This document shows positions 1 through 64,000 of a DNA stretch of 64,000 bases, in pieces. Source of the stretch: Hyalangium minutum (lineage in GTDB: Bacteria; Myxococcota; Myxococcia; Myxococcales; Myxococcaceae); the NCBI RefSeq assembly GCF_000737315.1, contig NZ_JMCB01000014.1:124001-188000 (forward strand), read 5' to 3'. The stretch's first letter is position 1. Every line of letters begins with the position of its first letter. Position numbers and translations under genes: made by a program. Below the pieces are notes generated by a model that made no database searches, was not told the origin of the DNA, and saw nothing but the letters and a program-made list of their open reading frames with translations.

Positions 1-771
1 GGCAAGACGGAGCTGGCCAAGCAGCTGGCGAAAGTGCTGGGGGTGGAGTTCCTGCGCTTCGACATGAGCGAGTACTCGGAAAAGCACACGGTGAGCCGGC
101 TCATCGGTGCGCCTCCGGGGTACGTGGGCTTCGACCAGGGCGGCCTGCTGACGGACGCCATTCGCAAGCACCCCTACGCGGTGCTGGTGCTGGATGAGAT
201 TGAGAAGGCGCACCCGGACCTGTTCAACATCCTGCTCCAGGTGATGGACCACGCGACGCTGACGGACAACAACGGCCGGAAGGCGGACTTCCGGAACATC
301 ATCCTGATCCTGACAACGAACGCGGGAGCGCGGGAGATGAGCACCAAGTCCATCGGCTTCGGGGACGTGCAGGCGCCGGCGGATGCGAAGCGGGCGAAGA
401 AGGCCATCGAGCACACGTTCACGCCGGAGTTCCGCAACCGCCTGGATGGATGGATCCTGTTCAGCGGCCTGTCGCCGGAGGTCATCCTCAAGGTGGTGGA
501 CAAGGAAGTGGGCCTGCTCCAGGCGATGCTCACGGAGAAGAACGTGAAGCTGGAGCTGACGGCGCGGGCAAAGGCGTGGCTGGCCGAGCACGGGTACGAT
601 CCGGCGTTCGGCGCGCGGCCGATGGCGCGGATGGTAGACAACACGCTGAAGAAGCCGCTGGCCGAGGCGCTGCTGTTCGGCGAGCTGAAGAAGGGTGGCG
701 TGGCCCGGTTCGATGTGGAGGGCGATCAGCTCAAGCTGAAGACCGAGCCCGTCGAGGCGGCCACGGCGTAG
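1..771 (+). CDS. clpA: ATP-dependent Clp protease ATP-binding subunit ClpA, C-terminal part (5' end outside the window)
   Basis: Frame 1 is open from base 1: GKTELAK (Walker A tail), RFDMSEY..HTVSRLIGAPPGYVGFDQGGLLT, VLVLDEIEKAHPD (Walker B), FTPEFRNRLD and GARPMAR. This is the Clp/Hsp100 second AAA module, and the FDQGGLLTDA/FRNRLD wording fits ClpA. Confidence 0.9.
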   Translation, partial: GKTELAKQLAKVLGVEFLRFDMSEYSEKHTVSRLIGAPPGYVGFDQGGLLTDAIRKHPYAVLVLDEIEKAHPDLFNILLQVMDHATLTDNNGRKADFRNIILILTTNAGAREMSTKSIGFGDVQAPADAKRAKKAIEHTFTPEFRNRLDGWILFSGLSPEVILKVVDKEVGLLQAMLTEKNVKLELTARAKAWLAEHGYDPAFGARPMARMVDNTLKKPLAEALLFGELKKGGVARFDVEGDQLKLKTEPVEAATA

Positions 772-783
772 CAGCGCCGGTCC

Positions 784-812
784 CCCGGGAGGAGAGCGCC
801 TCTCCTCCTGGG
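784..812 (+). terminator. Stem-loop just after clpA, probable terminator
   Basis: CCCGGGAGGAGAG-cgc-CTCTCCTCCTGGG, a 13-bp stem with one G:U pair, 12 nt after the clpA stop. There is no long U-tract. Confidence 0.5.
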
Positions 813-839
813 TACTGGCCCCCTCCAAGGGGGCCAGTA
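813..839. other. Second perfect inverted repeat (12-bp stem) directly adjacent to the first
   Basis: TACTGGCCCCCT-cca-AGGGGGCCAGTA. Confidence 0.6.
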
Positions 840-850
840 GAATCATTGGG

Positions 851-1462
851 ATGCGCTGGCCGAAGAAGTCCGCGATGGCCATTCCCGCATGTGCACTGCT
901 CCCAGCACTCCTCATGGGACTTGCCTCTGCCTGCGCGGCCAGCAGGCCGCCGAAGTTCTGGCGTGATGCTCAGAACCGGCTCGTCGTGGAGGGCCCACTC
1001 CTCGGCCCCATCGACACTTTGGAGGCCCTTGGGCTTCAACTCTGCGGCGCGCTGCACGAGCGACCCGGAGTCGCTGCAGGTAACCGGCGTGGAGGCCAGG
1101 AGTATTGCGGCGTCATCTATCAACACCCGGGGGATGAGCGCTTCTACGCGAGCCACCCCTCGACGTTGGGGCCACCCCTGGAGGCTCCAGGTGGACGGAA
1201 GCAGTGCTACGTTCCGGATGCGGTGAGCGATCCCAGCGCCCCGGACTCGCGCATCTACGCGGACTACCACAGCCACCCTTCCATCACCCGCTTCTCCCCC
1301 GAAGATCTCCAGGCCCGGCGGCAGCGCTTCTACTTCCGCGTGATGTTCAACCCCATCTGCGAAGTGTATGTGTACGACTTTCAAGCCCGGACAGTGCTTC
1401 AACTGACGGACGGGAAGCTCGTCCCCATCAAGTACGTGACGGATGACCTGCGGGGCGAATGA
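851..1462 (+). CDS. Lipoprotein with JAB/MPN (JAMM)-like, DUF4329-like domain
   Basis: Basic N-region, hydrophobic stretch and lipobox LASA-C. EYCGVIY carries the putative catalytic Glu, and YHSHPSITRFSPED resembles the JAMM H-x-H...S-x2-D zinc motif. Confidence 0.7.
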   Translation: MRWPKKSAMAIPACALLPALLMGLASACAASRPPKFWRDAQNRLVVEGPLLGPIDTLEALGLQLCGALHERPGVAAGNRRGGQEYCGVIYQHPGDERFYASHPSTLGPPLEAPGGRKQCYVPDAVSDPSAPDSRIYADYHSHPSITRFSPEDLQARRQRFYFRVMFNPICEVYVYDFQARTVLQLTDGKLVPIKYVTDDLRGE

Positions 1463-1491
1463 TGCGGCTTGCGGCTCGTGAAGGTGACTGG

Positions 1492-1896
1492 ATGAAGAAC
1501 TTCTCTCTTGGAGTGCTCCTCCTCGCGTGCACGGGCTGCTTCCATCTCCATCGGAAGCCGGTGATTGCTCCAGAGGAGGTCGCCGCCCAGATCCAGTTTC
1601 CCGAGTGGAGCCAGGATGCGACGACGACCCTCACGGGCTCCCAGCTCAAAGCGCTCCAAATTGCACTGGACGACTTCCGGCCCATCGGCACAGCGCCATC
1701 CACGACCGGGGACGCGTACACGAACTGCCTGTTGAAGCTCGAGACCTACGATGCGTGGGTTCGCCGTGGCGAGGGAATGACCTTCATCCACTTCACTCCC
1801 AAGGAGGACGAGAGGTGCGGGCTCCAGCCCACCCTCATGGATGCCGGTGCGAGCTATGCCGTCAGCGACGACGGCGTCATCCTCAAGCGCGAATGA
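1492..1896 (+). CDS. Hypothetical lipoprotein (134 aa), partner of the JAB-like lipoprotein
   Basis: MKNFSLGVLLLACTG-C lipobox, with ATG at 1492 after AAGGTG. An alternative start at 1459 overlaps the upstream stop (ATGA). There are two further Cys in the mature part. Confidence 0.7.
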   Translation: MKNFSLGVLLLACTGCFHLHRKPVIAPEEVAAQIQFPEWSQDATTTLTGSQLKALQIALDDFRPIGTAPSTTGDAYTNCLLKLETYDAWVRRGEGMTFIHFTPKEDERCGLQPTLMDAGASYAVSDDGVILKRE

Positions 1897-1920
1897 CCGG
1901 GAAGAGCTCCCAGCTTCGGG

Positions 1921-3519
1921 CTACTCCACCCGGTAGCTCTGCACGGCGCTGCTGAGCTGCTCGGAGATGATCTGCAGCGTGGTGGCGGCCTCGCCCGCCG
2001 AGCCGATGCGCGCCACCGTCTCATCCATCATCTTCGACAGCTCGTTCACCGCCTGGGTGATCTGGCTGATGCCCACGTTCTGCTGGTTCACCGCCGCCGC
2101 GATCTGCCGCACCGCCGAGGCGTTGTCCTGGACGATGTTCGCCAGCTCCTTCAGGTTCTGCCCCGACGTACGCACCTGCGTCAGCCCGGACTCCATGCGC
2201 TCCGCTCCGCGCTCCGTGATCCGCACCGCCGCCGACACCGAGGAGCCAATATCGTCCAGCAGCTCGCGCACCCGGCTCGTCGCCTGGATGGACTGGTCCG
2301 CCAAGGCGCGAATCTCTCGCGCCACCACCGAGAAGCCCTTGCCGTGCTCGCCGCTGCGCACCGCCTCGATGGCCGCGTTCAGCGCCAGCATGTTCGACTG
2401 GTCCGCCAGATCCTTCACCGTCTGCGTAATGCCGCCGATCTGCTGCGTGCGTTCGCCCAGCTCGACGATCTTCTGCGCAATCTCCCCCACCTGCTGGCGG
2501 ATGTCGTTCAGCCCCGCCATCGTCAGCTCGATGGCCGCCTCACCCGAGCGGGCCAGCTCGTCCGCACGCTCGGCCACCGCCAGCACGCTCGCGGCCTTCT
2601 GCGCGGCCAGCAAGGACGTCTGCTTGATCTCCTGCGCCGTCACCTGCGTCTCCTGCAGCGCCGCCGCCTGCCGGGACACCGTCTGCGCCTGCTCGCCCGC
2701 GGACTGGTTCAGGTGCTCGGTGGACTGCTTCAGCGCGTCCGCCGCCTGCTGCAGGTTGATGGTCACCTCGCGCAGCTTCTCCACCATCTGGCTGAAGCTC
2801 TTCGCCAACCGCCCCACCTCGTCCCCACTCGTCACGTGGATGGGGCGCGTGAGGTCTCCGGACTCCACGATGTGGGCCGCCACGTCTGTCAGGTTCCGCA
2901 GCGGCCGGACAATGGTCCGCACGAACACTGCCGCCACTGCCACGCTCAGCGCCACCAGCACCAGTGCCAGCAGGAGCATCTCTCGAGGCAGCTCCGACGC
3001 CCGCTTCTCGATGTGTTCGCGCGAGATGCCCACGTGCACCACGCCGCGCCCGCCCACCAGCGGCACCGCCACATCAATGGCGCGCGCCTGCCCCTCCTGC
3101 AGGGTCGGCACCTGCACGGGCAGGATGCGGCGCGCCTCCGGCTCACTGGCCAGCCCCGTGGGAGAGATGCGCGCCTCGTTGAGCAGCCCGGGCGGCGGAG
3201 CCCCCTTGAAGGTGTGGGCCAGGACGCGCCCAGAAGGATCCTCCACGTAGATGTATTTGACGCCCTCCTGCACGCGGAACGCGCTCACCAGCAGCTGTAG
3301 GGTGACTTCGTTGGAGCCCTCGGTGTGCTCGACGGCGCGGGTGAACCCCAGGGCGAGCGCGGCGCCCTCGCCAGCGTGAGCACTCAGGAGGTTCTCCTCC
3401 AGGCGCTTCGTGGCGACCGTCGTCAGGATGAGCGCCAGGACGGCGCTGATACCTCCGGTCACCAGGATGAACTTGACGGACAGGCCCAGCGAGGGCCGAA
3501 ACCGGAGGGACAGTCTCAC
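1921..3519 (-). CDS. Methyl-accepting chemotaxis protein (2 TM, periplasmic sensor, HAMP, signalling domain)
   Basis: TM1 near the N-terminus, TM2 LLLALVLVALSVAVAAVFV, HAMP IVRPLRNL...DEVGRLA, and hairpin tip QSNMLALNAAIEAVRSGEHGKGFSVVAREIR. Confidence 0.95.
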   Translation of the reverse strand: MRLSLRFRPSLGLSVKFILVTGGISAVLALILTTVATKRLEENLLSAHAGEGAALALGFTRAVEHTEGSNEVTLQLLVSAFRVQEGVKYIYVEDPSGRVLAHTFKGAPPPGLLNEARISPTGLASEPEARRILPVQVPTLQEGQARAIDVAVPLVGGRGVVHVGISREHIEKRASELPREMLLLALVLVALSVAVAAVFVRTIVRPLRNLTDVAAHIVESGDLTRPIHVTSGDEVGRLAKSFSQMVEKLREVTINLQQAADALKQSTEHLNQSAGEQAQTVSRQAAALQETQVTAQEIKQTSLLAAQKAASVLAVAERADELARSGEAAIELTMAGLNDIRQQVGEIAQKIVELGERTQQIGGITQTVKDLADQSNMLALNAAIEAVRSGEHGKGFSVVAREIRALADQSIQATSRVRELLDDIGSSVSAAVRITERGAERMESGLTQVRTSGQNLKELANIVQDNASAVRQIAAAVNQQNVGISQITQAVNELSKMMDETVARIGSAGEAATTLQIISEQLSSAVQSYRVE

Positions 3520-3577
3520 GAGAACACCGCAGTCACACCGAGCCAGAGAGAAGACGCATCACGCCGCGCCCAGGAGT

Positions 3578-4633
3578 TCATGCCCCATCCCCCCGAGGCC
3601 GATCGTAGGAGGGTTTCAGACAGCAATTCCGGATGAAGTCGGGCATGGCGGACAGAGGCAGGGCCTGCTCGGTGGCGCCAATGTCCAGCGCCGCTTTGGG
3701 CATGCCGAAGACCACCGAGGACGCCTCGTCCTGCGCCATCGTCACACCGCCGCTCCGGCGGATGTCGAGCAGCCCCCGTGCCCCATCATCTCCCATGCCG
3801 GTGAGCACCCCGCCCCCGGCCCGCCCCCCGTACACGCGCGACAGCGACGACAGCAGCAGATCCCCCGAGGGGCAAGGCCCGCCGCGCGTCGGACTGAGCC
3901 GGGCGAGCCCTCGGTCGATGGTCAGGTCATGCCCGTCCAGAGGGAAGTACACCTTGCCCGGCTCCAGCCGCTCGCCGTCGCGGGCGATGCTTACCCCCAG
4001 CGGCGTCACCTGGCTGAGCCAGCGCACCATGCCCGGAGTGAAGCCCTCGGTGATGTGCTGAGCGACCACGATGGGCACCGGCAAGTCCTTGGGCAGCCGG
4101 GACAGAATCTCCGCCAGCGCCGGAGGCCCGCCCGTGGAGGCCGCCAGCCCGAAGATGTCCACCCGCGCTCCCTTGGAGAGCAGAGGCGGAACCACCTCGC
4201 GGATCTTCCGGCGGGAGATGACGGGCACCTCCGCCATGAGGCAGATGGAGTTGGTCAGTTCCCGGCCCCACTTGCGCAGTTCCTCGCCCGAGGTGACGTT
4301 CGGCTTGGCGATGAGCTCGAGCGCCCCCGCCCGGATGGCCTGGAAGCCCAGGTCCGCGCCGCGGTCCGCCACGGCGCTGACGACCAAGATGCGCGCGGGC
4401 GCGTCCGACATGATGGCGGCGATGGCGGCGGGCCCGTCCAGCCCTGGGAGCAGCAGGTCCATGGTGATGACGTCCGGCCGCAGCAGACGGGCCAGCGACA
4501 CCGCGCGGTTGCCATCTCCGGCGCGCCCGACAATCTCGATGCGGGGCTCCTGGGACAGGAGCGTCGCCATCGTATTGACCATGGTGGGGGAGTCATCCAC
4601 CACCAGCACGCGAATGGGGCGATTCGTGTTCAT
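3578..4633 (-). CDS. cheB: Chemotaxis response-regulator methylesterase
   Basis: N-terminal REC (VVDDS, MDLLL). Catalytic triad motifs AASTGG, QHI and LTGMGDDG. Confidence 0.95.
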   Translation of the reverse strand: MNTNRPIRVLVVDDSPTMVNTMATLLSQEPRIEIVGRAGDGNRAVSLARLLRPDVITMDLLLPGLDGPAAIAAIMSDAPARILVVSAVADRGADLGFQAIRAGALELIAKPNVTSGEELRKWGRELTNSICLMAEVPVISRRKIREVVPPLLSKGARVDIFGLAASTGGPPALAEILSRLPKDLPVPIVVAQHITEGFTPGMVRWLSQVTPLGVSIARDGERLEPGKVYFPLDGHDLTIDRGLARLSPTRGGPCPSGDLLLSSLSRVYGGRAGGGVLTGMGDDGARGLLDIRRSGGVTMAQDEASSVVFGMPKAALDIGATEQALPLSAMPDFIRNCCLKPSYDRPRGDGA

Positions 4634-6849
4634 GAGCGCCCTCCCCGCCGGCTCATGACGTCGAGTACGACCTTCAGCAACTGGCCCTCGGCGCAGTCGC
4701 GCTTGCTCAAGAAGTCGTCCGCGCCCGCAGCGCGGCCCCGCTCCCGCCCGGACTCATAGGTGGACACCAGGATGACGGGCAGATCTCGCGTCTCCGGCCG
4801 CTCTCTCACCGTGCGGATGAACTGCTCGCCATCCATCTCCTCCATCTCCAAGTCGCAGATGACGACGTCGTAGCTGTCCGTCTGCAGCCGCTCCAGCGCA
4901 CGTGCGCCACTGGAGGCCAGATGCACGGTGAAGCCACCCGCCTCGAGCATGGCCCGGTGCAGGGCCCGCGCGGTGAGCGAATCATCCACCACCAGGGCCC
5001 GGCGGTGTTGCGGCGTGGAGGGCGCCAAGGTCGCCGGCTCGGACACCAGCCAGCTCGGGCGGAGGATGAGCATCAGCTCGCCCCGGCTCAAGGTGGCGGC
5101 GCCTTGGTAGGCAGGCACGTCGCGCACCTCGGCGGGCAGCGGGCGGATAACGAGATCCCGGTCGCCCACCACCGCGTCCACCGCGAGCGCTACGCGCTTG
5201 CCGCCAGCGCTGATGACCATGAGGGGCTGTCCCTCGGAGGGCATGTGGGCGGCGCGCAGGCCCAAGCGGGAGCCCAGGTCCACCACCGGGAGCATCTGCC
5301 CCTGGTACTCAAGCTGGGCGCGACGGCGCGTGACGCGCAGGGCGCTCATCTTCGTGAGCTGGGTGGCCTCCACCGCCAGCATGGGCAGGCCCATCATCTG
5401 ATCGAACACCCGCACCACCAGCACGGGCGAGCTGCCCAGCTCCACCGGCAGGGTGAGCATGAAGCGCGTGCCCTGTCCCAGCGTGCTGGCCACCTCGATG
5501 CGGCCCTGGAGCGTCTCCACCGCCGCACGCACCGCATCCAGCCCCACCCCGCGGCCCGAGGTGTCCGTCACGTCCGTGCGCGTGCTGAAGCCCGGCCGGA
5601 AGATGAGGTCGCGGATCTGGTTGTCATTCATCCGCGCCAGCTCTTCGGGGTTGGCCACGCCGCGGTTCTCGGCAGCCTGGCGCACGCCCTTCACGTCAAT
5701 GCCGCGGCCGTCGTCGCTGGACTCGAGGAAGAGCAGGTTGCCCTGCTGCTCGATGCGCAGTGTGAGCGCGCCCTCGTGGTGCTTGCCCGTCTTCTCGCGC
5801 TCGGAGGGGGTCTCCAGGCCGTGGTCCACGGCATTGCGCAGCAGGTGCACCAGCGCGCCGTTGAGCTTCTCCAGCAGCCGCCGGTCCAGGGACACCTCGG
5901 CGCCCACCACGGAGAGCCGGGCCTCCTTGCCCAGCTGGCGGGACAAGTCACGCGCCATGCGCTGCAGCGGCTCGAGGATGGTGCGCACCGGGCGCGTGGT
6001 GATGGCCTTGAGGCCCTCCTCCAGCGCGTCCACGACATCCGCCGTCTCCTCACCATCCGAGCGCATCGCGCGGCCCACGCCCGAGAGCAGTGTGCGCGCC
6101 TCGGCTGTCTCAGCCAGCAGGCCTTGCCGGGCCAGCAGCGTCACCACGCGCTCAAGCTCGCGGGAGCGCTCCTCCATGCGCAAGCGCACCTCGCGCAGGC
6201 GCTCCACCTCGCGCATGAGCGTGGTCACCTGCCGCGAGCTCACGCGCCAGCCCGCACCCTCGGACTCACTCACGTGGGTCTCGTCGCGCGACCCGTCCAG
6301 GGAGGACGTCATCGTCGCGGCGGCCGTGACGGTGGCGGGCGATGGGGGCTTGGTGGCGGGCTTCACGACGGCAGGAGCCGCAGGGGCCGCCGAAGCAGCG
6401 GGAGCCGCCGGAGCAGGGGGAGCGAGGGCAGCGGGCTGCTCCGGAGGCGGGGCCTCGGTGACGAGCTGGGCGAGCGCGACGGTGTAATCCGGCAGCGAGT
6501 CCCCGCGCCCATCCGCGTGCGCGTGGACGCGCAGCATGAAGATGTCCAGGCCGTGCAGCAGCACGTCCACCACCTGCCGGGGCATCTGCTGGACAGTGGC
6601 GCGCAGCGGGGCGAGCGCGTCCTCCAGCTTGTGGGCAATCTCGCTCAGGTCCTGGAGCCCGAGGCTGGCGGCGCTGCCCTTGAGCGTGTGCAGGTAGCGG
6701 CCCAGACGCTGGTAGGCCTTGGTGAGCCCGTCGGTATCGAGCACCCCGCGCTCGAGGTCCAGCAGGTCCATGGTGACCTTCTGGCAGACCTCCTGGGCCT
6801 CGGCGGCGAAGCCCGCGACGAGCCCTTGCAGGAGCGGATCAACGGCCAT
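4630..6849 (-). CDS. cheA: Hybrid CheA (Hpt-dimerisation-HATPase-CheW-REC)
   Basis: Hpt LHTLKGSA, HLLRNAVDHG, DDGRGID, SGRGVGL, CheW domain and C-terminal REC (VVDDS...VICDL). ATG at 6849 (MAVDPLL) is preferred over the ORF-track start at 6894. Confidence 0.95.
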   Translation of the reverse strand: MAVDPLLQGLVAGFAAEAQEVCQKVTMDLLDLERGVLDTDGLTKAYQRLGRYLHTLKGSAASLGLQDLSEIAHKLEDALAPLRATVQQMPRQVVDVLLHGLDIFMLRVHAHADGRGDSLPDYTVALAQLVTEAPPPEQPAALAPPAPAAPAASAAPAAPAVVKPATKPPSPATVTAAATMTSSLDGSRDETHVSESEGAGWRVSSRQVTTLMREVERLREVRLRMEERSRELERVVTLLARQGLLAETAEARTLLSGVGRAMRSDGEETADVVDALEEGLKAITTRPVRTILEPLQRMARDLSRQLGKEARLSVVGAEVSLDRRLLEKLNGALVHLLRNAVDHGLETPSEREKTGKHHEGALTLRIEQQGNLLFLESSDDGRGIDVKGVRQAAENRGVANPEELARMNDNQIRDLIFRPGFSTRTDVTDTSGRGVGLDAVRAAVETLQGRIEVASTLGQGTRFMLTLPVELGSSPVLVVRVFDQMMGLPMLAVEATQLTKMSALRVTRRRAQLEYQGQMLPVVDLGSRLGLRAAHMPSEGQPLMVISAGGKRVALAVDAVVGDRDLVIRPLPAEVRDVPAYQGAATLSRGELMLILRPSWLVSEPATLAPSTPQHRRALVVDDSLTARALHRAMLEAGGFTVHLASSGARALERLQTDSYDVVICDLEMEEMDGEQFIRTVRERPETRDLPVILVSTYESGRERGRAAGADDFLSKRDCAEGQLLKVVLDVMSRRGGRS

Positions 6850-7453
6850 GACGCGCCCCCGTTCCGCCGCGGATGAAGAGGCGCGCGGGATCAATCAAGT
6901 GGACGAGCTGCTGCTGGCTCTGCTGCGGTCCGAAGAGCACTTCGATGATGGGGCCCTCGGCGCGGGCGCGGGCAGCTTCCACCGCGCCCACGGGGATGCC
7001 GATGGGGCGCGGAATGGCCTCGCAGTCCACGGCGCACAGCTCACCGTCTCCGCGGTCCACCACCAGGAGCACGGCGGGGTCCTGCCGCCATCCATGGCCG
7101 CCCAGCAGCGAGGCCAGGCTGAGGGCCGCGAGCACCTGGCCCTGGAAGCGCAGCACGCCGATGACGTGGGGCGCGGACAGCGGCACGGGCGTCACCATGC
7201 GCAGCGGGAGCGCGGCGCGCAGGGCCTCGAGCGGCAGGGCATAGCGCTCCTCGCCCAGGGGGAACTCGGCCACCAGGAGCACGGCCTCCTCGCGGTTGGC
7301 CTCGGCCTGGTCCAGCCCACGCAAGCGCTTGGCGCGCTCCTCCAGCAGATCGCGGACCTCCTGCTCCTGCGCCTCATCCGGGAGCCGGGGCAGCAAGTCG
7401 CGCAGCTCGCCCTCCTGGGCTTCATCCGGAATCCGGGGCGGCGAGGTTTTCAT
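6839..7453 (-). CDS. cheW: CheW coupling protein with acidic N-terminal extension
   Basis: ERYALPL...VTPVPLSAPHVIGVLRFQGQVL. It overlaps both neighbours. Confidence 0.9.
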   Translation of the reverse strand: MKTSPPRIPDEAQEGELRDLLPRLPDEAQEQEVRDLLEERAKRLRGLDQAEANREEAVLLVAEFPLGEERYALPLEALRAALPLRMVTPVPLSAPHVIGVLRFQGQVLAALSLASLLGGHGWRQDPAVLLVVDRGDGELCAVDCEAIPRPIGIPVGAVEAARARAEGPIIEVLFGPQQSQQQLVHLIDPARLFIRGGTGARHGR

Positions 7454-8796
7454 TCAGCGGCTCCCAGGTTGAGGTAGGCGTCCGCCGACGCCTTGTAGAA
7501 GCGGGCCGGGAGGGACTCGGGCCCTTCGACGATCTGATCCGGAGGCAGCACCGCGGCGCGGTCATGGACGGCGCGCATGAGGGGGTAGGCCGCCGAACGG
7601 GAGCCAGAGCGCTCGCGCAGAAGCGCCAGCTCCAGCAGGCCGGGGAGGTAGTCTGGGTATTGCTTCACCAGTGACTCCAGCACGAGCGTGGCCTGGATCA
7701 TCTGCCCCTGCTCGATGTGCTCCAGGGCCACCAGGTGCAGTTGCGAGGGCGCACGCGTGGGGGACTCGGGAGGCTTGGGCGACGCCGGGGCCACCGTGGG
7801 CAGTCCCGTGCTCGAAGGCCTCGAGGGGAGCTGGGCACCGGGAGGCACGGGAGCGGGAGTCACCACGGGCAGTCCCGTGCGCGACGGCGGCCGATGGCCG
7901 GACAGCGCGCCAGGAGGCAGCGGAACGGGGGTGATGGCGGGCAACCCTGAACGGGACGGAGGACGGTAGGAAGGCGGGGGCGCCAGCTCCGGGTGCAGCG
8001 GGCGGTGGAAGGCCTGCAGTTCGGGAGGCCCCACGCGCACCATGCCGTCCGGGTGGCGATCCACCTCCACCGTGCCCAGGAAGAGGTAGCCCCCGGGCGC
8101 GAGCGCGCGGAAGAGATTCTGGATGGCCAGCTCCCGGGCGGACGGAGAGAAGTACGTGAGGACGTTGCGGCAGAGGATGAAGTGGAACTGGCCGAGCACC
8201 GCATCCAGGGGCGACAGCAGGTTGCCCGACATGAAGGTGGTGACGTTGCGCACGCTGTCGAAGATGATCACCTGCTTCTCATCGAGCGGGCGGTAGAGCG
8301 GGAACAGGTGCGGCGCGGAGTCTCGGCGGGACCAGGCGCCGTAGGTGGCCCGCCGCGCCACCGCGAGGCTCGCCTCATTCAGATCCGTCCCAATCACCTC
8401 GATGGCGAGGCCCGAGGGCGCGGAGGCCAGCAGGCAGGCGGCCAGCGAGTAGGCCTCCTCTCCAGTGGCACAGCCCGCGCTCCAGCCGCGCAGGCGAATG
8501 GCCCCGGCGCGCAGCACCCGGGGAACGCCCTCGCGGGCAATGAAGCGGAAGTGCTCCGGGTGGCGGAAGAAGTACGTCTCTCCCACGAGCGAGGCGCGGA
8601 GGACGGCGACGGAGAACTCGCTCTCGGGGCGCTCCAGCTCCGCGAAGAGCTCGGACACGGAGCGTCCGCGCCCCACCTCCGCGCGCACCAAGCGCTCCAG
8701 GGCCTCGGGGGCGATGGCGTCATCGCGAAAGCCCGTTCGCTCGGAGATCAGCTGCCGCGCCCGGGCGTACAGCAGCGGATCGACTCCCCCCGTCAT
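7450..8796 (-). CDS. cheR: CheR methyltransferase with Pro-rich linker and TPR-like C-terminus
   Basis: GETYFFRHPEHF, WSAGCATGEEAYS and ILCRNVLTYF. The C-terminus is helical and repeat-like. Confidence 0.92.
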   Translation of the reverse strand: MTGGVDPLLYARARQLISERTGFRDDAIAPEALERLVRAEVGRGRSVSELFAELERPESEFSVAVLRASLVGETYFFRHPEHFRFIAREGVPRVLRAGAIRLRGWSAGCATGEEAYSLAACLLASAPSGLAIEVIGTDLNEASLAVARRATYGAWSRRDSAPHLFPLYRPLDEKQVIIFDSVRNVTTFMSGNLLSPLDAVLGQFHFILCRNVLTYFSPSARELAIQNLFRALAPGGYLFLGTVEVDRHPDGMVRVGPPELQAFHRPLHPELAPPPSYRPPSRSGLPAITPVPLPPGALSGHRPPSRTGLPVVTPAPVPPGAQLPSRPSSTGLPTVAPASPKPPESPTRAPSQLHLVALEHIEQGQMIQATLVLESLVKQYPDYLPGLLELALLRERSGSRSAAYPLMRAVHDRAAVLPPDQIVEGPESLPARFYKASADAYLNLGAAE

Positions 8797-9659
8797 GCGT
8801 CCAGCCTCACACCCCCCTGCCGCAGCAGCTCAGGCAGCTCCCGTAGCAGTCCGCGGGAGAGGAAGACTTTCGGGTCCAGCAGCGGCAGCGCCCCGCCTCC
8901 AGAGACGTGGAGCATGCCGATGAGCCCCTCGCGCAGCAGCCCGTGATCGGCGCCCCCCACGTTCCGGTCGATCTCCGCCGCGCCGAACTCCTCGGGGTCC
9001 TGCACACGGTCCACGCAGAGCGCCAGCGGCATGTCCTCCACCTGGATGATGACCAGCATGCGCTCGCGCAGCGAGACGCGGTGCTCCTGGCCCAGGCGGC
9101 GCGCCACGTCCAGCACGCACACCGCCGCGCCGCGCAGCTCCACATACATGCACAGGAAGGGAGGCCCGCCGGGCAGCGGCCTCAGGGCCGGCTGCAGCAG
9201 CACCTCGCGCACCGAGTCCAGCGGCAAAGCAAACTCCTGCTCGCCCGCGGACATGCGCAGCACCAGCATGGAGCCGGCGCGTGCGCGGCGCCGGGCGTTC
9301 TCCAGCGTGGTGGCCACCGTGGACAGCAAGTCCTCGGCGCGGAAGGGCTTGGGCAGGAAGGCCTCTGCTCCCAAGCCCAGACACGCCTCCGCGCGGCCCT
9401 TCTCCGAGGAGATGATGATGACGGGGATGTTGGCCAACCGCTCCTTGTCCGCCTTCATCTTCTGGAGCACCTCGTCCCCGTCCATCTCCGGCATCGACAA
9501 GTCGAGCAGCACGGCGGCTGGCTGCAGCCGCTCGAGCTTCTCCAGCGCCTCGCGGCCATTGCTCGCGGTGTGCAGCGCGTAATGACCGGAGAGGATCGCC
9601 TTCTCGAGAGCGAGAATGGCGTCGCTGTCGTCGACGAGGAGGAGGGACGGGAGGCTCAC
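8793..9659 (-). CDS. REC-CheW hybrid protein (receiver N-terminal)
   Basis: LLVDDS...LLDLSMPEMDG...FLPKPF, followed by the CheW-like EFALPLDSVREV...VELRGAAVCVLD. Confidence 0.9.
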   Translation of the reverse strand: MSLPSLLLVDDSDAILALEKAILSGHYALHTASNGREALEKLERLQPAAVLLDLSMPEMDGDEVLQKMKADKERLANIPVIIISSEKGRAEACLGLGAEAFLPKPFRAEDLLSTVATTLENARRRARAGSMLVLRMSAGEQEFALPLDSVREVLLQPALRPLPGGPPFLCMYVELRGAAVCVLDVARRLGQEHRVSLRERMLVIIQVEDMPLALCVDRVQDPEEFGAAEIDRNVGGADHGLLREGLIGMLHVSGGGALPLLDPKVFLSRGLLRELPELLRQGGVRLDA

Positions 9660-10045
9660 GGGGCGGCGAGAGGCAGGAACTGGCGGACCGTCTCGGTCAG
9701 GTCCGCATGGGACACCGGCTTCTGAATGAAGGCATTGGCGCCCGCCTCGGCTCCCCGCTGCCGCAAGTCTCCGCCCTTCTCCGCGGTGAGCAGAATGACG
9801 GGGATACCGCGCAGCTGGGCCTCCTTGCTGGCTCGAAGCTCCTTGACGAAGGTGATGCCGTCCATCCCCGGCATGTTGATGTCCGCAATCACCACACTCA
9901 CTGGCACCAGCCTCAAGAGCTGCAAGGCCCGGGTCGCATCCTCCGCCTCGAGGATGCTGAGCCGGAGATTCATCAAGTAGATCTTGATGATGTTGCGGAC
10001 AGTCGGGCTGTCATCCACCACCAGGATGTTGTCGCTCACACCCAC
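9656..10045 (-). CDS. Single-domain response regulator (CheY-like), first gene of the Che operon
   Basis: ILVVDDS, IADINMPGMDG, LLTA and FIQKPV. The true start may be GTG at 10039 given its spacing from GAGGAG. Confidence 0.92.
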   Translation of the reverse strand: MGVSDNILVVDDSPTVRNIIKIYLMNLRLSILEAEDATRALQLLRLVPVSVVIADINMPGMDGITFVKELRASKEAQLRGIPVILLTAEKGGDLRQRGAEAGANAFIQKPVSHADLTETVRQFLPLAAP

Positions 10046-10183
10046 GGCTCCTCACGCGGGGGCCCAGCACGGGCCCCTGCCACAAACGATGAGACTTTAG
10101 CGTGTCCGCTCCGCTGGGAGAAAGGTGGCCCGTCCGTTCTTCCGCGCTCGGGCGGTTGGCGGACGGGCTCACGCTCCCCTGGG

Positions 10184-11011
10184 CTATTCGCCCGCGGGCG
10201 GTACTTCTCCCTCTGACTGCTCAGCGCGCGGATCCACGGGGGGCGCGCCAATCGCATGGTAACCCCCGTCCACGTGCACCAACTCCCCTGTCGTGGAGGG
10301 CAGCCAGTCCGACAACAAGGCACAGGCTGTCCGAGCCACCGCATCGTGGCTGTTCTTGGAACTCCACCCCAGTGGGGCCTGCTTTCCCCATCCTTGCTCC
10401 AAGGACTTGAAACCCGGAATTCCCTTGGCGGCCATGGTGGCCAACGGGCCAGCGGCCAGGGAGTTCACCCGGATGTTCTTGGGACCCAAATCCCGGGCGA
10501 GGTAGCGCACCGTGGCCTCCAGCGCCGCCTTGCACACACCCATCCAGTCGTAGATGGGCCAGGCCGTCGTGCTGTTGTCGAAGTCCAGCGCCACGATGGA
10601 GCCGCCGTTCGTCATCAGCGGGGCCACCGCCACGGCCAGCTCCTTGAGCGAGTACGTGGAGACGCGGAACGCCGTCTGCACGCTCTCCCACGGGGTGTTG
10701 AGGAAGTTGCCGCCCAGCGCGTCCTCGGGAGCGAACGCCACGGCATGAAGGGCGCCGTCCACCCGCCCCCACTTCTGGCGGAGGGACTCGGTGAGCGCGG
10801 TGAAGTGGGCGGGCTGGGCGACGTCCAGCTCGAGCACCTCGGTGCCCGGCTTGAGCCGCTTGGCGCTCCGCTCGGTCAGAGAGCGGGCCCGGCCAAAGCC
10901 CGTGAGGATGATCTCCGCCCCCTGTGCCAGGGCGTGCTCGGCAATACCAAAGGCCAGCGACTGCGGGGTCAGCACCCCGGTGATCAGGATCTTCTTGCCC
11001 TGCAACAGCAT
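10184..11011 (-). CDS. fabI: Enoyl-ACP reductase (FabI, InhA-like sequence type)
   Basis: GKKILITGV...SLAFGIA, YDWMGVCKAALE (Y-x6-K), IRVNSLAAGPL and TTGELVHVDGG. Confidence 0.9.
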   Translation of the reverse strand: MLLQGKKILITGVLTPQSLAFGIAEHALAQGAEIILTGFGRARSLTERSAKRLKPGTEVLELDVAQPAHFTALTESLRQKWGRVDGALHAVAFAPEDALGGNFLNTPWESVQTAFRVSTYSLKELAVAVAPLMTNGGSIVALDFDNSTTAWPIYDWMGVCKAALEATVRYLARDLGPKNIRVNSLAAGPLATMAAKGIPGFKSLEQGWGKQAPLGWSSKNSHDAVARTACALLSDWLPSTTGELVHVDGGYHAIGAPPVDPRAEQSEGEVPPAGE

Positions 11012-11278
11012 GGGGAGCCTTTCGCGAGAAGAAGAAGGAGGCCGGGCGGTTTACCACTCCTGACGGCAGGTGGGGCGTGAAACAGGAGACGCCGCAGTGC
11101 GGCATTGCCACGCCCGCTCACCTACCGAGGCGTACCTCCCAGTGAAGTTGCGCTCACGTGGCGCATGACTCCTCCTGTTGGCCTCCACCGTTCTAGGCCG
11201 CTAGAAGTCCCGGAAGAATCAACAATTGGCCGCGAAAACACCCCAACTGGCCCCCCATCCAGTAAAAGACACCCCGCC

Positions 11279-14158
11279 ATGCCGAATTTCCAGGATACGT
11301 ACCTCTCGGGCGCCAACATCGACTTCATCGAAGGGCTCTACGCCCGCTACCTCCAGGATCCCTCCAGTGTGGATCCGAGCTGGCGGGAGATTTTCGAGCG
11401 CAACAACGGCGCCGGGCGCCCCATCTTCAACAAGAACCTGCTGGAGGTTCCCGCCCCGGCCGCCCCCGCCAAGGGCAATGGCAAGGCCAACGGAGCCACC
11501 GCCGCCGCTGTGGCCGCCGCTCCGGCTCCGGCTGCGGCCCCCACGCAGGACATGCGCCTGCAGGCCCGGGTGGATCAGACGATTACCGCCTTCCGGCTGC
11601 GCGGGCACCTGCGCGCCACGCTGGACCCGCTCGGCCGCTCGCGCCCGCCGCTGGAGCACGTGGCGGACATGCCCATGGTGGATGAGAAGCACTTCTCCTC
11701 CGTGGAGCTGGAGCAGCCGGTGGAGAGCGGCAGCGTCTTCGTCGAGCCCCGCGTGAAGCTGGCGGAGCTGCTCGGCCGGCTGCGCCGTACGTACGCGGGC
11801 TCCATCGGCGTCGAGTTCATGCAGATGCTCGACAGCGAGCGCCGGCGCTGGCTCATGCGCCGCATGGAGCTGACGGAGAACCGGACGAGCTTCTCGGTGG
11901 ACGAGCAGCGCCACCTGCTCACCCTGCTCTCCAAGGCCGAGGGCTTCGAGCACTTCCTCCACACCAAGTACGTGGGCGTGAAGCGCTTCAGCCTGGATGG
12001 CGGCGAGAGCCTCATCCCCATGCTGGACACCATCCTCGAGGTGGGCGGCGGCATGGATCTGAAGGAGGTCGTCATCGGCATGGCCCACCGCGGCCGCCTC
12101 AACGTGCTGACGAACATCCTCCACAAGAGCCCGGATCAGATCTTCAGCGAGTTCGAGGGCCCCGCCGACCCGAAGGCCTACATGGGCCGCGGCGACGTGA
12201 AGTACCACATGGGCTTCTCCTCGGACCACACCACGCGCGCCGGCGCGTCCATTCACCTGTCGCTGGCCTTCAACCCCAGCCACCTGGAGGCGGTGGACCC
12301 GGTAGTGGAGGGCCGCGTGCGCGCCAAGCAGGAGCGCAGCGGCGACAAGGAGCGCACCAAGGTGATGCCGCTCCTCATCCACGGGGACGCGGCCTTCATG
12401 GGCCAGGGCGTCATCTCCGAGACGCTGAACCTGGCGCGCCTGAACGGCTACGAGACGGGCGGCACCGTCCACATCGTGATCAACAACCAGGTGGGCTTCA
12501 CCACGGATCCGCACGACTCGCGCTCCTCCATCTACGCCACTGCCATCGCGCAGATGCTGGACGTGCCCGTCTTCCACGTGAACGGGGATGACCCGGAGGC
12601 CTGCGTCCACGTGGCGCGCCTGGCCGCCGAGTTCCGGCAGACCTTCAAGAGCGACGTGGTCATCGACCTCATCTGCTACCGGCGCTACGGGCACAACGAG
12701 GGCGATGACCCGTCCTTCACCCAGCCGCACATGTACGAGCTCATCCGCAAGCAGCAGACGGTGCGGACGGTGTACGCCAAGGCGCTGGCCGACAAGAACC
12801 GCATCTCCGCCGAGGAGTCCGAGACCATCAAGCAGGCTTGCCTCAAGGAGTTCGACGACGCGCTCACCCGCATCAAGCAGGAGCGCCAGTTCAAGGAGCC
12901 CAGCGCCCTGGAGGGCCTGTGGAAGCCTTACAAGGGTGGTTCGCAGAAGAACGCCCCCGAAGTGCAGACCGCGGTGGACAAGGCGAAGCTGCGTGACGCG
13001 CTGAAGAAGCTGTCCGAGGCCCCCGAGGGCTTCAACGTGCACCCGGTGGTGGAGCGCACGGTGCTCAAGAAGCGCCAGTCCATGCTGGAGAGCGAGGAGC
13101 TGCTCTGGTCCGAGGGCGAGGCGCTGGCCTACGCCACCCTGCTCGCCGAGGGCTACGCGGTGCGCCTGTCCGGCCAGGACAGCGAGCGCGGAACCTTCAG
13201 CCACCGCCACGCGGTGCTGCATGACGTGAAGACGGGTACCCGGTTCACTCCGCTGCAGCAGTTCTCCACGGGCCGCGCCTCCTTCCAGGTCTACAACAGC
13301 CCGCTCTCGGAGATGGCCGTCATGGGCTTCGAGTACGGCTACAGCCTGGACGTGCCGGACGGCCTCACCCTGTGGGAGGCCCAGTTCGGCGACTTCGCCA
13401 ACGGCGCGCAGATCATCATCGACCAGTTCATCGCGGCCGGTGAGAGCAAGTGGCGCCGCCTGTCGGGCCTCTCGCTGCTGCTGCCCCACGGCTACGAGGG
13501 CCAGGGCCCCGAGCACTCCAGCGCCCGCCTCGAGCGCTTCCTCAGCCTGTGCGCCGAGGACAACATCCAGGTGTGCTACCCCACCACGCCCGCGCAGATC
13601 TTCCACCTGCTGCGCCGCCAGGTGGTGCGCCCCTACCGCAAGCCGCTGGTCATCATGTCGCCCAAGAGCCTGCTGCGCCGCCCCGAGGCGTTTAGCAAGC
13701 TGGACGAGCTGGCCACGGGCCGCTTCCAGGAGGTGATTGCCGACCGGAAGGAAGCCGAGCCCGCTGGCGTCACCCGGCTGCTGCTGTGCTCGGGCAAGGT
13801 CTACTACGACCTGGTGAAGGCCCGGGACGACCAGAAGGCGTGGAACATCTCCATCGTCCGCCTGGAGCAGCTCTATCCCTTCCCCTTCGACACGCTGGCG
13901 CAGCTCGTCGCCAGCATGCCGAAGCTCACCGAGCTCTTCTGGGTGCAGGAAGAGCCGCGCAACGCGGGCGGGTGGTATTTCATGTTCCCCCGCCTCCATG
14001 ACGTGGCATCCTCCCGCGCCACCGGTCCTGTGAAGATCGGCTACATCGGGCGGGCAGATGCCGCCAGCCCTGCCACCGGCTTCACGAAGACCCACGACTA
14101 CGAGCAGCACCTGATCGTCGAGGAAGCCATCCTCCGAGGAACCAAGAATGGCCGTTGA
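11279..14158 (+). CDS. sucA: 2-oxoglutarate dehydrogenase E1
   Basis: [31 protein letters not shown] (ThDP motif), RRYGHNEGD and [16 protein letters not shown] at 11279 ([13 protein letters not shown]). Confidence 0.97.
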
Positions 14159-15338
14159 ACTGAAAGTCCCGCCCCTGGGCGAGTCCATCACCGAAGCCGT
14201 CGTTGGCAAGTGGAACAAGAAGAAGGGTGACACCGTCTCCGCCGACGAGCCCGTCGTCATGCTCGAGACGGACAAGGTCACCATCGACGTGCCCGCTCCG
14301 GCGGCCGGCGCGCTGGCGCAGATCTCCTTCAAGGAGGGAGACAAGGTCCGCGTCGGTGAGGTGCTCGGGCTGATCGACGCCGCCGGCGCCACCGCCGCCG
14401 CGTCCGCGCCCCAGGCCGCCCCGCCTCCGCCCAAGGCTGCCGAGCCGGCTCCGGCCCGCGAGAAGCCCATCACGCCCACGGCGCAGAACATCGCCACGGC
14501 CAACAACGTGGACGTCAGCCAGCTCCAGGGCGCGGGTCACCGCATCACCAAGGACGACGTGCTCGGCCAGCTGAGCAAGGGCCCCCAGGCTCCGGCGCCC
14601 TCGGCTCCGGCTGTGCCCGCCGGTCCGCGCCCCAACGCGGCCCGCGAGGAGCGCGTGCGGATGACGCCGCTGCGCAAGCGCGTGGCGGAGCGGCTCATCC
14701 AGGCGCAGTCCACCGCCGCCATCCTCACCACCTTCAACGAGGTGGACATGGGCGACGTGATGGCGCTGCGCAAGAAGTACAACGACAAGTTCCAGGCCAA
14801 GCACGGAGTGAAGCTCGGCTTCATGAGCTTCTTCGTCCGCGCCTCCATCGAGGCCCTCAAGGCCTTCCCGCAGATCAACGCCGAGATTGAAGGCGACGAC
14901 GTCGTCTTCAAGCACTACTACGACATCGGCGTGGCGGTATCGGGCTCGCGTGGCCTGGTGGTGCCGGTGGTGCGGGATGCGGACAAGCTGTCGCTGGCGG
15001 AGCTGGAGAAGCAGATCGGCGAGCTCGGCGTGCGCGCGCGCAACGACAAGCTGACGATGGCCGACCTGCAGGGCGGCACGTTCACCATCTCCAACGGCGG
15101 CATCTTCGGCTCCATGCTGTCCACGCCCATCCTGAACCCGCCGCAGACGGGCATCCTGGGCATGCACAACATCGTGGAGCGCGCGGTGGTGAAGGACGGG
15201 CAGATCGTCATCCGGCCCATCATGTACGTGGCGCTCTCGTACGATCACCGGCTGGTGGACGGCCGCGAGGCGGTGCAGTTCCTGGTGCGTGTCAAGGAAT
15301 GCATTGAGGATCCAGAGCGGCTGCTGCTCGAAGTGTGA
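14148..15338 (+). CDS. sucB: 2-oxoglutarate dehydrogenase E2, dihydrolipoyl succinyltransferase
   Basis: Lipoyl domain ETDKVT, E3-binding region, TFTISNGG and YDHRLVDG. Confidence 0.97.
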
Positions 15339-15475
15339 GGCGCTCAACGCGTCAATTGCACACGGGTCTCTAGACTTGAAGGACAGAGGCCCACTAAGAC
15401 TGCAATGCCTTCCGGTAGTCGGGGGGCTGAAGAACCCGGGGGGCTCCGGCGCCGCCCGTCAAGTAAGGACGCAAA

Positions 15476-15679
15476 ATGGCAACTGGTACCGTGAAGTGGT
15501 TCAACGATGCGAAGGGGTTCGGCTTCATCACGCAGGACGGAGGTGGCGAGGACGTGTTCTGCCACCACACCGCCATCAACATGGATGGCTTCCGCACCCT
15601 GCAGGAGGGGCAGAAGGTTCAGTTCGAGGTGACCCGCGGCCCCAAGGGCCTGCAGGCCCAGAACGTGCGCGCGGTCTGA
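15476..15679 (+). CDS. Cold-shock protein (CspA family)
   Basis: [15 protein letters not shown] (RNP1), DVFCHHTAI (RNP2) and GPKGLQA. Confidence 0.96.
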
Positions 15680-15722
15680 GTCTCACCGCGAACCCCAGCC
15701 ACTCCTCACGGACTGGCTGATC

Positions 15723-15763
15723 GAGGCCCGGACCCCCTTGGCGGGAGCCGGGCCTCTCCTTTT
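15723..15763 (+). terminator. Intrinsic terminator after the cold-shock gene
   Basis: GAGGCCCGG...CCGGGCCTC stem followed by TCCTTTT. Confidence 0.7.
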
Positions 15764-15774
15764 GCGGGCACCGG

Positions 15775-17985
15775 CTACAGGTGCTTGCGGAAGTAGTCGA
15801 GCACCCGCTCGTACTGGCGCTGGGTGACGAGCGGATCCGGCACCATGTGCGTCAGCCCGCTGAGCGGCAGCAGCTCGTGCGGCTTGCCCGCGAGGAAGAG
15901 CGCGTGGCTGAGCTTGAGCGTGTGGAAGAAGTAGACGTTGTCGTCCGCGGTGCCGTGAATGAGGAGCAGCGGGGCCACGGGCGTGTTCGGGTCCCTGGCG
16001 TAGGTGAGCAGGGAGCTCTTCTCGTAGGCCTCGGGGTGCTCCTGGGGGAGCCCGAGGTAGCGCTCGGTGTAGTGGGTGTCGTAGTCGAGCCAGTCCACCA
16101 CGGGCGCACCGGCCACGGCGGCCTTGAAGAAGTCCGGGCGCTTGAGCGCGGCCAGGGCGGACATGTAGCCGCCGAAGCTCCAGCCGTAGATGCCCACGCG
16201 AGAGAGGTCCAGCTCGGGCACCTTCTCGGCGAGGGCCTTGAGGCCGGCGATCTGGTCATCCAGGGTGATGGTGGCGAAGTCGTACTTCACCACGCGCTCC
16301 CAGGAGGAGGTACGCAGCGGGGTGCCGCGCCCGTCGATCTTCACGATGAGGAAGCCCTGGTCCGCGAGCCACTGGTTGAGCAGGTTCTCGGCCATGCCGT
16401 GGCGCACCACGGTGGTGGTGGGGCCCGCGTACACGTAGAGGATGACGGGCAGCTTCACACCGGGCTTGGCGTTCCGAGGGCGGGTGACGGAGGCGTGGAA
16501 GCCCTCCTTGCCCACCTGAAAGAGCTGGGTGTTGGGGGTGAAGGGCGGCTCGGCGGCGACCGAGGGCAGCTCGCCCACGCGGGTACCATCCGGCCTCAGC
16601 ACCTGGAAGCTCGGCATGGTGGTGGGGGTGGAGGACAGGGTGACGAGCAGCCCGCCGTTCTTGGAGAGGGTGACAGGCATCTCGAACGCGGGAGCGGGGG
16701 TGCCGGTGGCAACCTTCTCGGGGGCGCCGCCGTCCTTCACGCGCCAGAGGTAGCTCTCGGTGGGATTGGACGAGCCGTGGAAGTAGAGCGTGCGGTCCTT
16801 GTCGATGAAGCGGGCCAGTCCACGGAAACCCGCCTCCGGCTTCACAAGGGTGCGCGCGAGGCTGCCGTCCGGGTTGCGCAGCTCTACCTCGGGGCCGTCA
16901 TTGCGCTCGGAGTACCAGAGGAAGCCGCTGCCATCCTCGAGCCAGCGAGGGAAGTCCTGGTCCAGGTTGACCCACGCGGCATCCTTCTCCGTGAGCAGCA
17001 GTCGCGTCTTGCCGGTGCTGGGGTCCACGGCGAGGAGCTGCTCCTCCGTCTGGGTGCGGTTCTGCACGAGCACCGTGAGCGGCCCGCCCTTCTGCCACGT
17101 GACGGTGGCCAGGTACGGATAGGCCTTGGCGTCCCAGTCCACCCACACGGTCTTGCCACCGGTGACAGGGGTGATGCCGAGGCGGACCACCGCGTTGGCC
17201 TTACCGGGGCGGGGGTACGGGAAGGCGGTGCCACCCTGCTCGGGGTGCATCACGTCCACGATGGTGAGCTTCTCCACGCCGGAGGTGTCAGACTCCGTGT
17301 AGGCGATGGACTTGGCGTCCGGGCTCCACCAAAAGCCGGAGAAGCGGTGCATCTCCTCCTGGGCGACGAACTCGGCCAGGCCGTGAGTCTTCTGCTCGGT
17401 GCCACCCTTCGTGACTGGCTGTTCCTTGTTGGCGGCGAGGTCGATGCGGAACACGTCGTTGTTCCGCACGTAGGCGATCTGCTTGCCGTCCGGAGAGAAG
17501 TGCGGGTCGATGACGCCGGGACCCGTCTTCAGCTCGGTGACCTTTCCGGTGGAGCGCTCGACGATGTAGAGCTTGCCGGAGAGGCTCACGAGGATGCGCT
17601 CGCCGTCCTCGGAGAGCTCATAGGTGGTGAAGCCGCGGGAGCTGACGCGCATGCGCTCACGGCGGGCCTTCTCCTCGACGGAGAGCTGCTCCTCGGCGCC
17701 CTTGAGGATGGCGTCGGGGGTGAGCAGCTCCTTCGTGGTGCCGGTGGCCACGTCGAAGGCATAGAGCATCTGCGTGGCGGAGGTGGGCTGGGTGCGGAGG
17801 AAGAGGAGGGTCTTCTCGTCCGGGGTGATGCGCGCCTTTCCGGGACGGCCGCTCATGAAGCGGCGGGTCTCGGAGTACTGGCGGAGGAAGGAGTCTGTCT
17901 TCCGTTCGGTCATGGGCTTGGAGGGAGAAGTCTGGGCGAAGGCCGAGAGGCTCACGAGGAGCACGGCGGCGGAAAGGTGGCGCAT
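15775..17985 (-). CDS. Secreted S9B family peptidase (dipeptidyl-peptidase IV-like)
   Basis: Signal peptide, beta-propeller region ([16 protein letters not shown]), nucleophile GWSFGG, and HGTADDNV and HMV completing the triad. Confidence 0.93.
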
Positions 17986-18100
17986 GCGATGCTGGGGCCC
18001 TATGGGCCCGCTCTCCTTTCACGGCAGAGGGGCGCGCAGCCTACACTTCCGACTGCACGCAGCCGGTGGGAAAGCACAGACCCGGGAGGTTATTCCCCAC

Positions 18101-18871
18101 ATGGAGCAAGACGCGCCGCAGCACCTGCGCCTCGCCGGCGTCATCCGCCTGTCGCTGGCGGGGGGCCGAGGGCCCTCGGATGCCTATGTGTTCGATCCGC
18201 ACCGGCTCGCCCTGCCCTCCTGGGCGTGCGCACTCGGGGACGGTGGAGGGCCCGCACTGTTGGTGAGCCTGGACCGGCACCTGGATGTGGTGCCGCCGCG
18301 CCAGCCCGAGGCCGTGCCGGACCGGAGCGCGGGACTGCGGGCACTGGACGAGCACGCACGGTGGGCGCTGGACGTGCGCAACTACGATCACATCCTTGCA
18401 GCGATGGAGGCGGGTCTGGTGGGGGACGCGCTGCTCATCGCGCGGGCACGGCCTCGGGGAGCGTTCGAGCGGGACACGTACCGGGACACGCGGGGCCGGG
18501 AACACCGGTTGGTGGCAGTGCCCACGGTGGACCGGGCGGCGGAGGCCTTCCGGGCACCGGCGCCGGGGGATGCGGTGCGCGAAGTGCTGGAGCGCGCGGA
18601 GCGGGTGTTGCTGGACGTGGACCTGGACTGCTTCACCACGCCGAGTGACGCGGATCCGACGACAGTGCTGCCGTGGCCCTGGAGCATCATCCGCGAGTTC
18701 TTGCTGCCGGACGGCTCGGAGCCGTTCTGGGAGGCGGTGTTGGAGAAGGCCGTGGCGCTTACGCTGGCCCGGGAGCCGCACCACTGTGGCGGGCTGCTGG
18801 CCTCGGGAGAGCTGTTCCGCGAGGTGGCCGAGGTGCTCTTCCGCGAGCTGCTCCACGCCGAGCCACCGTGA
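18101..18871 (+). CDS. UPF0489-like (arginase/deacetylase-fold) protein
   Basis: DPHRLALPSW, LVSLDRHLD and LLDVDLDCF, which form an acidic metal-binding pattern like D-x-H-x-D / D-x-D. ATG at 18101. Confidence 0.65.
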   Translation: MEQDAPQHLRLAGVIRLSLAGGRGPSDAYVFDPHRLALPSWACALGDGGGPALLVSLDRHLDVVPPRQPEAVPDRSAGLRALDEHARWALDVRNYDHILAAMEAGLVGDALLIARARPRGAFERDTYRDTRGREHRLVAVPTVDRAAEAFRAPAPGDAVREVLERAERVLLDVDLDCFTTPSDADPTTVLPWPWSIIREFLLPDGSEPFWEAVLEKAVALTLAREPHHCGGLLASGELFREVAEVLFRELLHAEPP

Positions 18872-19028
18872 GCCCACGGCCCACACATCCCGAGCCTTGC
18901 TGCGGGTTCGGTTCCCGCCGTCTCCGAGGAAGGCAGCCCGCCGCTCTAAGCCGTGCCCGCTTCCAGCAAGCAGGCGTTGATCGCCTTAGGGAAGCCGGGC
19001 TGGCTTGACTGGGACGGCATGGCCTTCT

Positions 19029-19751
19029 TCAGTCCTCTTGAACAATCCAGCGAGTCTGGCTGAACTCCGGTCCGTCTACAACACGCAGGGGGATCGACAT
19101 CTCCTCGCACGACGCCGACAACCGGTCCCACAGCAATGCAGCCACCTCGGTGCGAACAGCGAAGTGCGCGAAATCGCCGTCAGGGCCAGGGCGCATCAAC
19201 GCGAGCAATGTGTCTTTCGTGGCCCCAAAGACCTCCTCCACTCGGCTCGGGTCAAATGCCGCGTCGACAAACGAGTACTCAGGGTCTATCGGCACTCCTT
19301 CATGAGGAGTGACCAACGCGAGTTGTCCTCCCTGGAGCCAGGGGAACGCTGCATCATCGAAGAGCTGCCGTGTCACTTCGGGATCGCGGGTGCACCGAAG
19401 CGGAAACACGGGGCGTCGTATGAGCGCCTGGAATCGAGCCGGTGCCAGCACCCGTGCAGAGCCCCCTGGCACGGCACTCCACGGCGTGCCCGGAGCAAGA
19501 TCCACCGTGGAGTCCAGAAACGTCACTCGGCCCGCGCGGCACAAAGTGGTAGCGAGAATTCGTTGGACGTCTCCGGGCACGGCAGCGTCAACGCTGTCGT
19601 GGCTCATGACCCATCCCAAGATCGCCTTTTCCAGAGAGGGCCTACGGCCAGCACCGGATCCGGTAAGAGATGACGGGAGTATGTGCGTCAGGATCAACGC
19701 CACGACATGCGGCACCCGTTGTCTGGTGTTGGTTTGGTGGCCACCTGTCAT
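19029..19751 (-). CDS. Hypothetical protein, putative immunity/partner of the upstream glycine-zipper protein
   Basis: 240-codon ORF whose start overlaps the upstream stop (ATGA at 19748-19751). Globular-looking, e.g. FDDAAFPWLQGGQLAL and LMRPGPDGDFA. Confidence 0.6.
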   Translation of the reverse strand: MTGGHQTNTRQRVPHVVALILTHILPSSLTGSGAGRRPSLEKAILGWVMSHDSVDAAVPGDVQRILATTLCRAGRVTFLDSTVDLAPGTPWSAVPGGSARVLAPARFQALIRRPVFPLRCTRDPEVTRQLFDDAAFPWLQGGQLALVTPHEGVPIDPEYSFVDAAFDPSRVEEVFGATKDTLLALMRPGPDGDFAHFAVRTEVAALLWDRLSASCEEMSIPLRVVDGPEFSQTRWIVQED

Positions 19752-29900: not shown

Positions 29901-32285
29901 GCGGCGAGCCTCGGCGGCGTTGCCGCTCATGAGCTCGCTGCTCGCTTGCTCGAGCTGCACCTTGAAAGCCAGCGCGTGGTCCGTCGCCCAGGGATCACCT
30001 GGGATGAGCGCGAAGGCCATCGAGAGATAGGCGGCGGCCGAGCCGTGCGCGCTCGAAGCCCGGGCCTTCCAACCTGCCTCGGCGTTCAGGCGCGCGAGAC
30101 GGTGGCGCTCCTCGGGGCTGCTGATCAGTTCCACCCCGGTGTTGAGCTGGCTGACGATCTCGAAGAGCTTCTCGCGGACCTCCTCGGGAGACAGGCCCTC
30201 CAGCAGCAGTCGCCCGATGCGCAGGTGGATCGCCTTGCGCTCTCTCTCGAGGATGAAGGCATGCGCCGCCTGCTGGATGCGATCGTGCAGGAACCGGTAT
30301 TCCTCCAGGGCGCTGCGCACCACCAGGCCCTCCTGGAGCGCCGGCTCGAGGCCCCGCTCCGCCTCGTCCGCCTCCATGCCGGAGATGACGGCCAGCATCC
30401 CCAGGGAAAAGCTGTTGCCCACGCACGCCGCCAGGGGGAGCAGGTGCTGGGTGCTCGCGGGAAGCTGGTGCAGGCTGCGAGCCATGAAGTCGACGATGTT
30501 GTCCGAGTAGCCCTTGGCCCGGACGCCCTCGGCCTCCCAGCGCCATCCGCCCCCGGGAGCGCGGCTGAGGAGGCCATCGTGGTGCAGCGCCAGCATCAAC
30601 TGAAGGAGGAAGAACGGGTTGCCGCCGGTCTTCTGTTGGACTTGCTCCGAGAGCGGCACGATGAGCTCCGCCCCCGCGCCGGGGAGCGCATCGCCGACGA
30701 GCTGCTGGACCTGCTCCAGGCTCAGCGGCTCGAGCTGGAGATCGGTGACCGGGGTCTTCGCCTTGCGCACCTCCCCGAGCGTCATCATCAGCGGGTGGGA
30801 GAGGCTGACCTCGTTGTCCCGGTAGGCCCCGATCCACAGCACCGGTGGCGCGTTCTCTTCGATGAGGAGAAACTGGAGGAGCCGGAGGCTGGCCAGGTCC
30901 GCCCACTGCAGATCATCCAGGAACATGACGAGCGGGTGCTCGACAGTGGCGAAGGCTCCGAGGAACTGGAGGAACACCTGGTTGAAGCGGTGCTGCGCCT
31001 CGGCGGGCGGAAGCTCCGGAACCACGGCCTGCGGGCCCATGACGAGCGCGAGCTGAGGAACCAGCTCCACGATGACCTGGCCGTTGCCCTGGAGGGCCTC
31101 GCGCAAGCGCTCACGCCACTGGGCAACCTCCGCGTCGGTGCCTGCCAACAACTGCTGCACCAGCCCCCGGATGGCTTGGGCCAGGGTGGCATAGGGAACA
31201 TCCCGCTGGAGCTGATCGAACTTGCCGCTGAGGAAGAACCCTCGCCGCTGGACCACGGGCTTGTGCAGCTCGTGGACCACCGACGACTTGCCAATGCCGG
31301 AGTAGCCGCGGACCAGGATGAGCTCGGGCTTACCCCCACTCACGATTCGCTCGAAGCCTCGCAGCAACGTGGCGACGTGAGCGTCTCGCCCGTAGAGCCG
31401 CTGGGGAAGCTGGAAGCGGCTGGGGATGTCCCGCTTGCCCAGCACGAAGTCCTCGATGGCGCCCCGGCGCAGGCCCTCCACGCACTCCGCGAGGTCATGC
31501 ATCAACCCCTCGGCGCTCTGGTAGCGCTCCTCGGCCACCTTGGCCAGGCACCGCATCACGATCGCGGACACCACGGGCGGGATGCCGGAGATGAGCTCAT
31601 GTGGCGGCCTCGGCAGCAGCGCCATGTGGGCATGGAACCACGCGAGCGCGTCACCCCCCTGGAACGGCCGGGCTCCCGTGAGGAGTTCGTAGAACGTCAC
31701 GCCCAGGGAATAGAAGTCGGTCCGGTAGTCCAGCGCGCGGTTCATGCGCCCGGTCTGCTCCGGGGACATGTAGGCCAGCGTTCCCTCGATCAGGTGGGTC
31801 GGAGCCGCATCCACATGCTCGGTCCGCTGGAGGGTGGCGGCGCCAAAATCGATGATGTGCGGCTCGCCCGTGGGAGTGACGATGATGTTGGAGGGCTTGA
31901 TGTCCTTGTGGATGACGCCCTGGAGGTGGATCTCCGCGAGGGTCGAAGTCAGCGAGACGGCCAGCTCCAGGAAGCGGGCGAGCTCGAAGGGCCTGCCCAC
32001 CGCCTCGGAGAGGGGCACGCCTTGCACCTCCTCCAAGACCAGAATGGGACGGTCATTGACCCGCTCGCAGCCATAAGGCCGGGTGACGCCGCGCACGCCC
32101 CGGAGCCGCTGAAGGATGCCGTACTCCCGGCGGTACCGCTCGTCCTCGCGCGGGCCGATGGCGGGGCCCACCGGCGTCTTGATGATGACCGGTGCGCCAT
32201 CCACCTCCCGCACCGCCTGAAACAGCATGTTCGAGCCGGTGGCGCGGACAGGACGGCGGAACGTGTACCCCTGAAGGTTCAGCAT
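26985..32285 (-). CDS. Trifunctional Ser/Thr kinase - AAA ATPase - TPR-like - GAF - histidine kinase (1766 aa)
   Basis: HKDIKPSN, DFG and GTLAYMSPEQ (kinase). GYSGIGKS and FLDDLQWAD (Walker A/B). GAF region LCLPL..LYLEN. H-box VLHNVGN, N-box ILINLLRNA and GHGFGL. ATG at 32285. Confidence 0.93.
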   Translation of the reverse strand: MLNLQGYTFRRPVRATGSNMLFQAVREVDGAPVIIKTPVGPAIGPREDERYRREYGILQRLRGVRGVTRPYGCERVNDRPILVLEEVQGVPLSEAVGRPFELARFLELAVSLTSTLAEIHLQGVIHKDIKPSNIIVTPTGEPHIIDFGAATLQRTEHVDAAPTHLIEGTLAYMSPEQTGRMNRALDYRTDFYSLGVTFYELLTGARPFQGGDALAWFHAHMALLPRPPHELISGIPPVVSAIVMRCLAKVAEERYQSAEGLMHDLAECVEGLRRGAIEDFVLGKRDIPSRFQLPQRLYGRDAHVATLLRGFERIVSGGKPELILVRGYSGIGKSSVVHELHKPVVQRRGFFLSGKFDQLQRDVPYATLAQAIRGLVQQLLAGTDAEVAQWRERLREALQGNGQVIVELVPQLALVMGPQAVVPELPPAEAQHRFNQVFLQFLGAFATVEHPLVMFLDDLQWADLASLRLLQFLLIEENAPPVLWIGAYRDNEVSLSHPLMMTLGEVRKAKTPVTDLQLEPLSLEQVQQLVGDALPGAGAELIVPLSEQVQQKTGGNPFFLLQLMLALHHDGLLSRAPGGGWRWEAEGVRAKGYSDNIVDFMARSLHQLPASTQHLLPLAACVGNSFSLGMLAVISGMEADEAERGLEPALQEGLVVRSALEEYRFLHDRIQQAAHAFILERERKAIHLRIGRLLLEGLSPEEVREKLFEIVSQLNTGVELISSPEERHRLARLNAEAGWKARASSAHGSAAAYLSMAFALIPGDPWATDHALAFKVQLEQASSELMSGNAAEARRLLQGLRTRVRSRGEIAAAYGLMHEVHLIAGELQASVTCLLESLSLLGMPMDPHPSWEEAAAAREEVLALLGGRSIESLVDLPLMTDADMKPVMSVLARLFPSAYLTDNNLLVLHVCRMVALSLRYGNTNESVIGYSSLGVLLGPFFKSYQEGHAYGLLACALIDRYNLANERARALFNLEMISYWCRPLAVAHEHALSGFQHALQTNNYLFACYIVGHLVWNRMALGHNLDDVYQDGVARMDFMRKTGFVGVEETTLIVLRYVQQLRGLAPTFGTLDGDGFDEKSLEAALSPAHMSGMVCQYWLSKMQARFMCGSYGEARAAGDQAAAFIWAFIGIIPLLDFHLFRALTLVACCEGAAEEERQRYLKDAEAHWRQLEEWADTCPGTFRALERLVFAELSRLRGRLDEALPAYEEALRMARENGFIQHVALACELAANFYRRRQAPFIAEAYARQAREAYAQWGAHGKVKQLDALWPSLVTLAAPASATNTTTSEGREIDALAVVKAQQAVSSEIVLERLVSTLMRVATENAGAQRGALLLPRGDKLVAVAVTVSTAGGAQSLPPEEAEASLPWTILSYVRRTREHVLIGDASAPHPFSSDPYLARSGAWSVLCLPLMRQESLSGVMYLENRLASGAFTPGRIMLLGQLASQAAISIENARLYAELQHTEAALRSANDELERRVDERTRELKQAQAQLVDTARAAGMAEVASDVLHNVGNVLTSAVINLDQMRSAVAASRLERAAQLSAMLKEHRENLVEFLTHHPRGRVLPDYLSALTEELRHERTQLRANIHEMGLHIEHIHAIIRVQQDYAKSSLMLDKWDLAQLIEDSLRFQLPTLQRHGVSVTCELANVPRVRVDKHKVLQILINLLRNAKDAMAEVPEEHRHVCVKLGAQGHMARIQVVDSGKGFTPEIRKRLFSHGFTTRKEGHGFGLHSSALAAQAMGGRLLLESEGPGKGATATLELPLQKAV

Positions 32286-32342
32286 TAAGTGGAGTCCACC
32301 GTCAGGCCCGCGCTCACGCAAGCCCCCCTGACCACCCCTTCA

Positions 32343-33899
32343 TTAGAAGAGAACGCGCTGGAGTCCCGCCGCCTGGAGCAGGTAGTCCCGGGACTCCTCG
32401 AGGGACGCGCGGAGGCGAGGCCAGTTCACGTCAACCAGGGCGCCTCGCCACTTCCGGATCCTTCCCGCGACGATGACCGTGTCCACGTTGCTGCGCTCCA
32501 TCAACGTCACGACAGCCCCCGGCACATTGTTGAGCGGGGCCACATTGATGGCGTCCGCTCGCAGCAGGAGGATGTCTGCCTCCTTGCCCGGAGTCAGCGA
32601 GCCGACCTTCTGGGAGAGGCGGGCCACCCGGGCGCCCTCGACCGTGGCGAAGCGAATCACATCGCGGCACGTGAGGAGCTCGGGCAGGTTCGTCTCTCCG
32701 TTGATCGCGCGCTCGTTGATGAGCGCCCGCTGAAGGGTGAAGACGGTCCGCATCTGGGTGAAGAAGTCCGCGGTCATCGTGCACTCGACATCGACGCTGA
32801 GCGCGGGCTGGACGCCATGATTGAGCGCGGCCTGGATCGGCGGCATGCCGTGCCGCATGGCCATCTCGATGGGCGCCGCGATCGACACGGTCACTCCCGA
32901 CGCGGCGATCGCCTGCCAGGAGGCCTCCGAGAGGTGGGTGGCGTGGATGAACTCGATGTCCGGGCCGAGCAGGCCTTCGCTCGCGAGCTGCTCCACGAGC
33001 GTCTGCTGGCCGAGCGGGCCAACGAGGTGAGACACGATGTGCAGGCCATTCTGGCGCGCGATCGCCCAGTAGGTCCGGAACGCGGCATCGAACACCTCCC
33101 CGCCCATGGCCAGGGTCAGGAGCTGATCGGTCGAAGAGAAGTACCGGCTGCGGATCCGCTGGAGATCATTCGGGAAGATGTTGCGGGGGCCCACGCCCGG
33201 TGAGTACACGAAGACCGAGCGGCGGCCGGCCTCCTGGAGCCCCTCGATGGCGGCATCGGTGTGCTCCGGAGAATGGCCCGCCTGCGACGTGTCGACGACC
33301 GTGGTCACTCCCGCGTCCAACTGGCTGAGCGAAGCGACGAGCTCGCCGATGAAGACGTCCTTCGGCCTGTAGAACGGCGTGATCCGGGTGTGGATGTAGT
33401 CGAGGTAGTTCTTCTGGCCGTGCGGCAGCCCATCGTTGGACAGCAGGCCGTCTGACAGGAAGCTCCGCAGCGCGGTCTGGTACTGGTGGTGGTGGGTGTC
33501 GACAAACCCCGGCATGACGATCATGCCCGCGGCGTCGATGACGGTCGCCCCCGGGGCATGCAGGTGGGCCCCTACCGCGACGATCTTCTTGCCCTCGATG
33601 AGCACGTCACCCTGAGCGAAGTTTCCAACGCTCGGGTCCATGCTGAGGACCGCGCCCCCTTTCAGCAGGTAGCGCCGGTGCGAAGCACCGGTCTCCCGGG
33701 GCATGTCGCGGTCCTTGTCGCCCATCTCCGGGAGCAGGTCCCCCGGCGAAGGCGCTGCCATCGCAGGCGCGGGAGCCGAAGAGACCGCCACGGCTCCGAG
33801 GGCGGAAGCCCCTGCCGCGAGAAGCTCGCGACGGGAGGCGCTCGCCTTCACGGGCTCGCTGTCATGAATCGAGTGGTCTCCACAGAGCATCTGGCACAT
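32343..33899 (-). CDS. Tat-exported metal-dependent amidohydrolase (TRZ/ATZ/deaminase-like)
   Basis: SRRELL twin-arginine plus hydrophobic region and AMA cleavage site. GFVDTHHH, IEFIHATHL, LSVDVE and GSLTPGKEADILL. Start at 33899 is inferred. Confidence 0.85.
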   Translation of the reverse strand: MCQMLCGDHSIHDSEPVKASASRRELLAAGASALGAVAVSSAPAPAMAAPSPGDLLPEMGDKDRDMPRETGASHRRYLLKGGAVLSMDPSVGNFAQGDVLIEGKKIVAVGAHLHAPGATVIDAAGMIVMPGFVDTHHHQYQTALRSFLSDGLLSNDGLPHGQKNYLDYIHTRITPFYRPKDVFIGELVASLSQLDAGVTTVVDTSQAGHSPEHTDAAIEGLQEAGRRSVFVYSPGVGPRNIFPNDLQRIRSRYFSSTDQLLTLAMGGEVFDAAFRTYWAIARQNGLHIVSHLVGPLGQQTLVEQLASEGLLGPDIEFIHATHLSEASWQAIAASGVTVSIAAPIEMAMRHGMPPIQAALNHGVQPALSVDVECTMTADFFTQMRTVFTLQRALINERAINGETNLPELLTCRDVIRFATVEGARVARLSQKVGSLTPGKEADILLLRADAINVAPLNNVPGAVVTLMERSNVDTVIVAGRIRKWRGALVDVNWPRLRASLEESRDYLLQAAGLQRVLF

Positions 33900-34198
33900 G
33901 TCACATCCCCCTCGGGTTTCACCAGAGCCCTTGGCCGTGCCACCTCTCGGGGCAGCAAGGCCGACTTCCAGTGATTTCTTGTAAACAATAGCCTGCGGCG
34001 GAAGACAGCGTCGAGCGGTGACCTCGGCGCAGGCTGGGGGTGTCACCCCCCAGTTGCCTGGGCACGGTATGCCTACCTCCACCGACTCAGTGCTCGCTCG
34101 TGGAGCGTGCGGTCAGACGCTCCGCTCTGCATGTGCGGCTTCCGACCCACACGTTCCGTCATGAAGCACCATGTACCTGCCCACGGGGGGAGAGACCC

Positions 34199-34513
34199 AT
34201 GAAGTTCCTGAAGGTGCGGTGGCTCGCTGCCGGAGTGCTGGCCGGCGGACTGATGCTCACAGGCTGCTCGGCCAGCAATTCAACCGTGCGCGTGAGCCCT
34301 TATACGGACAACACAGGCATGGGCTTCGGCTACATCAGCAAGACCAAGCAATCGGATTACAACCTCTGGATGCCCCTGGAGGATCCGCTGCGCACCCGGC
34401 AGCAAGAGAACATCTTTGCCGCGGCGGCCGAACCCACCGTTGAACCGACACCCAAGGGGATCGGTGGTTCGGGGCAATGCCCACCGCCAGAGCCCCCGCG
34501 CTCGGCGCAGTAG
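34199..34513 (+). CDS. Small hypothetical lipoprotein (104 aa)
   Basis: MKFLKVRWLAAGVLAGGLMLTG-C lipobox, with GGAGAG upstream. Confidence 0.7.
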   Translation: MKFLKVRWLAAGVLAGGLMLTGCSASNSTVRVSPYTDNTGMGFGYISKTKQSDYNLWMPLEDPLRTRQQENIFAAAAEPTVEPTPKGIGGSGQCPPPEPPRSAQ

Positions 34514-34647
34514 TCCAGCCAGAAACAGGCGTATCAGCCCACCCGCAAGCTTCTTGCTGGGTGGGCCGCGCCACCCTTGCCTCTGCAGAGTGGAGCACTT
34601 GGGGCTGGAGTGAAGCGCGCCCCCTTCGCGCCCCGGTCCCGAGAGCT

Positions 34648-34681
34648 TTGACGCGTCAATTGACGTTCGTTGACGCGCAAA
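34648..34681. promoter_or_regulatory. TTGACG motif cluster upstream of the giant surface-protein gene
   Basis: Perfect palindrome TTGACGCGTCAA (34648-34659), then TTGACG at 34660 and at 34670. Confidence 0.35.
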
Positions 34682-34835
34682 TGATGGCCCTTCCGAAGGG
34701 GCAGCAGCGGCGCCCGGCCTGGAGGCCTCCGTGGTCCCTGGCTTGCAGCCCGTCTGCGCGGAAAGCCCCCTAACGCATCACGACTTCCTCACCACGCCCC
34801 GCGAGCCCCCCATCCCAGCGCGGGGAGATACACCT

Positions 34836-37800
34836 ATGACGAATGTATCCTGGAAGCACATCCCCCGCAGTGCTCTGCTGGCTGTCGCCCTGTGCGCACT
34901 TCCAGTGCAGGCCGGGCCCGACAACGTAGGACTGGGCACCGGCCGTGATGGCGAGCTCACGGTGACCGCGCTGAACACCGTCATCAACAGCTACGCCCAG
35001 GTCACCGCGCCGCTGGCGCCGGGGGACACGACCCTCACGGTGTCGTCCTCCACGGGCTTCACCGCGAGCAAGCTGGTGCTGGTGCATCAGACGACCGGCA
35101 TCGTGCCCACGCCGCCCACGGGAGGCACGGGCCCGATCGATCTCACCAACGACCCGGTGGGCCGGTGGGAGTTCGCGCGGCTGAGCGGCGTCACGGGGAC
35201 CACGCTCACCCTGACCGCGCCGCTGCTCTACTCGTACGCGGCCAGCGTCACCCAGGTCATCTCGGTGCCGGAGTACACCCACCTCACGGTGGACGCGGCC
35301 GGCAGCCTCACCGCACAGGCCTGGAACGGCACCACGGGCGGCGTCCTCATCTTCCTGGCCGCAGGCACCGTGCAACTGGAGGGTGAGCTCAACGTAGACG
35401 GCAAGGGATTGCGGGGGGGCCTGTACGTCCAGGATACCCTCACCACCCGTACCGGCTGCTCGGGAGTGGATGAGGCGGCCCTGGGCGGTGCGCAGAAGGG
35501 CGAGGGCCTCGCCGTCACGCGGTATGGGACCGGGAATACGGGGCGTGGCCATGTGGCCAACGGCGGCGGCGGCGGTGTGTGCGCGCGCGCGGGCGGTGGC
35601 GGCGGTGGCAACGGCGGCGCGGGCGGCGTGGGCGGCAACACGGACTCCTCGCTGGATCCCATGACGGGCCGGCCCGTGGGTGGCACGGGCGGTGTGGCTT
35701 TGACGTACCCCTCGGTCAGCCGCCTGACGCTCGGCGGTGGGGGCGGCGCGGGCCATGGCACCACGACGGGCACCCGCAGAGGCGGCGCGGGTGGCGGCAT
35801 CATCTTCGTCCGTGCCGACGCGCTCCAGGGCGACGGCAGCATCAACGCGAGCGGCGCTCAGGGTGACACCGTCACGGGGCTCAGCGCGGCCCATGGCGGT
35901 GGCGCGGGCGGCACCGTCTACCTGCGACTCAGGACGAGCGCCGACTGTGCGGCGCTGGTGCAGGGCGGTTCGGGTGGCAACACGAACGCCTCCATGCGCT
36001 TCGTGGGTCCTGGCGGTGGTGGCGGCGGTGGCCGTGCGCTGCTCCAGGCCGTCTCGGGCTCCTGTACGATTGATACTGCAGGAGGGAACCCGGGTCAGAC
36101 GGCCACGCTTCCTCCAAGCGGAGACTGGGGCTACGGCGCGCAGGGCGGCGCCAACGGCGTCTTCGTCCAGCTGCCGGAAGGGTTCCCGGTGCTCGCGGCG
36201 CCTGTGGTGGTGACGCCCGCCAACGGCTCCTCGACCCATGACACGACGCCTACCTACTCGGGCACGCTCCCCCCCCCGATCCCCGCGGGGACAACGGTGT
36301 CCGTGATTGTGGACGGGGGAGTGGTGGGCACGGCAACGCCGGATGCCGCTGGCAACTGGTCCTTCACCCCCACGACGCCGCTGGCGCCCGGCTCGCATAC
36401 GGCGAACGCCTTGGCCATCAACCTGGCCGAGGCGGTGGAGAGCATTCCAAGCCCCCCACACACGTTCACGGTGGCCACCACGCCACCCGTGGCCCCTGTG
36501 GTGAACACCCCAGCCAATGGATCGCGCACCAATGACAACACGCCAACCTACACGGGTACGGCGGAGCTGGGCAGCACGGTGACGGTCATTGTGAACAGCT
36601 CACCGATGGGTACTACCCCGGCGGACGCGGCGGGCAACTGGGTGTTCACGCCTACCCCGCCCCTGGCGGAGGGCTCGCATACGGTGAGCGCCACGGCGAC
36701 GGACGCGGCGGGCAACGTCAGCCCCATGTCCAACACCAACGCCTTCACGATCGACATCACCACGCCCGAGGCGCCAGTGGTGGTGACGCCGGCCAACGGC
36801 TCACGGACCGAGGACAGCACGCCGACGTATGCGGGTACAGCGGAGCCGGGCAGCACCGTCATCATCATCGTGGACGGCCCCCCAGTGGGCATCGCCACGG
36901 CGGACGTGGCGGGCAACTGGGCGTTCACGCCCACCCCACCCCTGGCGGAGGGCTCGCACACGGTGAAAGCCACGGCGACGGATGCGGCGGGCAACGTCAG
37001 CCCCGTGTCCAACACCAACACCTTCATGGTGGACGCCACGCCTCCGACGGTGGTGGTGACGACGCCAGCCGAGGGCTCGATCACCCACGACAACACGCCG
37101 ACCTACAGCGGCACGGTAGAGGCGGGCAGCACCGTCACCCTCAGCATGGACGGCACGGTGGTGGGCACTGCGACGGTGACGGGCACGACGTGGACATTCA
37201 CGCAGACCCCTCCGCTGCCGGATGGCCCGCACACGGTGACGGCCTCGGCGACGAATGCGGCGGGCACTGCCACCGACAGCACCACCTTCACAGTCGACAC
37301 CGCGAGCCCGGCCGTGGCGGTGACGGCACCCGCCGAGGGCTCCTCGACCCACGACACCACGCCGACCTACAGCGGCCTGGTATCGGACAATGGACCGGGC
37401 CCGTACATGGTGCTCGTCACGGTGGACGGAACCCCGCTCGGCAACGCGGCGGTGACGGACGGTACCTGGACCTTCGACCCGGCCGTTCCGCTGGCCGATG
37501 GGCCGCACACGGTGACGGCCACGGCCACGGACCTGGCGGGCAACACCGCCGCCGACAGCAACATCTTCACTGTGGACACCTTTGCTCCCGCAGTCTCGGT
37601 GACGACGCCGGCCGACGGCTCGACGACCCATGACTCCACGCCGCTCTACGCCGGTACGGTGGAGGCGGGCGCCACGGTGGTCATCTCCGTGGATGGCACG
37701 GAGGCAGGCCCTGCGCTGGTGACGGACACTGCGTGGACGTTCACGCAGCTCACGGCCCTGTCCGAGGGCTCTCACACGGTGACGGCCACGGCCACCGACC

Positions 37801-40800
37801 CGGGCGGCAACACTGCCACCGACAGCAACAGCTTCACGGTGGACCTGACGCCTCCGACGGTGACGGTGACGACTCCAGGCGAGGGTTCGGGAACCAACGA
37901 CCCCACTCTGGTCTACAGCGGCACGGTGGAGGCGGGCGCCGCGGTGATCATCTCCGTAGACGGCACGGTGGTGGGCGATGCCACGGTGATGGGCACCCGT
38001 TGGACGTTCACCCCATCGACACCGCTGTCAGAGGGTTCGCACACGGTGACCGCCCTGGCCATGGATGCTGCAGGCAACACTGCCAGCGATAGCAATGACT
38101 TCACCGTGGACCTGACCGCTCCGGCAGCGGCGATGGTGGGCATGCCGGCCAATGGCTCGACCATCACCGACTCCACATTGACCTTCAGCGGCATGGCGGA
38201 GCCTGGCAGCACCCTCACTCTCATTGTGGACGGTACGGTCGTGACTACCTCCTCGGTGGAGCCCAGCGGCAGTTGGAGCTTCACGCCCCTCATCGACCTG
38301 TCGAACGGCTCGCACACGGTGACAACCACGGTCACGGATGCCGCAGGCAACACCAGCCCCCACTCCGACACCACCACCTTCATCGTCGAGTTGAATCAGG
38401 CCACCGGGGGCTGGCGCGCCATCGGGACTCTGCTCACCGCCCGCACGGGCCACAAGGCGACGGTGCTGCCCTCCGGCAAGGTGCTGGTCATCGGCGGCGA
38501 GGGCCTCCGCAGCGATGGCACCCGCGGCCCGCTGGCCAGCACCGAGGTGTACGATCCGGCCACGGGGACTTGGAGCCCCACAGGCGCACTGACCACAGCT
38601 CGCCAGAACCACCTGGTGACGACGCTGCTCTCGGGTCAGGTGCTCGTCACCGGCGGCGAAGGCATCCGCAGCGATGGCTCCCGCGGTCCGCTGGCCAGCA
38701 CCGAGGTGTACGATCCGGCCACGGGGATTTGGAGCCCCACAGGCGCTCTGACCACGGCCCGCCAGAACCACTCCGCGGTGCTATTGCCCTCGGGTCAGGT
38801 ACTCGTCACCGGCGGCGAAGGCATCGACAGCGAGGGCACCCTCGGCCCGCTGGCCAGCACCGAGGTGTACGATCCGGCCACGGGGACCTGGAGCCCCACA
38901 GGCGCCCTGACCACGGCTCGCCAGAGCCACTCGGCGACGGTGCTGTTCTCGGGTCAGGTACTCGTCACCGGCGGCGAAGGCATCGACAGCGAGGGCACCC
39001 TCGGCCCGCTGGCCAGCACCGAGGTGTACGATCCGGCCACGAAGACCTGGAGCTCCACAGGCGCTCTGGCCACGGCCCGCAGGAACCACTCGGCGACGAT
39101 GCTGCTCTCGGGCGAGGTGCTCGTCGCCGGCGGCGAGGGCCTCCGCAGCAATGGCACCCGCGTCCTGCTGGCCAGCACCGAGGTGTACGATCCGGCCACG
39201 AAGACCTGGAGCCCCACAGGCGCTCTGGTCACAGCCCGCAGGAACCACTCAGCGGTGCAACTGCCCTCGGGCAGGGTGCTGATCAGCGGAAGCGAGGGCC
39301 CCAGCGGAGCCCTCACCAGCACAGAGGTGTATGCCCCGGGAACGGGGGTGTGGAGCCCGACACGTGACCTGCTCACGGCCCGCTCGGGTCATGCGGTGAC
39401 GCTGTTGCCCTCCGGCCACGTGATCATCACTGGAGGCCAGGCCTCAGGCCGTCCCCTGGGCAGCGTGGAGGTGTACAAGACGGTGGGGGCTTCCTCTCCG
39501 ACGGCGCCGCTGACCGAGGCCCGCTCGGGTTTCTCGACGGTGCTGCTGCCCAACGGGCAGGTGCTGGTGGTGGGAGGCTCAGACTCCGACGGCCGTCCCC
39601 TGGCCAGCGCACGGCTCTACAACCCTTTCACCGGGCAGTGGAGCGAAGCAGCGAACATGGGCATGCCCCGTGCCTCCGCCACGGCCACGCTCTTGCGCAC
39701 CGGCCAGGTCTTGGTCACCGGAGGCAGAGCCGTGGCCCACCGTGGACTGCAAGGCCCCAGCGCGGATGGCGGAGAGGTCCTCTCCACCGCCGAGCTGTTC
39801 GACCCGGTCACGAACACCTGGAGGTCCACCGGCTCGCTCCAAGAGGCCCGCTACGCCCACTCGGCGATCCTGTTGTCCACAGGGAACGTTCTGGTGACAG
39901 GAGGCCTGGATGCCAATGACACCCTCTGCACGACCGCCGAGGTATACGACGTGGCGGCGGGAGCCTGGAGCAAGACGGACTCGATGAACTTCCCTCGCCG
40001 GCAGCACATGGTGGCTCAACTGCCCACGGGCGAGGTGCTGGCCGCCGGCGGCCGGGACTCGCATGACATCCCTCTCGCCAGCGCCGAGGTGTATCACCCG
40101 GTGCAGAAGACCTGGACGAACACGGCTTCCATGAGCACGGCTCGCGCCACCTCGACGGCGGCGCTCTTGCCCACGGGCCAAGTGCTGGTGGTCGGAGGTG
40201 CCAACGACAGCGGTACGCTCTCCACCGCCGAGGTCTACGACCCCACGGGAAGAAAGTGGATTCGCGCATCCTCTCTGAATGCGCCTCGCAAATCCCACAC
40301 CGCGCTGCTGCTGCCCACGGGCCGGGTGCTGATCCTGGGCGGCTCGGATGACCGCCATTTCCTGGACGACGTGGAGGTGTATGACACGAAGCAGAACACG
40401 TGGGAGACCTTGAGCCGACTGGTCGACGCTCGCGAGAACTCCATGACCCTGTTGCTGCCCTCGGGCAAGGTGCTGGTGCTTGGAGGCCAGAATGCCATGG
40501 GCCCTCTGGCGAACTCGGAGTTGTATGACGAGTTCGGGGCTCCTGACTCACGGCGCCCTGTGGTCGAGCAGCCCTCCCCCCAGAAGCCCGATGCCCACTT
40601 CAGAGTGAAGGGCCAGGGCTTCACGGATCCTACCGGAGACAGCTCGAGGGTCCGCATGCAGCTTGCCCCCCTGGGAGCGCTGCGAGACGTGTCCGCGACA
40701 GGATTCTCGGACACTTCCGTGCAAGTCACCCTGCCTGGCGTACCGGAGGGCTTTCACCTGCTCTTCGTGATGGTCCATGACGTTGCCGGGGGGCAGGTCT

Positions 40801-41762
40801 TGCCGGTGGATGCAACGCCGCCGGCAGCGCCCTCGGTGAAAGGCTGGACCCACGGTGCCCAGCCTCAGCTCTCGGGCACCGCGGAGCCGTACAGCACGGT
40901 TCAGGTGTCTCTGAACGGCAGCCCTCAGGAGGGCTCGGCGGAGGCGAATGCCTCAGGAGCCTGGAGTCTGTCACTGACGACCCTGCTGGTGGATGGGAGC
41001 TACCAGGTCTCGGCGACTGCGCTGGATGCCGCGGGCAACCTCAGCCAGCCTTCCGTGCCGATCACCTTGATCGTGGACACGGAGGCACCGCCACCACCCG
41101 AGGTGAGCTCCCCGGGCGCACTCATCAAGAACCCCAAGCCTACCCTGGGTGGCACTGCGGAGGCCCATAGTACGGTGACGGTGTCGCTGGATGGGCACCT
41201 GCTCGGCAGGGCCATGACGGACTCGGAGGAACGCTGGAGCTTGCCTCTGCAAACGGTGCTGGAGGACGGAGTGCACACTGTCTCCGCGACTGCCACGGAT
41301 CCGCATGAGAACACGAGCCGGGACTCCGCGAAGGTCACCTTCACCGTGGACACCCAAGCTCCTGCCGCGCCCGAGGTGCTGACGCCGCAAGAGGGAACCA
41401 CGATGTCCTCCCGAACGGTCACCGCCAGCGGAACAGCGGAGGCGGACAGCACCGTGACGGTGTCCGTGGAGGGAGCGGAGAAGGGCACGGCCAAGGCCCA
41501 CCCCAGCACGGGGGCCTGGAGCCTCACCTTCGAGTTGGGGCCTGAAAACGGGGGACGAACCCTCGTGGTGACCGCCACGGATGCGGCGCTCAATGTCAGC
41601 CCTCCCGCGAAACGCACGTTCGCCGTGGATACGGGCGGTGGCTGCTCGGGCTGTGCATCAAGCCCCAGAGAGCCTTCGCTGGTTCTGCTGGGCCTGGCCG
41701 CACTGTGGCGCCTGCTCTCCCGCCGCCGCTCCACCCGAGCGTGCGCATCAAGGCCTCCCTGA
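34836..41762 (+). CDS. Giant cell-surface protein (2308 aa): AgmC-like Gly-rich N-domain, 8 bacterial Ig-like domains, 14 Kelch repeats, 3 more Ig-like domains, MYXO-CTERM-like anchor
   Basis: Signal peptide. Gly-rich N-domain (GHVANGGGGG...GGGGGGNGGAGG). Repeated P-x-V-x-TP-x-xGS-x-T-x-D-x-TP-TYSG units. Kelch AR-x2-H...LLPSGQVLVTGG...EVYDP units. C-terminal GGGCSGC...LVLLGLAALWRLLSRRR. ATG at 34836. Confidence 0.88.
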   Translation: MTNVSWKHIPRSALLAVALCALPVQAGPDNVGLGTGRDGELTVTALNTVINSYAQVTAPLAPGDTTLTVSSSTGFTASKLVLVHQTTGIVPTPPTGGTGPIDLTNDPVGRWEFARLSGVTGTTLTLTAPLLYSYAASVTQVISVPEYTHLTVDAAGSLTAQAWNGTTGGVLIFLAAGTVQLEGELNVDGKGLRGGLYVQDTLTTRTGCSGVDEAALGGAQKGEGLAVTRYGTGNTGRGHVANGGGGGVCARAGGGGGGNGGAGGVGGNTDSSLDPMTGRPVGGTGGVALTYPSVSRLTLGGGGGAGHGTTTGTRRGGAGGGIIFVRADALQGDGSINASGAQGDTVTGLSAAHGGGAGGTVYLRLRTSADCAALVQGGSGGNTNASMRFVGPGGGGGGGRALLQAVSGSCTIDTAGGNPGQTATLPPSGDWGYGAQGGANGVFVQLPEGFPVLAAPVVVTPANGSSTHDTTPTYSGTLPPPIPAGTTVSVIVDGGVVGTATPDAAGNWSFTPTTPLAPGSHTANALAINLAEAVESIPSPPHTFTVATTPPVAPVVNTPANGSRTNDNTPTYTGTAELGSTVTVIVNSSPMGTTPADAAGNWVFTPTPPLAEGSHTVSATATDAAGNVSPMSNTNAFTIDITTPEAPVVVTPANGSRTEDSTPTYAGTAEPGSTVIIIVDGPPVGIATADVAGNWAFTPTPPLAEGSHTVKATATDAAGNVSPVSNTNTFMVDATPPTVVVTTPAEGSITHDNTPTYSGTVEAGSTVTLSMDGTVVGTATVTGTTWTFTQTPPLPDGPHTVTASATNAAGTATDSTTFTVDTASPAVAVTAPAEGSSTHDTTPTYSGLVSDNGPGPYMVLVTVDGTPLGNAAVTDGTWTFDPAVPLADGPHTVTATATDLAGNTAADSNIFTVDTFAPAVSVTTPADGSTTHDSTPLYAGTVEAGATVVISVDGTEAGPALVTDTAWTFTQLTALSEGSHTVTATATDPGGNTATDSNSFTVDLTPPTVTVTTPGEGSGTNDPTLVYSGTVEAGAAVIISVDGTVVGDATVMGTRWTFTPSTPLSEGSHTVTALAMDAAGNTASDSNDFTVDLTAPAAAMVGMPANGSTITDSTLTFSGMAEPGSTLTLIVDGTVVTTSSVEPSGSWSFTPLIDLSNGSHTVTTTVTDAAGNTSPHSDTTTFIVELNQATGGWRAIGTLLTARTGHKATVLPSGKVLVIGGEGLRSDGTRGPLASTEVYDPATGTWSPTGALTTARQNHLVTTLLSGQVLVTGGEGIRSDGSRGPLASTEVYDPATGIWSPTGALTTARQNHSAVLLPSGQVLVTGGEGIDSEGTLGPLASTEVYDPATGTWSPTGALTTARQSHSATVLFSGQVLVTGGEGIDSEGTLGPLASTEVYDPATKTWSSTGALATARRNHSATMLLSGEVLVAGGEGLRSNGTRVLLASTEVYDPATKTWSPTGALVTARRNHSAVQLPSGRVLISGSEGPSGALTSTEVYAPGTGVWSPTRDLLTARSGHAVTLLPSGHVIITGGQASGRPLGSVEVYKTVGASSPTAPLTEARSGFSTVLLPNGQVLVVGGSDSDGRPLASARLYNPFTGQWSEAANMGMPRASATATLLRTGQVLVTGGRAVAHRGLQGPSADGGEVLSTAELFDPVTNTWRSTGSLQEARYAHSAILLSTGNVLVTGGLDANDTLCTTAEVYDVAAGAWSKTDSMNFPRRQHMVAQLPTGEVLAAGGRDSHDIPLASAEVYHPVQKTWTNTASMSTARATSTAALLPTGQVLVVGGANDSGTLSTAEVYDPTGRKWIRASSLNAPRKSHTALLLPTGRVLILGGSDDRHFLDDVEVYDTKQNTWETLSRLVDARENSMTLLLPSGKVLVLGGQNAMGPLANSELYDEFGAPDSRRPVVEQPSPQKPDAHFRVKGQGFTDPTGDSSRVRMQLAPLGALRDVSATGFSDTSVQVTLPGVPEGFHLLFVMVHDVAGGQVLPVDATPPAAPSVKGWTHGAQPQLSGTAEPYSTVQVSLNGSPQEGSAEANASGAWSLSLTTLLVDGSYQVSATALDAAGNLSQPSVPITLIVDTEAPPPPEVSSPGALIKNPKPTLGGTAEAHSTVTVSLDGHLLGRAMTDSEERWSLPLQTVLEDGVHTVSATATDPHENTSRDSAKVTFTVDTQAPAAPEVLTPQEGTTMSSRTVTASGTAEADSTVTVSVEGAEKGTAKAHPSTGAWSLTFELGPENGGRTLVVTATDAALNVSPPAKRTFAVDTGGGCSGCASSPREPSLVLLGLAALWRLLSRRRSTRACASRPP
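36192..38390 (+). repeat. Eight intragenic Ig-like domain repeats (about 87-93 aa each)
   Basis: Eight units counted in the translation. Units 2 and 3 are near-identical in DNA with a 279-bp offset (GCGGGCAACTGG at 36630 and 36909). Confidence 0.85.
38480..39340 (+). repeat. 159-bp intragenic tandem repeat (53-aa Kelch blades)
   Basis: ACCGAGGTGTACGATCCGGCCACG recurs at 38541, 38700, 38859, 39018 and 39177 (exact 159-bp period), with a diverged shorter copy at 39321. Confidence 0.92.
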
Positions 41763-41864
41763 GAGGTAGGGGCGAGGTGACCTGACGCCTCCTATGAAGC
41801 AGCTTGCCTCCCTGCGCACAATCCCGGGCACGCGGCGGACTCATGTCCCGCCGCGCGCCCGGCC

Positions 41865-43745
41865 ATGGCACTCCCTTCTTCCGCCTCACCCACCCAGACA
41901 GCCCCTCCGCCCCCAGTCTCACGCTCCTGGCTCCTGGCGCGGCTGGACTCCTTGCTCTCGGAGCCTCTGCGCAAGGCGCTTCCAGCGGATCTCGTCCGCT
42001 ACCGGCTCCTGGTGGGCGTCGCCTGCTTCTTCGTCTTGTTCAATACGCTCTACGCGCTGGGAGCCCTCTGGGCGGGCCTGCCCCCTGCCCCCAGCCTCGT
42101 GGCCAGCCTGCTCTACATGAGCGTCCTGGTCCTCGCGCGCCGAGCCAGCACGATCCAGCCGCCCTCGGCCCTCCTGTTGGCGTGCATGGCGATAGCCATC
42201 ATCGGGGCCACCTTCGAGGGCCGCGTCCCCTTTGTCAGCACCCACGCCATCAGCACGCTGATCCCTGTGTTCGCTGTGTACTTGGCCGGTGCTCGCGTGG
42301 GCTTCTTCGTCACCCTGACCCTGCTGATCGCCCTCTGCGTGGGCTACCCGCTCTACTTCACCCTCGCCGGACTTTCCCTGCCCCACCTCTCCCCTTCCCT
42401 GTTCTGGCTCATGCACCTGTTCTCCGGCTTGTCCTTGCTGGGAGCCTGGGGCATCGGGGCGCTGCACAACACCGCGAGGGATGCCGCCCAGGGCTCGCGC
42501 GAGCAGACGCTGAAGGCCCTGCAGCAGAGTGAGAACAAGCTCAGCAGCCTCTTGGAGAGCACCGATGATCCGGCGCTCTCGATGGACAAGGAAGGCCGGC
42601 TGATCACCGCCAACGCCGCGGCGAAGCAGGTGCACTTCCAGCAGTTCGGCAAGGAGGCGGTGGTAGGTCAGCCCTTCTGGGTCGAGGAGCCCGAGCGCGC
42701 GCGACGCTGGGCGCCTTACATGGCCCAGGCGTTCTCCGGCCAGCGCGTGCGGTTCGAAGACGAATTCGAGCTGCGGGGTTCCCTCCGCCTCATGGACATC
42801 AGCCTCAGCCCCTTGCTGGGCGAGGACGGCCAGGTGGTGGGACTGACGCTCTTCGCGCGGGACATCACCCTCCGCAAGGAGGCCGAGTCCCGGCTGGGGG
42901 AAATGCACCGGGCCCTGCTGGATGTGTCCCGGCAGGCGGGCATGGCGGAGGTGGCCACCGGCGTGCTCCACAACGTGGGCAATACCCTCAACAGCGTCAA
43001 CATCTCCACCGGCCTGGTGACGGACCGGCTCCGCGCGTCCCGAGTCTCCAGCCTGGTCCGAGCCGCCCAGCTCCTGCACAAGCACACCGCGGACCTCCCT
43101 ACCTTCTTCACGCAGGATCCAAAGGGCCAGATGTTTCCGGCCTTCCTCCTGACCCTGTCCCGGCAGTTGCAGGAGGAGCGAGACGCCCTGCTCCAGGAGA
43201 TGCGCTCCCTCAGCGAAGGGGTAGACCACATCAAGTCCATCGTCAGCATGCAGCAGCGGCACGCGAGCACCGCAGGCGTCCAGGAGCAGGTGGAGCTGCC
43301 CCAGCTCATCGACGAAGCCCTGCGCCTGCACGCCGCCTCCTTCGAGCAGCTCGGCATCCGCATCGAGCGCGACTACGCCCCGGTGCCACCCCTCTCCGTG
43401 GATCGGCACAAGCTGCTGCAGATCCTCGTCAACCTGATGAGCAACGCGCGCCACGCCTTGATGGAGAGCCCGCGCCAGGACAAGCGGCTGATCATTGGGA
43501 TCCGGCCAGAGCCTGACGGCAACCAGGTGCGCATCCAGGTGACGGACACGGGTGTGGGCATCGCCCCGGAGAACCTGCCGCGCCTGTTCATGCAGGGATT
43601 CACCACCAAGAGGACAGGCCACGGCTTCGGCCTGCACATCAGCGCGTTGGCTGCCGAGGAACTCCGCGGACGGCTCTCCAGCGAAAGCCCTGGCCTTGGC
43701 CAGGGTGCCACCTTCACGCTCGAGCTGCCGCTGGAGCCCTCGTGA
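41865..43745 (+). CDS. Membrane sensor histidine kinase with PAS domain
   Basis: Multiple N-terminal TM helices, PAS (LLESTDD...ANAAA), H-box VLHNVGN, N-box ILVNLMSNA, DTGVG and GHGFGL. Confidence 0.92.
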   Translation: MALPSSASPTQTAPPPPVSRSWLLARLDSLLSEPLRKALPADLVRYRLLVGVACFFVLFNTLYALGALWAGLPPAPSLVASLLYMSVLVLARRASTIQPPSALLLACMAIAIIGATFEGRVPFVSTHAISTLIPVFAVYLAGARVGFFVTLTLLIALCVGYPLYFTLAGLSLPHLSPSLFWLMHLFSGLSLLGAWGIGALHNTARDAAQGSREQTLKALQQSENKLSSLLESTDDPALSMDKEGRLITANAAAKQVHFQQFGKEAVVGQPFWVEEPERARRWAPYMAQAFSGQRVRFEDEFELRGSLRLMDISLSPLLGEDGQVVGLTLFARDITLRKEAESRLGEMHRALLDVSRQAGMAEVATGVLHNVGNTLNSVNISTGLVTDRLRASRVSSLVRAAQLLHKHTADLPTFFTQDPKGQMFPAFLLTLSRQLQEERDALLQEMRSLSEGVDHIKSIVSMQQRHASTAGVQEQVELPQLIDEALRLHAASFEQLGIRIERDYAPVPPLSVDRHKLLQILVNLMSNARHALMESPRQDKRLIIGIRPEPDGNQVRIQVTDTGVGIAPENLPRLFMQGFTTKRTGHGFGLHISALAAEELRGRLSSESPGLGQGATFTLELPLEPS

Positions 43746-43749
43746 GTAG

Positions 43750-45492
43750 CTACCGCAGGGGCGTCTCCAGGATGCTGGGGCGGTACTCGGTGATCTGCCC
43801 GCCGGTGAAGGTGATGCGCTGCCCCACCGCCGGCCGGGCGTCGTTGAGCACGTAGCCGAAGTCCAGCCGGAACACGTTCACGTTGAACTGCGGGAAGAGA
43901 AAGCGGATGCCCACGCCCACCGAGTGCACCAGGTTGGGCCGCCGCTCGAATGCCGAGCCCGCGTCATAGAAGAGCACCCCGCCCAGGTGCAGCGTGTGGA
44001 ATACCCACGGCGCCGTGCGGTACTCCAGGTTCACCAGAAGCAGCCGCTTCCCCGAATACGCATCCAGCGCCGAGCCTCTCAGCCCGTTGGCGCCGCCCAG
44101 CAGGCTCACCCGGTCGAACAGATCATCGATGTTCACATCCAGCAACCCGCGCGCCACGAAGCGGCCGCCCAGCACCTTCGGCGACACCTGGTGCACCTCC
44201 GCCGCCCACCGCCGGTTCGTCCACCCAGCCCCTTCGCCCAGCGCGCGGCGAATCGCACCTCCCGCCGACACGGTCGTCAGCGCATCTCCCCACCGCCAGC
44301 GGTAGCGCAGCGCAGCGCCCAGCTCCGCGTAGTGCGCCGCAGCCGCGTACACCGGCGGCGCGTACCGCACCGTCGTTACCACCGAGTGGCCGATCTGGAA
44401 GTCCTCCGAGAGCGCGTACGCGTCCACATCGCGCAGCACCTCGTAGCGGGCGTCATAGGCGGACAGCGACAGCGAGGCATAGATGGCCTCCTCGCTGCGC
44501 GGCAGGTGGTTCACCCGGAGCCACTCCCGCTGCGCGTCATCCAGCGGAGCGCTCGCGGGGGCCTCGTACTTGCGACGGTAGGCCGTCACCCCGCCCGACA
44601 CGTTCTTCTTCGAGGCCTCTCCGTAAGAGCGCGTGTAGCCGGCACCCACAGACACATCGCGCGTCTCATAGACGTAGGGCACCGGCTCGCCGTCCGGGTA
44701 CGGGAGCTGCCAGATCTCCGTCCCCTTGAACACCCGCGTCGTCGAGATGTTCCAGTCCACCGAAGTGCTGAAGCTCCACGGCGTGGACAGCGAGTACAGC
44801 GGGCGCTGCAGCACCACCGTGCCGCTGCTTCCCTCCAGCTCCCCGCTCTCCCGGCCGATGATGAGCGAGGCCGTCTCGCCCAGGTACCAGCGGCTGCCGC
44901 CCACCCGCCGGTTGATGTACGTCTGCCCGAAGCTCATCGTGTCCGGCCGCAGCAGGAAGTCCACCGCAAGCTGCTGGTTACGGCCCAGGAAGTTCTTCTC
45001 GGTGCCTTGCAGCCGCAGGGCGCGCAGGAACGAGCCCACCACATCCCAGGTCTGATTGAGCCGCAGCGACCAGAGATCCTTGGTGATGACCAGCAGTGCC
45101 ACGCCTCCTGGCTCCCGCCCCTTCACCGGTACCACGCGCACCACCGAGAAGATGCCCAGCTTGCGCAGGTTGCGTGCCGTCTCCTCGGCCAGCTCTGCCG
45201 AGTAAGGGGCCCCGAGTTCCAGCAGCACCTCACGCCGGATGACCTGCTCTCGGGTCCGCACATGAAAGATGTTCAGGAAGTCCGGGTACGGATCGCTCTC
45301 GGCGATCACCTCTTCGGGGGCGACGAGCACCGCCTCCAGCCGCTTGCCTTCGGGCTCGGGATCCAGCTCGCTCGCTTGCTGGGCGAGCCCCCACGCGAGC
45401 AGCGTCTCCTCATACCCACCCACCGAGGTTCCCGCGTCGGGCACTGTCGCCATCAGCGGCGCGACCACCAGGGTGAGCAACACGAGCGGCAC
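43750..45492 (-). CDS. Omp85 (BamA/TamA-like) outer-membrane protein with one POTRA-like domain
   Basis: TREQVIRREVLLELG...ARNLRKLGIFS (POTRA), EKNFLGRNQ at the barrel start, alternating beta-strand pattern, and C-terminal HSVGVGIRF...FRLDFGY. Confidence 0.8.
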   Translation of the reverse strand: MPLVLLTLVVAPLMATVPDAGTSVGGYEETLLAWGLAQQASELDPEPEGKRLEAVLVAPEEVIAESDPYPDFLNIFHVRTREQVIRREVLLELGAPYSAELAEETARNLRKLGIFSVVRVVPVKGREPGGVALLVITKDLWSLRLNQTWDVVGSFLRALRLQGTEKNFLGRNQQLAVDFLLRPDTMSFGQTYINRRVGGSRWYLGETASLIIGRESGELEGSSGTVVLQRPLYSLSTPWSFSTSVDWNISTTRVFKGTEIWQLPYPDGEPVPYVYETRDVSVGAGYTRSYGEASKKNVSGGVTAYRRKYEAPASAPLDDAQREWLRVNHLPRSEEAIYASLSLSAYDARYEVLRDVDAYALSEDFQIGHSVVTTVRYAPPVYAAAAHYAELGAALRYRWRWGDALTTVSAGGAIRRALGEGAGWTNRRWAAEVHQVSPKVLGGRFVARGLLDVNIDDLFDRVSLLGGANGLRGSALDAYSGKRLLLVNLEYRTAPWVFHTLHLGGVLFYDAGSAFERRPNLVHSVGVGIRFLFPQFNVNVFRLDFGYVLNDARPAVGQRITFTGGQITEYRPSILETPLR

Positions 45493-45668
45493 ATGCCCAT
45501 CTTGTCACGCGCCCGGGTTTGCCCGGGGGGACAATTGCAGGGCCAGGGAGTGAGGCCCCGCGCAAGGCAGAGTTTCATCTGGTCAACAGTCCCGGGTGAG
45601 TGGGGCTCCGTCAGTTGCCCGGAGCGCTCGGCAACCCCACAGTAGGTCCCTCATCTCGGAGAATCACC

Positions 45669-46058
45669 TTGGGATCCAAGCCCGCAGCCAGCATCCTCCT
45701 CGTCGAGGACAACGAAGACATCCGCGAGGGGCTGAGCATCCTGCTGGAGTCCGAGGGCTATGACATCACCGCCGTTGGCTCTGCGGAGGAGGGGCTCGCC
45801 CTGCTGAAGGCGCGCGGCTTCCACGTGGTGGTCACCGACTACATGCTGACGGGAGAGAGCGGCGGGTGGATGGTGGAGCAGGCCTCCCAGGCAGGCTGCC
45901 TGAACCACGCCCGGGTGCTGATGATCACCGCCCACCCGCGCGTCGTTCCGCCCCAAGGCGTGCGCATCCTCCACAAGCCGCTGGACATCGACTTCTTCCT
46001 GCGTGTGGTGGAGGAGGAGCGTGCCGCCTCGCTCCAGCGTGAGGCCAAGGCGGGTTGA
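45669..46058 (+). CDS. Single-domain response regulator
   Basis: ILLVEDN, VVTDYML, MITAH and HKPLD. The start is uncertain (TTG 45669, or GTG 45600 in the ORF track). Confidence 0.85.
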   Translation: MGSKPAASILLVEDNEDIREGLSILLESEGYDITAVGSAEEGLALLKARGFHVVVTDYMLTGESGGWMVEQASQAGCLNHARVLMITAHPRVVPPQGVRILHKPLDIDFFLRVVEEERAASLQREAKAG

Positions 46059-46079
46059 GCTGCCGTCCCGTGTTGGGGC

Positions 46080-46943
46080 TCATGCCGCGCGGAGATCTCC
46101 CGGACGCGGGGGCGGCAGCTTCTCTCCCCGGGCCACGGCAGCCACAATGCGCGCCAGCTGCTCCACGCCATCCGTCAGCGCCGCGGGTCCTGGCTGGAGG
46201 ATGAAGCTGCTCTTCACCTCATAGAGCTGGTCGTCCACCACCGCCCGGACCGCCGCCCAACCCGGCCGCGAGACGATCTTCTCCCGCTTCGCCTTGCGGC
46301 CGCACCAGCTCGCGATGACCGCCTCAGGGTCCCGCTGGGCCACGGCCTCGGGGGTGAAGATGCGGCCCTTGGCCTCCGGGTGCTCCCGGGACTCACGGCA
46401 CACGTCCTCACCGCCCACCAGCTCCACCAGCTCCGAGCACCAGCGAATGCCGGAGATCAGCGGCTCGTGCCACTCCTCGAAGAAGACCCGGGGCCGCCGA
46501 GGCAGCTTCTCCGCCGCCTCCGCGTGCCGCTCCAGGTTCGCCGTCAGCTCGTCCGCGAGCTTCTCCGAGGCCTCCGCCCGGCCCACCAGCGCCCCCACCA
46601 CGCGCACCGTCTGGAGGATCTCCGCGATGGAGCGCTGGTTGAACAGGTACACGGGCACACCGCGCTTGCACAGCTCGCGCCCCAGGTCCGCCTGCAGGTC
46701 CGAGAACCCCAGCACCAGGTCCGGCTTCAGCTCCAAGATGCGCTCGAAGTTGGCATCCAGGAACGAGCTCACCCGTGGCTTCTTGCGCGCCTCGGGCGGC
46801 CGCACCGTGAAGCCGGACACCCCCACCACCAGGTCCCCCGCGCCAATGCGGTACAGTGTCTCCGTCGTCTCCTCCGTCATACAGACGATGCGCTGAGGAT
46901 GACGCGGCGCGGAGGACAGCAAGCTCGCGAGTCGGGCATTCAT
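46080..46943 (-). CDS. Cobalamin/iron-siderophore periplasmic-binding-type protein (BtuF-like)
   Basis: PQRIVCMTEETTETLYRIG, ERILELKPDLVLGFSD and ILQPGPAAL. No obvious signal peptide. Confidence 0.8.
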   Translation of the reverse strand: MNARLASLLSSAPRHPQRIVCMTEETTETLYRIGAGDLVVGVSGFTVRPPEARKKPRVSSFLDANFERILELKPDLVLGFSDLQADLGRELCKRGVPVYLFNQRSIAEILQTVRVVGALVGRAEASEKLADELTANLERHAEAAEKLPRRPRVFFEEWHEPLISGIRWCSELVELVGGEDVCRESREHPEAKGRIFTPEAVAQRDPEAVIASWCGRKAKREKIVSRPGWAAVRAVVDDQLYEVKSSFILQPGPAALTDGVEQLARIVAAVARGEKLPPPRPGDLRAA

Positions 46944-47239
46944 GGGTGAGGGCGAGGTCTAGCGCAGGTTCCTGGCGGAACGGAGACCTCCTCCGCGCTC
47001 TCGAAGGGGCTCGCCGAGCCCTACCTGTTGGATGGGAGGGACGTGCCCTCGCTCACGGATGTGCGCACGGTGCTGGCCGAGGCGCTCTTGACGCACTGCG
47101 GCCTTGCCACAATCGAGGCCATCTTTCCAGGGGTTGGCCGGGGACCCGCCCTCCCTGGTCTCTTGGGTGGCTGAGGGTCATTTGCTACCATACCCCCCGG
47201 ATTGGCCTTGATGCCGCCTGTAGGGCGGCGGGGAAGCAC

Positions 47240-48865
47240 ATGATCGAAAGCGACGCCTCAGCCGGGGGCGCGCCACCAGCCGTGATGGATCCCCTGCTGG
47301 GCAGGGTCCTCAACGAGCGCTTCAAGATCCTGGAGGCGCTCGGCGCTGGCGGCATGGGCCGCGTGTACAAAGCCATCCAGGCCCCCCTGGATCGCCCCGT
47401 CGCGCTCAAGGTCCTCAACCCTCAATACGGTCAGGAGAAGGATCCCGGGTTCCAGCGCCGCTTCTTCTTCGAAGCCAGCGTCACCGCCAAGCTGCGCCAC
47501 CCCAACACCGTCACCGTCATCGACTACGGGAAGACGGACGACGGCATCTTCTTCATCGCCATGGAGTACCTGGAGGGCCAGACGCTCTCCCAGCTGCTCA
47601 CGCAGGTCGGCCCTCTGCCCTGGCCCCGGGCGCTCACCATTGCCCAGCAGATCGCCCGCTCGCTGCGCGAGGCCCACAAGATCGGCCTCATCCACCGGGA
47701 CTTGAAGCCCGCCAACGTGATGATCCTCACCCAGGAGACGGATCATGACGTGGTGAAGGTGCTGGACTTCGGGCTGGTGAAGTCCTTCATGCCTGACAGC
47801 GGCCAGTTCCCCGCGGACGTGTCGCTGACCCAGGCCGGCGTCATCCTCGGCTCGCCGCAGTACATGGCGCCCGAGCAGGCGCGCAACATCTCGGATCCCC
47901 GCAGCGACGTGTACTCGCTGGGCGTGGTGCTCTACCAGATGCTCCTGGGGCGCCCGCCGTTCCACGCCGAGCAGGGCATCGACATCATCGTCAAGCACAT
48001 CAACGAGCCGCCCCCGGCCTTCGCAGCCGTGTGGCCCGACCACACCATCCCTCCCGAGGTGGAGGCGATCGTGATGAAGTGCCTGGCCAAGCGCCCCCCG
48101 GATCGCTTCGACTCCATGGACGCGGTGCTCGAGAGCATCCGCCGCGCCATGGCCGCCGGCAACTTGAGCGGCGTCTACTCCGGCCCGATCAGCTCCCTCA
48201 CGTACATCGGCACCGGCCCCATCACCGGCCCCATCGGAGGGCCGCATCACTCGCCCTCAGGCGCCTCGACGATGTCGCTCGATATCGCCGTGGATGAGCC
48301 GGACAAGCGCAAGCGCCGCAACTCGCTGCCCATGGCCCTGTTCGGCGGCGCGGTGCTCATCGGTGTGTCCGTGGCCCTGGTGTTCGCGCTGCGCACGCCG
48401 ACGCCCAAGCCCGTGACGGACCTGCCTCCGCTGCCGGTGCAGCAGCCCACCGCCACCGCTCCCACGCCCGCGGTCACGCCTCCCTCCGCCGAGGAGAGCC
48501 CGCCCGCCCCGGAGGCCGAGGCCGAGGCCGAAGAGCTCCTCATCCCTCCGGTGGAGGCCGCCGAGCCCGAGGCGAAGCCCGAGCGCGTGCGCTTCGTCAT
48601 CAACAGCGAGCCGAGCGGCGCGCGGGTGACGTACGCGGGCAAGAGCCTGGGCACCACGCCGGTGGAGCTGGACGTCGCCCTGGGGAGCAAGGGGCTCGCT
48701 CGCGCCGAGCTGACGTTTGATCTCAACGGGTACTCGCGCCAGACGGTCACGGCCGAGGGCAAGGGCCCAACGGTCCGCTTTACCCAGAAGCTGAAGAAGA
48801 AGGGCTCGTCGCGGCCGGCCAGGCCGTCGGGCTCGAATGGCTACAAGGACGATCCCTACCAGTGA
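47240..48865 (+). CDS. Membrane Ser/Thr protein kinase with C-terminal PEGA domain
   Basis: LGAGGMGRVY, VALKVL, HRDLKPAN, DFG and GSPQYMAPEQ. TM ALFGGAVLIGVSVALVFAL. PEGA INSEPSGARV...LGTTP. ATG at 47240. Confidence 0.93.
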   Translation: MIESDASAGGAPPAVMDPLLGRVLNERFKILEALGAGGMGRVYKAIQAPLDRPVALKVLNPQYGQEKDPGFQRRFFFEASVTAKLRHPNTVTVIDYGKTDDGIFFIAMEYLEGQTLSQLLTQVGPLPWPRALTIAQQIARSLREAHKIGLIHRDLKPANVMILTQETDHDVVKVLDFGLVKSFMPDSGQFPADVSLTQAGVILGSPQYMAPEQARNISDPRSDVYSLGVVLYQMLLGRPPFHAEQGIDIIVKHINEPPPAFAAVWPDHTIPPEVEAIVMKCLAKRPPDRFDSMDAVLESIRRAMAAGNLSGVYSGPISSLTYIGTGPITGPIGGPHHSPSGASTMSLDIAVDEPDKRKRRNSLPMALFGGAVLIGVSVALVFALRTPTPKPVTDLPPLPVQQPTATAPTPAVTPPSAEESPPAPEAEAEAEELLIPPVEAAEPEAKPERVRFVINSEPSGARVTYAGKSLGTTPVELDVALGSKGLARAELTFDLNGYSRQTVTAEGKGPTVRFTQKLKKKGSSRPARPSGSNGYKDDPYQ

Positions 48866-48867
48866 AC

Positions 48868-51384
48868 ATGCCCGGAGTTTTCAAGCGAGCGGGCGTCCTC
48901 GCGATCTGTCTGTGCGCGGGGACGGCCCTGGCCGACGAGCGCCTCGAGGCGCGCCGCCACTTCCGCAACGGTATGAGCCTCATCGCCCAGGGGCAGTTCG
49001 ACCAGGGCATCGCCGAGCTGCAAGAGGCCTACACCATCAAGCCGCACCCCAACGTCCTCTATAACATCGCCCGCGCGTACCTGGACGCGGGCCGCTCCGT
49101 GGAGGCGCTGGACTGGTACCGGAAGTATCTGGCCGCCAATCCGCCCGACTCGGACTCGGTGCGCGCCACCATCGCCAAGCTGGAGGCCACGGTGAAGGCC
49201 TCCGAGGCGGCCAACCCCAACGCGCCCACCGCACCGGCTCCGGCACCACAGGCCGCGTCCCCCGCGGATGCGCAGGCCCTGGCGGCGCTCGTGGACCGGC
49301 TGGAGAAGGCCATTGCCCGCGCGGAGGCGATCCCCTCTGGAGGCACTCCCGGCCCCGTGGTGCCAGGCATTCCCCTCGTCCCGGGGGCTTCGGTGCCCGC
49401 GGCCACCGGGGAGGCCGGAGCCGCGGATGTGGGAGCAGTGCCATACGAGGAGCGCGTGGTGACGGCCAGCCGCCGCGCCCAGTCCTCGCTCGAGGCGCCC
49501 AACGCCACCACCGTCATCACTGCCGAGGACATCCGCCTGTCGGGCGCCACCAGCCTGGTGGAGTTGCTGCGCCGGGTGCCGGGCGCGGATGTGATGGAGC
49601 TGGGCGTGGGCAGCGCCAACCTGTCGCTGCGCGGCTTCAACCAGCGCATCGCCAACAAGGTGCTCGTGCTGGTGGACGGCCGCAGCGAGTACCAAGACTT
49701 CCTCGGCTTGACGCTCTGGTCCAGCCTCCCCATCGAGCTGGAGGAGATCGACCGCATCGAGGTGATCCGCGGGCCGGGCAGCGCCCTGTACGGCGCCAAC
49801 GCGATGCTGGGCGTGGTCAACATCATCACCCGTGCGCCGGGCTACGGGCAGCGGCAGATCCACGCCCTGGTGGGCGGCGGCAACACGGTGAGCGGCTCGT
49901 TCGTCAGCTACGGCGCCGCGAGCGCCCTGCGCTACCGCCTGTCCGTGGGCTACGGGCAGATGGACAAGTGGAGCCAGGACTTCGCGGGCAACCGGCCGGA
50001 CATGGCCTTGCGCGGCCCCAGCGCGGAGCGCGGCTACCAGGGCGCCCGCGGCAACCTGGCCACCGAGTACACCTTCAAGCCCGGGTTCGACCTGGGCCTG
50101 TCGGCCGGCGTGCACCGCTTCAGCACGGAGGCCTATCCGCTGGGCACGCTGCGCAACTTCTACATGGATGGCCTCACCGCCTACGGCAAGGGGGACGCCA
50201 GCCTGGGGCCCGTGAAGTTCAAGGCCTTCTGGAACCACGTGAACGTGGACACGGGCCCGCAGTACGAGCCCATCGGCCAGCGCTCGCTGGCCACGCACGT
50301 CACCTCCAACGTCTTCAACGGCGAGGCCCTCTTCAGCAAGGGCTTCGAGCTGGGCGGTGAGCACCTGCTCAACGTGGGCGCCGAGGGCCGCCTCAAGCGC
50401 GTGAGCTGGGACTACATGGGAGGGACGAAGGAGGAGTTCCACGCCGCGGCCTTCGTGCAGGACGAGTGGCGCCCTGTGCAGCCGCTGCGCCTGCTGGCCT
50501 CGTACCGCGCGGACCGGCACCCGCTGCTCAACAAGGGCTCGCCCGGCCTGGCGCACTCGCCGCGCGTGTCCGCCATCCTCCTTCCCGTGGAGGGCCACGC
50601 GTTCCGCGCCAGCGCCGCGTCCGCCTTCCGCGAGCCGACGTTCCTGGAGAGCTACACGAGCCTGCTGGTGCCCGCCCCCGGCGTGCCCGGCGCCAGTGCG
50701 CTCACGGAGGGCAACCGGGAGCTGAAGCCGGAGCGAATGGTGGCCTTCGAGTTCGGCTACCGCGGCGAGGCCCCGCGCCTGGGCATCGACTGGGACGTGG
50801 CCCTCTACCAGAACACGGTGAAGAACCTGATCGCCCTGTCCGAGGTGCAGCGCCTGCCCGCGGGCGACTCGTTCGACGAGGCGAGCAACACCTATGTGGT
50901 GGGCCGCTCCTTCTTCCAGAACGAATCGGAGACGTACACCTCGCGCGGCGTGGAGCTGGGCCTCTCGCTGGCCCCGGTGGACGGCCTGGGCATCAAGATC
51001 AGCTCCGCCCTGCAGAAGGTGACGACGGACGGAGAGGACGCCACCACGTGCGGCCCCTGCAGCCAGGCGCCCCAGGTGAAGCTCTTCGGCGGGCTGACGT
51101 ACCGGACGCGCTCGGACCTGGAGTTCGGCGTGGACGCGACCTACACCTCGGGCACCACCTGGATCGAGCGTGAGCCCGCGTCCGCGGACCCCACGCGCAT
51201 CGAGTTCATCGCCAACCCGCTGGCCGCTTACACCGTCCTCAACGCCCGCGTGGGCTACGAAGTCATCCAGGACAAGCTCACGGTGGCGGTGGTGGGCTCG
51301 AACCTGGCTGCCGGCCACACGCAGCATCCCTTCGGCAACCGCATCGAGCGCCGCGTCTACGCGAGCATGACGGTGATTCCATGA
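48868..51384 (+). CDS. TonB-dependent receptor with N-terminal TPR domain
   Basis: Signal peptide (TALA), TPR helices (ARRHFRNG...YNIARAYLDAG), TonB-box-like EERVVTAS, plug RIEVIRGPGSALYGANAMLGVVNII and a beta-barrel. Confidence 0.9.
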   Translation: MPGVFKRAGVLAICLCAGTALADERLEARRHFRNGMSLIAQGQFDQGIAELQEAYTIKPHPNVLYNIARAYLDAGRSVEALDWYRKYLAANPPDSDSVRATIAKLEATVKASEAANPNAPTAPAPAPQAASPADAQALAALVDRLEKAIARAEAIPSGGTPGPVVPGIPLVPGASVPAATGEAGAADVGAVPYEERVVTASRRAQSSLEAPNATTVITAEDIRLSGATSLVELLRRVPGADVMELGVGSANLSLRGFNQRIANKVLVLVDGRSEYQDFLGLTLWSSLPIELEEIDRIEVIRGPGSALYGANAMLGVVNIITRAPGYGQRQIHALVGGGNTVSGSFVSYGAASALRYRLSVGYGQMDKWSQDFAGNRPDMALRGPSAERGYQGARGNLATEYTFKPGFDLGLSAGVHRFSTEAYPLGTLRNFYMDGLTAYGKGDASLGPVKFKAFWNHVNVDTGPQYEPIGQRSLATHVTSNVFNGEALFSKGFELGGEHLLNVGAEGRLKRVSWDYMGGTKEEFHAAAFVQDEWRPVQPLRLLASYRADRHPLLNKGSPGLAHSPRVSAILLPVEGHAFRASAASAFREPTFLESYTSLLVPAPGVPGASALTEGNRELKPERMVAFEFGYRGEAPRLGIDWDVALYQNTVKNLIALSEVQRLPAGDSFDEASNTYVVGRSFFQNESETYTSRGVELGLSLAPVDGLGIKISSALQKVTTDGEDATTCGPCSQAPQVKLFGGLTYRTRSDLEFGVDATYTSGTTWIEREPASADPTRIEFIANPLAAYTVLNARVGYEVIQDKLTVAVVGSNLAAGHTQHPFGNRIERRVYASMTVIP

Positions 51385-52649
51385 CCTTCCTCCGCTCCCA
51401 GGGCCCGGCCCTCGCGGGCCTGCTCCTCTCCTCCGCCCTCGCCAGCTCGTGCGAGGCGCCTCCCGTGGTGGCCACCCAGGACCGCCAGCAACAGACGCGC
51501 TACGGCCGCATCGAGGGCAGCGTCGTCGTCCAGGGGCCCGCGCGCGGCAACGCCGTGGTGTTCCTCTACGACGCCACGCGTCCCCCGCCGCCGCAGGGCA
51601 CGGGGCGCCCCGTGGCCTTCAGCATCACCGCGCTCGAGGACTTGTACGGGACGGACGTGAACACGTTCACGTCCGGGCCCTTCACCGCGCCCTTCACCTT
51701 CCCGCTGGTGCGCCCAGGCAACTACCTGCTGCGGGGCTTCATCGACACGGACACGTGCCGCACACCGAGCTGCCAGCAGGGCTCGTGCGCCCCCGAGGTG
51801 ACGCCCTGCCACGGCCCGGACTTCATCCCCTGGTACAACGTCACCGCCGAGCCGAACATGTTCGACGTGGGCGGCGCCGCGGTGGACGCGGCCAACCGCG
51901 TCCCGCGCGTGTTCACCGTGGGCGAGACAGAGGATGGGACGCCTGTGCCGGTAACAGGTGTCACCGTGAGCTTCTCCTCGGACACCGCCACCGTGAGGGC
52001 AGACCGCCCCGTCTTCAACGTGGTCGGCTCCGCGACGATTGATCCGAGCGGCATCCAGACCTTCAAGCTGCGCTCGCGCCCTATCAGTGATGGCGTGGTG
52101 ACCCTGCGCGCTCCCGTGTTCATCGTGCGCTTCGTGGACGAGAACCAGGACGGCGTGCCGGATGATGCCAACAAGGACGGCGTGCCGGACCTCTGGCCAC
52201 GTATCGTGGTGCGCAAGCTGTCGGACAGCGGCACCGGCCTGGCCGACGAGAACGATCTGGACGGCAACGGTGTGCTTGACACGGAAGGCGTGGACTACCC
52301 GCACCTCGACGGCACCCAGGACGGCAAGCCGGATGCCGTGATTCTCGGCACCACCCTCCTGGCGGACTCGCTCCAGAGCGCGCTCTATGACGCCGATGGC
52401 CACCCGAAGATGGACGCCGTGGTGCCGGTGACGGAGCTGAACGTAGCCCTGCGGCCCATGGCGATCGACGTGCGCGACCCCGCCGCCCCGGCCATCCTCA
52501 AGACCATGCCGGCCGGCCGGTACGGCATCACCGTGCTCCAGTACACAGGGCAGGTGTGGAAGCTGCCCAACGAGCTGTCTCCGCAGCTCGCTCCGGCGCT
52601 CGGCCTGCCCCCCGTCGAGGGCCAGGGCTTCTCCTTCCAGGTCCGCTAA
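51381..52649 (+). CDS. Hypothetical lipoprotein with Dx[DN]xDG Ca-binding-like loops
   Basis: Lipobox LASS-C, start overlapping the receptor stop (ATGA), and DENQDG, DANKDG, DLDGNG and DGTQDG motifs. Confidence 0.8.
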   Translation: MTFLRSQGPALAGLLLSSALASSCEAPPVVATQDRQQQTRYGRIEGSVVVQGPARGNAVVFLYDATRPPPPQGTGRPVAFSITALEDLYGTDVNTFTSGPFTAPFTFPLVRPGNYLLRGFIDTDTCRTPSCQQGSCAPEVTPCHGPDFIPWYNVTAEPNMFDVGGAAVDAANRVPRVFTVGETEDGTPVPVTGVTVSFSSDTATVRADRPVFNVVGSATIDPSGIQTFKLRSRPISDGVVTLRAPVFIVRFVDENQDGVPDDANKDGVPDLWPRIVVRKLSDSGTGLADENDLDGNGVLDTEGVDYPHLDGTQDGKPDAVILGTTLLADSLQSALYDADGHPKMDAVVPVTELNVALRPMAIDVRDPAAPAILKTMPAGRYGITVLQYTGQVWKLPNELSPQLAPALGLPPVEGQGFSFQVR

Positions 52650-52823
52650 GCCTTCGGTCTTGCAGGAGGTAGCACGTCACCCCCGGGTTCCCTACCTGGG
52701 GACTGCCATTGTTCCGACTTTTCGGCTTTCACGCCTTTCACTTCGTTTTGACATCAGACCGGGTTTCCTGCATTATTCCAGTTGTGCAGTTCAGGGGATT
52801 TCCTGAACGAGGGAAGGATCCGT

Positions 52824-53303
52824 ATGAAGGCTGGAACGCTCTCCTCTGTTGCTGCTATCTCCATTCCTCGTCCTGCTCTGGAGCAAGTTCGTCCTGTGCT
52901 GAAGGCCGCTGCTACCGGGACGCCCCAGCGCGTCCTGCTCGTCGATGACAGCCGCTCCATCCGGACGCTGCTGAAGATCTACCTGATGGCTCGCAACTTC
53001 GAGTACGTCGAGGCCGAGTCCGGTGAGGAAGCCCTCAAGATGCTGGAGGAGGGCAACGTGGATCTGGTGCTGACCGACTTCCGGATGGAGGGCATGAGCG
53101 GGGCGGAGTTCGCCATGCAGGTGCGCGCCAACCCGGACTCGAAGATTGCCCGCACGCCCATCATGATGATGACGGGCGACCCGAACGTGGCCGAGGTCCG
53201 CACGCAGGGCCAGAAGGCGGGCATCAACGCCTTCGTGCGCAAGCCGGTGAGCTGCGCGCAGCTGATGACGCTCGTGGACACCATCCTGCCGCGCAACAAC
53301 TGA
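52824..53303 (+). CDS. Response regulator (REC with about 35-aa N-terminal extension)
   Basis: VLLVDDS, LTDFRMEGMSG, MMTG and RKPV. ATG at 52824 after GGAAGG. Confidence 0.88.
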   Translation: MKAGTLSSVAAISIPRPALEQVRPVLKAAATGTPQRVLLVDDSRSIRTLLKIYLMARNFEYVEAESGEEALKMLEEGNVDLVLTDFRMEGMSGAEFAMQVRANPDSKIARTPIMMMTGDPNVAEVRTQGQKAGINAFVRKPVSCAQLMTLVDTILPRNN

Positions 53304-53337
53304 GCGGCGCCTCTTCTCAACTGACGCTGTCCCCCAG

Positions 53338-53373
53338 CCCCACCCTCTCCTCCCCGGGAGACGGTGGGGTTTT
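53338..53373 (+). terminator. Intrinsic terminator
   Basis: CCCCACC-c-TCTCC...GGAGA-c-GGTGGGG followed by TTTT. Confidence 0.7.
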
Positions 53374-53379
53374 CATTCC

Positions 53380-53868
53380 ATGAACTCCCCGCTCGCCATC
53401 CGCGTGTCGCTCCTCGGAGCGCTGCTGCTCTCCCCCGTGGCCCTGGCCAAGGAGAAGGTCATCGTCAGTCCCGGGGTGCTGTTCAGCGTGTCGAAGCGGC
53501 CCGAGCGCACCGCGCTGGGGCTCGGGGCCGAGGTGAGCGCCTGGACCTACCCTGACTCCGAGGGCCGCTCCGGCGGCGGCTTCGTCCAGTGGCAGTCGAT
53601 GGAGTTCGACCACCAGCGCTTCTGCGCCGGCATTCAGGGTTCGTGGGAGGTGGTAGGGATGGAGTTCGGCGCCACCTACGAGACGGCGAACGCGGATCGC
53701 GCCTCGACGCTCAGCTTCCACGCCGCGCCCTACCTGAGCATCGCCGTCTTCTCGGTGGCCCTGCGCGTGGGCATTCCGCTCAAGCGGGGCGACGACTCCC
53801 TGCCGAGCCATGGGTATGATGTGGGGCTGGCCTTCGGGCTGAAGTATCCGATCGGGCTGCTGCGCTGA
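53380..53868 (+). CDS. Exported hypothetical protein, possibly a small beta-barrel
   Basis: Signal peptide (PVALA) and a mature part rich in amphipathic beta-strands. Confidence 0.6.
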   Translation: MNSPLAIRVSLLGALLLSPVALAKEKVIVSPGVLFSVSKRPERTALGLGAEVSAWTYPDSEGRSGGGFVQWQSMEFDHQRFCAGIQGSWEVVGMEFGATYETANADRASTLSFHAAPYLSIAVFSVALRVGIPLKRGDDSLPSHGYDVGLAFGLKYPIGLLR

Positions 53869-53895
53869 GGGCGGGAGCGGCCGGGTGCGCCGGGC

Positions 53896-54516
53896 TCAGG
53901 CGGGGCGCGGAGCCTCGCGCGTGCGGCGGCGCTTGCGCAGGGCCTCCACTGCGCGGATGGCGAACAGCAGCGCAAGCACGGCGCCGTAGATGGCCGGCTC
54001 GGTCACGTCCTTCTTCACCCGCCACACGAAGTGGATGACGCCCAACACCGCGGCCACATAGGCCAGCCGGTGCAGGCGCTTCCAGGCGGGGAAGCCCATG
54101 CGCCGCACGGCCGCGTTCGTGGAAGTCAGGGCCAGCGGCACCAGGAGCACCAGGGCGATGAAGCCCACGGCGATGAACTTCCGCTTCGTGATGTCCTCGA
54201 GGATGGGGCGCAGCTTGAGGCCCTGATCCGCCACCGCGTAGGTGAGGAAGTGCAGCACCGCGTAGCCGAACGCCATGAGCCCCACGAGCTTGCGGATGCG
54301 GATGGGCCACGTCCACCCGAACACGAGCTTGAGCGGCGTGCACGCCAGCGAGGCCAAGAGGAACACGAGCGCGAGCAGCCCAGTCTGGTTGAGCACGGCC
54401 TCGATGACGTTGGGCCCCAGCTCGCCCTGCGCGCCCTGAATGAGCATGAGCACCAGCGGAGCGAGACCGCCTACAAGGACTGCGGGGTTGAGCCAGGGAA
54501 GCGGCGGGGAGGCCAT
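53896..54516 (-). CDS. msrQ: Heme-binding membrane subunit of the periplasmic methionine sulfoxide reductase
   Basis: SLACTPL, IRKLVGL, LHFLTY, LALTSTN and WKRLHRLAY...IHFVW. Directly downstream of msrP. Confidence 0.92.
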   Translation of the reverse strand: MASPPLPWLNPAVLVGGLAPLVLMLIQGAQGELGPNVIEAVLNQTGLLALVFLLASLACTPLKLVFGWTWPIRIRKLVGLMAFGYAVLHFLTYAVADQGLKLRPILEDITKRKFIAVGFIALVLLVPLALTSTNAAVRRMGFPAWKRLHRLAYVAAVLGVIHFVWRVKKDVTEPAIYGAVLALLFAIRAVEALRKRRRTREAPRPA

Positions 54517-54524
54517 GGGATAAC

Positions 54525-55517
54525 TCAGTAGTTCTCGCGCAGATCCATGCCGGTGTAGAGGGAGGCGACCTGCTCGGCGTAGCCGTTGAAGGGCAGCGTG
54601 GGACGGCGGCTGTACTCACCCACGCGCCGCTCGGTGGCCTGGCTCCAGCGGGGGTGATCCACCGCGGGGTTCACGTTGGCGTAGAAGCCGTACTCGTGCG
54701 GCGAGGCCAGGTTCCAGGTGGTGGGCGGCTCCTGCTCCGTGAGGGTGATCTTCACGATCGACTTGATGCCCTTGAAGCCGTACTTCCACGGCACCACCAG
54801 CCGCAGGGGCGCGCCGTTCTGGTTGGGCAGCGTCTTGCCGTAGAGGCCCACGGCCAGCAGCGTGAGCGGGTGCACGGCCTCGTCGATGCGCAGGCCCTCC
54901 ACGTAGGGCCAGTCCAGCACCGGGCGCTTCTGGCCGGGCATCTGCTCGGGGTCCATCAGCGTGGTGAAGGCCACGTACTTGGCGCGGCTGGTGGGCTCCA
55001 CGCGCTTGATGAGCTCGCCCAGTGGGAAGCCGTTCCAGGGGATGACCATGGACCAGGCCTCCACGCAGCGCATCCGGTAGACGCGCTCCTCGGTGGGGAA
55101 CCACTTGAGCAGCTGGTCGATGTCCACCGTCTGTGGCTTGTTCACCTCGCCGTCGATGGTGACGGTCCACGGGCGCGTCTTGAGGACGTGCGCGTTGCGA
55201 GCAGGGTCGTTCTTGTCGAGCCCGAACTCGTAGAAGTTGTTGTAGGTGGTGACGTCCGCAAAGGGCGTCTTGGCCTCGTCCGTGTCATAGGGGCTGGAGC
55301 CCTGCGCGGGAGCCAGGGAGGGCAGCACGCCCGCGTCCGGGACGAACGAGTCCATGGGCTGGGTGCGCTTCAGGCCCAGCAGGTAGAGCCCGCCGCCTAC
55401 GACACCCGCCGTGCCCACGAAGAGGCCGGCGTTCTTGATGAACTCCCGGCGACGCAGGTACAGCTTCTCGGGGGTGATCTCGGAGCTGGGGGGCTCGGGC
55501 GCCTTCTTGTCGGACAT
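54525..55517 (-). CDS. msrP: Molybdopterin catalytic subunit of the periplasmic methionine sulfoxide reductase
   Basis: Tat motif [47 protein letters not shown] and [10 protein letters not shown]. Confidence 0.95.
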
Positions 55518-55584
55518 GACTCCTCTTACTACGCGGCAGCCCGCGAACGGTTACCGCGCTCTCGGCAGGAGGTACTCCCCTGCC

Positions 55585-56337
55585 CTACCGGGTGGCGGCC
55601 TCGCCCTGGGAGGACAGGGAAGAGGCACGCGCCCGACCATCCTTCATCCGCCACAGGGCCCACCATGGGGTCGAGGGCGACTCGTGGTGCTCCCAGTGGT
55701 AGCCGAAGAAGTAGCAGGAGAGCAGGGCCCACAGGTGGTTGCGCGGCAGGGTGCGCGCATGGTGGGGCGCCATGTCGGGAGTATCCGGGCGGCGGTGAGG
55801 CAGGTAGGTGCCGAAGTAGAAGAGCTGGAGTGTGCCCAGGGCGGCGGGAATCACCCAGAAGGCCCAGAGGCGCCACTCGGCCACCCCGAGCCATTTCAGC
55901 AGGTTGAACTGCGCCGCCATGAAAACGAGCTGCGGCACGGTGGTGTAGCGGACCATGAAGGTGCCCAGCCACGGCCAGAAGGAGCGGAAGCGGGTGGAGA
56001 AGTCCGGATCGCTCTCGCCGGTGGGGTCCGCGTGGTGGGCCCGGTGGTTCACCACGAGCCGCCGGTAGGAGAGGCCCGCGAAGAGGAAGCAGGCCACCGT
56101 GCCCACGGCCGTGTTCACCCACCGGCGGCGGTTCACCGTGCCATGCATTGCGTCATGGCCGGTGATGAAGAGGCCGGTGCACAGGTGGGCCTGGAGCACG
56201 GTGTGCAGCCAGGTGACCGGGGAAGCCCACGAGAGGCCGTCCGCCGTGAGCACCCACGCGAGGTGCCCGGCCCACGCGCCGATGATGATCAGCGCCAGGG
56301 GGACTCCCCAGGGACCGTGGTGGGCGCGGGTGCTCAT
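55585..56337 (-). CDS. crtW: Beta-carotene ketolase (CrtW-type membrane di-iron enzyme)
   Basis: His boxes LFITGHDAMHG, NHRAHH...DPDF and QLFYFGTYLPHR...CYFFGYHWEHH...PWWAL. ATG at 56337. Confidence 0.8.
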   Translation of the reverse strand: MSTRAHHGPWGVPLALIIIGAWAGHLAWVLTADGLSWASPVTWLHTVLQAHLCTGLFITGHDAMHGTVNRRRWVNTAVGTVACFLFAGLSYRRLVVNHRAHHADPTGESDPDFSTRFRSFWPWLGTFMVRYTTVPQLVFMAAQFNLLKWLGVAEWRLWAFWVIPAALGTLQLFYFGTYLPHRRPDTPDMAPHHARTLPRNHLWALLSCYFFGYHWEHHESPSTPWWALWRMKDGRARASSLSSQGEAATR

Positions 56338-56416
56338 GCCAAGAGGGTTGTGACTCCGAGCGGCCCGCCGCGCATGGAAAAACGCCGGGCGGCGGACCGG
56401 AGGGCGGGCGGCCGGG

Positions 56417-58123
56417 CTACTTCTTCGGGGCCTCGGCGGTGCCGTACTGGCGCACGAGCTGGTCAGCGGTGACGAAGCGGGGCTCGATGTCCACGGGGAC
56501 GTTCTTGAGCTTGTCGAGCACCTTCCGCACCTCGGGGCGGACCACGCCCAGCTTCGAGAGCAGGGCCTCGGCCTGGGCCCGGTCGCCACGGCCCTGGAGC
56601 TCCATGAGCTCCTTCGTCAGCGCGGTGACGGACGCCTGGATCTTGTCGGGGACGACGGCGAAGGTGCCATCCGGGTTCACCACCACCGCGCCGGTGTCGA
56701 GGAAGTGGTTGAGCTGGAGAGCCACGCCCTTGCCGTGAGCCTCGTCCGTGCCGAAGCGGATGGAGCGGAACATCGAGGCCAGATAGGTGGTGTACATGGT
56801 GCGCTCCATCGCCTTGTCGAGCACGCCTTTGCTCACCAGCTGCTGCAGCGCCCAGAGGCCGGAGATGTCCGCCTTGGCCTCCTCAATGGCGCTGGAGGAC
56901 ACCTGGAGCGCCTGGCGCACGGTGGTCTCCTTGCCGCCCACCGTGATGTTGTGGGGCCCCAGCCCGTGCATCAACTCGTGCATGAGGATGTGGGTGAAGA
57001 AGGCATCGAAGGCCACGTTCGACCGGTCCTTCGCGGCGAGCGCCACCTGGGCGATGGGCTGCAGCACGCGCTGGAACTTGGCCTCCTGCACGTTCTTGAG
57101 CATCACGCGCTTGCTGCCCTTCTCCGCGGTGACGCGCTCGTCATTGGGCAAGTTGTAGGCGGCCGTCTGCACGCCCCGGTTGGCATCGCCCGAGGAGAAG
57201 ATGCTGTTCACGACACGGATGGGCGCCAGCGCTCCAAGCTTCGGGTTGCGCATCTTCGGCTCGATGGGGAGCGCGTTCTCCAGGCCCTGGAGCTCGCTGC
57301 CGAAGCGCGCCAGCTTCTGCGTCTCCACGTCATCGCGCACGGTGATGAAGGCCTCGAAGGCGGCCTTGTAGTTGAACCAGTTGTCCTCGTAGACCTCGTA
57401 AGGCCCGATGGTCGGCTCCACGCTGGCGTCCAGCTCCATCCACGCCACCTCGCTGGCGTAGTAATCGTTGGAGAGGAACGCGTCCGCGCGAGAGTTGAGG
57501 AACGCCTTGAGCGTGGGCTGCTGGGTGAGCGCCGCGGCCTCGCGCAGCAGCTGGGAGGCCAGGACCAGCTCGCCCTGGTACTCTACGCTGTAGGGCACCG
57601 TGATGAACTTGCTGTCCGGGCCCCGGCGGATGGTGGTGTAGAAGCCCGTGGCCTGGCGCTGCTGGGGCTCGGGCAGCGTCTTGATCCACTGATCCACCGC
57701 CTCCTTGGTCGCGCCCGCCGGGTAGAAGTTGCCAGAAGCGAGCGGCCCCGCCGGAACACCCGGGATGAAGGCATGGCCCTCGTCCAGGCGCGACCACGGG
57801 CCCTTGTTGAGGAGGAACGCGTGGAGCCGCTCGCGGCCCAGCGGGGTGGTGTCCTCGATCAGCTCCAGCAAGAGCGTCTCGTTGCCCGCCCAGGACTGGC
57901 GCATGAAGAGCGTGTCCATGAGCTGGGCGGCTTGCACCATCTTCGCCAGCGCCCGCTTCTCGGTGTCGGGGAGCTTGGAGACGTCGACCTTGAGGTCCAC
58001 GGGCGCGAAGCGCGCGGTCATGCTCCGGAGTTGGTTCGCATCGGGCAGCGCGGCGGGCTCCGCAGCCCAGGCTGTGCCCACCAGGAGCACGGAGGTCAGC
58101 AGGGACAGGAGGTAGCGGGTCAT
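56417..58123 (-). CDS. Secreted M49 family peptidase (dipeptidyl-peptidase III, HEXXH type)
   Basis: Signal peptide, IGPYEVYED, AAYNLPNDE, HELMHGLGP and EEAKAD. Confidence 0.85.
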   Translation of the reverse strand: MTRYLLSLLTSVLLVGTAWAAEPAALPDANQLRSMTARFAPVDLKVDVSKLPDTEKRALAKMVQAAQLMDTLFMRQSWAGNETLLLELIEDTTPLGRERLHAFLLNKGPWSRLDEGHAFIPGVPAGPLASGNFYPAGATKEAVDQWIKTLPEPQQRQATGFYTTIRRGPDSKFITVPYSVEYQGELVLASQLLREAAALTQQPTLKAFLNSRADAFLSNDYYASEVAWMELDASVEPTIGPYEVYEDNWFNYKAAFEAFITVRDDVETQKLARFGSELQGLENALPIEPKMRNPKLGALAPIRVVNSIFSSGDANRGVQTAAYNLPNDERVTAEKGSKRVMLKNVQEAKFQRVLQPIAQVALAAKDRSNVAFDAFFTHILMHELMHGLGPHNITVGGKETTVRQALQVSSSAIEEAKADISGLWALQQLVSKGVLDKAMERTMYTTYLASMFRSIRFGTDEAHGKGVALQLNHFLDTGAVVVNPDGTFAVVPDKIQASVTALTKELMELQGRGDRAQAEALLSKLGVVRPEVRKVLDKLKNVPVDIEPRFVTADQLVRQYGTAEAPKK

Positions 58124-58270
58124 GGGCCGGGCTTCTTAGCGCCTTCCCTGCCGGGTGGGGAGCACTGCCAACCGCCAGGACCCCAGGCATGCAGCCTTTC
58201 TAACTCGACAAGTCCTCTGGAATGGTTATGGGGATCAGGTCACGCCCGTGTCCAGGCGTCCGGAGGAACC

Positions 58271-60274
58271 ATGTCCGTCGAATCCCAGCGGGAGACCCAT
58301 TCTTTCCAGGCTGAAATCAATCAGTTGCTCAACCTGGTCATCAACTCCCTCTATAGCCACAAGGAGATCTTCCTGCGCGAGCTGGTGTCCAACGCGTCCG
58401 ACGCGCTGGACAAGCTTCGCTTCCGCACCATCACCGAGCCCGAGCTGCTCGGAGACCAGACCGCGCTGGAGATCCGCATCATCCCCAACGCCGACGCGGG
58501 CACCCTCACCATCGAGGACACCGGCATCGGCATGACGCACGACGAGCTGGTGAAGAACCTGGGCACCATCGCCCACTCCGGCTCGCGAGAGTTCCTGGAG
58601 CTGCTCTCCCAGCGCGGCCAGAAGGATGTGAACCTGATTGGCCAGTTCGGCGTGGGCTTCTACAGCGCCTACCTCGTCGCGGACCGGGTGGAGGTGGTGA
58701 GCCGCCCCGCCGGCAAGGACGCGCAGGCCTTCCGCTGGATCTCCGAGGCGAAGGGCACCTTCACCATAGAGCCCGCCGAGCGCACCACGCGCGGCACCGC
58801 TGTCACCTTGCACCTCAAGGCGGACCAGAAGGAGTTCCTGGACGAGTGGCGGCTGCGCTCGCTCATCACCCAGTACTCGGACTACGTGGGCCACCCCATC
58901 CAGCTCCAGGTGAAGAAGCCCTCGGAGGTGATTGACGCGTCGACGGGCCAGAAGGGCACCACCTCCTCCTTCGAGACCGTCAACAAGGCCAGCGCCCTCT
59001 GGCAGCGCTCCAAGTCGGACATCACCGACGAGCAGTACCAAGAGTTCTACAAGCACCTCACCCACGACTTCGAGCCGCCTCTGGCGTGGACGCACTTCCG
59101 CACGGACGGCAACCAGCAGTTCACCAGCCTCCTCTTCGTACCCAAGCACAAGCCGTTCGACATGGATGGCACGGCGCGGCGCCGGGGCGTGCGCCTGTTC
59201 GTCAAGCGCGTCTTCATCATGGACGACTGCGAGGAGCTGCTACCGCCGTGGCTGCGCTTCGTGCGCGGCGTGGTGGACTCGGATGACCTGCCGCTCAACG
59301 TGTCGCGCGAGCTGCTGCAGGACTCGGCGGTGGTGCGCTCCATCCGCAAGCACGTGGTGAAGAAGACGCTGGACCTGCTGGAGAAGCTCTCCAAGGACAA
59401 GCCCGAGGACTACCTCACGCTGTGGAAGAACTTCGGCCCCATCCTCAAGGAGGGGCTGGCCTCGGACAACGAGCAGAAAGAGAAGCTGGGCGCGCTGGTG
59501 CGCTACGAGAGCAGCCACCAGGACGGGCTCACCTCGCTGGCGGACTACGTGTCGCGCATGAAGGAGGGCCAGCAGGCCATCTATTACGTGTTCGGCGAGT
59601 CCCGGAAGGCGCTGGAGGGCTCGCCGCACCTCGAGGCGCTGCGCAAGCGCGGCTACGAGGTGCTCTACCTGACCGACCCCGTGGACGAGTGGGCCGCCCA
59701 GGGGCTGCGCGAGTTCAACGGCAAGCCGCTCGTCTCCGCGCTCCAGGCGGACCTCAAGCTCCAGGAGACGGACGAAGAGAAGAAGGAGAAGGAGCAGCAC
59801 GCCGAGGGACTCAAGTCCCTCACCGAGCGGATGAAGGAGGTACTCAAGAACGCGGTGAGCGAGGTGCGCGTCACCCACCGCCTCACGGACTCGCCGGTGT
59901 GCCTGGTGCTGCCCGAGGGCGGCTCGCCCGCCTTCCTGGAGCGCCTGCTGCGCGAGCATGGGCGAGACATGCCCCGGGCCCGGCGCATCCTCGAGGTGAA
60001 CCCCTCGCACCCCATCGTCGAGCACCTGCGCAAGCTCCACGAGCGGGACGCGACATCCGAGAAGGTCACCGAGTGGATCGAGCTGCTGCATGACCAGGCG
60101 CTGCTCACCGAGGGCAGCCCCCTGGAGGACCCGAACCGCTTCGCCAGGCGGATGACGGCGCTGCTCACGCAGGTGGCGGCCCAGACGGTGGAGCCCTCCA
60201 GCAATGGGGCGGCCTCGGCCACTCAGGCCTCGGAGACGGCGGCCACGACTGGCGGCTCCTCGCCCCAGGCCTGA
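58271..60274 (+). CDS. htpG: Hsp90 chaperone HtpG
   Basis: [57 protein letters not shown] and [17 protein letters not shown] before ATG 58271. Confidence 0.97.
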
Positions 60275-60289
60275 AGCCTCGGGCGCTGA

Positions 60290-62029
<1,740 letters not shown>

Positions 62030-62042
62030 GCGGCCCGCTCCC

Positions 62043-63983
<1,941 letters not shown>

Positions 63984-64000
63984 GAGTGGGCTCGGATGCT

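Follow-up and report, generated by a model that had tools for sequence, protein, structure and literature searches.

A lipoprotein with a divergent JAB/MPN+ domain and its lipoprotein partner form a conserved two-gene module in myxobacteria

In the 64,000-nucleotide stretch of Hyalangium minutum DNA that was analysed here (the window), two adjacent genes encode lipoproteins that, in sequence comparisons, form an obligate and co-diversifying module. Gene 1 encodes a divergent JAB/MPN+ protein, predicted from its sequence and its modelled structure to be a zinc hydrolase, and gene 2 encodes its partner. The distribution of homologues indicates that the module is confined to myxobacteria (Myxococcota), with several diverged copies per genome. 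We lean, at a little under even confidence, towards the view that the pair is a self-contained envelope module of Myxococcota, in which a lipid-anchored zinc hydrolase is controlled, and probably inhibited, by its cognate lipoprotein. The features of the locus are as follows.

781-836, + strand: two strong GC-rich hairpins just past the clpA stop codon (771), with no T-run
838-843, + strand: TAGAAT, resembling a -10 hexamer, with 7 nt between it and the gene 1 ATG
851-1462, + strand: gene 1, encoding a lipoprotein of 203 aa whose JAB/MPN+ (JAMM) domain is divergent
851-934, + strand: signal peptide and lipobox of gene 1, with the Cys28 codon at 932-934
1100-1102 (E84), 1268-1270 (H140), 1274-1276 (H142), 1295-1297 (S149) and 1304-1306 (D152), + strand: predicted catalytic residues of gene 1
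1459-1462, + strand: ATGA overlap, where the gene 2 ORF has its first in-frame ATG on the gene 1 stop codon (1460-1462)
1480-1486, + strand: GAAGGTG, Shine-Dalgarno-like, 5 nt upstream of ATG 1492
1492-1896 (or from 1459), + strand: gene 2, the partner lipoprotein of 134 aa (145 aa with the start at 1459)
1537-1539, + strand: invariant lipobox Cys of gene 2
1726-1728 and 1816-1818, + strand: further invariant Cys of gene 2

The first-pass annotation had described two adjacent lipobox genes between clpA and a Che operon. This description was confirmed: both ORFs are real, and the lipobox Cys is invariant in both families. The ORF upstream of gene 1 encodes the C-terminal part of a ClpA/B-type AAA+ protein, and at locus L021 a complete clpA-type gene sits after clpS. 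From downstream, a minus-strand operon coding for MCP, CheB, CheA-RR, CheW, CheR, a CheV-like protein and CheY converges on the pair. The order of clpA, the pair and the che genes was found at L020-L022, and the Hyalangium locus L001 shares the upstream side only. This synteny was considered as a functional link and rejected, since it is limited to the closest clade of the window and the pair lies in unrelated contexts in other genera. No additional family members were found elsewhere in the 64-kb window, and no mobile-element context was seen at the window locus.

The GC3 values of gene 1 and gene 2 were 0.76 and 0.81, compared with 0.89-0.93 in the neighbours and a window mean of 0.86 (sd 0.07). 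The previously noticed excess of A/T-ending codons over the neighbours is real but mild. Furthermore, the GC3 of orthologues in other genera was likewise reduced (0.80-0.84). Thus, the reduced GC3 is a stable property of these genes and not a mark of recent transfer. Recent horizontal transfer as its source was rejected, because the orthologues of other genera are equally biased and dN/dS is low.

The gene 1 protein begins with MRWPKKSAMAIPACALLPALLMGLASAC, and its Cys28 was invariant in an alignment of 32 orthologues. In these orthologues, the JAMM set, consisting of E84 (in QEYCG), H140-S-H142 and S149-P-E-D152, was invariant or nearly so, which bears out the full JAMM-like set read from the single sequence. 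In addition, E84, H140, H142 and S149 were kept in at least 90% of the superfamily, and the JAMM residues were retained among relatives about 25-95% identical. The canonical JAMM spacing is HxH-x7-S-x2-D, and that of gene 1 (HxH-x6-S-x2-D) is one residue shorter. Four further Cys are invariant in gene 1, at positions 65, 86, 119 and 170. In the superfamily alignment, C65 and C170 are both missing from protein P0126, and such a joint loss is the pattern expected of a disulfide pair.

Pfam Prok-JAB (PF14464) matched gene 1 with E = 1.4e-3 and 18.9 bits, under its gathering cut-off of 25, and DUF4329 (PF14220) with E = 0.026 and 14.9 bits, under its cut-off of 28.6. Weak matches to Prok-JAB were found in 15 of 25 family members (best E = 1.7e-4) and to DUF4329 in 13 of 25 (best E = 1.3e-3). 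The link to DUF4329 is a sub-threshold Pfam match only. Neither the gene 1 nor the gene 2 family has a Pfam model of its own. Searches of gene 1 against PDB sequences, with the single sequence and with a profile, gave no match. Meanwhile, the AF2 model of gene 1 (pLDDT 78, pTM 0.72) revealed the proposed MPN fold in structure searches. Every top Foldseek match in the PDB was a JAB/MPN protein (best E = 1.1e-3, TM to target 0.45-0.56), including AF2198, PfJAMM1, BRCC36, Prp8-Jab1 and a bacterial Ubl-deubiquitinase. The top matches in BFVD were also all JAB, namely phage JAB proteins (best E = 3.1e-4). The significance of these matches is modest (E about 1e-3, TM 0.3-0.55), yet they are wholly consistent. 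The M. xanthus orthologue is labelled 'JAB domain-containing protein' in UniProt. In a search of 1.84 billion representatives, the homologues of gene 1 were mostly 45-352 aa long and none was Rhs-sized.

Could the domain be a nuclease-type or other non-peptidase hydrolase (RadC-like) whose substrate is extracellular nucleic acid or that of a target cell? Zhang et al. (2012) argued that toxin JAB clades lack the tunnel for Ubl tails and are possibly nucleases rather than peptidases (PMC3482391), and the gene 1 family is far diverged from Ubl-processing JABs, with sub-threshold Pfam matches only. However, the top Foldseek matches are peptidase-type JAB/MPN proteins, and RadC was absent from the top 50 PDB matches. 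In addition, the lipid anchor, the disulfide-type Cys and the lipoprotein partner point to the periplasm, where DNA would be no normal substrate. We regard a nuclease as improbable.

The two proteins could also be a non-catalytic structural lipoprotein pair, with the JAB fold kept as a scaffold as in MPN- domains. Some substitutions would suit this: the closest relative (L020/P0001) carries H142D, which may mean that activity is non-essential or that Asp is tolerated there, P0101 lacks H140, and P0136 lacks both E84 and H140. Furthermore, the low GC3 may mean low expression. However, the conservation of the JAMM set in the 32 orthologues and across the superfamily is unexpected for a pseudo-enzyme. 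We consider this the least probable of the explanations discussed here.

Conserved motifs of the gene 2 family are IxFP, LxALxxAxxDFxP and DxGxxYAxxxxGxILxR, and an alpha+beta fold was predicted by its AF2 model (pLDDT 80). Gene 2 had no match in Pfam, NCBIfam or PADLOC and only chance-level matches in PHROG, and none in PDB sequences by single sequence or profile. When its model was compared with the PDB by Foldseek, nothing fell under E = 0.05. Over all of these searches, LolA gave the best match, along 47 columns (E = 0.05). In the L014-L016 subfamily, the gene-2-family protein carries a long low-complexity tail after the conserved ILRR motif. Orthologues of gene 2 are labelled 'Lipoprotein' in UniProt, and the protein of M. 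xanthus DK1622 is ABF90766.1/Q1DF56. From the accession numbers we guess that its locus tag is about MXAN_0433; a literature search on MXAN_0431-0436, the tags extrapolated around this gene, found nothing.

Both proteins are predicted from their sequences to be outer-membrane lipoproteins. A strict PS51257-like lipobox pattern was fitted by 24 of 32 gene 1 orthologues and 30 of 52 gene 2 orthologues; the other sequences either lack part of the N-terminus or have an atypical lipobox, with Cys at -3 or Pro at -2. Lys at +2, the inner-membrane retention signal in M. xanthus (PMC3222651), is present in no member of either family. In addition, the invariant Cys in both mature proteins fit action in the periplasm or at the surface.

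The pairing of the two genes is strict. Gene 2 lies directly after gene 1 at 13 of 13 genome loci, as well as at L017 and L020-L022, and the pairing holds at every intact orthologous locus, in at least four unrelated genomic contexts. The flanks differ among the window/Hyalangium group, Archangium/Vitiosangium, Corallococcus, M. xanthus and Stigmatella, and the synteny of the pair is steady within genera. The neighbourhood comparison thus shows that the partner gene accompanies the homologues essentially always, as the earlier reading had required. Furthermore, four more diverged subfamilies of JAB lipoproteins (25-34% identical; 7 loci) each have a lipoprotein of the gene 2 family immediately downstream, and a profile built solely from orthologues finds these partners with E = 1e-9 to 1e-20. 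At least two modules occur in M. stipitatus strain NVS55 and at least three in a Hyalangium MAG.

The two genes also decay together. S. aurantiaca DW4/3-1 has lost gene 1 and carries a frameshift in gene 2, and a second copy in A. violaceum is reduced to a stub of gene 1 and a gene 2 with an internal deletion. An apparent absence of gene 1 in Stigmatella was traced to two causes: it is a gene-calling artefact for Stigmatella sp. ncwal1, where the gene is intact at the DNA level, and a true loss in S. aurantiaca DW4/3-1.

Strict pairing, co-diversification and co-decay suit any obligate physical partnership equally. For example, gene 2 might recruit or activate the JAB hydrolase, or be its substrate, with no inhibition involved. 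Lipoprotein partners of this kind are known from NlpI-MepS and LpoA/B-PBP. The conservation of gene 2, which is at least that of gene 1, also fits (84% vs 70% identity with Hyalangium L001, and 68% vs 56% with Corallococcus L009). However, gene 2 has neither a ubiquitin-like beta-grasp fold nor a conserved C-terminal tail for processing, and no third conserved gene that might be the target was seen linked to the pair across the examined neighbourhoods. An adaptor, activator or substrate role is rather doubtful in our opinion.

The junction of the two genes is compact in the window. The ATGA noted earlier between gene 1 and gene 2 is present, and the ATGATG overlap is retained in the closest relatives L017, L020 and L021. 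In most homologues, gene 2 starts at the MK.. position that is equivalent to ATG 1492, and the upstream (G/A)AGGTG is kept in L020 and L021. L017 (Stigmatella sp. ncwal1) has ATA in place of the internal Met codon, and thus the overlapping ATG is obligatory as the start there. Outside the clade of the window, gene 1 and gene 2 are separated by 30-74 nt, and the ATGA overlap recurs in the other four subfamilies, where five loci out of seven have it (L014, L015, L016, L023 and L024). Translational coupling via ATGA is plausible at the window locus.

Upstream of gene 1, the RNA fold of 765-860 has an energy of -63.2 kcal/mol (z = -5.6 vs shuffles), and the stem of the first hairpin is conserved in L001, L020 and L021. 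These hairpins look like a terminator or an insulator. The window, L020, L021 and Hyalangium L001 share TAGAAT/TAGACT followed by 7 nt and the ATG, and the Corallococcus loci have TAGCGT/TAGCCT followed by 6 nt and the ATG. The ATG at 851 is not preceded by a Shine-Dalgarno sequence, and TAGAAT may be a promoter element that yields a leaderless gene 1 mRNA. A consensus scan of 600-2100 for sigma-70 promoters and intrinsic terminators returned nothing.

The dN/dS values were 0.08-0.125 for gene 1 and 0.06 for gene 2, compared with 0.09 for clpA. In M. xanthus, the gene 1 proteins are identical on 111 contigs and the gene 2 proteins on 149 contigs. The orthologues are under strong purifying selection, which fits a conserved physiological role. 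Low dN/dS and monomorphism in M. xanthus are the opposite of polymorphic kin-discrimination toxins, and the pair resembles a conserved enzyme-plus-regulator module and not a variable kin-killing toxin.

These results bear directly on the proposal of the first-pass annotation, namely that the pair is an exported effector-immunity pair used for antagonism. In such a case, the JAB lipoprotein would be passed on by outer-membrane exchange, vesicles or contact and would damage the envelope, and gene 2 would give immunity. Several observations agree with this. The toxin-then-immunity gene order and the ATGA coupling fit, the two proteins share a compartment, and cognate partners co-diversified over five subfamilies in all, with several modules per genome. 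Outer-membrane lipoproteins are cargo of outer-membrane exchange and of vesicles. Locus L024 has two partner genes in tandem, a distant module lies within IMG/VR-called elements, where a TrbC-like pilin and an NlpC/P60 protein are encoded close by, and the lipoprotein partner has a precedent in Tox-JAB-1/Imm65 (PMC3482391). However, the pair is monomorphic within species and under purifying selection (dN/dS 0.06-0.13 over both genes), its locus is stable and syntenic within genera, no Rhs, PAAR, escort or other delivery domain and no sitB accompany it, and no plasmid homologues were found. Loss of gene 1 leaves no retained orphan partner. Furthermore, neither protein has Lys+2, and with both predicted in the outer membrane, exchange would move the toxin together with its antidote. 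Action in the periplasm or at the surface fits the invariant Cys and the Imm65 precedent (PMC3482391), but a transferable pair that kills via outer-membrane exchange was not supported. We consider an effector-immunity pair unlikely, though worth keeping in mind. The several modules per genome, the tandem partner and the module in IMG/VR-called elements suit an antagonism arsenal about as well as housekeeping.

Returning to the hydrolase restrained by its own lipoprotein, the following mechanism can be proposed. Gene 1 would be exported by Sec, lipidated at Cys28 and anchored on the periplasmic side of a membrane; under default sorting, the outer membrane's inner leaflet is the most likely site. 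The mature domain would adopt a JAB/MPN+ fold stabilised by disulfides. H140, H142 and D152 would hold a zinc ion, E84 would be the general base, and S149 would complete the JAMM site, which would then attack an envelope substrate by hydrolysis of an amide or isopeptide bond. Candidate substrates are bonds of the peptidoglycan stem or cross-link and protein-peptidoglycan links. Gene 2 would share the transcript of gene 1, its translation possibly being coupled, and would also be lipidated and disulfide-bearing. It would bind the hydrolase and restrain it, and its likeliest role is that of a stoichiometric inhibitor or a self-protection protein.

A bolder version, which we think has a low probability, is that these are the first extracytoplasmic lipid-anchored JAMM/MPN+ hydrolases, each kept latent by a cognate lipoprotein inhibitor. 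They would constitute a multi-paralogue myxobacterial arsenal on the outer membrane or on vesicles, cutting isopeptide-type envelope bonds (peptidoglycan cross-links, protein-peptidoglycan tethers) of prey or neighbours.

No published experimental work on the gene 1/gene 2 family was found in the literature. The pair is a compact and tractable case, with a mature enzyme of 175 residues and a partner of 118 residues, and the model organism M. xanthus has conserved versions of both. Such a locus would allow the role of a periplasmic JAMM site, and its control by a lipoprotein partner, to be probed. Should the enzyme cut an isopeptide bond in peptidoglycan or the envelope, the family would be a new enzyme class for cell-wall biology and for myxobacterial predation or development. 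If the pair is inert or minor in effect, it would be a clade-specific conserved hypothetical lipoprotein pair.

Among known systems, the cytoplasmic prokaryotic JAB/JAMM enzymes (Prok-JAB PF14464, AF2198, PfJAMM1, CBASS Cap3 and Ubl-deubiquitinases) share the fold and the catalytic residues of gene 1 and are its best structural and best Pfam matches. However, they act on ubiquitin-like or sulfur-carrier tails, whereas the gene 1 family is lipid-anchored, Cys-rich and predicted to be exported, and its HxH-to-Ser spacing is one residue shorter. To our knowledge, every experimentally characterised JAB/JAMM enzyme is cytoplasmic or nuclear and acts on ubiquitin-like tails. No Ubl, E1/E2 or CD-NTase gene was found near the window pair and PADLOC gave no match; the neighbours of gene 1 are clpA and che genes, unlike those of CBASS Cap3.

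The sitBAI system, from the work of Vassallo and Wall, reportedly consists of sitB, a modular polymorphic SitA lipoprotein (an escort domain and a swappable toxin tip) and a cytoplasmic SitI, with delivery by outer-membrane exchange. As in the window pair, a small cognate gene there comes after that of a myxobacterial lipoprotein whose domain is predicted to be enzymatic, and the outer-membrane lipoprotein class of gene 1 would suit such exchange. The earlier distinction from sitBAI was correct, for the partner carries both a signal peptide and a lipobox, in contrast to the cytoplasmic SitI, and clpA lies upstream in place of sitB. Furthermore, gene 1 is a 203-aa single-domain protein without escort domain or swappable tip, is monomorphic under purifying selection, and has a locus outside any mobile element.

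T6SS Tae/Tsi pairs and the Bdellovibrio endopeptidase with Bd3460 combine periplasm-acting hydrolases with a cognate self-protection protein, periplasmic or a lipoprotein, of the same compartment, and the Bdellovibrio predator pair is conserved, not polymorphic. The likeness is that an envelope hydrolase stands beside a dedicated neutraliser in the same compartment, as we propose for gene 2. However, the folds are unrelated, and no linkage to a secretion system was seen for gene 1 and gene 2.

Exported JAB domains are known from comparative-genomics predictions only (PMC3482391). In that survey, Tox-JAB-1 of Bacteroidetes Rhs toxins is paired with Imm65, which alone among the immunity proteins looked like a lipoprotein, and this implies envelope action (PMC3482391). 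Both pairs thus have a JAB-type domain and a partner with signal peptide and lipobox. However, Tox-JAB-1 is fused to Rhs in Bacteroidetes, whereas gene 1 stands alone in Myxococcota; its motif is NxxxE, compared with N-x5-E in gene 1. Unlike Imm65, gene 2 has no conserved YxC motif, and it gave no Pfam match to any Imm family (E up to 10).

Meanwhile, Tox-JAB-2 overlaps Pfam DUF4329 (PF14220), has Imm-NTF2-2 as its immunity protein and carries the motif E, H[ST]H, S, D; the clade includes secreted versions with a signal peptide only, some of them in delta-proteobacteria (Zhang et al. 2012; PMC3482391). Gene 1 has this motif (E84, H-S-H, S149 and D152), and a small alpha+beta protein is encoded directly downstream. 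However, its DUF4329 score is far under threshold, and it is a stand-alone, non-polymorphic lipoprotein rather than the C-terminal tip of an Rhs or polymorphic toxin. In addition, gene 2 is a lipoprotein with no detectable match to Imm-NTF2-2 and no significant match to an NTF2 fold. The nearest known kind is a secreted Tox-JAB whose immunity protein is a lipoprotein or of the NTF2 type, and the gene 1/gene 2 pair is a variant of it.

The two genes lie on the plus strand of the window, and the features needed here are as follows:

851-1462, plus strand: gene 1, an ORF of 203 aa that begins MRWPKKSAMAIPACALLPALLMGLASAC
1459 to the region end at 1896, plus strand: gene 2 ORF
1480-1486, plus strand: Shine-Dalgarno-like GAAGGTG, 5′ of the ATG at 1492

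The N-terminus of the gene 1 protein shows a charged n-region, followed by a hydrophobic core and, after a small residue, Cys28. The ATGA at 1459-1462 is the first ATG of the gene 2 ORF overlapping the gene 1 stop codon. In the alignment, the majority of gene 2 homologues start where the window has ATG 1492 (MKNFSLGVLLLACTGC), and in loci beyond the window's clade a gap of 30-74 nt separates the genes. The ATGATG overlap is kept in the closest clade (Stigmatella sp. ncwal1 and the metagenome contigs L020 and L021). The internal gene 2 Met codon of Stigmatella sp. ncwal1 is ATA, and therefore the overlapping ATG is the start there. In the window, 1459 and 1492 are both candidate starts, each predicted to yield a workable signal peptide.

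The first-pass annotation had placed the pair between clpA and a Che operon, and the ORFs on both sides agree. The 5′ neighbour encodes the C-terminal end of a ClpA/B-type AAA+ protein, whose complete gene comes after clpS in the near-identical locus L021. The 3′ neighbour is a convergent minus-strand operon encoding MCP, CheB, CheA-RR, CheW, CheR, a CheV-like protein, and CheY. In addition, within 781-850, two very stable hairpins (z = -5.6) come after the clpA stop codon, and they precede a conserved TAGAAT exactly 7 nt 5′ of the gene 1 ATG, with no SD there. This arrangement suggests that gene 1 may be translated from a leaderless mRNA. Corallococcus loci have TAGCGT or TAGCCT, 6 nt, and then the gene 1 ATG, and Archangium loci carry a conserved GAAAGGCAGG leader in its place.

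From sequence and model, gene 1 is predicted to be a divergent JAB/MPN+ protein made for export. The Pfam families Prok-JAB (E = 1.4e-3; score 18.9 bits, cut-off 25) and DUF4329 (E = 0.026) matched it below threshold, and they matched 15 and 13 of 25 relatives, respectively, also weakly. No match was found in NCBIfam, PADLOC, PHROGs or PDB sequence searches. An AlphaFold2 model was built from 32 orthologues (pLDDT 78). In a Foldseek search of the PDB, the top of the list consisted solely of JAB/MPN proteins (best E = 1.1e-3), including AF2198, PfJAMM1, BRCC36, Prp8-Jab1, an Rpn11 homologue, and a bacterial Ubl-deubiquitinase; we regard a nuclease-type JAB as a very unlikely reading of gene 1. 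Phage "JAB domain-containing" proteins were on top in BFVD (best E = 3.1e-4). Structure search thus bears out the MPN fold expected by the first-pass annotation.

Residues E84 (in QEYCG), H140, H142, S149, and D152 show no or almost no variation in the orthologues, and the first four are kept in at least 90% of the wider family in the superfamily alignment; that the pair is non-catalytic seems to us very unlikely. The motif spacing of gene 1 is HxH-x6-S-x2-D, and the canonical JAMM spacing from HxH to Ser is one residue longer (x7). Furthermore, four Cys (65, 86, 119, and 170) are conserved beyond the lipobox Cys. P0126 is the single relative without C65, and it also lacks C170, as expected if the two form a disulfide. 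Automated annotation has arrived at the same JAB assignment: the M. xanthus orthologue is a "JAB domain-containing protein" in UniProt, one JGI fragment is a "proteasome lid subunit RPN8/RPN11", and one Corallococcus orthologue is a "DUF4329 domain-containing protein".

Three further observations concern this family. First, the closest relative of gene 1 (L020, Logan ERR11272421 contig; 93% identical, in a cluster of 7 sequences) has His142 changed to Asp (CAC to GAC) at a predicted zinc ligand. Second, at 376-929 of a 1.5-kb contig from the A. violaceum Cb vi76 draft (L012), gene 1 lies in two frames near residue 60-80, by frameshift or sequencing error. Third, the superfamily profile weakly matched 40238-40753 on the minus strand of the window (E = 0.003), inside or opposite a 2343-aa ORF (34731-41762) with an unusual GC2 of 0.60; this match is probably due to chance.

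The gene 2 product is predicted, by sequence and model, to be a lipoprotein of a family without detectable relatives. The lipobox Cys and two more Cys are invariant among 52 orthologues, which share the motifs IxFP, LxALxxAxxDFxP, and DxGxxYAxxxxGxILxR. In its AlphaFold2 model (pLDDT 80), four strands come after three helices, and the best PDB match in Foldseek was a 47-column piece of LolA (E = 0.05). Searched at E up to 10, 14 diverse members gave no match to a Pfam family, Imm families included. Directly after the lipidated Cys, C-x-H-x-H-R-K (1537-1557, mature residues +1 to +7) is conserved in the orthologue group, and the HxH is missing from partners in other subfamilies.

In each of the 13 genome loci recovered, which represent Hyalangium, Archangium, Vitiosangium, Corallococcus, and M. 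xanthus, the gene after gene 1 is gene 2. The same order is seen in Stigmatella sp. ncwal1, whose gene 1 had been shortened by the gene caller, and in three metagenome contigs. Conservation of the neighbourhood, proposed earlier as a check, holds across genus groups for the pair itself but not for its flanks: outside the window's clade, clpA is not the 5′ neighbour, and the context is a different one for Archangium/Vitiosangium, for Corallococcus, for M. xanthus, and for Stigmatella. Within each group the flanks are constant. No third gene accompanies the pair across the genus-group contexts compared.

An exhaustive gene 1 profile search in 1.84 billion representative proteins yielded 51 clusters in all. 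The named relatives are all from Myxococcaceae or Archangiaceae, are about 200-260 aa long, and are in several cases labelled "Lipoprotein". They form paralogous subfamilies 25-34% identical to gene 1, with at least two members in M. stipitatus strain NVS55 and at least three in one Hyalangium MAG. We inspected seven loci of four other subfamilies, namely L014 (C. fuscus), L015 (M. stipitatus), L016 (Hyalangium), L023 (GCA_003612055.1), L024 (metagenome), and L026 and L027 (IMG/VR). A gene-2-family lipoprotein is the next gene in 7/7, so the partner expected in homologues is present here as well. The orthologue-only gene 2 profile found the partners of the first five at E = 1e-9 to 1e-20, and a broader partner profile found the other two, in L026 and L027 (E about 1e-39). 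The same five loci have the ATGA overlap; the L016 partner was uncalled in the existing annotation, and L024 has two partners in tandem. Joint decay was also seen: in S. aurantiaca DW4/3-1, gene 1 is absent and gene 2 carries a frameshift, and in a second A. violaceum copy no more than the last 33 codons of gene 1 remain and gene 2 is internally deleted. Judged by these comparisons, the two genes are an obligate, ancient, co-diversifying module that is also lost jointly.

Several of these loci carry other features. The decayed A. violaceum copy (L019, CP043493, 2587-4787) lies right after two ORFs without a recorded Pfam match, one P-loop/NACHT-like (577 aa) and one of 156 aa, and a DUF772 transposase-family gene is close by; it looks like a defence or mobile insertion destroyed gene 1. 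In an Archangium sp. MAG (L004, 3746-5811), two additional lower-GC3 ORFs, one with an HNH-like motif (347 aa) and one HEAT/helical-repeat-like (327 aa), lie between an ApbE-like gene and gene 1, and in Archangium the site beside the pair seems to be open to insertions. L026 and L027 (UViG_2619619029_000003 and UViG_2844548561_000001), whose modules are 30-33% identical to gene 1, were called viral by IMG/VR; a weak TrbC/VirB2-like pilin match and an NlpC/P60 protein are nearby. These regions may be conjugative or integrative elements, not phages.

In M. xanthus, lipoproteins with Lys at +2 go to the inner membrane and those with Ala at +7 to the matrix, and the outer membrane receives the others (PMC3222651). 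Lys at +2 is absent from all members of both families, and the +7 residue in the window is Pro in gene 1 and Lys in gene 2. Therefore, both are predicted to be outer-membrane lipoproteins. We tentatively favour, at somewhat short of even confidence, the following mechanism. Gene 1 would be a lipid-anchored, disulfide-bonded periplasmic JAMM hydrolase acting on an envelope amide or isopeptide bond, and gene 2 would be its dedicated binding partner in the same compartment, acting as a cognate inhibitor or self-protection protein. The role of gene 2 is suggested by the enzyme-then-partner order with possible translational coupling, by one-to-one co-diversification and joint decay, and by the published pairing of predicted secreted JAB toxins with small alpha+beta neutralisers, one of which, Imm65, is a lipoprotein (PMC3482391). 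That gene 2 is instead an adaptor, activator or substrate of gene 1 we consider quite unlikely.

An antagonistic role of the pair is unlikely, though several cognate modules per genome, the tandem partners in L024, and the distant module in IMG/VR-called elements, with a TrbC-like pilin and an NlpC/P60 protein close by, speak for it. In comparisons with the closest relatives, the dN/dS of gene 1 is 0.08-0.125, that of gene 2 is 0.06, and that of clpA is 0.09. In M. xanthus, a single identical gene 1 protein is found on 111 contigs and a single identical gene 2 protein on 149, and other variants of both sit in the same 90% clusters. Kin-discrimination toxins would be expected to show allelic diversity, and the pair shows the reverse. 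Its purifying selection, its monomorphism, and its stable synteny speak against a kin-killing toxin and for a role conserved in physiology or predation. Of the first-pass annotation, the JAB lipoprotein with an obligate lipoprotein partner stands on motif, fold, and pairing, but a toxin moved by outer-membrane exchange is not supported.

The excess of A/T-ending codons reported earlier is in the correct direction but mild: GC3 is 0.76 in gene 1 and 0.81 in gene 2, against 0.89-0.93 in the immediate neighbours (window mean 0.86, sd 0.07). GC3 is equally depressed in orthologues of other genera, so the depression is an old property of both genes, not a trace of recent transfer. A better candidate for recent acquisition is a low-GC3 patch at 19005-21783 (0.68-0.78), which may be a foreign or accessory island. 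It includes a minus-strand ORF (19748-20563) without a Pfam match and with a long Gly-zipper-like tail at its end (VGGVVGGVVGGAGG...), and a plus-strand ORF (21184-21783) with a lipobox start (LLAAC).

An exported JAMM enzyme would be unusual, and M. xanthus would offer ready means of testing for one. Database names for the gene 1 family go no further than "hypothetical", "JAB domain-containing", and "DUF4329 domain-containing", and there is no Pfam model for the partner family. A sitBAI cassette is ruled out by the missing sitB, the single-domain gene 1, and the exported partner, in line with the distinction drawn earlier. A Cap3-type defence JAB is likewise ruled out, as there is no PADLOC match and no CD-NTase or E1/E2 neighbour. 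Among described systems, Tox-JAB-2/DUF4329 with Imm-NTF2-2 and Tox-JAB-1 with Imm65 come closest to our pair (PMC3482391), with which they have the motif signature and the enzyme-plus-neutraliser logic in common. However, the Pfam scores of gene 1 are under threshold, there is no polymorphic-toxin architecture, gene 2 matches no Imm family, and the pair is not polymorphic. The pair would be a variant of the bioinformatically predicted JAB-plus-neutraliser kind.
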